NCBI GenBank assembly: GCA_012295275.1
Contig: CM022668.1
Coordinates: 12,524,001 to 12,588,000 of the forward strand
Reading direction: 5' to 3'
DNA from: Chrysomallon squamiferum
Taxonomy: Eukaryota; Animalia; Mollusca
DNA length: 64,000 bases
The notes under the pieces: model-generated
Databases searched by the model: none
Told to the model about the DNA's origin: nothing
Seen by the model: only the letters and a program-made list of their open reading frames with translations
Shown here: positions 1 through 64,000 of the stretch, piece by piece
How positions within the stretch are numbered: the first letter of the stretch is position 1
How the letters are laid out: each line of letters begins with the position of its first letter
Translations under genes and position numbers: made by a program

Positions 1-2
1 GA

Positions 3-350
<348 letters not shown>

Positions 351-2284
351 TTGAAAGAGAGAAAGACAAACTAAATAGAGGCAGATATGATAGATTAATT
401 GAAATAGAAGAAATTAAGATAAATACACACAGAAAGAGAGAAAGGGAGAAACAGATAATTTCTTGACTGTAATGTTATAATCTGCTAAAAATTTCTTAAC
501 ATTTATCATTTTTTATCAAATATAACTTGTGAAACCTAACACAAACAACATTCAAGGTAGTCGAATCTTTAATATAAACATAAAAATAATTAGAAAACAA
601 AATTATATAACAAGTATGTTTATTTTATTAATTCATTTCTGAATACACTACATTCAAAATAATCTTATATAATTATACTTTTTTTTATTCTTCCTTTCTT
701 TTTAACTTTTTTTTAAACTGTGTACATTCAAAATAATGTTATATAATTATGTTACTTTCTCTTTTTTTTTTAACAGTTTATTTTTACCTGTGAACCAGAA
801 ATGTAAACACTATACAGAATACCTGAATCTTTAATACAAACAGGAAAATAATTTATATAAACAAAGATGTTTTTCTTATGACAAGGTTCACTAGTAACCT
901 TCAAGATTCTTCCATTGTTGTCAGTTCTGGAGATGACACCTAATCATTCAAGCAGAATGTCACTTTCATACAGTGGTCACTTGTTTGTCAAAATAATGGA
1001 CACACAAATAAAGATGTATCTTACAGTGATCTTTTTTTCCCTTCCTTCTCATCTATTTAGAGTAATGAAACATGCCAGATAAATCTAATTTGTCACAACT
1101 TGAAGACGTATAGGCATTTTGGTCTTCTAAATCACAACACTTTAAGAAATCATTTGGTAAATTTTGCATGTTATCGTATCAGTTCAACAGAAGTTTCAAA
1201 GAAAATCATCACCTGATTTGGTAATTATATATACGTTTTTAATAACTCTGTGGTTCATTTGTTTCATTTCAGTTAAGTATCTAGAAACTATTAAAAAGTC
1301 TTCTATAATTTACTGAAAAGTAATACACATTAAACGATTAATATTGTAAATTTTTGGACTTAATTATTTTTGATTGACATTTTAGTTTAGAAATCTTCCC
1401 AACTAGCAGGATATTATAAAAACCATTTAGAAATGTCAATGGTAACAACAGTGAATTTATTCTTGTAAACTGTATGATTACAGTATGGCAAAGAAAGTAT
1501 TACAGACATAATTATAACAAAATTAAAATACATGGCCAAAATTTCTATTGATAATCCATTTCAAACGGTTGGAAATTTGTTCACATCTACTGAATCAATA
1601 AACTTAAGTTGTCTGAACAACACTGTGATTGTGGTTGATATCAGGAGGGTGTCAAATAGTCTTACACATTCCCAAATTAGCTTTATTAGCTTTAATTAGC
1701 TATAGAGTGTGCACTAAGAACCTACTGAACATAAGGCATGTGATATAATCACTGAATTTATTTATTTATTTATTTATTTATTTTATATACGCATCCATAA
1801 ATGAAAATAAACAAAATAACAGTTATGCATGCTGTTGTATTAGGTTTTAAGCACAAAATGTTTCTGTTGGCAGTAGTTAGTAGGAACTTTATTATTATTA
1901 GCTCTGTTGGCAAAGATTTGGATTCTAATGTTGGTAATCCTGGTTTAACTCCTTTCATTTGGGTTTAACAGTATAACTTATCAAGTTTTGGTACATCAGT
2001 TCAATGCTACTTTCAAATGTTAAAAAGTCAGAACATGTGAAAATAATACTTGATTAAAATATTTTGTTGGTCTAGACTTTACATGCATGTATTGTAAAGC
2101 TATTTTGTTAGACAATTTCGTTTTGTTTACATTTACAAATGATATGATTTGTATGTCACTATGTGTCTATAATTATATAACAATATCATTAAAACATGTC
2201 TTCTCCATATGTCTCAATGAAAACGTCCGATATCAGACATGGAATTGTTAATTAATAAATTAAAAAATCCTAAAACTGTATGTG

Positions 2285-2560
2285 TATCGATATTGTTTTT
2301 AAAAATTTTAAATGGATCAGATTCGTTCGAGTTCGGAATTTAGCACCAGTTAATGGGGTTTTATAATTAATGACAACTTTTAAATCTGTGAATACCTTAA
2401 TTATTTACTTCAGCGATGTAAAAACACACTGTAATTTTAATCCTGCTTGTCATTTCCAATTTACAGATTTACGTCTGCATTCCCGCCATATTACTTCCGG
2501 TATTACGTCACACAATTGTTCCCTGTTGACAAATTCGGGCGAAAGTGTCCCATAAAATTT
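2285..2560 (+). promoter_or_regulatory. Candidate CpG-containing promoter for the MYLK-like gene or one of its isoforms
   Basis: TATCGATA (DRE-like) at 2285; adjacent CGCCATATT (YY1-like, 2484), ACTTCCGGT (ETS, 2493) and TTACGTCA (CRE/ATF-like, 2503); local CpG enrichment in an otherwise CpG-poor region. Confidence 0.45.
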
Positions 2561-2703
2561 ATTTACGTGATTAATTTTCCCGTTAATAGTGTTTGTGATT
2601 GTTAATGTGTCAACTCACAGAAAGTTTATGGTGTCGGATTAAAGATCGTGATCAACTCTTACAAATTATGATTAACGCATGCTAAGAAATATCAGCGTAA
2701 CAA

Positions 2704-2734
2704 ATGTATAATCGTAAACGTTTGCCCCAGATTG
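2704..2734 (+). CDS. MYLK: Candidate first coding exon of MYLK-like gene (MYNRKRLPQI-G)
   Basis: ATG at 2704 preceded by in-frame TAA; ends G|gtaggt (phase 1), matching the phase-1 acceptor at 7115; just downstream of the promoter-like motif cluster. Confidence 0.4.
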
Positions 2735-3611
2735 GTAGGTATGCTGTTGAAATTAGCGATCTTAATCAAACCCCATTATATATTAAATTTAAAAAAAAAA
2801 AATAATAATAATAATAAAAACAATCCCCACCCCAATTAAATTCTCAAGAAAGTCTATTTGTATGATTATTCCTCTTGATAAAAAGATAAAAATAATAATT
2901 TGTGGCGTGTTCTTATTTTGGTATTCACGTTATTGTAATTACGTGTCATACCAATCGAAAATTAAATTTTGATGGTTTCATTTTGAAAGTTACCAAATAT
3001 AACTGACACATTTCTTTCATTAAACACAACATGAAATCACATTACATATTATAATTTTTTTTATTTCTTACTATTTGTTTTAGTCTTAAATATTCCTATA
3101 GACATGTTTATTTATGAGTTCATTTGAATCATCCAGCCTTCATCTTTCTTAGTAAAATCATCAACGAACAATTTCTAAAGTTACAAGTAGGTAATTAGCT
3201 GACAAATGAGACACACAGGTGTAGACATGTGAGTTTTTTTATTTCAAAAACTGCATGCTCATGTGTAATATGATACATTTTATGAGCTAGGAATGTAAAT
3301 AAATACAGCCACACATTTAAGCACACAGTGGTAAAGAAACTAAAAACCATCTCACTGCAGCCGTAATAAAACACAGGAGAAAAAAAAAAAAAAAAAACCT
3401 TTCCCTTCCTGGACACTTTAATCTCTCTTTGGAAAGCCCCATTTTTAATTCATATAATTACCAATTCAGTGTTTCAGTGTAAGGCACCAGGAAGGTCATT
3501 TCCCACCGTTTTTTTTTTTCCGTTATTATTTTTTTAATTCTTTATAAATGAAATTTATTTCATCTTGTAAATTATATCCCTATCAGTGACCCTTCTTTTT
3601 TCTGAAATTTA

Positions 3612-3789
3612 GTACAACGTATGATATGTACACACCGACAATGAGGAACTGTCAGATACTTCCAGATTAAGATTCTAATTAAACACCTGTCATAATTAAT
3701 ATTTTTTTGTACATAATTATAGATCTGTATTAGGTGAATTCTGCTACTCACTGTGAAAAGATTATTTTTTCTTTTTATTTAAAGAAGGA

Positions 3790-3860
<71 letters not shown>

Positions 3861-4323
3861 AATTGCAGCTCTACAACTGTATGATAAACTTCAATTTTTC
3901 ACTATTAATACTTTTTATAGTAAAATGTTAGAATGAATTTATATACATTTCACATTATCTTCCATGTCTTCTCATTGCTTGGTGATTAATAGATACAATA
4001 TATCCAACAGAAGGAGGGGGAAAAATGTTTATTTCTAGTTTTTCTTTGTTTTGGGGTTTTAAAAAAAAAAAAAAAAAAAAAAAAATTATAATAATAATAA
4101 TAACAAATTTGTTATTTGTAAAAATAAAGAAAAATTGTCCTTCATATAGCAAAAAAGAAAATTATTTTTCACAGTGAGTAGTGGAATTCACCTAATACAG
4201 ATCTATAATTATATACAAAAAAATATTAATTAAGACAGGTGTTTAATTAGAATCTTAATCTAGAAGTATCCGACAGTTCCTCATTATGTTACACTGTCAG
4301 TGTGTGTATCATATGTTGTGTAC
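3612..4323. mobile_element. Long inverted repeat / MITE- or foldback-like element
   Basis: ~3612-3800 is the near-perfect reverse complement of ~4130-4323 (e.g. AGATCTGTATTAGGTGAATTC vs GAATTCACCTAATACAGATCT); inner poly-T and poly-A tracts extend the symmetry. Confidence 0.7.
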
Positions 4324-4529
4324 ATGTTAAGATAACATAACATGATTATATATATTGTATATATATATATATGTGTTGTAAAATTTAATAGGCTGTATCT
4401 ATCTTTCCTTTTTTTTTGTGTCACTGTGTACTTATCTATATTACTATGTATGTGCATTTATGTATCTATGCATCCATGTATATGCATGTATGTGTATGTG
4501 TATCTATGCATGCATGCATCCATGACTGT

Positions 4530-4567
<38 letters not shown>

Positions 4568-5379
4568 AAGTGTACTTGTTTATATATATATATACATGTC
4601 AGTGATTAAAAAGGCATAGCCTACTCATGGATATATTATATATAATGTTTACATATTCATGAATATATTACATACTTTGTCAATTTAGTGTCATGAATAG
4701 ATCATAGAGACCTTCATGCATATCGTGTACATATATTCTTGAATATTCTGTACATAATAAACTATTATTTATGAATGTATGGGTGAATATTTATTTACAA
4801 GCACTTCTTTGTAAAGCTGCATGGATCAGTTATACTGTGTTAATAATAATTTCTGACACAAACATTGATATATTTATATATATATATATATAAAGCTTAT
4901 TAATGCCTATGTCAGAAAAATGTTATATACATGGGTGTATGTTTACACAGACACACAGACAAACACTCTGTTATTTCCAATTATTCTAAAGAAGAATAAA
5001 GTTTCTAGCAAGACTTTAAATTTAAATTACTATAACAATTGGCCATTTGAAAGAAACCTAGAAAAATATTTATGGGTATATTATTTAAATTTTATTTCTG
5101 TATATTTATATTTGATTCCCATTAGTATATCAATTTGTCTTATCTCAGTCTTGTCAGTTAAATGAATAAAAAATATTAAATAAATGCATACATGAAACTA
5201 GCTAATGTTAAGAACTGACAATCAAACTATATGCAATATGTTGACAACACAAACTAAAATATTTTATGTTCATAATAAAAAATATCTTTAAGGAATTATG
5301 TAACATATGTAATTTTTAGTCATTAACAGTATGCTTGTAAATATTATTCAAAAAACTATATATATATATTATTTTATTT

Positions 5380-5418
5380 ATGATTATTATTATTATGATT
5401 AAGATTATTAAGATTATA

Positions 5419-5450
<32 letters not shown>

Positions 5451-5545
5451 GATTATGATGATTATTATTATTATTATTATTATTATGATGATTATTATTA
5501 TTATTATTATTATGATTATTATTGTTATTATTATTATTATTATTT
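5380..5545. repeat. (ATT)n/(ATG) trinucleotide microsatellite
   Basis: Direct reading. Confidence 0.9.
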
Positions 5546-6071
5546 TTATACATCTATATATTCTATTTTTTCTGAATTAGTCAAACATTTTTATATACTC
5601 ATTTATATATATCTACTGATGTATTAAGAACACTCAAGTATTATCAGCTTTTAACACCTTTTTTGTCGATGGCACTTGACAAATATGTTTTCAGTCCTAT
5701 CTTTTTATCAAGGCCCCTTGAATTATAGCAGCTATCAAAGCAAGCCTTTTACGATCAGTTGAAAAACCTTTTTTTTTTTAGATCGCTTGAGTTATTACAA
5801 ATTTCATACATATGTTTTGTTAAGACCATTTGAATATTTTGTAGTTTTCAATATATTTGTATTAAAACTGTTTGAATATACAGAAATTTTTAATACATTA
5901 TTTTCTGTTGGACCACTTCAAAAATAACAAGACATTATACACTATTTTTTTTCTACATTCTAAGATGAATACACCAATGCTTGTCTAGAAATTTTTGAAT
6001 ACTCCGTAATGTATTTCTGTTTAGTAAATGGAAAACTTTTAATATATATATATATATATATATATACATAC

Positions 6072-6120
<49 letters not shown>

Positions 6121-6524
6121 TATAATTTGACAGAGTTTATAAAATAAGAAAACATTTCTGTCAGTTATATAGCGAAAATTAAAAAAAATTCTTGGTCATA
6201 ATATGATCCTCAGGGTTTGTTCTAGTCGTGACATTTATGTTGTCATGTTTACAGACTTACTCTGTAATAAAATCATATATTTATTTTCTTCTTATAGTTA
6301 TCTAATAATTAAGAATTTAGATATAAGTATTATTATAGTAAAAGTTAATGTAACTGAATCTGACAGGTGCAGTTGAAATAATGTTTGAATAAAACCGTTT
6401 TGTCTGCTTAAATTGATGCAAAATATTCCTTCATTGATTAATACATACATACATATTTACAGAGAATGTTAAAATTATTAAGATAATAGAAAATATTCCT
6501 GTTTTGATGAATATATTTATATAT

Positions 6525-6670
6525 ACATACACACATACATACATACATACATACATTTATACATACATACATACATAAAATATTAAAATAATACATACAT
6601 AATATATACATACATACATACATACATACATACATACATACATACATACATACATACATACTTACTTACA
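6525..6670. repeat. (TACA)n tetranucleotide microsatellite
   Basis: Direct reading. Confidence 0.9.
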
Positions 6671-7114
6671 TAGATTGATATATATTGATATACTTTCAAG
6701 GGATTGTTTTACTCTAGTTTATTAAATATATTTTGTTGTTTTCCTTGTAGTAATATTAAAACTGATTACTAACATTTATTATTTATCAGCATTTACTAAA
6801 TATATTTGTTATTTTTCCAAGTGACTCAATTGTTTATTGAAATCAATCTTTACTGACAATAAATTACGAAAGTAACATAATAGCCTCACTTGGATATACG
6901 AAAACTGTGACTTTCCATTATTTAATAAACCATATATTTGAAATACCTTTACTGCTAAAAAAAATTATCAATTTCTATAAAACAAATTATCTCGATAACT
7001 TGATATTTTCCCAACCAGTTAGTTAACTTTCTGTTTATTTTGTAATTTAAAATATTTTTCATTTAGTAAATTCAAATTCATAAAATAATTTTACTGTTTT
7101 TTTTTTAATTTCAG

Positions 7115-7468
7115 GCGGAACTCGCAAAGTCGATGCTGGGGACTGTCTGGAATTCCGAATCGACTTGAGCAACCGTGCCCCGGAGTTATCTGCCCCTGAA
7201 TTTGTCGTGAAACCACGGCGACAGTTTGTGGATGAAGGACAGCCGGCAGTTTTCAAAATGTCCTTTGACGGATCTCCAGACACTACTTTGTCGTGGACGG
7301 TCAATGGCGATCCACTTCCGAACGATTCCAGATACAAAATGTGTGAGAAAGATGGCTTTCATTTTCTGGAAATAGACAAAGTGTGCGAATCTGACAAAGG
7401 AAAATATGAATGTACGCTGGAAAATTCTGCTGGAAAGACGTCGGTGTCTGCCGATTTGGAAGTGTTTG
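7115..7468 (+). CDS. MYLK: MYLK-like exon: I-set Ig domain 1
   Basis: tttcag|GC...TTT G|gtgag; APEFVVKPRRQFVDEGQPAVF...LSW...DKGKYECTLENSAG is an I-set Ig signature. Confidence 0.9.
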
Positions 7469-8262
7469 GTGAGTAGATACAGATTTTGTTATCTTGGTTT
7501 TTTTGTTGTTGTTTTTGTTGTTTTTTTAAATTTTATTTTCACATAGGTTGTGTTTTTAAGATAAAAATTACTTTGAATTGTTGTACAGTGCTGTTGTCTT
7601 TTAATAACTACTTTATAATTTATCTGAGTTGTTCTTTTGTATATTTAAACTTCTTTTTTTACTTTTTATTTTATTTTTTTATTCCAAAGTAATGAATTTT
7701 AATCACATTTGTAGGAATAGGGTTCAAAAGTTTTTTTCCAAATTTAAATTGAAAAATGTTATTATTTCTTTCTTTATTGAAAAATAATTAAGATTAATGT
7801 AGTCTTATTTTAATGAAAATATTAGTGTAATATTATAATTTATTTACTTCTATTCATTGTGAATCATATTATAATAACCTATGTTATAATCTGTATCATT
7901 TTAATTTTAATGAAAATATATTATCATTATTACAATCTGTTTATTATTATTATTATTAGTGTTAGTAGTAGTAGTAGTAGTAGTAGTAAGCTTTTTAATG
8001 AAAATTTATTATCTGTGACAATCCATTTTCTTATTTTTATTATTTTTTAATGAAAATGTTTAATTTGTTTATAATTAATTTTAATCAAAATAGTATTACC
8101 TATGTTTATAACGTCTATTATTTTTTTTTTAAAATGAAAAATTTATACCTGTTTTATAATTTATTTAAATATTAATCAAAATTTAACATCTATTTTATTT
8201 TATTTTAATATTAATTTTAATCAGAATATATTAAATGTATTATAACCTGTTCCATTTTTTAG

Positions 8263-8376
8263 TCAAAACTGGTCCACAAGAGAAAAAGGTACCGGCGCCA
8301 ATCTTGGTCCAGCCTCTTAAAGATATAACTGTTGCCGAGGGTGATCGCAACATTGTAATAGATTGTCGAGTATCTG
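8263..8376 (+). CDS. MYLK: MYLK-like exon: N-terminal half of Ig domain 2
   Basis: tttttag|TC...TCT G|gtatgt; PAPILVQPLKDITVAEGDRNIVIDCRVSG. Confidence 0.88.
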
Positions 8377-9608
8377 GTATGTACAGAACAGTGATAAATC
8401 TTTGTTATATTTACTTCCAGCTTAAATCTTGTAATTCTAGTGACAAAATAAGTTATTAATATTTTTTTAAATTATGCTCTGTTTAAATTTCATATTATTA
8501 ACTTACATAGTTTTATGCAGCTCTGTTTAAATTTCATAGTTTTCTATTAATTTACATAGTTTTCTGCAGCTCTGTGGTTATGTTTGTTATGTTTAAAGTT
8601 TGTAATTTAATTCAAATGATTAAGATGATAACATCTCGTGTTTGATATTTATAAAATTGTGTTTTGTTTAAATCTTGTGGTATTGGATTACATAGTTTCC
8701 TGTAGTTGTGTCGCTGGGTTTATATTTTGTTTTAAATTTTGTAATTTAAGATGATACTGTCTGTTATTTAATATTTTTATTATATTTTATTTAAAAACAA
8801 AAATTATTATTGTGTTACGCGGTTTTCTGTTCTTGTGTCCGTTATGATAGTTTGTTTAAATTTTTTTAATTTTAATTTGTTTAAATCTGATAACACTTGG
8901 TATTAATATTTTAAAAATTATATTTATTTATCAATCTTATATTAAAATATAAAAATTGTTGTAACTCTTTTTAGTATCATTTTATCTAAATTTTATAGTT
9001 AGAAGTTTTTATTCGTGTTTTTTAAATTATTGTGTAAACCATATTAAGGGTTATAAAATTTGTTACTGATATTTTCTAAATTTTCATTAAAATCTTATAT
9101 TTATAATAAAAAGAAATTGTTATTGATATTTTAAAAGTTGCAGTTTGTTTGAATGTTCTATTAAGTTGTGAAGTTACAAGATTTAAATATGTCTGCAGTG
9201 TGTGCGTTTAAATCTTATCTTTTCTACAACAACATTGCCATATGTGTGACTTTGTTTAAATTTAATTTGACAGTTATCAAATTTAAATATATTTTGTTTT
9301 TATAGTTTTCTTAAAATCTCATAATTACCTTTATAAAGTCTGTTTCATAGTGGTTAAATTTATGGTTATAATTTTGTATCAAAGATAATCAATCATTATC
9401 TAAGGGAAGGTTGTTATAAAATATCACTTACTGCTGATTGAAAAAGATTAACCATGGTAGAAACTGGTTTCCTCTCACTTTAATTATATGTATAAATATA
9501 TAAATTATATAATTTGTATATCATTTGTCAATAACAAATAATTTTTTCCTTTATTCATTCCTTCTTTCTTTCCATCCTTCATTCATTCTTTCATTCATTT
9601 GAAAACAG

Positions 9609-9809
9609 GAGCTACCAAGGACTGTGTTGCCACATGGTTTAAAGATGGCAAAGAAATAAAACCTGGCAGGGAATTCCGAGCCAAGTTTGACAACAGGATT
9701 GCCTCCCTTACCATATCAGAGACTCTTGAAGAAGATAATGGTCAATATGAATGTGTGATATCAGGCGTATTTGGTGAACTGAGAACAAGCTGTTATATCA
9801 CAGTGGAAG
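9609..9809 (+). CDS. MYLK: MYLK-like exon: C-terminal half of Ig domain 2
   Basis: aacag|GA...GAA G|gtgag; WFKDGKEI...EDNGQYECVIS. Confidence 0.9.
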
Positions 9810-10294
9810 GTGAGCTATTAGAAAACTGTGTGGTGGGTGCTGTCATGTGGAAATTGTACAGATAAAAATAGATATGGAAATAGAAAAATGATTTGTGAAA
9901 AGTATTAATTTTTTAAAACAAATATGAAATTATTTTAATTAAAAAAAAAATTAAGTGTATTTTTATTTTATTTATTTATTTTTTATTATTTAAAATTTAT
10001 ATTTTTTAATTTTATTTTATTGTATTTTTTTTTAATTTTATTTCTAAATCTTTTTTTAAATTTTATTTTAATTTTATTTTTTCTATTTTATTTTTACTTA
10101 GTTTTATTATAATTTTGTTTTATGTATTTTTTCCATATTTTATTAATTTATATTTTGGATAATTATTTCTTTATTTTATTTTTAAAATTTATTATTAATT
10201 CTACTACATTTTATTAATATTTTTATTTAATTATTATTTTAATATTAGTATTAGTATTTTTTTTTTTAAGATATTTTTTGTTTATTTGTTTATT

Positions 10295-10333
<39 letters not shown>

Positions 10334-10354
10334 TTTTTTTTTATTTTATTGTAG

Positions 10355-10453
10355 CATCCACTGAACAAAGAGAACCACCGGTTTTTGTCCAAGAACTTCA
10401 TGACATGGAAGTGGACAACGGTGACAAGGTGGAGCTGGTTGTCGAGGTCAAAG
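10355..10453 (+). CDS. MYLK: MYLK-like exon: N-terminal half of Ig domain 3
   Basis: ttgtag|CA...AAA G|gtcagt; translates STEQREPPVFVQELHDMEVDNGDKVELVVEVK (not in the ORF track). Confidence 0.88.
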
Positions 10454-10699
10454 GTCAGTGTCATTCTGGACAGTGGGTTTTGTTGTTGTTTTTGTATGGT
10501 TGAAAGTAAGATAGGTTGACAACACAGATATAAAAATTTGATCAGTTTGTTCATGCTATTTATAAAGGATTTAAAAAAAAAATTTTAGATCCTTTAATAA
10601 AAATTATATTGTATTTTTGAAGTTATTATGGAGTCTTGTTTTTATTTTTATTTATTTATTTTTTTTTGCTTCTTTAAAAATTATTATTTATTTATTATT

Positions 10700-10730
<31 letters not shown>

Positions 10731-11614
10731 TATATTTTTAAAGTATTTTATATATTCTTTATTTTTGTAAATTTTGTATGCAAACACATACCAACCCACA
10801 TTCACAACTATGTGGAAACATTATCATAAAAGCTGCAGTTACTCATTCTTTATAGAATATTTGACTCATTGTCTTGTCTTATGAGTTATTCATGAAGGAA
10901 ATATGATATTAGGTGATATTAATGAAACTTTTTTTTTTTTTTAAATGCTCCCACTTGCTCATTTTATTAGGGTTTTTTGTTAGTTTTTCCACCCTCCCCA
11001 AGGTATCTATTGTAATAGGTTTAGAAAGAATGGCTATTACTGGATATATAAACATATGAGTCAGTTTACAAAAAAAATATTTATTGGTAACTGAACAATA
11101 GCAGATATTTTGTTTTTATAGTGTTGATTTCATGCATGTTATTTTTTAGTGGATATTTACATACCCACAAATAAAAAAAAAAAAATAATAGAGATAATAA
11201 TAATAGTAATAATAACTAAATAAATTAAAATAATAAATTAATGATTAAGAATTAGAGGTGTTTCATATTTCCCTAAAGCTATTTTTTATTATGAACAATA
11301 AAATATTTATGTTTGTGTTGTCAACGTATTGCGTATAGTTTGACTGTCAGTTCTTAACATTAGCTAGTTTTGTGTGTGCATTTATTTCTCACATTAATGC
11401 ATTTAAGAGCTGCCATAGTGGGTTTGTTTGTGTGTAAAGTGTTTTATTTTATATATTATGTCTTGCCATTGTGTATTTGTGTGAAATATGTTATTTTATT
11501 TTATTTTATTTTATTTTATTTTATTTATTATTATTATTATTATTATTGTTATTATTATTATTATTATTATTTATTTTTAATTGTTTTATTATTATTATTT
11601 TATTTTTATTATTA

Positions 11615-11653
<39 letters not shown>

Positions 11654-11660
11654 TATATTT

Positions 11661-11692
<32 letters not shown>

Positions 11693-12054
11693 TTTTTTTA
11701 TTATATTTGGATTTAGTTAGTTGGTGAAGTTTTGCTTTTAATGTTTGAAATGACTTCATAGTTTTGTATTTCACCATATTTTGTTATCTTACTAAAAATT
11801 ATTTATTTTTAATATATTGTTAAGTTTAATTTTTTAATAAACAAATCTATTCTGATAAGATTTTCTGAATACATTTTTTACAAATAGATTATTTTAATTT
11901 TATTTTATTTTATTTTATTTTATTTTTTTTTATTCTAAATTTAATTTTAATTATAAAATTTTTAATTTGAATAAATGATTTTATTGTCATTAATCAGTAT
12001 TTAAATACAAAAATGAGAAATTAAAATTTTATTTAAAAATACATCCATCTATTA

Positions 12055-12104
<50 letters not shown>

Positions 12105-12313
12105 TAAATATAAAATATCTTTCTAAAATAATTTTTAAACTAAATTTATTTGTTATTTTCTTTATAATAAATATATTATTTTACTTTTTTTTTTTTAACT
12201 TACTTCTTTTTGTATTTATTTAAAGAATCAGGCCTATCAAAAATATATATATATATATTACTGTATAAAGAGCATGAAGCATGTTCTCCTGCATGTTTAT
12301 TGTCTGTTTCTAG

Positions 12314-12514
12314 GCACAGAGCCTATCAATGTCTTCTGGATACATAACAATCGTGAAATCTTACCTCAGGATATGGAATACAAACAAGTATCGCATGGCA
12401 ATGTGCATAAGCTCGTTATATCACAGGTTTACGAGCAGGATGCTGGCGAATATGTTTGTGAGGCTTACAATGATTATGGCGATACAGATACCTTTTGTAG
12501 GTTGCAGGTTAAAG
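12314..12514 (+). CDS. MYLK: MYLK-like exon: C-terminal half of Ig domain 3
   Basis: ttctag|GC...AAA G|gtatga; GTEPINVFWIHN...QDAGEYVCEAYNDYG. Confidence 0.9.
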
Positions 12515-12857
12515 GTATGAGGCAATGAATATTATTAATTAAGACAGTTCATATTTGTTTAATATTTTTTTAATTTATTTTATATATTTTTTGTGAAATT
12601 GATGAGAATGTTTGGTACCAAGTGTTAAAAGTTGTTTCCATCACAGTGTTTAGTTCTTAGATAAAAGTTTCAAAACTTGATGGCAGATATTTTGAAAAAT
12701 TTACTTGGAAATTGTTTATTAATTTTTTTATTACCATTAGTGTGTAAACTTTATGAAATGAAAATCTGTATAGTTTTAATTAAACATTATATATAAAAAT
12801 ATTTTTTACATTTATTAGCAGGGAATATTTACTTAAATTTTAAATAGATATAGTTTT

Positions 12858-12897
<40 letters not shown>

Positions 12898-14004
12898 TAT
12901 TGTTATTGTTCTTTATTATTGTTATACATTTTTTTATATCAGAAAAATAATCATCTATCCTCTCTTTTTCTTCGCTTTATATCAATCCCAGATTTTATTT
13001 ATTTATCTTATATTTATTTTATTTTATTTATATTTTATTCGTTTATTTATTTTATTTTATTTATATTTATTTATTTATTTATTTATATTTTTTAATTTAA
13101 ATTTTTTATTTTATTTTTTTGTTTTGTTTTGTTTATAAAGTCAGTCAGTTTAATACATTTTTCTGTCATTAAAAATTAATTATAAATTAAAATGAACTAA
13201 TTTTTAAAAAGTTTGCCTATATCTGTGTCTTTGCATGCATTGATGCATCTTGCTATTAGTAAATACTGAAAAGAAATTTTTATTTTATTTTAATTTTATT
13301 CAATCATTTAATTTTAATATTCATGAAATTATAAATAAATGTAAATTTCCAAACAGAAATTTTAAACTTTCATTTATTTTTTCTTATATTCAAATACTTT
13401 AAACACTTTCTTAATGCACCTTAAACTTTCAAGAATTATTAATTAAATCAACAATTATCTTTAATTAGATTTTTAAAATGGATGTAACAAAAAAATCTCT
13501 TATTTTTGGAAAAATGCATAAATTTTTTAATTCAAAAAAAAAAAAAAATTATTTCTAAATTATTCAGATATTTTGTACAAAAAATAAAAATAATAATAAT
13601 TTCATTCCAAATAAATTTAAATATTATATACATTTATCTGTTTTTGACATTTAAAATTGTTATTAATTTTTTTTTTTTTTTTTTCTCTCTTCAGAAAATG
13701 ACAGCCAGCTCGGACAACAATAGTTCCAGAGCATGTCTTTTCGTAGTTACTTCCCCTTGTTTCTAACTCTTCCATTTTCTTTTTTTTCTCTCTCCACTTG
13801 ATTTTTGTTTTTAGTTTAGTTTTTCTTTTAACCTTTACCTTTTTTTTTTTTTTTTTTTTTCAAGAAGTTTCCTTTTTTTTTCTTCTTCAAATCTTTCTTC
13901 TTTATTTTTTAGAATTTAGTTAACCCTTTTTATTTAGTTCCTTTTTTTTTAGTTTTTTTTTTTTATTAACCCTTTGGTTTGCATATCATGCATTGTTTCC
14001 CCAG

Positions 14005-14168
14005 ATGTTAAAATTGCCTATGCACCTGATTTTGTCACCAAAGCGAGATCATTAACTGTGAATGAGGGGTCAAATGTCATGTTCAGCTGCCAAATCAGAG
14101 GTCATCCCACCCCCACAGTGCAGTGGGAACATGATGGACTGACAATCATAGAAGGCAGAAAATATAAG
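14005..14168 (+). CDS. MYLK: MYLK-like exon: N-terminal half of Ig domain 4
   Basis: ccccag|AT...AAG|gtttgt; APDFVTKARSLTVNEGSNVMFSCQIRGHPTPTVQWEHDG. Confidence 0.9.
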
Positions 14169-14204
14169 GTTTGTAGTTTATGTTCACATATTCATATATG
14201 CCTA

Positions 14205-14310
14205 GATACATACATACATACGTACATACGCATATACATACATATGTACATAAAACATACATACATACATACATACATACATACATACATAGATAGATAC
14301 ATACATACAT

Positions 14311-14350
<40 letters not shown>

Positions 14351-14960
14351 TACACATACATACATACATATACATACATACATACACACATACACACATA
14401 CATACATACACACATACATACATACATATGTACATGAAAAAATACATGCAGACATACATACACATACACACTAATAAACATATACACATACGAATGCCAA
14501 CATAAAAACATACGTGCATACATATATTTGTACATACATACACAAAGACAGACATACACGTGCATGTACATACGTAAATAAAAGACTAAGGTAAAAACTT
14601 ACAACTTATGCAATGTTGAAAGTCGTGGGTTGTCTTTCTTGGATTTTTGACTTTGCTGTTACTACCTAATACACACAAAACAACACACAAACACACACAG
14701 ACAGTGTAACAAACACACACAGACAAAACAACACACAAACACACACACACACATGTACACTTTCATATCACTCTTTCACATACTCTTCCTTTCTCTCATT
14801 CTTGTACACTCATTCTTGTACATACACACACACTCATTTTCACACCCTACACACACACACACACCCACCCACCCATATAGACTCACACACCCACACATAC
14901 AAACCCACACACTACACAAAATAACTAAAACCAAACCACTAGACTGACAGACTAACAGAC
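14205..14960. repeat. Compound (TACA)/(TA)/(CA) microsatellite region
   Basis: Direct reading; source of spurious HTYI/VCMY ORFs. Confidence 0.85.
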
Positions 14961-14985
14961 ACAATTTCTGATAATATTTTTACAG

Positions 14986-15161
14986 AAATCATGTCAAGGC
15001 AATGAACACATCCTGGAAATTTTTGACGTGAAGAAAGAGGATGCTGGGAAATACCTCTGTCGCCTTAGCAACATTTGCGGCATGACATTACATTCGACCT
15101 CTCTCATTGTCATGGATACCTTTCCTGATAAACTAGTATTCAAATCAGCTTTAGTGTCAAG
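14986..15161 (+). CDS. MYLK: MYLK-like exon: C-terminal half of Ig domain 4
   Basis: ttacag|AAA...TCA AG|gtaata; KSCQGNEHILEIFDVKKEDAGKYLCRLSNICG (not in the ORF track). Confidence 0.88.
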
Positions 15162-17376
15162 GTAATAAAAAAAAAAAAAAAAACTTTTATATTTTTCTTT
15201 TATTTAAAATATTTTTATATCACAGTAACGCTATTCAAATATCAATATATCTTTTTTCAGGTGTGTGATAAGCAATGTATTCATGTACCGAGGTATTTTA
15301 AACTTTCATTCAGTGTAAATATACTGCATTAAAATCTTTTTTTTTTTTTTTTCTGATTATATTTGTATATTTGTATATTCATATATTTACCTTGCAATAC
15401 ACCTGTAGCTGCTGAATTCTGTAATTTGGTGTGTCATTATGAGGCATTGTTATGTAATATTTATTCATTGTTCATAATGGATGTTTAAATATCTTAAAAT
15501 GTTGACAATATCTTGATGAAATAATTTTTGATATTGTTTTGATTGTATTATTATGTTCCTACCTTTTTTTTTAGCCTGTTGTTAAGATATTTTATACAAA
15601 AATCATTAAATATTTGTATATCATTCATAAAGTTGATAATTTATTGATGATTTTAATGATACATTAATATAATTACTTCATCTGACAACTTAACTAATAT
15701 ATTTTCTCACTGGATATCTCATTTACATTAATTCATTTATTCATTCATAATGGATGTATAAAGATTGTTAATATCTTATTAAATAATTTGATATTGTTAT
15801 AAATATATTAATATATTGATATATTTACCTACATCAGATTTCTCATAGCTTATGTACTTTTTGATTGGGTTTCATTTGCATTAATTGAATCATTCATTTA
15901 TAATGGATGCATATAGCTTAATAATATATTATCCAGAATTTTTAATTTAATAATGAATATTTTAATAAATTTTGAAATTTGATGTCTTATAGCTGATTTG
16001 TTTTATGTTTGAGTTTCATTTACATTAATTATTTCTTTGATGATGTATATGTGTGTCTGTATGTATGTGTGTGTTAAAAATATCTTAACAAAAGCTTTAA
16101 TTTAATAATAAATATTTTAATATATATCTCATAGCTGATGTGTTTTCAGTTTGTTATTGGATTTCATTTTCATTCATTGTTTAAGAAATTAATTCAAGGT
16201 CAACATACAAATTAACAACACATACAGAAAGTTTTTAATTTAATAATGAATATATTAATATAATGAGACACTTATCCTTGATGTGTTTTTGTTATTGGAT
16301 TTCATTTTCATTAATTAATGAATAAATTAATTCAAGATGGACACAGAGATTAACAATGTTGTATCAAAGGTTTTTAATTCAGTAACAACTGCATTAGCAT
16401 ATTCATCTATTTACATGCCTAACAGATATTTACTCTGTACTGATGATTCATTCATCACTCATTGATTTATTCATATGTGTGCATTTTGGTTTAGCAATCC
16501 CATTTTCCAAATCATTATGAATATTTTTTTTATTATATTTCCAAAAACAAATATTTATCTGTAATATTAATGCTTTCTGGTCAGCTGTGCCTTATCCCAC
16601 ATAATTATGAACAGTTATTTTATTTATTTATTTATTTATTTTTTTCAAAATTTTAGGTGCTAGAATACTAGCAGTATTTAAGACCTAACAATCATTGTTG
16701 TTAAAACTTGCTATCATAATCGAAAAAAACATTTTAATTTATTTTCATGATTGAATTTCTAAATTTAAAAGTATTAAATATTATTTAATTAATAATTAAT
16801 TTTTATTGAAAGGTATTCAGGTGTTGTCAAATACAAAAATATTTAATTAATTACCTGTTTTAATTTATAATCTGACACCTTGATAGTTTTACTCCTCAAA
16901 TTACTGTAAAAATGTGCTTAGTAATAAATTATTGGTGAAACTTAAGATGCTTTCCGTTATACATTTAAATAGTTCCTTATTTCAAATATTAGACTGTCAA
17001 GTAAAAAATAAATAATTATTTTAAAAAAAAACATTTTGACAGAATTTAAATTTATAAAACTGGTTGTTTGTTTCTTTTAGTTTTTTTTTTTATCATACTA
17101 AATATTTTGTATATATTTTATTTTATTTTTTTGTTTATTTATTTTATTTATTTATATTTGTTGATATTTAATTATGTTTTTCTTAGTATTATATTAATAA
17201 TAATAACAATATTAATAATAAAATAATAATAATAATAATAATTAACACTCACTCACACACACACACACACTCATAAAATACCAGACAACTATTTATTTTA
17301 AAAAAAATTGTAGTTCTCTATTACAAAATACTTCATTATTTTCATTTCTTTTTCTTTTTCCACAAAAAAAAAAAAG

Positions 17377-20300
17377 ACCGAACCAAGAAAAAGCTGATAA
17401 ACCCAAAAACGTGGTTTCCGACAAAGATATAGATCAAAAAGATTTCCGTCACCTCCTAACCCGAACGAAACCAGCTGCTACTCAGAAAACACCCGAACCG
17501 GTGGAACAAACCGACTACAGGAACGTCCTGAAGAACCACGGTGGGATTTTCGACAGGCCCTCTCTCCTGGGACTCCAGTCTGTGAAAAGTAGGAAGAACA
17601 AGTTGTTCCAGAAAGAGGAAACGAGTCCCACGACCGACAACCCGAAGCAGATTGATTTCAGAAACGTTCTGAAAAAGGTTTCTGCTGTTCCTGAAATAGT
17701 CAGCTCCCTAGAACAACACTCTGCGACGAAGTTTGAAACAACAGAGAGAAAAAACAGACCTGGCAATCCACAAGTTGGGAAGAACAGGTCCTCTTTTAAC
17801 AATCTCGAAAATTTAAAAGCAATTCGGAAGGATAATTTCAACGATTTTGATGATCTGGAAAGAAGCAGTGTGGTGAATTCTGGTGAAATAACAGTGTCGG
17901 ATACTCACAATGAAAATTTCAGTAACTCGGAAATTGTCTCTGAGCCAGAAAGCTTGAATGAAATTGCCAGCGAACTGACATCAGATCCTCAGAGGAGAGT
18001 TTTGAAAGCTCGGGAAAAGTCCAGTATGTGAACATTACGGATAAAAACTCCAGTGTTTTGTCATCTGATTTGGAAAACGAACTTTCAAGCAGTTCAGAAA
18101 ATATCATGGATAACAACATGTTTGACAAAAATTCCAGAGAATCATCACTGGATGCAAAGAAAGAAAATTTTGGTTATTCAGGAAACGTTCATGATTCAAA
18201 CATTTTGGGAAAAAGTCACGATACAACAACCAGTTCAGAAAAAATTCACGATACCAAAAATTCAGGACAGATTCACAACCCAAAAAGTCCAGGAAAATTC
18301 CCGAAGAGCAACAACAGCAACAACAAGCCTGCCTCTTCACCACTGAGCAGTTCGGACAAAAAAAACCAAGTCAAGGAAAAACTGGAACGTTTTGAAAAGC
18401 TGTCCTCCCACGATTCTTTGCAACATCGGCGACAAAGCGCTTTCACCATTAAAGACAAACTGAACCATTTCCGGTACATTTCCTCGGAGAAGATCACACC
18501 AGGGGTTCGCTACTTGACGAAGGCGTTTTCCTCAGAGGACAGGCTGGAGCTTAGCGGACCCAAAGATAAAACCAAGGCAAGTTGGAGAGACCACACGCTG
18601 AAGATGATGAAAGACAACAAGCGAATGTATGGCTCTGAGGCAAATTTATCAGCAACCTCGAAGATATTCTCTGACAGAGACCAGCCAGGAGCTGAATCCT
18701 GGAACAAGCTGAGGAAGTCAGAATCGATGGAAAAATTCAGCTTCAAAACGTCGTGCGACTCACCTAAGAGCATCCAGGATAAAATAAAGAAGTTGGAGCA
18801 AGGAATGAATTGCGGCAGACCTCTTGGTGGTAACACGAAGGAGTCGTTGACTCCTGAACGTAGCGTTAAGAAGACATCGAACATCAGCAGCAGCAGCAGC
18901 AAAAGCGGGCTAATGAAAAGATCGTCACTTCAGTTTGAACCAGTGACAGAAAAGCTGTCAAGTGCCAAAAACAACAAAAACAACAACAACAACAACAACA
19001 GCATGTCAAGTAAAAAGTCTTCAGCTGTGCTAGAACCAGCAATACACGAGAAAGAGAACGAAAATATCAATAATAACAATGTGTCGAGCCATCTGACCTC
19101 AAAGCTGACAAAGCTGACAAAGCTGGCAGCTCTAGAGGTCAAAGTTCCTTTGAAACCCAAACAGCTGGACTTCAGAAATGTTTTGGGCAAGCAACATGAT
19201 GTTGGCAGCCTGGAAGCAAAATCTGTGAACAAGCAAGATGATGTTGTGACTAAACACAAAGACCATCTGGCTCAGGAGCCAAAAGGAGCTGTTAGCAAAC
19301 ACAAAGAACATTTGGTTCAGGAGCCAGTAGGAGCCAATACCAAGCACAAGGACCATTTGGTTCAGGAGCCTTCAACAGGAGCTAATGGCAAACACAAGGA
19401 CTATCTGGTTCAGGAGCCTCCAGTAGGAGCTAACAGCAAGCACAAGGACTATCTGGTTCAAGAGCCTCCAGTAGGAGCTAACAGTAAGCACAAGGACTAT
19501 CTGGTTCAGGAGCCAAAAGGAGCTATCAGCATGCACAAGGTGAATTTGGTTCAGGAGCCTACAGGAGCTGCTAAACATGTGGCCAAACTGGATCAGGAGC
19601 CAGCAGGAGCTGCTAGCAAGAACAATTATGATTTCAGACAAGCAAGAGGTGCTGCTAGACAAAATGATGAAGGAAGTGATCTTCAGTCTGTGAAAGACCT
19701 TGGTAAAAACAATACACAAGTATATAACATCAACAGATCAGATATCCCTGGCAGGCAAAATGGCACACCAGACTTTGTCATCAAGCAAAATGATATAACT
19801 AACATAGTGATCAAGCAAAATACCACTCCAGACTGTCAGAATAAGAAAAACGAGAACAGAAGTGATGTTCCAAGCAAGCCAAACTATGCATCAGATTTTC
19901 ACATCAAGCAGAAATATGTATCCGATCTTGCAGACAGTTCTGATATCGACGATGAGTCTGATATGACGAGTGATCGGGAATCTGATACAAACGACAAAGA
20001 GCTGTCTGATACCGAACAGGAGTTTGACTCTTCATATGACCAGAAATCTGATATGAAGTACAGATACCCGCGGAAATCTGATTTTCTCAGAGGATACAAG
20101 TCCGACATTGTTGTCAGCGAACAAGAGTCTGATATTTTCAGTGAAGATAAATCCGATATTCTCAGCGAAGGAAAATCGGATGTTCTCAGTGAAGGGAAAT
20201 CGGATGTTCTGAGCGAAGGAAAATCTGATACTGTAAGTGAGGATAAATCTGATGTTGTGTGTAAGCAGCCACCAAAGGTTAGGAAGAGCTTGTGCGACCA

Positions 20301-20385
20301 GAAAGTGAAGTATGGAAGCAAGGCTGTTCTGGAATGTCTGATCACTGGGGACTCAGTAAACTGGTCGCTGAATGGTAAACAAGTG
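17377..20385 (+). CDS. MYLK: MYLK-like giant exon (~3 kb): DFRxxL actin-binding motifs, low-complexity and repeat linker, start of Ig domain 5; apparent frameshift at ~17962-18028
   Basis: Phase-2 acceptor aaaag|A CCG, donor GTG|gtaagt; ORFs 17411-18031 and 18028-20484 overlap in different frames; DFRHLL, DYRNVL, DFRNVL x2; ends PPKVRKSLCDQKVKYGSKAVLECLITGDSVNWSLNG. Confidence 0.8.
19252..19620 (+). repeat. Coding tandem repeat: 8 units of 14-16 aa (KHKDxLVQEPxGAxS)
   Basis: Visible in both translation and DNA (AAGCACAAGGACTATCTGGTTCAGGAGCC). Confidence 0.9.
20100..20260 (+). repeat. Coding tandem repeat: ~6 units of 8 aa (SDxLSEGK)
   Basis: SDIFSEDK SDILSEGK SDVLSEGK SDVLSEGK SDTVSEDK SDVV. 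Confidence 0.85.
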
Positions 20386-20419
20386 GTAAGTGTTTTTACT
20401 TTGAAAATCGGTCAGTTTG

Positions 20420-20453
<34 letters not shown>

Positions 20454-20894
20454 GTGTGTGTGGATGTTTGTATATGTACTCTGAGTGTGTTTGTGTGTGT
20501 GTGGATATTTGTATATGTACTCTGAGTGTGTTTGTGTGTGTGTTTGTATTTGTACTCTGAATGTGTTTGTGTGTGTGTGGATGTTTGTATATGTACTCTG
20601 AGTGTGTTTTTGTGTGTGTGGATGTTTGTATATGTACTCTGAGTGTGTTTGTGTGTGTGTGTGGATGTTTGTATATGTACTCTGTTTGTGTGTGTGTGGG
20701 ATGTTTGTATATGTACTCTGAGTGTGTTTTTGTGTGTGTGTTTGTGTGTGTGGATTTTGTATATGTACTCTGAATGTGTTTGTGTGTGTGTGTGGATGTT
20801 TGTATATGTACTCTGAGTGTGTTTTTGTGTGTGTGTATGGATGTTTGTATATGTACTCTGAGTGTGTTTGTGTGGATGTTTGTATTTGTACTCT

Positions 20895-20927
<33 letters not shown>

Positions 20928-20947
20928 GATGTTTGTATTTGTACTCT

Positions 20948-20984
<37 letters not shown>

Positions 20985-21004
20985 GATGTTTGTATTTGTA
21001 CTCT

Positions 21005-21037
<33 letters not shown>

Positions 21038-21114
21038 GATGTTTGTATTTGTACTCTGAGTGTGTTGGTGTGTGTGTGTGTGTGTGTGTGTGTGGATGTT
21101 TGCATATGTACTCT

Positions 21115-21145
<31 letters not shown>

Positions 21146-21204
21146 GATGTTTGTATATGTACTCTGTGTTTGTTTGTGTGTGTGTGTGTGTGTGTGGATG
21201 TTTG

Positions 21205-21239
<35 letters not shown>

Positions 21240-21700
21240 GATGTGTGGATGTTTGTATATGTACTCTGTGTGTGTTTCTGTGTATGTGTATATATGGGTG
21301 TTTGTGTATGTATGTTTATATATATATATATATATGTTTGTATAAGTACTCTGTGTTTATGTGTGTGTCTGTATGTGTATATATGTGTATGTGTATGTAT
21401 GTGTGTGTGTTTGTGTGTGTATGTGTATGTGTATATATGGGTGTTTGTGTATGTATGTTTATATATATATATATATATGTTTGTATAAGTACTCTGTGTT
21501 TGTGTGTGTGTATGTATGTGTATATATGTGTATGTGTATGTATGTGTGTGTGTTTGTGTGTGTGTATGTGTATGTGTATATATGGGTGTTTGTGTATGTA
21601 TGTTTATATATATATATATATATGTTTGTATAAGTACTCTGTGTGTGTGTATGTGTATGTGTATATATGGGTGTGTGTGTGTGTATGTTTATTTATATAT
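20420..21700. repeat. Compound minisatellite GGATGTTTGTATATGTACTCTGAGTGTGTTT(GT)n grading into GT/TATG microsatellite
   Basis: Many copies of a fixed ~30-bp core separated by variable GT runs. Confidence 0.9.
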
Positions 21701-23419
21701 ACAGACATACACACATATACACAGTCATACATATATTCAAATACACACACACACTCAGAGACATATTTATGTTTATATACATTATTATAGACATACAAAT
21801 ATTTAGATATATATATATATATTACATGTGAATAAATGCAGGCTATTCATTCCCTCACACATAATCCTATTAATAACATCTGTACCGTCTTTTTATCAAA
21901 CTGCTAGCATTTTTTTTTTTTTTCATTTCATTTTAATAAAACAGTATTTTTTGCTCTAACTTCAGCATGTGTGGTAAAGCACTTAATAACATTTTTTCTT
22001 TAAAAAAATATTTTTAAAAATAAACAAATAAACAAAGAAAAAAAATTTAAAAAATGTCTATTAGTAAGATATTAAACTGGATAGGAATGGAAAAGAATTA
22101 CACAAGCTTATTTAATGAAACAGACTGAACATTGTAAAACATTTATAGCTACGTCACAGTTCTGTAACACAGTTTAAACTTTGCTACCACTGGCAACACA
22201 GCTGTTTGCTAAAACTGAGACAGAGAAATTACTGTGTTCATAAGCAGATGTTTTTACAAATATCTTACAAGTAAGTCAAGATGAAATTGCATGCTTAGAT
22301 AATTTTATATTTTGCTGCTTAAGAGTGGTATAGTTTTATATATATATAAGTTTAAAAATGGTGTGATATTCTATATAGTTATATAATAAAAACAAAAATT
22401 ATAATATTTATTTTAAAATAACATTGTTATACATATAGATAATAATATATTGTTATACATATATTGAATTAGATACTATGTAGAACAATGTAGTACACTT
22501 ATAAAGTATTTTTAAAACTATAAAAGATGTTTTTTTGATTATAACAGGCATTGATAATTGTAACATATAATGTTTTTTTTTCCTTAAATGAATTATTCAA
22601 GGCAATATTAAATTAACAAAATAGCTTACATAATTCAGTATTTTTCTCCTTTTTATTTTTTTTTTTTAATTACATATATTATATTCTTATATAATGCCAC
22701 TTAGATGTCATTTAATGTACATTTGAAATTCTTGGTAAATGAATCTAATGGGTTTTATTTGTTTTGTTTTTTCAAATCAACCAAAGTGAATTTGCAATGT
22801 TTAATTCTGTAAATATAAAAGAATTATACATAAACACACACATGTAAATACATACATACATACATCATTCATACAGAGATACATATACATAAAATAATAT
22901 ATACATGTGTATACACACATACATAAAATACACACACATATAATATACATATGAACACATACTCACATAAATAAATAACCCATACGCTTATGTATAATAT
23001 ACACATTTACAAACACATGTTACATTCTTTTATCACTGTCAGTCATAAGATATACTGAGTATAATACAAGCACTGTATATATTAAACCTGATATTCGATC
23101 TAGCATGGGATTATCTGTAGTAAGGAAAGTAAATGCAAAGTGTGAGATTTATTTGTCTAATGAGCCTCATGTGTGTGCATGTTACGTTGGCAGTTTAAAG
23201 TTATGTTTTTCACTGGATTAAACAGGTTCGAGTGGTGGTAATATATTTATTTGTAATCTTCAGATATAAGTATATAAGTGTTTTTATTGCATTAGCTGTT
23301 AACTACCCTTGAAGATTAATGTTACTAAACTGATATTAAATAACACTGGACTGAACAAAACAAAAAAGTATTGGTTTGTAAATAATTGTTGCATTTTAAT
23401 AAGCTTGAGTATTTTTCCT

Positions 23420-23740
23420 TATTACCAGATGGTAAACATTTAATTGGTTTTCCTGTTAACAAATTGTAAACATGCAATTGGTTTCTTTGTTAAATGATTG
23501 TAAACATTTAATTGGTTTTCTTTGTTACCATATTGTAAACATTTAACTGATTTTCCTGTTACCAGATTTTAAACATGTAATTTATTTTCCTGTTACAGAT
23601 TTTAAACATATAACTGATTTCCCTGTTACCAGATTGTAAACATATAACTGATATTCCTGTTACCAGATTGTAAACATATAATTGCTTTCCCTGTTACCAG
23701 ATTGTAAACATATAACTGATATTCCTGTAACCAGATTGTT
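23420..23740. repeat. ~37-bp minisatellite (TGTTACCAGATTGTAAACATATAACTGATATTCC)
   Basis: About 8-9 degenerate tandem copies. Confidence 0.85.
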
Positions 23741-23859
23741 TAAATATCTGTTTTAAACAGTATATATTAATCTTTTTTCAGTCCTCTAGATTTGTTAGCA
23801 TGAACTACCTAATTGTTTAAATATCTGTTTAAAAAAAATTAATATTAATCTTTTTTCAG

Positions 23860-24010
23860 TCCTCCAGATTTGTCAGCATGAACTACAGCAAGGACAACGT
23901 CGCATCTCTGATAATTCCGGAGACCTATTCCGAAGATGAAGGTGAATACACTGTCACTGCGACCAACAAATTCGGATCAACCAGTTCATCCTGTCTTCTG
24001 TCTGTTGACT
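23860..24010 (+). CDS. MYLK: MYLK-like exon: C-terminal half of Ig domain 5
   Basis: ttttcag|TCC...GAC T|gtgagt; SSRFVSMNYSKDNVASLIIPETYSEDEGEYTVTATNKFGSTSSSCLLSVD. Confidence 0.9.
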
Positions 24011-24220
24011 GTGAGTAAATAGATGTTTTAACTTTATTATTAGAAACAGATATACACCAGTTGTTTATATTACACACATATATTATGTACCCGGTCATAC
24101 AATAACACAGATATAATACATGAACGTACTCATATATTGACATATGCACATGTAGCATCATAATTTCATATACAAGCTTATAAATACATGCTTATATACA
24201 TATAGACATACATAGGTAGA

Positions 24221-24252
<32 letters not shown>

Positions 24253-24453
24253 CACTGACAATTTGTAAAATAAATATATATAAATATATATATATATATA
24301 CACAATAGACTAAAACATACACAGTACACACATACATCACATATACGTATACACATACGCAGCACATACACATATACACACACATACACATACACATGCA
24401 ACATACACACACACTGACATATATACACAATACATACATATATACAAACTTAC

Positions 24454-24496
<43 letters not shown>

Positions 24497-24570
24497 TTCA
24501 CAACACACACAAACACACATACACAAACACATATATACACATATATACACACACACACACACATTCACCC

Positions 24571-24613
<43 letters not shown>

Positions 24614-24736
24614 AGCACACACACACACACTCAAATATAGCAGCAGCTTGTTTTTATATCCTAACATGTCTACAGCACAAACATCTTTCTTATCAAATTC
24701 TGACATCTTTCTTTCCTTCTCGTTAATGCTTTACAG

Positions 24737-24922
24737 CCGGCAGTTCACTCTCGTCCAAATCAGACATCGAAGGTCATGTGACGATCCCAGCCAGGATTAT
24801 AAGTCTGGTGCCAAACAGAAACACTGTTGTGAAGGGAGATAATCTGGAGATAACTCTGATGACAACGGGAGAGCCCACCCCTGAAGTCTGGTGGTTCAAA
24901 GACAAGCAGGAGATTCCAGAAG
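24737..24922 (+). CDS. MYLK: MYLK-like exon: N-terminal half of Ig domain 6
   Basis: ttacag|CC...GAA G|gttagg; PARIISLVPNRNTVVKGDNLEITLMTTGEPTPEVWWFKDKQEI. Confidence 0.88.
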
Positions 24923-25343
24923 GTTAGGAACGTTCCAAAATGATGAAAGTAGAGGGGTGTTGGGAGATGAACATTAAGAAATTTTTGTAATGTATTTGAG
25001 ACTGTGGTGAAGATTTTTTGTTTAAGTGTTTTTTTTAAATAGGACTCAAGACTTTGTATGGTTTAATTTACAAAATTAATTAATATTTTGTTTGTTATTT
25101 TTTGAATTACTACTAGTGTTATTGTTTGTTTTTTCCCTTGTATTCAGTATTTTTAGAATCATCCAAAAGGTTGCTTTAAGAATTTGAGCAATTTGTAGTA
25201 ATGATGAATGGTTAAATCCCCCCAATGTTAATTTGTTTTAGAAGTATTTTCTGTTAGAAGGCAAAAAAACACACAAAAAAACAACACTTATATACATAAA
25301 TCACACATAGAAATACTACAAACACACACACACACAAACACAA

Positions 25344-25375
<32 letters not shown>

Positions 25376-26097
25376 ACAGAGATAAGTGCACATAAATGTA
25401 CAGACATTCTTACATATCTACACATACATGTACACAGCCATTATATATATGTATGTATGCATGTGAACAGATATACATACTCACAAACAAATGTAGGTAC
25501 ATACATACATATATACATGCATACAGAGACACACATACATATTTATACACATACTTATATAGATACACCCACAGATTCATAATCACATTACATATTTTTT
25601 TATCATTATGCAGACCCATACTAATATTAAGGCAAAACATATTAAATATAATTTTAATTTTAATTTAGTTATTTTCTATTTATTTTAATATAGTTTTTTT
25701 TTTGGTTCTTATTATTAATACAGTATTTTTTTTTCATATTTATTTTTATATTTTTCTATTTAATTTTAATAATGTATTTTTCATTGTTATTTTTCTGCAT
25801 TTATTTTTAATATAATATTTAATTTTAGCATGTTTTTTTCATTTTTATTTATAACATATTTTTTTCATATTTTGATTTTAATATATGACATACACATTAA
25901 ATTTTTAAAATAGTTTTTCCAAATTTAATGTTAATATATTTTTTAAGTATAATTTTTTTAAATTATATTTCTCTATATTTATTTTTAATACAGTTTAATT
26001 TAATTTTTTTCTCTCATTTTTTTTTAAATAGTTTCCCTTATCTAATTTTAATAGATTTTTTCATATTTTCATATTTAATAAATAATTTGTTTATCAG

Positions 26098-26241
26098 AAG
26101 GACGTTACCAGTTCGAGACGACCTCTGACACCAGTATTCTGAGAATTGTCGGCGTAACGTCAGAAGATGCTGGGAAATACACAGTAGTGTCGGAAAACCA
26201 TGCAGGTTCTGACAAAGCCTCTCTGTCAATACAGGTCGAAG
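26098..26241 (+). CDS. MYLK: MYLK-like exon: C-terminal half of Ig domain 6
   Basis: tatcag|AA (NAGNAG)...GAA G|gtttgt; GRYQFETTSDTSILRIVGVTSEDAGKYTVVSENHAGSDKASLSIQVE. Confidence 0.88.
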
Positions 26242-26254
26242 GTTTGTAACTGTT

Positions 26255-26480
26255 AAATTAGGTTTATGTTTAGGTTGTGTTAGATTAGGTTCAGTGAATA
26301 CTTTTTATGTTACATCAGGTTTATGTATTTAGGTTAGATTGCATTAGGTTTGGTTAGGTGATATTATATTAGGTTTGGTTAGGTTTATTTATTTAGATTA
26401 GCTTAGGTTTGCTTAGGTTTATATATTTAGATTAGCTTAGGTTTGGTTAGGTTTATATTTTTAGATTAGGTTTGGTTATG
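26255..26480. repeat. Degenerate TTAGG(TTT) short-period repeat
   Basis: Recurrent TTAGGTTT / TTAGATTAG / TTAGGTTTGG units. Confidence 0.7.
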
Positions 26481-26843
26481 ATGACGACAATTATCATAAA
26501 GACATTCTATCATCTACTTTATTCTTTACCACATTTTTGACAACATACAAAGGATTAAAACTTCATTTAGCATGAAGTCAAATAAAACATTTCATTACTC
26601 TTTTTTTTCCTATTTACATATTAAAAGACTGTCTTGAAATGATGCATCAGAAGAAAGATCATCTCTCCACTTTCTTCTTTTTGTGTTATTTCCCAATCTA
26701 ACCACTGTTCCACAAATACTGAATTAAACGTCAATCTTACGAGCTTTTACTGTTCATGGGAAGGCTGTGTGGCGAAATAATTCTTCTTGCTAGACAGTAT
26801 TCATTCATTTTTATTTTTATTTTTTAGTTTATTTATTCATCAG

Positions 26844-27017
26844 ATGTTCCTGAACCACCAATAGGAAAGCCCCAGGCCACTGCCGTTGTTCACTCTGCTA
26901 TAACTCTGTCCTGGTATGGCCCACCGTATGATGGTGGCTCCCAAGTAATCCATTACAAAATAGAAGGCCGACAAAGCTGGAGAAAACAGCTGGACAGTTT
27001 ACAACCCCTGCTGCAAG
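26844..27017 (+). CDS. MYLK: MYLK-like exon: N-terminal half of FN3 domain; apparent +1 frameshift near 26966
   Basis: catcag|AT...AAG|gtaaat; DVPEPPIGKPQ...ITLSWYGPPYDGGSQVIHYKIE, then the FN3-like ADKAGENSWTVYNPCCK only in the +1 frame. Confidence 0.85.
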
Positions 27018-27049
27018 GTAAATAGTATAAATAGAAAGTTGTTTTAAGT

Positions 27050-27400
27050 ATTAGAGAACATTTCCCATTCATTTCAATAACGTTTAGTAACGAAACAGTT
27101 ATTTCTTATAAACGATTTGTGTAAATAAAGAACATTTCCCATTTATCTGAAATACATGTAGTAACGAAACAGTATCTGTTATAAATGATTTGTGTAAATA
27201 AAGAACATTTCCCATTTATCTGAAATACATGTAGTAACGAAACAGTATCTCTTATAAATGATTTGTGTAAATAAAGAACATTTCCCATTTATCTGAAATA
27301 CATGTAGTAATGAAACAGTATCTCTTATAAATGATTTGTGTAAATAAAGAACATTTCTCATTTATCTGAAATACATTTAGTAATGAAAAATTGTTTCTTT
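27050..27400. repeat. 73-bp tandem repeat (~4.5 copies)
   Basis: AAAGAACATTTCCCATTTATCTGAAATACATGTAGTAACGAAACAGTATCT recurring with 73-nt period. Confidence 0.9.
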
Positions 27401-29689
27401 TAAATAAGTTCTGTACAGTATTAATTTGAAACGTATTTTCCCATTTATTTGAAACAACTGTTAGTTTGAAATAACATTTTTTAGTTTGTGTGAAATATGT
27501 TCTACAAAGTGTTAATGTGTAATGTGACATTTCCTATATGTTTGAAACAGTTGTGAAAATGTATTAGTTAGAAATAACATTGTTTGAAATATGTTCAACA
27601 AAGTATTAATTACAAATTACGTCATTCCCATTTGTTTTCAAAGAGATTCTACAATGTTTTAACTGTTCCAAAGAAAAGTCTGAATTGGCTTTTCTTACTG
27701 GGGAGGGGGAAAGAATAAAATGGAAAATAGAATAAGAAATACAAATAAAATGAACAATAAATAAATAAGAGATCAAAGTGACAACACTTCAAGAAAATAA
27801 TTTTACTATGTAGTTTATGCAAGTTTAAAGCCATTTGAAAGTATTTTATTTAATCTTTAAATAAATATATATGTGTTGTCACTGAATTTGAGTTTACAAT
27901 ATGCAGTTTAAAAAAAATTAAAAAAAAAAAAATAGATGAATGAAATAAAATAAACTGGTTATGTTTGAAGTTTGAAATTAACTTTGTGGGGGTTTTGTAA
28001 TTTTCTGAAAATTTGTGTTTAGAAATTTTCTGTTGTAAAAGAAAATGATTTATTAGTTTTCAGGAACACAATTTATTTATTTATTTTCTGTTTATTTGTT
28101 TTTTCATTAATTTATTTTCTTTATCTCTCTGTCTGTCTGCCTGTCTGTCTCTCTGTCTGTCTATGTGTAATATAATACGAGAATCAGCCTTTTTATCAGT
28201 TCCACCATCTATTATTTATCTATCTTTTATTATTGTTTTTTTTAATATAATTTAAAATTAAAATGATTTGTTTTTATTGCAACAAAAAGAGTCATACATA
28301 ATATATATATATATATATAATATTAATAATAAATAAATAAATAAAATTAAGCAAATAAAAATATGTTATTTTTTTATATATTCTATAAGATATATTCTAT
28401 AAAATATAAGATAAAAATAAAAACTGTCCATAAGAATAATGTTAATTAATTTTTTTTTTTTAAATGCTTTTCTAATATTCCAATCAAGAGGTAGGCATAT
28501 TTTTGTTAAAACTTAACAGCTGGATTTCATACAAAATCATTATAAACAGAAGTCAACTACAAGATTTTTTTTGAATTATAAAAATGTACTTGGCTATTTA
28601 ATACTGAAATTATTTTTCTTATATTCCATTCAAGAGGTAGGCATATTTTTTTTTAACTTGTTGCTGATATGGAACAAGCCACAGTGGTCTTTTACATATA
28701 TTAATATCAGATAAACAAAAATTATCTAGCATTTTTTTTTTATTAAATATAACCATAATGTTCTTGGTTAATAAATAAATAAATAAATAAATAAATTTTT
28801 TTTTGAAATATTTTAATTCTTTTTAATTATTATTCCAGTCAAAAGGTAGACATATTTTTAACAACTCATTAAAAAAAAATTGCCATAGCAACCTACTTGA
28901 TACTGGTGTCTTTTTTCTTAAAAAAAATAAAAATAAAAAAAAATAAATAAATAAAAAAAATAAAAAACTGGGAGAGGGTTAGTATTTCAGGAATTTGAAA
29001 AACTTTTCATAATCAGATTCTGAGATGGATTTTTGCCAACAGTGGTGTAATACTTTTCTTTTGACAGATGTAAATGAGTGTGAAAAAAAAAAAAGTTAAA
29101 AGACCTAAAATATATTTGTTAATCCCAATTTATAAGGGGTTTTTGTTTTTGTTTAAATTAAATATATTGTTTACATGTACATAACAAAAACAAAAAAAAA
29201 CGCAGTAAAAAAAATCCTGCTATTATATTACTTATACTACAAAATAAAAAATAAAAGGAAAAATAAAACTTTCATACTGATGAAAACCTTTTTTCCTAGA
29301 AGTATAAAGTTCTAAACCTTACATGGAGACATGTTGAAATGTTTATCATATTAAAATAATCAGAAGTGAAAACATGAAATTGTGTGGATTTATTAAATAA
29401 TTTTTTATTTTTTTATTTTTATTTTTAATTTTATTTTTATTTTTTATTTTTATTTTTATTTTTATTTTTATTTTTAATTTAATTTTTATTTTTATTTTTA
29501 TTTTATTTTTACTTATTTTATTTTATTTACGTGGGGGTTTTTTTCAGTTATGATAAGCAAAAGATTATTTTTGTGAAAAGAACTTTTTTATTGTAAATTT
29601 AAAACCGAAATTTAAACCTGATATGCATCAACAGAAATGCTAACAAAAAATGTAGTTTTAGTGCAGAAATGTAACTGATAAAAATGTTA

Positions 29690-29833
29690 TTATCAAAGTG
29701 CTATATTCTAAACAAATATATATTTGTTTTTTATAGTGTTAAATTATTAAAATGCTTTATTCCAAATAAATATATATTTATATATTATTTTTACAATGTG
29801 AAGTTATTAAAATGCTATATTCCAAACAAAAAA

Positions 29834-29867
<34 letters not shown>

Positions 29868-30365
29868 TTAAACTACTAAAATACTTATTCCAAACAAATA
29901 TTATTATGTTTATAATGTTTAAATGTTAAAATACTATATTCCAAACAAATATTAATATTATTATTATTATTATTTTAAATTATTAAAATACTATATTCCA
30001 AACAAATAATAATAATATTATTATTATTATTTTAAATTATTGAAATACTATATTCCAAACAAATAATAATAATATTATTATTATTATTATTTTAAATTAT
30101 TGAAATACTATATTCCAAACAAATATTATTATTATTATAATTATTATTATTATTATGATTATTTTAAACTACTAAAATACTTATTCCAAACAAATATTAT
30201 TATGTTTATAATGTTTAAATGTTAAAATACTATATTCCAAACAAATATTAATATTATTATTATTATTATTTTAAACTATTAGAATACTATATTCCAAACA
30301 AATAATAATATTATTATTATTATTATTATAATTTCAAACTATTAGAATACTATATTCCAAACAAA

Positions 30366-30396
<31 letters not shown>

Positions 30397-30490
30397 TTAA
30401 ACTATTGAAATACTATATTCCAAACAAATAATAATAATATTATTATTATTATAATTTCAAACTATTGAAATACTATATTCCAAACAACTG
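29690..30490. repeat. ~60-bp minisatellite (AAATACTATATTCCAAACAAATA + (ATT)n)
   Basis: More than 10 copies, ending just before the acceptor at 30505. Confidence 0.9.
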
Positions 30491-30505
30491 ATTATAATTT
30501 TTCAG

Positions 30506-30662
30506 AACACCTTCTGTCAGATAGATGATCTGCAAGCCAATTCTGCATATGTGTTCAGGGTAAGCGCAGGAAACAAACATGGCTTCAGCTGTCCTGGCCA
30601 AGAATCGGACGAGATCATGACAGAAAATCATCTTCAGTCTTCTTCCGATTACGAATCAGACG
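30506..30662 (+). CDS. MYLK: MYLK-like exon: C-terminal half of FN3 domain
   Basis: ttttcag|AAC...GAC G|gtagga; NTFCQIDDLQANSAYVFRVSAGNKHGFSCPGQES (not in the ORF track). Confidence 0.9.
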
Positions 30663-31066
30663 GTAGGAGCAAAAAAATAATATTTTCTAAAAAACTGACA
30701 TTAACTTTCATGCTTCTGTAGGCATTAGATGTAAGAAACTATATTCTTGAAAACAAATTCTAATTTTTGTTCTTACATGCAGTAGATGATAGAAATGAAA
30801 ATATTACTTTCTTGAAAAGTAGTTCTAATTTTTGTTGGCTTTTTTAATGTATTAGTTGGTAGAAAAATAAAAATAGTGTTTTCTTGAAAAATAGTTCCGA
30901 TTGTTAGCATGTGTGAATTTAGATGGTAGTGCATAATATTTTACTGTATTGTGGATTTTAGTTTTTTTTTTGCATTTAAACATTTTTGCCTTTAAAAAAA
31001 ATCACTTCTGTTTGCTTTAGCTTTTATAAGCTGTAGAATTATATTATTATTATTATATTTATTATG

Positions 31067-31119
<53 letters not shown>

Positions 31120-32130
31120 CATCATCATTATTATTATTATTATCATCATCATTATTATTATTATTAATACTTTTATCATTATTTATTTATTTTTATTATT
31201 TTGTAATTTGTATTGTACACTTTCTGGAGCACGATACATTTTAAACAGAAAATTTCAATGTGTTCTAATTTCTTTTTCTCTTCAAATTTTTTTATTTTTT
31301 AATTTTTTATAGAGAAATATTTCAAATTATTTAAAATGATTATTCAGTTATAATGCTTTATGTTAGTTTGCACATTTGTTTACATTCACATTATAACATG
31401 GCATATTTTCTTTAAAAAATAGTTACATTAAAATTAATTGTGTGTGTGTGTGTGTGTGTTTATATATATATATATATGTGAAAAAAAAGGTTGGAGGGTG
31501 GCAAGGATGAAAGAAGGAGAACATTTATATATTATATTAATTCACAAAACCATCAACTTTAATAATACGATTTATATAAATATCTTGTGCCATGTTGCAA
31601 TGTTGATGTTAATCACGTGGTATGTAATGCATTGCTTGGTGTCGGTTCTCATGCTTTACTTTATATTGCTGTGGCATTCCAGGTACACCTGAGGTATTCT
31701 CACCTGTTACACTTACACCAGGTAAATTTTTCTTTTACCATAACAAGCATTTATCACATTATTTTCATTTTATTTTATTTTTTTTTATTTTTTACCTGTG
31801 GGATAGCTTTTATGTGTATCTATCTATTATGTTAGTGAATTTTCTATTATCTGTATTGACTTTTTTTTTTTTTAAATTACTTACCTGTTATACTGATTCC
31901 AGGTAAATCTTTCTTGTAAAGGTTTTATCACATTATTCTTACCTTCATTTTATTTAATTTTTTACCTGTTGGACTGCTTTCATTTATATCTGTCTATCTA
32001 TAGCTTTAGTGAATTTTCTGTTGCCTATATTGATCTTTTATTTTTTTATTACTTAACTGTTAGACTTACTCCAGATAAATCTTTCTTTTATCCTAATGTG
32101 TGTGTATGCACAGACACACACACATACATG

Positions 32131-32161
<31 letters not shown>

Positions 32162-32923
32162 TTTTCTGCAATATTTTTATTTTTGATTACTTACCTATTG
32201 GATTAATTTCAGGTAAATCTTTGTTTTGCATTATCAAACATTTTTTTTTTTAATTATTTTTTCTTTCTTTTACGTTTTTACATTTTTTTATTATTATTAT
32301 TTTTTTTTTTATAAATAATTTATCTGTCTTGCTGTCTGTCTCATGTGTACTGTTTATGGTGATTTAGTATAAATTTATTTTGCATTTCTTACTTGTCAGT
32401 GCTGTATATCAATCATATATTATTACCAGATGGTATTAGGTTTCTAGTCATAAAAATCCACACAAAGAAAAACATTGATCAGCTGTCAATACATGAGAAT
32501 ATTCACGTTCTTTGAAAATGATATAATGTTCAGCTATTAACATAAAACAAAAAAACAAAACACCCAAAATCCCAAAATTTAAAATTGTGTAGGATCTTTT
32601 TTTATGATTGTAGTAATGTTTTGTTTAAATTTTTTATCATATATGTAGCGTTTTATTTTTATAGTTTTTAATAATTTATATAATTTTTTTAATTTGTAAT
32701 ATATATATATATATATACACATACACACAAACATATATATATACACTCAGACATACACACAAACATATATACATGTACTTACCTAAACAGATAGAAAGAG
32801 AGACACATATTATATTTTTATTTTTATTTTTAGCATTTTCTGTTTTCTTTCTCTCTCTCTCTCTCTTTCTCTCTCTCCCTCCCTCCCTCTCTCTCTCCCT
32901 CACTCTCTCTCTCTCTCTGTCTT

Positions 32924-32974
<51 letters not shown>

Positions 32975-33926
32975 TATCCCTCATTCTCTTATTTTTTTCT
33001 CTCTCTCTGATATCTTTTTATTCTAGTCCCTTCTTTTGATTTTCTTTTGAAGACAAAAAAAAGAAATTTGTACTTACCTAAACAGATATCACAGAGTTCA
33101 TTTTTTATAATTCTGCCCTCTTATTTCCTTTAATGACTTTTTTTTTTTCTTCTTCTAAAAGCAGTGTTATGCATTTTTCTCTTTGTGTTTAAAACTTTTA
33201 ATGTCAGGGACATTAAAGACACATGCCATTATTTTCTTTCTTTACATTAAGGCTGTTCTTTATTTATGTAAATTTAAAATGTTACTGGAGAAAAGGGTGG
33301 AGCTTTAAGATTTATATGTCTGCCGATATTGAAAATATCTCCCAGTAATTAATTTTTTTTTTTTTACAAGCATGCACACATACATGCATAGATGCAAACA
33401 TATATCTGTATATCTACACTAATAATATCGCCCGAAATTTAAAAAAAATAAATAAAAGATTTTCCGAAAACTACTATTATGAGCACATACATACATACAT
33501 ACATACATACATACATACATACATAAACACATATTATATAAATATCAAACATAAATACATACTATACATAAACATGCTGACATACACATTATGATACATT
33601 TTCACACACAAATGCATGCTTGCACATGTGCATATGCTGTACTAACAAACATTTGTAATGTGTGAAATATAGTTTTAGTCATTTCAGTAATTGAAAATAT
33701 TCATAAATGTGATTTTATGTTCTTTCTTTGATAAATATGTAAATAAAATATAACATACGAGAGGAGAGGCTGAATGTATGCAATCTGTGTGCCTGTGTGT
33801 GAGTGTATGAGTTTGTGTGCAAGAATGTAATATATAGCTGATTAGATGCTTTTTTAAAATCTGTTTTGAATCTCTATCTCTCTCTTTCTCTGTCTTTCTC
33901 TCTGTCTCTCTCTCTCTCTCTCTGTC

Positions 33927-34008
<82 letters not shown>

Positions 34009-34044
34009 TTTCACAAGGTAATTTTATAAACATGGTTGTTTTAG

Positions 34045-34135
34045 AAGATGAACTGCCCTTTGAACCTCACGAAGTGAAAATATCACCATCTCGTGTTTTT
34101 GAGGATGAATATGACCTGATGCATGAAGTGGGAAG
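34045..34135 (+). CDS. MYLK: MYLK-like exon: pre-kinase linker and start of kinase domain
   Basis: ttttag|AA (NAGNAG)...GGA AG|gtactg; EDELPFEPHEVKISPSRVFEDEYDLMHEVGR. Confidence 0.88.
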
Positions 34136-34472
34136 GTACTGAAATAGCTTCAGTTGAATACTGGTTACTTACACACACACGCATGCACACACATATGTTC
34201 ACATTTTGTTCCATCAGTTGAAAGATTAAAATATATTATTATTTCTTTTTTTTTTACAGACCTGTTTAAATTATGTATTTAATAACACCATCACTTTTGT
34301 ACATAAAACTAAAAAAAAATTGGACTTCATGAAAAGTATCAGTATGACTCATTTTGGCAGACAGGGTCATATAATATTAACATATTATTAACATTAGGCG
34401 TTAGGCAATTATATAATCTCAAAAGATATTACTGATATACCCTTTACAATTCTGAGACTTTATTTCTTCCAG

Positions 34473-34673
34473 AGGTAAATTTGGGAATGTGTACCAATGC
34501 AAAGTCAAGGAGACTGGCAAAATCTGGGCTGCCAAAATTGTTCGATGCCGCGAGAAAGATAAGGAAAATGTGCGGCATGAAATTGAGATAATGAATGCAC
34601 TGGCTCACCCCAAGCTCCTGCTTTTATGGGATGCCTTCGAGGCTCCCCGTAAAATGGTTCTAGTGATGGAGTA
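34473..34673 (+). CDS. MYLK: MYLK-like exon: kinase subdomains I-V
   Basis: ttccag|A GGT AAA TTT GGG...GAG TA|gtaagt; GKFGNVY, WAAK, HEIEIMNAL. Confidence 0.93.
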
Positions 34674-35122
34674 GTAAGTATTTGAAGACAATATTATAAC
34701 TGTTATTGGTTAGTTTTAATATTCTGTTGTCATGCAAAGAATGGATGGATGGATGGAGGAAGGGATAGATGGGTAACAGAATAGACAGATGGATTAATAA
34801 ATGGAATGATGGATGGATGGATGGACAAATAGAGTGATGGATGGAAGGCTGGATGAATGAAGAAATGAATGATTTAAAGAACAAATTACAGAACAAAACT
34901 GTTATTAATTAAGGAAATAATGACAACAGTTTATTTTATAAATCTATTTAATTGATGCAGAACAATATATAAACCTTTATAAAGATGTGAAATGTAATCA
35001 GAATCTTTACAATATATGTATATATATATATAGGCACACACACACATACAGATATATGTATGTATGTATGTATGTACATGTATGTATTCATATTTGCATG
35101 TGTGTGTGTGTGTGTGTGTGGG

Positions 35123-35154
<32 letters not shown>

Positions 35155-35401
35155 CAAACACACATTATGTGCACTCACATGCACTCACAAACACACATAT
35201 ATATAGTCAAAAATGCATATATACATGCATACATATATATATATATATCTACAGAGAGAGAGACAAATATGTATATACATACATACACACTCACACACAC
35301 ACACACACACACACACAGACATATAGAGAGAGAGAGAGAGAGAGAGAAAGAGACAGACAGACAGACAGACATTTTTATTAAAATACTGATGCTTTTCACA
35401 G

Positions 35402-35743
35402 TATTGGAGGTGGAGAATTATTCGAGCGTGTCAGCAGCGACGACTTCTGTCTAACCGAGCGCGACTGCATCCACTTCATGCGACAGATCTGCAGCGGCGT
35501 TGCATACATGCACACCAAGGGCATCATCCACCTTGACCTCAAACCGGAGAACATCCTCTGCATAGCCGAAGACAGCAACCTCATCAAGATCATTGACTTC
35601 GGCTTGGCCCGTCACTTCAATGAAGGGGAGAGCGTCAAGGCGATGTTTGGAACACCGGAGTTTGTTGCCCCTGAAGTTGTCAATTACGATGAGATTAATT
35701 TCGCGACTGATATGTGGAGTCTGGGAGTCATTTGTTACGTCTT
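35402..35743 (+). CDS. MYLK: MYLK-like exon: kinase catalytic core (subdomains V-IX)
   Basis: tcacag|T ATT GGA GGT GGA GAA TTA TTC...GTC TT|gtaagt; IIHLDLKPENIL, IKIIDFGLAR, FGTPEFVAPEVVNYD, TDMWSLGVICY typical of MLCK. Confidence 0.95.
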
Positions 35744-35744
35744 G

Positions 35745-36225
35745 TAAGTTTATAATTATATTTGTATTTTAGTGTAAAGGGTTGAAGTATATAATTATAT
35801 TTGTATTTTAGTGTAAAGGGTTGAAGTTTATAATTATATTTATATTTTAGTGTAAAGGGTTGGAGTTTATAATTATATTTGTATTTTAGTGTAAAGGGTT
35901 GGAGTTTATAATTATATTTATATTTAAGTAAAAAGGTTGAAGTTTATAATTATATTTATATTTCTGTACAAAGGGTTGAAGTTTATAATTATATTTATAT
36001 TTAAGTGAAAAGGGTTGAAGTTTATAATTATATTTATATTTAAGTAAAAAGGTTGAAGTTTATAATTATGTTTATATTTAAGTGAAAAGGATTGAAGTTT
36101 ATAATTATTTCAGTGTAAAGGGTTGGAGTATATAATTATATTTGTATTTGAGTGTAAAGGGTTGGAGTTTATAATTATATTTGTATTTTAGTGTAAAGGG
36201 TTGGAGTTTATAATATTATATTTAT
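35745..36225. repeat. ~40-bp minisatellite (AGTTTATAATTATATTTGTATTTTAGTGTAAAGGGTTGA)
   Basis: About 12 copies starting inside the splice donor. Confidence 0.9.
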
Positions 36226-36319
36226 GTTTCATAGCACATAAATCTGTGCATGATGCTTGCTCAAAGTTCACTAATTGCATATTCTGTCCAGGTTCTATAT
36301 TACCTCATTGTGTTTACAG

Positions 36320-36472
36320 ATTATCTGGGTTGTCTCCCTTCATGGGTGACAATGATGCAGAAACACTGTCAAATGTTACCTGTGGAGAATTTGATTTTGA
36401 TGATGAAGCATTTGACGATATTTCTGAGAATGCAAAAGATTTTATTCAGCGTTTGCTTGTTAAAGAAAAAAG
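36320..36472 (+). CDS. MYLK: MYLK-like exon: kinase subdomains IX-XI
   Basis: ttacag|A TTA TCT...AAA AG|gtaagt; LSGLSPFMGDNDAETLSNVT...ISENAKDFIQRLL. Confidence 0.95.
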
Positions 36473-36811
36473 GTAAGTAGATATTTTTTTAGAAAAGTGA
36501 CATTTATTTTAACGAAATGAAATGAAAATTCAGATAAATATATTATTTACATTCATTATAGTTGATGTTTATTTCAGAAAACAGATTTATTTTTACAAAG
36601 TAAATGTTAAAAAATAATAATACACCTGTATTTTTAAATAATTAATACCTGTATTAGTTAAAACAATATTAAAGAACATTAAAAACACACATTGAAATAT
36701 ATGAAATATTAAATAACATTTTATGACATTTTTTTCAAAATTAATATAAATAACAAAGATTTTATTTTAGAAAATTAAAGACAGTTCAATAACATCAAAA
36801 ACTTGCTGTCA

Positions 36812-36859
<48 letters not shown>

Positions 36860-36896
36860 CACACCTGGTATTAATTACAGGTAAATTTTATTTCAG

Positions 36897-37020
36897 AAAG
36901 CGAATGACAATTCAGGACTGTCAGAGACACACCTGGCTGACTCAAGATGAGCGCCGAGTCCGATTGAAAAGACTCAACACGGAAAAACTTAAACGATTCA
37001 TGGCCCGTAGAAAGTGGCAG
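36897..37020 (+). CDS. MYLK: MYLK-like exon: end of kinase and autoinhibitory segment
   Basis: tttcag|A AAG CGA...TGG CAG|gtataa; KRMTIQDCQRHTWL...LNTEKLKRFMARRKWQ. Confidence 0.93.
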
Positions 37021-37545
37021 GTATAAATTAAATAAATAGTTTACCTTTACCTGTAGCATACACAGCTTATATATATATATGACATAGTGATTTTGTTGCA
37101 GGTTTAAATTAAATAAATCTATTACCTTTACCTGTAGCATTACACAGCTTATTATACACTTATATATATATATATGTTGTAGTGATTTTATTGCAGGTTT
37201 AAATTAAATAAATGTATTACCTTTACCTGTAGCATAAAAAGCTTATTATACACACACACATATATATATATGTGTCATAGTGATTTTATTGCAGGTTTAA
37301 ATTAAATAAATATATTACCTTTACCTGTAGCATACAGAGCTTATTATACATACATAGTGATTTTATTGCAGGTATAAATTAAATAAATATATTACCTTTA
37401 CCTATAGCATAAAAAGCTTATTATACATACATAGTGATTTTATTGCAGGTATAAATTAAATAAATTTATTACCTTTACCTATAGCATAAACAGCTTATTA
37501 TCCATATATATGTATATATATATCACAGTGATTTTATTGCAGATG
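37017..37545. repeat. ~70-95-bp tandem repeat containing copies of the splice donor
   Basis: GCAGGT(A/T)TAAATTAAATAAAT...TTACCTTTACCTGTAGCAT...AGTGATTTTATT, about 6 copies. Confidence 0.9.
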
Positions 37546-38152
37546 TGGATAGTTAAACATATTTCAGAATTCATTTTAATTAATATCAAAGAATATAATA
37601 ACCAATCAAATATTTTTTTCTGATAAAATATTTCATAAATTAATTTCATTAAAGGATATAATATGATGTAAGTATTAATGGAAATATTTCATTTTTTTTT
37701 TTTTTGAGAAATTATCATTATTATTAAAGATTTTATTCTGTGATGTATTTTATAAATTATTTAAATCAGTGAAAGACATATTTTTCTACATATTTTATAA
37801 AATATATACTTAAAGGTTTTAATATTCTTTATTATTTTTATAAACTATTTAAATAGGATATTATATTCCATTACATGTTTTATAAATTATTTAAATCTTT
37901 AAAATTTATAATATCCTGCATTTTATAAATTATTTAAATTAAAGTAATAACCTGAAATAGGAAAACAGTAGGTAACACAGGCAAGATACAGGTGTGTTGG
38001 GTTGCCAGGTAGGTTACAGGTGTGTTGGGTAACTAGGTGAGTGGGCAGGTGAAAAGGCTTTAATTAGGCAAGCTGGTGACGGTAAACTGCTTCTCTGCTT
38101 TGATCCTTTTTCAGTGTCATGTTTGAAAAACCAATTTATAAAATATTTTCTA

Positions 38153-38154
<2 letters not shown>

Positions 38155-38183
<29 letters not shown>

Positions 38184-38440
38184 AATAGTAACGAAGTAAG
38201 TAAATAAAAGTAATAAATTAATAAATAAGTAAATAAAATAGTAACAAAGTAAGTAAATAAAAGTAATAAATTAATAAATAAATAAATAACATAGTAACGA
38301 AGTAAGTAAATAAAAGTAATAAATTAATAAATAAATAAATAAAATAGTAACTAAGTAAGTAAATAAATAAATAAATAAAATAAAATAGTAAGTAAATAAG
38401 TAAGTAAATAAATAAAAGTAATAAATTAATAATTAAATAA
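38155..38440. repeat. A-rich ~52-bp tandem repeat (AAAATAGTAACGAAGTAAGTAAATAAAAGTAATAAATT)
   Basis: About 4-5 copies. Confidence 0.8.
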
Positions 38441-39654
38441 TAAGTAAATTCATTTACTGTATAATAAACTAGATTTCAAAAATAAATAAAAAATAAAATA
38501 GTAATATAATAAATAAATGTAATATATTAATAAATAAATACAAAGTGCTAAATGAAGAGTATTTAATTTACTATATAATAAACTAGTTTCTACGAATAAT
38601 AAATAAATAAATAATTAATTGAAGTAATAGTCATAAAATTACAAATTAATTAATAAATGGAGATAATACTAGTGGTAAAGTTCACTACAATTCACTACTT
38701 TGTAATAAACTAGATTTCTACAAATAATAATAACAACAACAACAACAACAACAACAATAATATAATAATAATAATAATAAATAAATATTAATACTAAATA
38801 ATTATAATGATAACAATGATGATATTATAATAATAATAATAATAATAATAACAGATAAATACAGATAGATAATTAAAAAATAAAATAGTAAATATATACA
38901 GATATATAAAGTGATTCAATTCAGTGCAGTTCAGTATTTATGAATAAAATAAAATAAAACCCAAGTAAAATAAAACAAATACAAACAATTTAAAATTAAT
39001 TAATTTAAAATTAAAATATAGCTGTTGATTTAAGCAAATTTAATTTGAAAAAGATTATCATTATTAAAACACTTTACTGTTAAAATTAAATAATGACACA
39101 ACAAAAATATATACATTTTAAACAGCTTGTGTACTTAGAAATATGTAAACATTAATAAATACACAAAAATTATATTTGTATTAAAAGTCCTTATTAGCAC
39201 GTTTGATTTTTGAGAAATAATACATTTAAATAATTAAATATATACTTCAAATATTCTCCTTTACCCCTCAAATATTACTGTTAAAAATATATGCATTTTC
39301 TGATTACCTCCCTTTATCTTAAACTTTGAATATATATATCTCTGATATTTCTGAGTTGTATTTAAAGTGTACCTGTATGTCATGAACAATTAGCTTACAA
39401 ATGTGTTACTGAGCACAAACCTTTGATAATAATAAAGTAACAGTCTTTCTAAGACACATGGAAGTAACAATTTTCCTTTGTAATATGACATCAGTTTGTG
39501 CACAGACATGTAAAAAATGCCTGGCAGACTGAGTAAATTTTATGACAGAAATTAATACATTCAGTCTGTCAGCATTTTTTTTTATTTCTGTGTAACAAAA
39601 AGATGTTAATAACTTTGGAAAAATGTAGCCTCATTCATTTGTGTCTTAGATATT

Positions 39655-40148
39655 TTATTGTCAACCTTCATTATTAGAAAAGATTGGTTGTCAAAAATTA
39701 AAACATTAAGAAGTGTATAAATTGTCAACCTTCATTATTAGAAAAGATTGGTTGTCCAAAAATAAAACATTAAGAAGAATATAAATAGTCAAGCTTCATT
39801 ATTACAAAAGATTGGTTGTCTTAAATAAAACATTACGAAGTACATAGACTGACACACTTCATTATTAGAAAAGATCGGTTGTCAAAAAATAAAAAAATAA
39901 GAAGTATAAAAATTGTCAACCTTCGTTATTAGAAAAGATTGGTTGTCAAAAAATAAACAACTTTAAGAAGTATATAAATTGTCAACCTTCATTATTAGAA
40001 AAGATTGGTTGTCAAAAAATAAACAACATCAAGAAGTATATAAATTGTCACACTTCATTATTAAAAAAGATTGGTTGTCTTAAAATAAAACATTACAAAG
40101 TATATAAATTGTCAAGCTTCATTATTAGAAAAGATTGGTTGTCAAAAA
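39655..40148. repeat. ~64-bp minisatellite (TTGTCAACCTTCATTATTAGAAAAGATTGGTTGTCAAAAA)
   Basis: About 8 copies. Confidence 0.9.
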
Positions 40149-40268
40149 TTTCGGCTGTCTGTTCATGCCAGTAGTACAGGTGCATTTTAAATCCTTACTG
40201 TCCCATTCTGACTACCTTGGTTTGTTGTTTGGCCCATGCAGTGCATGCTTGCTTTTTCCATTGTGCAG

Positions 40269-41108
40269 AAAACTGGTACTGCAATACGAGCGCTGGGCCG
40301 CATGGCATCGTTGCAACGCTTGTTAAGTTCCAACCCCAGCAGCAGCAGTGGCAACACCGCCTCTTGTAGTTCGACTGGGAGTAACAGCGCAAGCACTGGT
40401 TCCCTCTCAAGTCTCAACCCGTTTTCATCTCCAATTAACAAGGTACACGAAGATGATGCCGACGCTTCAGAAAAGGCAAAGAGAAGGGAGATAACTCCAG
40501 GAAGCCCCAGCCCCAGACAGGGAAGGGAGATGACTGGGGAAGAAAAAGATGAAAATGTCTTCACCGAACAGTTCTCCAAATCGAGGAAGCCTACTCAGGT
40601 GTCACAAGAATTCGTTAGCAAAAGGGAGATAACCGGTAACGGGGACCATTTTTTCAAAGCGGTGCCAACGGAGAAAAATTCCCAAAGTGAGTCAGGTCAT
40701 AGTTTAGACTGCACTGCCATTTCTGCCGCAGACAAATTGAATCCCACTGCTCAAAAAAACAATGGACACATCACAAACGGATTCGACACCAACTCGAAAA
40801 GTTCAGATTTGCGTCCAAAGTTTGTGAAGAAGATGGTCGACTGCCAGGCATTCAAAGGCGATGTCGTCAGGTTTGACATCAAGGTTGCTGGCAACCCGTG
40901 TCCCTCGATATCGTGGTATCATGAAGATGAGGTGGTAGTCGAGGACCACAGACACATTGTTGAAATCGGTGGGTATGGGCAGTGGTCGCTGATTATTCGC
41001 AAAGTGACCGAGGATGACGATGGAGAGTACACGGCGAAGGCTACTAATTCATGCGGGGAAATTTCCTGTTCTGCCGAGCTTATTATCTGCGGATCAGGAG
41101 CATTCTGA
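40269..41108 (+). CDS. MYLK: MYLK-like last coding exon: calmodulin-binding segment, Ser-rich linker, C-terminal telokin-like Ig domain
   Basis: gtgcag|AAA ACT GGT; spliced ARRKWQ-KTGTAIRALGRM closely matches the smMLCK CaM-binding peptide ARRKWQKTGHAVRAIGRL; PKFVKKMVD...GNPCPSISW...DDDGEYTAKATNSCG; TGA at 41106-41108. Confidence 0.93.
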   Translation, partial: KTGTAIRALGRMASLQRLLSSNPSSSSGNTASCSSTGSNSASTGSLSSLNPFSSPINKVHEDDADASEKAKRREITPGSPSPRQGREMTGEEKDENVFTEQFSKSRKPTQVSQEFVSKREITGNGDHFFKAVPTEKNSQSESGHSLDCTAISAADKLNPTAQKNNGHITNGFDTNSKSSDLRPKFVKKMVDCQAFKGDVVRFDIKVAGNPCPSISWYHEDEVVVEDHRHIVEIGGYGQWSLIIRKVTEDDDGEYTAKATNSCGEISCSAELIICGSGAF

Positions 41109-41441
41109 AGAGTTTTTTTGGGTTTTTTTTGGTAAATCATCCATGCATAAAAAGAAAAATCGGCCAAGTGTGAATTTTGAAAAAAAAATCAATCGGAAGT
41201 TAGATGAAAATTGTGCAGATGTGAATTTAAGATCACTCGAGCATGAATTTTTAAGCCTTTTGAGCGGTTAAAGTGAAATTTGTTCAAGCAGGAATTGAAA
41301 CTATTCCTTGCATGAATTGAAAATCCTCCGAGTGTGAATTGAAAATCGCCCAAGCGTGAACAGAAAACGTCATCCAAAAAGTGAAATGAACAGTTGGTTT
41401 GGTTTTTGTTCATCCCACCGAACATTTTCTAAACAGAATTA

Positions 41442-41472
<31 letters not shown>

Positions 41473-41758
41473 CCAAAAAAAGAAAAGAAATATCTCCAAT
41501 ATACTGACTTGCCAGTCGCCTGGTTTTTATTTTTACCCAATCATGATGCAAATTTTTATTGGTGCTTTGTACTTATGTCTAGGGAGATTAATCAAAATTT
41601 TGTATGTGTTCTCTTCCTTATTATTTTTTCCTTTTTGCTATAATATTTACCTTTTTTTTTTTTAAAGATTTGTCACAATGTACATAAAGTAGAACTGAAA
41701 CAGTTTTACTATATATTTAATTCTTTACGTTTTTAAATAACATATTTATTATTATTAC

Positions 41759-41800
<42 letters not shown>

Positions 41801-42004
41801 CATCATTATTATTATTATTACTATTATTATTATAAGTATTTTTATGGTTTCACTATAGTGAGCTTTTAATATTTATGTATTGATATGTTTTTTGTTGCAG
41901 TTTTATTTTGTTTATCAAATGAAAATGAATTGATTTACAATTTTATGTTGTTCCCATTTTGTATTATTTCTGCAAATGCTCACCATGTAATATATTGCCA
42001 TATT

Positions 42005-42135
42005 TTATAGGAGCCATTTTTTATTCTGTCAAAAATTGTAGGAGCTATTTTTGTTCAGTTACTGATTGTAGGATCCTTTTTTATTCTGTCAGCTATGTAA
42101 GAACCATTTTGTATTCAGTTAAAAATTACAGAAAC
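42005..42135. repeat. 30-bp tandem repeat in the probable MYLK 3' UTR
   Basis: TAGGAGCCATTTTTTATTCTGTCAAAAATTG-like unit, about 4 copies. Confidence 0.7.
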
Positions 42136-43339
42136 CGTTTTAAAATTCCAGATTTTTCAGTTTATCCAAAATTGATTTTAATTTAACTCCTACAATTACA
42201 ATTAAAAAGGCAAATCAATTTAATTATTATTTATGTATAAAAAAAAAAAGGTGAAAACCATCTTATACAGTTCTTTTATTTATTGTTCTTTTTTTTTTTT
42301 TTATTTTATTTTACTACAAATTGCAGGTAAAAAAAAAAATTAAATAAAAAATTAAATAAAGTTTTAAATTATTAAAAAAACAAAAACAATATGCATATTT
42401 TAGAGAATAAAAAGATGGTGAAACTGTTTCTTGTAGGTGATTTTCTTGTACAGTGTATGTTTTTAATGTTTTCTGTGAAACACTCCCAAAATTTAAACTT
42501 TTTTCAGTGGATGGGACCCTTTTGAATCTTTTTCTCATCTGGTGATCTATCTTCAGATTTGAGTCTTTGGAAAAATTACGGTTAAAGGCATCTGACTCAT
42601 TATATGTTGTTTTTTTTAAGGAATTTGAGTCATGAGTTTTTTTTTTTTTTTGTCTTCTGATTCTCTTGAAGAGTCACTTTTAAATGATTCTGAAGACAAA
42701 TTAAAGAAAATGTTTGAGACAAAAAAAGGCTCCCTCTCATTGATTTTTCGTGACCCTCATTTCAGCCCTGATGGGTGTTTCAAGCAAAACATTGAACTAG
42801 AATAAAACAAAACACAGTGTTAACCCACAACTTGTTTATATCCTGACATCAACTGCAATCTGAGTATTGTCAGTTGTAATATTCTTTTTTTTTTTTTTAT
42901 TTTGATGGGTTTTTTTTTTTAATTATATGAAATAACTGAGGTTAAATATTTTGCATGAAGATCTGTATCTGTAGATAGGCAGAAAATTTAATTTTTATGT
43001 TCATATTTTAAAATTTCTATTTTGTTTTTTGTTTTTTTTTCTTTTATATTTTGCTTCATTGGTATTTTTTTAATGTTATTTCTGTAATAATTATGCATAA
43101 TAATGATGTAAATTTGTTGGAGACGTGCAGAATAACAACAATGGAATTTGAATAAGATCATGTATGAAGATACCATGTTTATATCCTCCGTGATATAACT
43201 TGTGTATATCATCTGTGATATAACATGATATGTTAATCAGATTTGTTAAGTGTGATATTTAATATAAATTATTACACAGATAATTTCATTATCTTTAAAT
43301 ATAAAAAAAAAAGGTTTCTTTTAACTTAATTTTCTTACT

Positions 43340-43377
<38 letters not shown>

Positions 43378-43570
43378 TTTTAATTTTTAATTTTATATAC
43401 ATATAATATTATATTTTGTCCAGATTGTCACTTTAGAAATGAACATACACTGTACAGAAACGATAATAAATTTATATTTAACACCAAATCTGTTTTGTTG
43501 TTTTATATACCAACAGTATAGTGATATAAATATTTACCAACAGAGTTATTTCCCTTCTTCATTTCAAATT

Positions 43571-43635
<65 letters not shown>

Positions 43636-45343
43636 ATTCTTTCCCTTCTTTTTTTTTCTGTGGGTCTGCTTTTTAAAAATTACTTCCATGAGATATATCT
43701 ACCACTGGAAACACAGGTAAAAGCACTTTCTGGAATGGGAAAAAATAATGATGAATAACACTTAGCAACATTGATCCTACAGCCATATCATTCATGAAAA
43801 AAGCTTTAATGAATAAAAATTAACAGTTTGGAATTTTTTATTTTTTTTTTTTTTTTTTTTTACCTGATTAAATATACTCAAGGCTAATTAGTTGAAACAA
43901 CCTCGAGACAAAACTTGTTTATGAAGCATTTAAAAAGTGAAAATTAAAATCAAGACTGCAGTATAATGGTTGCCTGCAGCAATGGAGAACAGAAATTTAT
44001 CCGTAATAAAAATTGTGATAAACAGTTTACTGAACACATTTTTTTTTTTTTTTTTAAATCCAATCTGATAAAGCAAAACAAAATCCAAATTTGATGTCTT
44101 ACACAAAAATGTATTCAACAAATATTCAGACAATTTGATTGTCTAAATATATATTATTAGGTATCATCCTAGGATTATTTTAGAACCAGAAAACCACTAA
44201 AATATGATATCCTAAAGTAACTACAGCAATTTGAAGCAAAGTGTGGGTCATATAATTAAAATTTTCAGTTCTCACAGATGAATAATAAGGTAGTATATAT
44301 TTCTATAAAAATTATAGAATCTGTGTATGTGTTTGTGAATGTGTGTGTATTCATACTTCACTTTAAAAGGTTAATTATTCTGATAATATCTATAATTTGT
44401 CACAGTTTGGTACAGTGTTTAAAAATATATATATAAATAAAATAATAATACCTTTCGCATTCCTCATTACAGCTGTTCATTATTGACATCATTGTCCTGT
44501 AAATATTGACTTTGCTAATTTAGACATCTGTGACATAAAAAAAAAGTAAAAAGGAAGTAGATTTAAAATGCATCATTTATATGTAAGCATATAATATTCA
44601 TAATAATAACTATCGATTATAAAACATTTAGAGTGCTGGGTTTTTTTGGGGATCTCATTAAAAGTTATTATTTTTTTCATTTAGACCTTCTTTGTCTTTT
44701 TCTTTTAAGTTACTTTGAATGAGCAAATTAAAGTTAATTATTCAAAATGTGCAACAAAGATGGAACAACTTCGTATGAAATTAAAATATGAAATAATATA
44801 TGAAATTAAAAAAAAGAAAGATTTTTTTTAATAAAAATGTTAATTATTTTATTAATTAGTAAATAGTAGTAGTAGTGACAAAAAAACACTGTTTAGATGT
44901 TATCACTTTAATCTTAATAGAAATGGACAATGCACTTATGCTACTTTTAATCAGCATTTTTCATCAGTATGAGAAATATATCTTTCGTGAATTGAGTTTT
45001 GATAGAAAACAATGAACTGCACATGAAAGGAAGAAGATGTTCGTGGGTTAGCACAGTTTTTGCTTTAATGATCAAGTGATGGACCATAATCAAGAAGACT
45101 TTAAGAATAAAGATTGTTATGAAAGACATACATGTGTATGGACAAATGGTGGATAGAAGAAAGAAATTATAAAAAAATTGTTTAAAAAAAAATAAAAAAA
45201 TATTACCTTATAATGGAGATTGCTCCCTTGGTAAAAACTCCACAATAAACATAAAACAGAAAATTGTCCAGTTTTAAGATTTTAATGCTATACATTTTTC
45301 ACAGGTGTTATTTTAATCAACTTTTTGTGCACATTTTCAGCTG

Positions 45344-46030
45344 TTATTTTCTGTATACATGTTCTTTTACAGATTTGCCACAATTACAATACCAGTCAGA
45401 AAAGAAATTCCAATCTTCAAACATGTCGATATGTTCAAATGTTTTGAGTCTATGTTGTCGTACATCTAACAGCATTTCTTTCGAACTGTGAAATATGATA
45501 TGATCTTTAACATCATCTATTTTAAAACAAATAGCTTCTTCACCAGAAAACTCGTAACTTAATTTTATTCTGTATACTGATGTTTCTGTAACTATCTTTG
45601 TTTTTAACTGTGTATTTATCTCACGGTTTGAAATGCTGTAAAATGAAACATCTTTCACAAGAACAGTATCATGAGTCTGAAAATAATAATGACAGTCTTT
45701 AACATCAAATACAGACTTCAGTTCTTTCTTATGTTGCATCACGTAATCCTTTATGTGTTCACATGAAGCATCATATATCAAGTCGCAGAAATAGTTATCT
45801 TCAACACTGTATTCTTCCATAATGCTATCATCGATAATGGAAGCATGACCAGTGGTCAGTCTTAACTTTTTTTCATCCAAACACATGTTGATAAAATCAC
45901 ATATCGCACAGTCTGCTTTTTCCATGTAATTAACAAATCTGAAATCATAGTTTTCGTCAAATGAATAATCTTCTTTTCTTCTTATTCCAATGCAGCTCAC
46001 TATATATAATGTTTTATTCCAGAAATCCAT
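45344..46030 (-). CDS. Uncharacterised 228-aa protein, single coding exon
   Basis: Long non-repetitive ATG-to-stop ORF in AT-rich DNA; minus-strand acceptor tttcgttcag| 10 nt upstream of the ATG (exon starts 46040); no family recognised. Confidence 0.65.
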   Translation of the reverse strand: MDFWNKTLYIVSCIGIRRKEDYSFDENYDFRFVNYMEKADCAICDFINMCLDEKKLRLTTGHASIIDDSIMEEYSVEDNYFCDLIYDASCEHIKDYVMQHKKELKSVFDVKDCHYYFQTHDTVLVKDVSFYSISNREINTQLKTKIVTETSVYRIKLSYEFSGEEAICFKIDDVKDHIIFHSSKEMLLDVRQHRLKTFEHIDMFEDWNFFSDWYCNCGKSVKEHVYRK

Positions 46031-46343
46031 GATTGTTAACCTGAACGAAATGATGAAAGTGATTTAATTCACACAGGAACATGTAGTATAAAATTTTAAA
46101 AAAGTTCCAAATATATATCAGAACACTAAAAAAAAAAAAAACTATTTCAGGAAATTGTGAAATACATAAGTGGTTTATTTATTTAAAGCGCAGTTTTTTT
46201 CAAAACCATGCAGAGTGGGTTCACATGCCCTTTTATTTTAAACTTTGACCCCCCTCTTGGAAACTCCCCCAGGGTATGCTCTACAAACCATTAATATATA
46301 TATATTTATAACCATACTATGTTTTATATAATAACAAAATAAT

Positions 46344-46386
<43 letters not shown>

Positions 46387-46857
46387 CTATGTATAATAAA
46401 GTTACGTACATACACATGTAGATGCATGTATGCATTATACATACATACGTACACATATGCATAAATATTTTTACTTACATAAATAGAAATGTAAGTACTT
46501 ACATACATGCACATAAAATAAATGCATAAATAATAACTGAGTAGTTTAATGGAGTAGTTATTACCATAATGTATAATAATAAAGACATAAAAACTATATA
46601 AAAAAAAAATGAAAATCTTAATACATGCAGTGTAATATTAAAATAACTGATAACTGTTACAGAGGTGACATGTAATTTAATAATCTTCAGCATTAATCAT
46701 TACATCTGTTGCAATAACATGAGGATTAAGTCTTCATAAATGAGCTATTTTGAAGAATAATAATTATTTTTGAAAAAAAAAAAAAAAAAAAAACCAATAC
46801 ATAGTTCGTTTTTCAACCATTTATTTTCAAAATCAATATATTATATAGCATTCTTAG

Positions 46858-46985
46858 CAGGAGCATAACCAGGTTTGAAAGCTAAGGGGAGCTGGAACAT
46901 AAATTTTTAATTTTTTTAAAAATAGCGAATATTTTTTAAACTCATTTTTCATTCTTATTTTGTATTTAAAATCAGAACACAATTT

Positions 46986-47034
<49 letters not shown>

Positions 47035-47293
47035 TATATATATATAACAAAAACAAAGGGTGTTATTTATTTATTTTAATTTTTAACCTAAGGTGAAAAC
47101 AAAACGAAGTAAAATGTCTGATGCAACTGCAACTAGAACTTTCGTCTAGGCTTCACTACAGCAGTATCTGTTACTTTATTACATTTCACGTCGGTAACTT
47201 ATTGTCTTTCAGTGTGGAGGAAAAGATAACTCCGTCTACACTTGCCCGCAGCCGAGCTAAGGCAGTTCAAAACAATGGGATTTTGGTCGATAA

Positions 47294-47356
<63 letters not shown>

Positions 47357-47503
47357 TTTTTTTTTAAAGTAGCAGCAGCAGAAGAAATAAAATCAATAAA
47401 AAAAAAAAAAAAAATAAAATAAATATAAATATAAATAAAAATAAAATAGAATAAAATAAAATAAAATAAATAAGCTCCCCTTCTCTCATTAGCTACGCCA
47501 CTG
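46858..47503. mobile_element. Possible degenerate MITE
   Basis: Ends CAGGAGCATAACC and GCTACGCCACTG are imperfect inverted repeats; perfect subterminal inverted pair AAGGGGAGCT (46884) / AGCTCCCCTT (47473); no TSD identified. Confidence 0.35.
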
Positions 47504-47989
47504 ATTGTATTGTTCGTATTATTCTTTCCCATAATTAGAAAGATTATATGATAAATAATTATGTAAAAATAATAATAATAATAATAATAATAAAATAAAA
47601 TTAAAAAAAAAAAAAAAAATGATGGGAAAAGAAATTAAAGTTAAACAAAATAATAATAATAATGATGGCAATGACGCGAGAAACAGACGTCACAAATTTT
47701 ATTGTAAAAATCGATAACAAACCCACTACCACCCCCCAAAAAAAACTTCAGTAATAATAATGAGAAGAAGAAGAAAAAAACAAAATAATATCATATTTAC
47801 TTAGTTTATGTGCTTATGTTTAGTTAAGCTAAATCTGGTGACAATCAATGAATTTAAAAAAAAAAAAAAAAGAAGATTATCACGTTTTTTACACGCTTCC
47901 TGTAAATGAAATTAATACATGATTTGGTATTAGCAGAAGGGAAATGGAAAATACAAAAGTGAATATGAAACATCATAACAACATGTGTG

Positions 47990-48061
<72 letters not shown>

Positions 48062-48407
48062 TGTTCATGCGTGTATATCTTGTGTGTGTATGTAGGTACG
48101 TATATATCAATATTTAATACAAAACTCGCTAAGGTTACTTTGACCTCCAGCCCTTATAACAAAGCTTTAGAATAACAAAACAATTAAACAGTTTTTTAAC
48201 GGAGTAAACAATAAAACCCAACATACACACAAACATAAATTTGCAGTGTACGAGATATTAACTAGCAGCAGGCTATATGATCGATCGATAAAAAAAATAT
48301 ATAATAATAAAATAAAAAACAAATTTGTTTTAAAAAATTAAAAATAAATAAATAAAATAATTAAAAGAAAAAGAAATAAAGAAATAGATAAAGGCCTATT
48401 CACTAAC

Positions 48408-48510
48408 ATGTATCTATTGTTGCATATCAACGATTAACAGCGTTGATTGTCTTTGTCAGTAACGGATCCATTGTTTTCAGAAAGGACGCCATTTTAGTGA
48501 AAGATAATAG
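48408..48510 (-). other. Candidate 5' UTR first exon of the 228-aa gene, containing a 21-codon uORF
   Basis: Minus strand AAAATGGCG (YY1-like start motif) at ~48495-48487; donor AT|gttagt at 48408/48407; ATG 48492 reads MASFLKTMDPLLTKTINAVNR*. Confidence 0.35.
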
Positions 48511-49359
48511 ATATAACTGAGAAAATGCCTGCAGTTATCGTAGTTCTTTAATAGCATTACAAAGATTAGCGATATTTTATTATTGTTGCTCTTATCTTTT
48601 TGCTATTTTGTTATTCTTGTTATCGTTACAGCTAGTGTTGTTATTATTATTTCTGTTGTTGTTATTGCTGCTATTATTATTGTCGTTATTTTTGCTATTT
48701 TGGGGTTGTTGGTTGTTGTTATTATGTGTTTATTTATTTTTCATTATTATTAATAATTAAAAATGGCGTTTAACTTCTATCAAAAATACATGACAAATAA
48801 TTCAAGGAGCTAGAGACGAACACAACGAAAATTAACGAATTTAAAAATATACATTAAACGGCAACACACATTTCACATCAGCAATCTACTTAGATCTTTT
48901 ATCCAAAATCTTTATTTATAATTAAACAATAACAAGAAAAACCAGTTAAACAAAAACTGCATTCTTAAAATATTTTATAAATAGGAAAAAAAAAAAAAAA
49001 AAAAAAAAAAAAATTAAAGAAAAAAAAAAAAAAAGAAAAAAAGACGATGAAGAAGAAAACAAAAACGAAGAGGAAAATATTAACGGAATAATTATAAAGT
49101 GATTCACTCCATTTCAGGGTACTAAGTTTCTGTTTAAATCATTATTAACATAAATTTCGTATTCATTTTTGTAACTTTTCGTATTTGCCGCCGTTACACT
49201 GATGCAACCGGCTGCTGGGTGACAATATTTGAGGACGTGCTATAGTACACGTACACAGTAGTTTATTAAAGACTTCCAGATATTTCATTTCGCAACGTGT
49301 ATGTACATTTATATGATACATAGTCACATATGACACAAGTCAACAACATCTTCTGATAC

Positions 49360-49545
49360 TACGGACGCGTGGACGCCTGTTGATATAACCACAGCGACGA
49401 CGGCTTATGCAATCTCGGCGAACGTTTTCATTGGCTGGCTTTCTGGTGTGATCCAAGAGCCCGTGTACCGGTTGGCCCCGAACGAGCATAACGCACCTCT
49501 ATCGGGCGAAGTTGACAGTGGCACGTTCGTGGTGGTTCGTTCTGG
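49360..49545 (+). promoter_or_regulatory. Candidate desaturase promoter with NF-Y and SRE-like elements
   Basis: Most CpG-rich non-coding patch in the window; TTATGCAAT (C/EBP-like, 49405), inverted CCAAT ATTGG (49430), CTGGTGTGAT = ATCACACCAG on the minus strand (SRE-like, 49443); donor-like AGG|gtaatt at 49623 suggests a non-coding exon 1. Confidence 0.5.
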
Positions 49546-52500
49546 ATTAAAAAAAAAAAAGAAGAGAGCATCTAAATGATAGTCAAGCATTTCGAATTTT
49601 CGTGAAAAAAAAATATTCAAAGGGTAATTATGTATTCTGTAATGTAGCAGTTGTGTTATTATTTTTCTTGTTTTGCATTATATCTCTTTTACGATTTCTT
49701 TTGTTACTAGTAAATGTTTTCATCCTTTTAGACTTTTTCTTTTTAATATGTAGATCGCAAAAAAAAAATCAGTGTTTAACACTGACATCTGTTCAGACTA
49801 TAAAAATTGTGATTAATTAGTGATAAATGAAGTCATATATTATTTGCAGTGAAAATCATAAATCATTATTAAGTATTTGTAGCATTTGTCGTGCACTTTT
49901 TCTATGAGTTTGTGTTGATGGTTTTAGTTTAGGAACACGAGTTATCGAGATGTATCTTATTTTCGAAACTCAAACGTGTACCAAAAGGACAATGATGTTA
50001 GTACTAAAAAAATTAATTAGTGGGGAAGGAAATGAAAAAGTTATAATAATTTAAAACATTTTCGAATTTAATGAACTTAAAAATACATAATAAATATTTT
50101 ACTCATAAAACATCGATGAACGTGATGACGTAATGTCATTGACAAAGATGAACATTTTCTGTTTTATTTAATAAGTTGCATTCCTTTTTTTTCTTTTTTA
50201 AAATTATAATTAAGTGGAGAATATTTTTGACATTTGCTTAAAATTATTATCTTTAATATTATGCAGTATCTGCACATTTATTTTAACCTCAAGAGTACTT
50301 ATTTTGATGGTGCAAAACTATAATTATATATAAAAAAATTGTGTTTAAGTTATAGTTAGCTTTATTTTCACTGTCTAAAGCTATTTTATATAAGTATAAA
50401 TATAAAACCAGCATTACCAGACATACAGACATGGTGTTATACAGAAGTATTCAATCTAGACGTGCTTATTCTTCATTTTATTTAATATCTTCTTTTTGCA
50501 CAATAAAATGTATGTAGGTTATTTGTCATGCATCATAAGTATCAGTCACTGAACCATAAGACATTCTGTGAAATAGGTAATGAAATCAACCATGACAGAG
50601 GACAGTGAAAGTTCAGAATTGGTGTGGGTTTTTGCAGTTTGTTGTAGTCAGTGTTCCAGTTTGGTTTTTAACTAACATTTCTAACCTTTGAGCCTCCCAA
50701 TCACCCATACAACACATGTAGCCCATCCCCGATTTATCCCAGGCAAAATGGCTGAAATATGCTATATCCACTATTAGTTAAAAAAAAACACTTAACCATT
50801 TGTGCCTTAGAAATACATTAATTTTCATAAGATAATTAACATAATGCAACAAAAATGGTTCAGTTTATTTATGATTCATAATATAATAAAATTTTAACTC
50901 TTCAAGTCCAAAGGGATAAATTTTTTTTATATTTGATTATGTAACTGATTAAAGAAATGCAATAAAAATAATTAAAGTTTATTTATTTAATAATCTTAAA
51001 GTGTCATGATTACAGAATTTTATTTCGTCTTGTTAAAGGAACGTTGCAGAATAGCACATTTTTTATTTCCCCTTTTTTTATAACCTGTATGAAATTTGTT
51101 TTTTTAAATTACTATTCATAACTTAACCTTCGTAAATAATTTAGTAAAAACTAACTGACAAATATTAATTAGTATAATACAAAAAATCATTAACAATTGC
51201 TGCTGTTTTCTTAACGAAAAGGTTCATAATTATAAAACGTCAATTTTACCAGTTTTATGCAAGCAGTTATATAGTAGTTCAGCAAACTAAACAATATTAA
51301 AGACGTGGTAATATTAATAGGGTAGCCAATGAACGTTTTATTCATTTGACACTGCAAATCATTCTGCATTTTTTCGAGACCACTTCACAGTTCTAAAATA
51401 CATCACATACTTTTGTTGATATGTATTTCACAATGTTAAATTTGAATGTCCCCGATGTTGATATCAAATTAGCTGGTTTTTTATTGTGTCATTGTTATTT
51501 GTGAATGACTCTGGTTTGAGGTATTACTGGACCTCAGTATCAAACCGGTATGATGCTACTATTGCACTAATTACCATTCCAAACACAGCTCTAAAATGAT
51601 CAATCCTAGTTGGTGCTGTTGTCAGGATATTTACTATTCCAACCAAAGCTCTTATATGATAAATCATCCTTGTTGCTGCTTTTAGACTATTGTTCCAAAT
51701 ATCTTTTATATTATAAAACTTCCTTAATGCTGCTATAAGGCTGTTTATTTTTCCAACTAAATCTTTCACATAGTCAGTCTTCCAATCATTCTGTTTGCTA
51801 TTCAAATCAAAACTGTGTGATGAGGCTGTGAAATGAAATTGATATGCATACCTGTTTATGGGAAGGTTTGTACAAAAGATCCTTTGCTGCTAACTGAACA
51901 AATACTTGGGTGAAAAAATCCAATAATAATCTCCTGAACGCTGGTTTTATCTTGTTGTTTATGTTAATTTAACTAATTGTACCACAACTTGACTGAAGAT
52001 CATTAATAACATTCTTTATTGAATTGCATTTAGTAATGAGCAGAGGGCCATGAAAGTTGTGCATGAACTTTAGACAAGAAATACATCAATAACTTTAATG
52101 TTCTATGTGCTAAACTTTCCCGTTGATCTTGCTGAATATTCTCACAAATTGATTATCAATATTTTTTTCTTCACTTTTTGAAGGTCAGATGACAAGTTAG
52201 AGAACATTAGCTTATCATAAATGACATTTTAAAAGCATTAATATTTGAAAGTTGAAAGCAGTGTAATAAATATAAGCATTAAAATAAGATGTTAATATGA
52301 TATTAACCTTCTGAATATTATAGATACAGATATATATAAAGATATTTGTAAATAAAAAAAAAAATTATTTGTGAAAATTCATGATGTATGTCTTGCATTA
52401 TGGCAAGGAATATGGAACAGTTTTAGAAGTGATGAACAATTTTTAAAAATCCATATTTTCTTTTTCCATGCAAATTAAACAATATCGACAATGGGATTTG

Positions 52501-54804
52501 CTGGTTAAGTCTGATTACTGATTCTTTCATTTTTATCACCATGAGAAGAGAGAAAATCTGAATTTACTGAAATGGCAGAGTTTAAGTAGAGATTAATTTC
52601 ATTCTGAAAATCACATTGATTTTATTATAATTTAGAAATATTAATTTTTTCTTTTAAATGTTGTTGTTGTTGCTGTTGTTGTTTGTTTATTTTCATACAT
52701 CAACAGCTACAGACTGTCATGTTTAATTTTTGTTTTATAATGAGAATGAATCTGATTATATTCTAATAATTTATAAAAGAATGTATTATTTAAATGTTGT
52801 TTCAGCAGACTGACCTAATAGGTATTATGTACTGAATTATTATGCCATAGTAACCATTGGATACTCATTAGTTAACAGCAAAGGATCTTTTTATATGAAT
52901 CTTACCATATTATATTTTGATATTAACATAGACTGTAACATAATTTGCCACTGTATTTGAGACATATAGCTGTGTTTGGATATGGGATAATAAGTTAATA
53001 AGAGAATTAAAAAATATTGATCCCTGAATGATTGTGACTGAGTTACAGTTTCTGTTTCAGTGGTAATGAAGTTAATACAATTTAAGTTCATTTCATTACA
53101 AAAACTTTGTGAAAAAAACTATTATTTATAAACATCTGTTTCTGTATTTTCCTGCCTATGAATTGTGAATGAAGTAATGATTTTAATAAATTGTAAAAAG
53201 TAACCAATTTATTTCATTTTTTTTTAATATTACTGTAATTGAAATCCTTAGATAACAAAGTTAATTGTTACAATTTCGGCATCCAGCTTGGAAATTAATC
53301 ACATAATATTTGGAATAATGTAACAAATTGACACTAGTAAATTGCCATATATCTTAATCAAGGTACATATATGTGATAATGATGATACTCAGTATGTGCT
53401 AATTATAGACTAAATTACTCTGCAAATCAATAACAGGTAGCCTATATATAGTTAGTCATTTCATTCCAACTGATGGAGATTTGTCTAATAATTACATCAT
53501 CTATGCTATATAGCTTGGTTTTCTTCTTCTGGCTGGGTGTGGTTAGGGGTATGAAGTGGTACCAGTAGGTTTCTTTTCATATTATCCAAACAGAAAATCA
53601 CGAGTTAAAATTAAATTAACCATGAGTACAAAAGTATACAAGAGTTTCATTTTAATGGATAATTCAGTTTAGTAGTATTTTCATAAACACAATTATTATT
53701 TTATTTTCAATTATTATTTAATATTATTACATATTTATACTCTTTTATTTATTTTATTTTATTTTATTTTATTTTATTTTATTTTATTTTATTTTATTTT
53801 ATTTCATGTTATTTTATTTTATTTTATTGAAAAAGATAACATGAGAATAAAAATAATGATCCCCTTCAAAAAAAATAAAATAAAATAAAATAAAACATAA
53901 ATATAAATAAATAAAACAATTAAAATAAATTGATAAATAGGTCATCTAACACATGTCACTACTGATCATGTCACAGCTTTGGTCTCATGCCAGACTTTTC
54001 ACTGTGAGATGTTTATTGTCCATGCATTGTTATCTTTGTAGTAAAATGTGAGCTGTTTGATACAATCATTGTTCTTATTATTATCTGATAATAAAAAAGC
54101 AGAAAAGATTTTAACTTTATAACTGAGTATGTATCTATCACCTTTGGTCTCATTCCAGACTCTTTTTTGTTGTTGTTGTTGAATGTCATTGGACAGTAGA
54201 TATATTACAGACCTTAGCATTTTCATTTAATGTCTGATATATGTGAATCTTTTTAATTTTTTTATATATTATCATCATCATTATTACTTAAGTTGCTACT
54301 ATAACAGACTGAATATCTGGTATTTGAAAATTACTTTTATTTATTTATTTATTTATTTATTTATTAAGCATTTGAGGTCATTATACCATGCATTTCTGCA
54401 TTTGGTTGATGGCCTACAAAGTTTGTTTTAGGCACACAGAATTATTAAGAATATTAAATAAAAACTGTCTTCAAATTGTTCATATATCATTAGCATTGAT
54501 TTTGAAATCTGCAGTACTTGCTTATTTTATTTTCATAATTTTTACCTTGGAAAATGTTACTAAAGATACTACAGACATACAGATATGTATATCTGAATTT
54601 AGGATTTTGTATATTATCTGATTTTAAAATTGTTTTGCTTCAGTAAAATATTACTGAAACAAAACAATTTTAAAACCTATCGCTTTCCTTGGGCAAGAAC
54701 AACTGTTTGCATCAAACGCTAGCATTTGCTTAAATATTAAGATTTTTGTAACTGAATGATTTCCAGGAGAGACAAGAAGAAGAAGAAGCCAGCAGACTGT
54801 AAAC

Positions 54805-55005
54805 ATGGGGAAGGGAAGCCAAGGAATGGTGAACGGGATTGAGAAGGAGATTAAAACATTTACTCGGGAGGATGTAAAGAAACATGACCAGAGGGACGAC
54901 AAGTGGATCGTGATCCAGGGAGAGGTTTATGACATAACTAAGTGGGCTCGAAGACATCCAGGTGGAAGCAGACTCATCAGCCACTTCGCTGGGCAGGATG
55001 CCACA
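54805..55005 (+). CDS. Fads: Front-end fatty acyl desaturase (Delta5/Delta6-type), coding exon 1: cytochrome b5 domain
   Basis: Acceptor ttccag| at 54766; MGKGSQG...KWIVIQGEVYDITKWARRHPGGSRLISHFAGQDAT|gtaagt (HPGG heme motif). Confidence 0.93.
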
Positions 55006-55552
55006 GTAAGTAAAAATACTGGTAGTTTGTTAATGTCCTCTGATGAGAATTGAACCAGGATACCCTGTATGAGAGTCCAGTATTCTAACTTAGAGAGGTA
55101 GAAAGGATATTATATAAAACAGATACTTCTATCCTTCCAACATAGATATGTATATAAATATAACTCTGTCCATTCTTACATATACATATCCATCCACCCT
55201 TTTGCATGCACGCACACACAACACACACACTCAGAGTAATGTAAATGCTGATTATTTTAAATCAAGTAATTAATGATCATGCTTATGAAAGAATGTGATA
55301 TATGTACAGTCTATGGGAAGGTATATATAAAAGAGCCCTTACTGCTAATTACTAAAAATAGTCCATAGAATGGCAATGGCACAATTCTTTCATGCTCTCT
55401 CTCTCTCTCACAGACATGCATGCACACACACACACACACACACTCACAAAACTGACAAAAATCATTAATATTAAATCACACCATTCATTCTACTTTGTTC
55501 GTAATACATTTGGATCATTATTCTTAATACATTAATGATTTATTTATTTCAG

Positions 55553-55699
55553 GATGCCTTTCGAGCTTTCCACAACAACCTGACTGCAGTCAGCAAGTAC
55601 CTGAAACCCATACATGTAGGAACTCTACCTGAGTCAGAGCAGAATGACAGCGAACTGCAGAAAGATTTCAGAGAGCTGAGAAAAACAGCAGAACAAATG
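55553..55699 (+). CDS. Fads: Desaturase coding exon 2
   Basis: tttcag|GAT...ATG|gtgaga; DAFRAFHNNLTAVSKYLKPIHVG...KDFRELRKTAEQM. Confidence 0.93.
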
Positions 55700-55839
55700 G
55701 TGAGAGATGTTAATGTTAATTACACAGATGTCTGATTCTCCTCTTCATAAATTAATGTAGCTTTTTGTAAATGCTTTTTTCATTAATTCTTGCCTTGAAT
55801 GAAGATATAAAATTAATTCATTTTCTTTAGTGTTGTCCC

Positions 55840-56135
55840 TAAATAATAATAATAATGGTAACAGTAGTAGTAATAATAATAATAATAGTAATAATAAAAA
55901 TAATAATGATGGTAATAGTAATAAAAATAAAAAAAATAAAAGTAATAACTAATAATAATAATAATAAAAGTAATAATAAAAGTAATAATAAAAATAAAAG
56001 TAATAATAACTAATAATAATAAAAGTAATAATAAAAGTAATAATAAAAATAAAAGTAATAATAACTAATAATAATATTAGTGATAATAGTAATAACAACA
56101 GTAATAATAATAATAACAAAAGTAATAATAATAGA
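55840..56135. repeat. (AAT)n-based microsatellite region
   Basis: Direct reading. Confidence 0.85.
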
Positions 56136-56333
56136 CAGCTATGGACTAGAGAAGCAAAGAGGTAATTAAATCTCATATTATGAGGCAGCCCACAAAAACT
56201 GGCCATGTTTCACATCAGTGAAAATAAACAACAGAAAATCAATTCTGATAAATTAGTCTTTTAAAAAAAAAACCCCAAAACCCCCAAAACCTTTTTATCT
56301 TTCATTTTCTCTTGTTTTTGTTTTGTTTCCCAG

Positions 56334-56480
56334 GGCCTCTTCAAACCAAACCCACTGTTTTTTGCAATGCATCTTGGTCACATTTTGCTGCTGGAGGTTA
56401 TGGCGTACCTCATCCTTCGGTACTTCGGAACAGGCTGGTTGCAGCTCTGTCTCTCCATGGCTTGTTTTGTTGTAGTAGAG
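56334..56480 (+). CDS. Fads: Desaturase coding exon 3 (transmembrane segments)
   Basis: tcccag|GGC...GAG|gtaatg; [49 protein letters not shown]. Confidence 0.92.
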
Positions 56481-57799
56481 GTAATGTACAATATGTTTGT
56501 GTATTACACGGGTTTGTGGTTAATAACAAAGGGGCATTCTCTGTATGTTGAATATATTTGATATGTTTGTAATAGATATTTTTTTTTTTTTTTTTTTTTA
56601 CCTATGTTACATAGGTTGGTGGTTTACAGCTGCATAAAATGTCACTGTTTTGTTTGGATATGTTTCATGTGTTTGTAGTAGTAATGGATTTTTTTTCATA
56701 CACTACATGTTTGAAAATGTTTTGAAATGTTTGTGTTAATTGTCCTTGATATAGTTAGAGCTATATACATCATGGATTGTCAGATACATTTGCAATAGTC
56801 ATTATTATTATTTTTGCAATTGTTATAGTTATTATTATCATCATAGCCACTATTTATTATTATCATCATTAATTTGTTCATGTTATAATTATAATTATTG
56901 TCATCATTTTTGTGTTTCAGCATTTTTATTAGTTAAATTTTAAAAATCTTTTATGATGTAGGTGACAATAAATTAATGTGACAGCTTAAATTATTTTATT
57001 TTTGAACCTCTATAAGTCTATTCAACCTTTTTTTCATGATGGTTAAAATGAAAAATATATAAAGAAAAGAAAGGGGAAAAGGGCTGGGAAAATATTTACA
57101 TTTCAGAACTTTCTGTTGTCCATACTTAATCAACTCTAATATTATTATATTATTAGATCCATAATTTCTTTAATATTTATACTTGATAATAAGATTGAAA
57201 ACTGTCATGGATGGACCATCTAAACTAAAAGTACTTAATGAGAATCAAGCGCATTTTATTATTGACAATTCAAGATAGCTATGCAACTTCAAAGCTTGTA
57301 AACTAATTATGTGATTGACAATTTAAAATAAATATAACAGATATTAACATCAGGGGATCCAGGCTACAGATAACTGAAGTTTTGTTGAATATCTACAGAA
57401 GTTAGTGGGAGACACTAATTTCGTATCCAGGTTATTCAGAATCGTGTACACTGACACATTTTGAATTACAAACAGCTTAATCGTGTTGATGTTGGAGTTG
57501 TAGCTGATGTAGTAGAGTAAACAAGGACACAAGCCTTGTGTGTGTGTGTGACCCCTTTGTAAATAGATTTAAATTTATTTGTTTAAATGTTTTTATTGCA
57601 GAAGCATGTTGATTTTTTTTTTTTTTTCAATTAATCTGCATGCCTTATGTACATATATATATAATCATTAATTAATATATGATATAGAGAAATGTAGTTT
57701 GATTTCCACTGAACAAAATTCTCTGAATTTCTGATATTTAATAAAAATGTATTCCAACTATTTTATTGTATAAAAATAAATAAAGGAGCAGAATTATGT

Positions 57800-58090
57800 T
57801 TATTGAAAGTAATTTAGACCCAGGATTTACATGTATTGAAATTATTTAGACCCTTTATTTTCTGTATTGAAATGAATTTAGACCCTTTAATTCTGTATTT
57901 ATATGCATTGAAATATATTTAGACCCAGTATTTTCTGAATTGAAATATAGTTAGACCCAGTATTTTCTGTATTGAAATGTATTTTGACTGTATTTATATT
58001 TACTAAAATTAAATTATACTCTTTATGTGCATGCATTGAAATGAAATTAGACTCACAATTTACATAAAATGAAGTTAGTTAGACCCTGTT
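57800..58090. repeat. Degenerate ~37-bp minisatellite (GTATTGAAATGAATTTAGACCC)
   Basis: About 7 copies. Confidence 0.75.
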
Positions 58091-58246
58091 TTTATGTGTG
58101 AAACTGCCCTTGTTAGTCTTGTTGTTTTTAAAATGTGTGGATATTTAATTATTAATTTATCTTTTTCTTTAATATGTATATAGATATATATATATATATA
58201 TATATATCATTTTTGTTTTTTCTTTGTCACTGCTTATTTTTTCTAG

Positions 58247-58357
58247 GCACAAACTGCCTGGATTCAGCATGATTTTGGTCATCTTTCCACTTTTAGTAAT
58301 TTATTTAGTAGCAAACTGGATCATCTTCTCCATTATTTTGCAATGGGATTCATTGAG
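58247..58357 (+). CDS. Fads: Desaturase coding exon 4a: first histidine box, variant A
   Basis: ttctag|GCA...GAG|gtaaac; 111 nt, phase 0-0; [37 protein letters not shown] (not in the ORF track). Confidence 0.88.
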
Positions 58358-61101
58358 GTAAACTGCAGTGCGTGGTGCTGGCTGTTTGTTTGTTAGTCTG
58401 TGCATGCTGCACTGTTTTACTTAGTCATGTCTTTACCAGAAGTGACAGGATTCGGTTTATTTCAGTTATCTTGCTTGTTAAAGCTTGATTTTAAAACTAA
58501 TTGTATTACATATTTTAAAAGTTACTTGTACGCTTTAATGTAGAAGTAACTGATTTTTGAATTTTAATTTTTTTTTTTTTTTTTTTTTTTAGAATTATGC
58601 ATACATTAATTCATTTTTTTTTTTCATTTAATATTCATTAAACATTTAACAAACAAAAATATATATATATATATATATAGTTGTCAATTCAAAAGCATTT
58701 TAATTGTAAAACCAAAATTGCTCTGTAAAGTATTTTAGTTGTATTATGGCTACTACTGCTGCTACTGTTGGTATTATTATTTGTAATACTAGTAGTAGTT
58801 GTAATAGTAGTTTATATTTTTATTATTTACTTATTTATTTTATTTAAGTTTTAAATCCTGTAATATAATTTTTTTTATTTTTTTTTTTTTTTTTTAATTT
58901 TTTTTTCTTATGGTCATTAAAATACAGATTTATTCTTAAAATGATTCAGAAGTTTTAGTTACTTATAAAAATAAACACAAATTTTACAATATGAAAAAAG
59001 CTATGAACCAAACGATAATGAAAATTATGCCACAACAAATAATCAGAATCCTGTCATTTCTGGTTCGCAAATGCATGCATTTTCTGGACAGATTTTCTTC
59101 TTTTTGTTTTTAGGAAAGTTTCACAAAATAATAGAGAAAAATATGGTTTATATTTAGATAGATTCCACTTGGGAGCCATTGCTTTATAAAGTTTCATTCT
59201 TTTGTTTTTGGTTTTATCTGTAAACCTTTATTCAGGGATAACCAAATTTAGATGGCTGGGTTTATGCTTGATAATTTTATATTACCCACATATATGAAAA
59301 CAGTACTAAAATTGATTCCTGAAATTAGACCAATTTTCTTTAAAAAAAAAAACAATAAGCATTAAAGAACTGTTATTGTTTTTCAAAAATAAATGTCTAA
59401 AAACAATTTTTAAAGAAGTACATTCAAGGATTTTAATTTGAGAATATCATTCTTGAAGAGGAATTTAAATTATGTAACTTTGAAACAATAAAACAATCCC
59501 TAAATAAATAAATTCATTAAAATTAAAAACCCAAATAATAAAATAAAAAATAAAAAATAAAAACGTGAAAAAAAACTGATAAACAATGGTTATTCATCTG
59601 GAAATACTGTTCATTATCATTATTATTACATTAATAAAATATTGTGAAACTTTACGAGCACATTTAAATTTTTATCCCAATGCACCCCATGCTTGTGAAT
59701 GCGCTAAAGTTGGCACGCAATCAAGCTGGTTTGTTTTCCTAATTCAAAATTTCTGCTGAATTTTTTTTCCTTAAACTTCTCACATTAAGATTTTTTAAAA
59801 GCTTACATTCAGGATAGCTATTTGCAAATTAAATTGTTACTTTTCAAAATGTATAAGTGATAAAAATAGGATGGGTTGGTCACTGATGGGAAATGGAATA
59901 TTTTTTATTTTTTCATTTTCCTTCGTAAAGAAATAGACCAAAATACAACTGTAGAAATGATACCTGAATTTTCAGTTCCAATAACACTAGAAACAAATAA
60001 TGCAAAAACCAGATATTTAATAAAAAAAAAAAAAAAAAAAAAAAAATAAAATCTGAAACCACTAGCCTTTTATTTATATTTGATACTTTAAAAAAAAAAA
60101 AAAAAAAAAATCTCTTTAGTACTGTGCATTCTTCAGTTGTTGAAGAAAATTTAAATTACAAACAAAGAAGAGAGAAATCAAAACTGAATCTAAATTAATG
60201 TTAGACACCGTATCTTTAAAAGATTAACCCTCAAATTTGATTTTCTTACTATTTTGCTATTTATATATATTTTTTATATTTTTTATATTCTGCATGTTTT
60301 CAACTCAATCAGAAGACAACCATCATGGCTTTTATTTGATGATCGTGGTTCAGCAGTTGATAGAAATAAATGGTTGCCATAATAACTTGTCCCCAACCAT
60401 TGTGATATTTATTTTTATGTTGCATGCATATATTCATTTTAGGTTTTTTTTTTTTCTCATTTTTTTTCTTTCTTTTTTTTACCTTTTTGTCATAAGTTCA
60501 TCCAATTTGCATTCATGCTGTGAAGAAAAAGGGACTGTTTATTTTTCGGAAGAAAAAAGTTTTTGGAATGGTGGTGTTTTTTTTTATATATATATATTTA
60601 CTATTTATTTATTATCATCTCATTCAGTCATTCATAAATCCATCAAATTTGTTAGGCAGTGAAGAAGTCAACCTTCGTTGTTGTTGTTTTTTTTCAGAAG
60701 AAAAACAAAACTTTGAAGAATTGCATTTTTAAACATTCACATCTCTTCTCTTTTCCATCCTTCATAAATCCATCGAATTTGTATGCAGGGAAGAAATCAG
60801 TCATTGTTTTACAAGATACCTGAAACAGTGCCTTCTCTATTTATTATTCTTATTTATTCTTTCATGAAACCCAAATGCAGTGAACCATGAAGGTCATAAA
60901 CCTAATCAAAGGCATCACAAATGCATCCACTTCTTTACCCTTTACAGAAAAGAAAAGAAAAGAAAAAAAAGGAAAGGAAACTGGATTGATCATCAGAAAT
61001 GATGACAAGGTTTTTGAAGAAACGACCATTTCGGCCATCTTTGTTCCCGACTGTAACAAAATATTTCTTATAATTTGAAATTGTTCCCCTTATACTTACA
61101 G

Positions 61102-61203
61102 GGTCAGGTCGGATGGATTCAACATGACTTTGGCCATTTATCAGTTTTCCCTAAATCTTACATGGATCATTTCTTTCACTACTTCACTGTCGGATTCATA
61201 AAG
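61102..61203 (+). CDS. Fads: Desaturase coding exon 4b: first histidine box, variant B
   Basis: ttacag|GGT...AAG|gtaacg; 102 nt, phase 0-0; [34 protein letters not shown] (not in the ORF track). Confidence 0.9.
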
Positions 61204-62546
61204 GTAACGTTTTAGTGTCTACAGGAGCAAAAAAAAACAAAAAAAATTAAACTATGTAAAAAATTAAAAAAAAAAAAATTAAAAATTAAGAAATCTTTTT
61301 TAGAAAAATTTAAAAAAGATGATAAATGTTTTTTTATAAATTTAAAAAAAAAAAATTGAAATTTAAATAGAAAAAGGAAAATAGTTTAAAAAATAAAGAT
61401 TAATAGATAAATAATAAATACAATTTATAATTTAAAAAAATAGAAAAAGAAGATAAATAAAAATAATTATAATTTAAAAATTTAAAAATTAAATGGAAAA
61501 GTATGCTATATTTAGAATTCCCCCCATTAACAACAATAATATAGCCAAACTGCATGTGTAGTTTGCAGTAGAAAATATTTTAACCTATTCGATATATTTA
61601 GTACATTTACTAATTTTATGTAATCACTGTACAGCATTTAGTTGTAGTGTAAATTAACATTAAATTTGTAATCCCTTGAATAAGCAGATAATTAGCATAT
61701 ATCTCAGTTGTTTTTGGCTATAATATTTTAGTTAATAGGAAATATCTGTTATAATTAACTAGAAATTAGCTTAAAATAAATTCAGTTAAAATTAAGTTAA
61801 ACTATAGTTATACTTGAGACTTAACTTACAATACGGTTTTGACGAAATTGAAATAAAATTAGTTAAAATGAACTTAAAATTTAGTTATGTTTAATATAAA
61901 ATACAATGAGATTTAATCAGTTAAAGTAAAATTAGTTTCAAAATACAATAATTATTGTGTGTTTTCTAAGGTGTCAGTTTTAATGGGTTTTTTCAATACG
62001 AAAAATATCTGAGCAAATTTTTCTTTTTTGTTTCAATGTTTTGTAATTATAATTTTTCGTCTAACTGAAAAATATTACATTGAGTTATTGATTTAATTAG
62101 CTTATTTACATGATTTATTGATTTGTTGTCAATTAATTTAATTATTAAAAGTTTTGTTTTTTATCGGTACACTGACTGATTTTTAAAATCCGTTTACAAT
62201 ATTCAACTCAGCACATATTTCCTGTCATTCCCTTTAAAACTAAGGCACCTGTGGGCACACAGAAGCACAGTTTTACCCAGTACATTCTGCTTCATGCTTG
62301 ATTCTAAATGCTTTGCTTTGCATAAACTGGGCACATGTTATTAAGAATAAACATTATAATAACCCTGGTGATGTGTATTAACATTGTTATTAACCTGGTG
62401 TAATATGTAAAACATGTGACTATGAAAGGTTTATTAATTTGTATGAATATGTTTATGTGTATAATTTATAATTGGAAGTATTTAAGAAAAGGTGTATAAA
62501 TAATAATATACAGCTTGTGATATGTGATATGCTGTATTTATAAATT

Positions 62547-62593
<47 letters not shown>

Positions 62594-63599
62594 CACACAG
62601 ACACAGACACACCTAATATAACAGTAATATATTATTATTGATATTTATTATTAATTTTATTATTTTTAGTTTTACCATTTAAATTTAAAGCAGATTTGTC
62701 ACTTTTCTCAATTAATTTTGATACTTCGTACTGGACAACAATTTCACACAGAGATAAACTAACTGACCTTTGTTTTAAAAATACAAACTGAACTTTTTGC
62801 AGAATTCATTGGCTTGAGGCCAGATTGTTTTCAGAATATATCAGAAAATGTGTAATATTTGAAACAATGATGATAATGGTGGTGATGTAGTCACCTTTGT
62901 TCAATGAGCTATTTAAAATACTGCAGTTCTAGTTCTGTTTTACTTGCTTCAAAACATTTTACGTAAAATTAAAAAACAAAAACAAGATGCCCTAACCTGT
63001 TGTATTATCAGTAGATACAGTAAGTGGTTATAGTTTGATGAAGTATTCATTTGTGTGAGATTAGGCAGGTTTCTTCTCTTGAATTTCAGTACCAAGTGTT
63101 GTGGTGTGTATTAGATAATAAGGGTCTAACACCAGCATGTTTTTGTGTGTACATGTGAGCTAATAGATTAAGATTAATTGTTGGTCTGTGTTAGTGTGTG
63201 TGATTTTAATGGTTACTGTTTGATAAAGAATTTCAGCGTTGTCAGCTCAAGCAAATTTGTTTTTCTTGATTTGTCTTGAGTAGTTTAACTAAACATTTTG
63301 TTTGTGTAAATGTGAAATTCAGAAAATAACAATAGTTGTATCATGGTGGTGTGTAAGTGATTGTGTGCGATTTTAATGTGAATTTGTATTTGTCAGCATG
63401 ATCTGTTGAGATAAAATGTTTTCTATACTTACATATTTAGGTCAAACTTTTATATATATTCATATTTTACAAACACCCCCCCCAGTATACATTTACAGGC
63501 ACACAATCACAACACGCACAAACTCGCACACACACTCCAAATCATACATAAGCACATGTTTACATGCTTAAATTGTAATATTTATTTATTTATTTTCAG

Positions 63600-63631
<32 letters not shown>

Positions 63632-64000
63632 ACAGACAGACACAGACACACAGCCACACACACCTGCACACAGTCATCCATTGTTCACCTGTTGGTACAT
63701 TTTTCATTCCATCCAAAGCCCTATAACATATTGTTTATTATCCTTTCAATGGGAAGGTCCTTCATAAATTATTCCTTATTGCTAATTGATAAATGTAGCT
63801 TACTGAATAGTTGCAGTGGATGTTCTTTCATTTAATTCGCAAACAAACAAACAAACAACAAAAACTTATTTTAAATGTAATTTTTTTTTTTTTACTATAT
63901 TACGAAAATCTTCAGATATTTATCAGGAGTTTATGAGTCAGATGATTCTAGTAATAGCATTTCTTGACCTACTGACCTATTTGTTGAATCGGGCTTTTAC

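Follow-up and report, generated by a model that had tools for sequence, protein, structure and literature searches.

The question raised by this locus is why one gene for a front-end desaturase would carry two versions of the exon that encodes its first histidine box, and what a choice between these exons would do to the enzyme. The window analysed here, a stretch of 64,000 nucleotides from Chrysomallon squamiferum, contains the beginning of such a gene, which starts at position 54805 on the + strand (Table 1). The first-pass annotation had described two homologous His-box-1 exons, here called 4a (111 nt, 37 aa) and 4b (102 nt, 34 aa), and our analysis confirmed that both are stop-free, phase 0-0 and flanked by AG/GT at the positions given in Table 1. 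Both contain HDFGH, i.e. the HxxxH of His box 1. In tblastn searches of the 64 kb, 4a and 4b matched each other with an E-value of about 1e-14, and the next-best match elsewhere had an E-value of 0.12. Exons 1 to 3 were each found once in the window, which bears out the earlier statement that no copies of them lie between 4a and 4b. At 21 of the 34 aligned codons the two exons encode the same residue, in 12 cases by a different codon. The silent sites are saturated (pS 0.96) at a pN of 0.26, in agreement with the earlier view of an old duplication with both copies under purifying selection. The additional suggestion that 4a is the more deviant copy holds only in part: 4a is indeed longer and has AW for GW, but the Met that it carries at the residue separating the two copies is the commonest state in single-exon relatives. 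A six-frame scan of the window did not find His boxes 2 and 3 on the 3' side of 4b, and exon 5, the remaining 3' portion of this gene and any third exon-4 copy must therefore be located beyond the window end.

Table 1. Exons of the desaturase gene and candidate intronic elements, in positions of the 64,000-nt window.
Feature	Positions	Strand	Description	Remarks
Exon 1 (coding)	54805..55005	+	Start codon, beginning of the cytochrome b5 domain with HPGG	201 nt; Pfam Cyt-b5
Exon 2	55553..55699	+	Remainder of the b5 domain and linker	147 nt; AG/GT, phase 0
Exon 3	56334..56480	+	First membrane helices	147 nt; AG/GT, phase 0
Exon 4a	58247..58357	+	HDFGH (His box 1), loop with 3-residue insertion, next helix with Met at the diagnostic site	
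Intronic arm S1	58435..58462	+	Candidate control element	Complementary to 59037-59064
Intronic arm D	59037..59064	+	Candidate docking site	Pairs with S1, more weakly with S2
S2	60981..61020	+	Candidate competing partner of D	About 80-120 nt before the 4b acceptor
Exon 4b	61102..61203	+	HDFGH (His box 1), canonical length, Val at the diagnostic site	

The closest protein was found in Gigantopelta aegis, a vent snail with bacterial symbionts. Exons 1, 2, 3, 4a and 4b of the window are 81%, 84%, 65%, 81% and 94% identical to their Gigantopelta counterparts, so that 4a is as conserved as exon 1. The Gigantopelta gene (XP_041374313-316) has the same two exons in the same order and the same 3-residue insertion in 4a, and its products are annotated merely as isoforms X1-X3 under Delta6/FADS2-like names. 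Isoform X2 (444 aa) uses 4a and X3 (441 aa) uses 4b, the two being identical elsewhere, and X1 (478 aa) includes 4a followed by 4b, with the remainder as in X2 and X3. Pfam recognises Cyt-b5 and FA_desaturase domains in both single-exon isoforms, and the orthologue also contains His boxes 2 (HxxHH) and 3 (QxxHH). In the window, the Cyt-b5 domain with HPGG was detected in exon 1 (PF00173, E 1e-19). The best named mollusc match of the Gigantopelta orthologue is a Haliotis Delta5 desaturase (68%), followed by other clade-A genes. Its identity to the clusters of Octopus AEK20864, Chlamys nobilis AIC34709 and Haliotis ADK38580/ADK12703 ranges from 59 to 68%, and these clade-A Fads share the Cyt-b5 (HPGG) plus FA_desaturase architecture and the His boxes. 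Judged by its sequence, the window gene belongs to the clade-A (Delta5-type) front-end desaturases of molluscs, the deep forks of the gene tree being unresolved.

To see how widely the exon pair occurs, we compared the members of 29 protein clusters, the oyster cluster being represented by 15 of its 34 members. Isoform pairs that differ in the exon-4 segment were present in 19 other species. Twelve of these are gastropods (Gigantopelta, four Haliotis, two Patella, Pomacea, Littorina, Biomphalaria, Physella and Aplysia) and seven are bivalves (two Saccostrea, Magallana gigas, C. angulata, C. virginica and two Mytilus). In 18 of the 19 species the pair shows no difference outside exon 4 and 10-17 differences within it. 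The abalone cDNA pair ADK38580/ADK12703 has 13 differences inside exon 4 and 2 outside, and the Aplysia pair has 16 in exon 4 and none elsewhere. In three other Haliotis species the same two forms are RefSeq isoforms on one contig. As far as annotation goes, no pair was seen in the scallop, Dreissena, clam, Elysia, land-snail or Octopus/Argonauta clusters, nor in the second Mytilus, second Patella, Platynereis, chiton, Lottia, Lineus or Owenia clusters. The Octopus/Argonauta and scallop clusters showed a single exon-4 form only, unlike the window gene. A metagenome scan matched 11 loci. One of them, L001, is a genomic contig encoding a mussel-like protein; its exon 3 is followed, as in the window, by a Met-type and then a second, here Leu-type, exon of matching phase. 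The other ten comprise eight genomic loci with one matching exon and two spliced ones; at one locus (L002), exons 3, 4 and 5 follow each other without a second exon-4 copy between them. Among the 20 pairs of the window and the 19 species, the 37-aa form of 4a with its 3-residue insertion is restricted to the window and Gigantopelta, and one extra residue is present in 4a of other marine gastropods and of Pomacea.

The two copies are told apart by a single diagnostic site, located five residues from the exon end. In each of the 21 pairs (the 20 pairs plus contig L001), one copy has Met at this site, and the other has Val, Ile or Leu. The Met copy is upstream in all nine cases of known order, namely the window, L001 and seven gene models with both exons; for the other 12 pairs the order is circular, because upstream and downstream were assigned by similarity. 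Single-exon relatives mostly have Met (Octopus, Argonauta, chiton, scallops, venerid clams and Sinanodonta), the exceptions being Dreissena with Ile and Solemya with Val. When lineages were compared, copies at the same position were closer to each other than copies at different positions in 12 of 15 comparisons, a score reached by 2 of 64 label swaps. When the diagnostic column was left out, this was the case in 10 of 15 comparisons, and 4 of 64 label swaps did as well. A tree of the exon only, which has few columns, placed all 21 downstream copies on one side of a branch with support values of 39/73. These comparisons favour a single origin of the exon duplication before the split of gastropods and bivalves, with independent duplications not being rejected (p-AU 0.10 and 0.45).

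Land snails and neogastropods appear to have gone a different way. In a tree built without exon 4, the land-snail genes form two sister clades. One of these has Met-type exons (Bradybaena, Candidula and one JGI protein) and the other Val-type exons (Bradybaena, Candidula, Arion and one JGI protein). Likewise, the neogastropods Nucella and Babylonia each have one Met-type and one Leu-type gene. Both lineages had genome duplications (PMC12056724). These would be two apparent cases in which splice forms were split into paralogues after genome duplication, and the presence of one exon type per annotated paralogue suggests that the exon types have non-redundant roles.

The pairs also bear on published gene counts. 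In Surm et al. (PMC4550275), A. californica XP_005090573/XP_005090577, H. discus ADK38580/ADK12703, C. gigas 2/3 and Nerita Fadb/Fadc are considered to be recent gene duplications, and this reading recurs in a 2026 paper (PMC13299295). On the distribution of differences described above, the abalone 'Fad1'/'Fad2' and Aplysia pairs are exon variants of one gene, with a duplicated exon that is shared and probably ancient, and not recent, independent gene duplicates; the 'two desaturases' of Haliotis are two exon forms of one gene. C. gigas 2/3 (EKC30965) is likely to be the same case, and the lengths of Nerita Fadb and Fadc (444 and 443 aa) fit the pattern of 35-aa and 34-aa exons.

The proposal that one gene makes alternative use of the two exons is supported by the single-exon pairs in 19 other species, by the abalone cDNAs and by oyster transcripts. 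The cloned abalone cDNAs are single-exon forms. Among the 15 of 34 oyster cluster members listed, eight have a Logan-assembly source, and all eight are single-exon, five of the 4a type and three of the 4b type; in this same set, both 467-aa forms with both exons have no Logan source, and none of the other both-exon forms listed has an assembly source either. The stricter part of the proposal, mutual exclusivity, fared less well. Single-exon forms of both types do occur in relatives, but seven lineages have annotated gene models that include both exons (Gigantopelta, Patella caerulea, Littorina, Biomphalaria, two oysters and Mytilus), and three species have models with an exact deletion of the exon, so that exclusivity is leaky at best. 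Judging from the transcripts of relatives, it is likely that 4a and 4b are spliced in a mostly mutually exclusive manner. As in the two-exon mutually exclusive clusters of Dscam, 14-3-3 zeta, Mhc and srp, which arose by tandem duplication (PMC6071210), the exons are homologous, tandem and of similar length. Unlike in those clusters, the part that is switched belongs to a membrane enzyme and contains ligands of its catalytic metal.

The position of this segment in the enzyme was examined in an AlphaFold model of the 4b form (mean pLDDT 91). Exon 4 encodes the end of helix 151-176 with H173, a loop from H177 to residue 183, and helix 184-198. The diagnostic residue is number 195, and His box 2 starts fifteen residues later. 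No solved front-end desaturase was found, as a PDB sequence search matched b5 domains only and Foldseek returned two chloroplast motor-complex chains (TM ~0.5) and b5 domains. The helix equivalent to the exon-4 helix presumably lines the substrate tunnel in SCD1, and in Delta6 enzymes of algae and fungi the preference for substrates is affected by the region between His boxes 1 and 2. Since exon 4 supplies the end of the H173/H177 helix, the loop and the next helix, an exon swap would be expected to retune the cavity beside the irons, for example by favouring polyunsaturated substrates in one form and saturated or monounsaturated (NMI-forming) ones in the other.

The chemical effect of such a swap is best judged from the abalone pair. 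The first-pass annotation had suggested a switch between Delta5 and Delta6 or Delta8 activity. However, the abalone enzymes differ almost only in exon 4, and both had Delta5 activity in yeast, as stated in a review (PMC3826146); a Delta5/Delta6 switch is thus unlikely. At the same time, some seep-bivalve paralogues of the Delta5 clade accept 18:1n-7 and others do not (PMC13299295, Table 3), and substrate range therefore varies within this clade. In these animals the pairs GhFads1/2 and AmFads1/2 differ on 18:1n-7 versus 20:3n-6, and they appear to be separate genes and not splice forms. GhFads1 and GhFads2 (both 435 aa) were considered as splice forms and rejected as such, since their cloning primers differ and their qPCR primers differ outside exon 4. 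The seep-mussel pair hence serves as an analogy only. Separately, GhFads2 and GhFads3 share a printed forward primer. Clade-A enzymes are known to make NMI fatty acids (PMC5215697), and sequence-based prediction of regioselectivity is described as not established in PMC5037126. Taking these points together, we consider it somewhat more probable than not that one gene with two tandem His-box-1 exons, of which mostly one or the other is included, gives rise to two Delta5 desaturases that differ in substrate range or efficiency and not in the position of the bond. A difference in substrate range, for example in NMI fatty acid synthesis, which the first-pass annotation had also suggested, is the predicted form that we prefer.

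It could also be that both forms carry out the same chemistry and that the two exons are kept for tuning stability, turnover or electron transfer to tissue, diet or temperature. This view draws on the Delta5 activity of both abalone forms (PMC3826146), on the invariant His box and on the location of most 4a/4b differences in the loop. It is weakened by the diagnostic site, at which all 21 pairs show the fixed difference between Met and Val/Ile/Leu, and by the one exon type that each paralogue has after duplication, which together speak for a specific, non-redundant role of whatever kind. We regard it as a serious minority possibility. A further alternative is that 4a and 4b are two cassette exons without exclusivity, and that the both-exon and no-exon products represent a regulated, inactive enzyme. 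The lengths of both exons, being multiples of 3 nt, and the gene models with both exons or none are compatible with this. So is a predicted fold of the both-exon form, in which residues 171-206 have pLDDT values below 50 and the rest folds; yet these low values may come, at least in part, from a shallow alignment over the extra copy. Moreover, the cloned and assembled transcripts of relatives are single-exon, and an on/off switch needs no maintained divergence between the copies. This explanation is therefore improbable.

At least for the lineage with the 3-residue insertion, a change of regiospecificity between Delta5 and Delta6 or Delta8 could be imagined because the 37-aa form of 4a is confined to the window and Gigantopelta among the 20 pairs, and because single residues can switch desaturase specificity (PMC7072455). 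Besides the Delta5 activity of both abalone variants, a second argument opposes it. The vertebrate Delta5/Delta6 sites named in that source are FADS2 positions 216, 244, 245 and 323, and these correspond to Gigantopelta residues 209, 237, 238 and 317 when a 444-aa shark FADS2 stands in for the rat numbering; all four lie outside exon 4 (residues 166-199). In addition, the shared part of the Gigantopelta protein has Met at the equivalent of FADS2 Arg216, and Delta6/Delta8 activity of molluscs is reported for other genes (PMC13299295). We consider such a change of regiospecificity hardly probable, and a shade less so than the cassette exons. Lastly, 4b might be part of another paralogue or the product of a misassembly, for which the position of the following exons beyond the window leaves some room, or 4a might be a decaying pseudo-exon. 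This is very improbable and already largely refuted by the occurrence of these two exons, in this order, in a single gene model of Gigantopelta and on contig L001, by the lack of a second exon 1, 2 or 3 in the window, and by the conservation of 4a at the level of exon 1.

If, as we prefer, two Delta5 enzymes of different substrate range arise by mostly exclusive splicing, some mechanism would have to enforce the choice. Simple enforcers of exclusivity are steric exclusion, frame-based decay and spliceosome type (PMC6071210). Steric exclusion was ruled out by the length of the 4a-4b intron (2744 nt), frame-based decay by the fact that both exons are 3n, and the use of U12 sites by the finding of none in the 54-64 kb region. 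As none of these three can impose the choice, it might be set by RNA pairing or by splicing factors, and the alternative pairing of D with S1 or with S2 would be a candidate. The S1:D stem comprises 28 bp with an energy of -36 kcal/mol and a pair probability of ~1.0 over 58436-58453, and it outscores 100 of 100 block shuffles. Its score is 50, and stems with a score of 47 or more were present in 3 of the 14 other 7.5-kb windows used as controls. S2 is the second-best of 132 partner sites for D (-22 kcal/mol); the energy alone is unremarkable, and the position is what stands out. An energy of -22 kcal/mol was reached by 0 of 200 shuffled D arms in the stretch preceding 4b and by 16 of 40 anywhere in 7.5 kb. 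In L001, the corresponding intron contains a different 19-bp stem that lies above 100 of 100 shuffles, and no comparable stem partner was found near the downstream exon of this contig. As a candidate element complementary to two sites, D resembles the docking/selector systems of Dscam, 14-3-3 zeta, Mhc and srp (PMC6071210). In contrast to these systems, the candidate docking arm and both of its partners are here located in the intron between the exons and not in a flanking intron. It is no more than tentatively that we propose D:S1 and D:S2 pairing as controlling exon choice. A generic listing of inverted repeats in this sequence gave poly-A/T pairs only. The motif TGCATG was enriched (7 versus 25, p 0.02), a post hoc result too weak for use.

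A bolder scenario can be drawn, in which a splice switch that predates the gastropod-bivalve split would exchange the first iron-binding segment and so toggle the Delta5 desaturase between EPA/ARA synthesis and the conversion of saturated or monounsaturated fats to NMI fatty acids, with Met versus Val/Ile/Leu in the helix preceding His box 2 as the determinant and competing intronic RNA pairing as the control. In land snails and neogastropods the two states would have been frozen into separate genes once the genome had duplicated, and in the lineage of the window the lengthened 4a would be tuned to bacterial n-7 fatty acids. As a whole, this scenario is speculative and rather doubtful.

The duplicated-exon arrangement was not found described for Fads in the literature covered, which left most subscription journals outside its scope, so that an earlier mention is possible. 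In the accessible parts of the mollusc and invertebrate Fads literature, splicing is either unmentioned or mentioned once on an unrelated point. The earlier impression that the arrangement is undescribed thus stands as far as descriptions go, but the isoforms were already implicit in automated RefSeq annotation. The exon pair is real and conserved, an apparently undescribed variant of a known splicing type, with a functional meaning being likely.

The counts of molluscan PUFA genes would change accordingly, as published duplicates in at least Haliotis and Aplysia are splice forms, and qPCR primers placed outside exon 4 would not distinguish the two forms. The 20 pairs also represent a natural series of chimeras with 10-17 residue differences next to the di-iron site, which could serve the long-standing question of what sets the substrate choice in front-end desaturases. 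Finally, the choice between the two exons may bear on NMI fatty acid synthesis and on the omega-3 capacity of farmed abalone, oysters and mussels.

An intronic stretch shared by the Chrysomallon desaturase gene and L001, a genomic contig from the metagenome scan encoding a mussel-like protein, lies shortly 3' of exon 4a in each (window 58455-58496 and L001:1996-2039) and is 77% alike over 44 nt. Its score was equalled in 3 of the 544 intron tile pairs, this pair being counted among the three. The stretch would be a weak lead towards a conserved splicing element. TGCATG hexamers, which we take to be RBFOX-type sites, occur seven times in window 56481-61700, versus 25 times in bases 1-54000 (p-value of 0.02 in a post hoc comparison), and one of them is located 44 nt past the 4a donor.

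Outside the desaturase gene, the window contains the features listed in the Table. The D[FY]RxxL motifs of the kinase-like gene presumably represent the actin-binding motif of smooth-muscle MLCK. The inverted repeat is possibly a small transposon, and the 239-aa open frame had no Pfam match.

Features of the window outside the desaturase gene
Feature	Position	Strand	Details
Inverted repeat, long, near-perfect	3640-4290		arms of ~120 nt from 3640 and 4165; score 242
Myosin-light-chain-kinase (MLCK)-like gene	7084-41108	+	I-set Ig domains, Ser/Thr kinase exon, D[FY]RxxL motifs
I-set Ig domains of this gene	7084-7476 and 40212-41108	+	
Long exon region of this gene	17246-20484	+	several D[FY]RxxL motifs
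Ser/Thr kinase exon of this gene	35382-35747	+	
Open frame, 239 aa	45344-46063	-	

In PMC13299295, Table 1 prints one forward primer for both GhFads2 and GhFads3, two of the seep-mussel desaturases, and the running text assigns the conversion rates of 31.37 and 76.55% the other way round from Table 3. The gene labels may be permuted.

Additional fast-evolving paralogues, each with one exon 4, were found in limpets (proteins P0083, P0211-P0214 and P0005), where this exon is 4a-like and encodes 35 aa, and in Mytilus (P0056 and P0093), where it is 4b-like. Most of them have LAH in place of LQH ahead of the His box, and in Patella caerulea their locus tags adjoin the two-exon gene. In Haliotis asinina, the 4b form is present alongside two 4a-type isoforms, X1 (P0126) and X2 (P0130), which are a single residue apart, within exon 4. 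This difference perhaps reflects a recent third exon-4 copy in this species.
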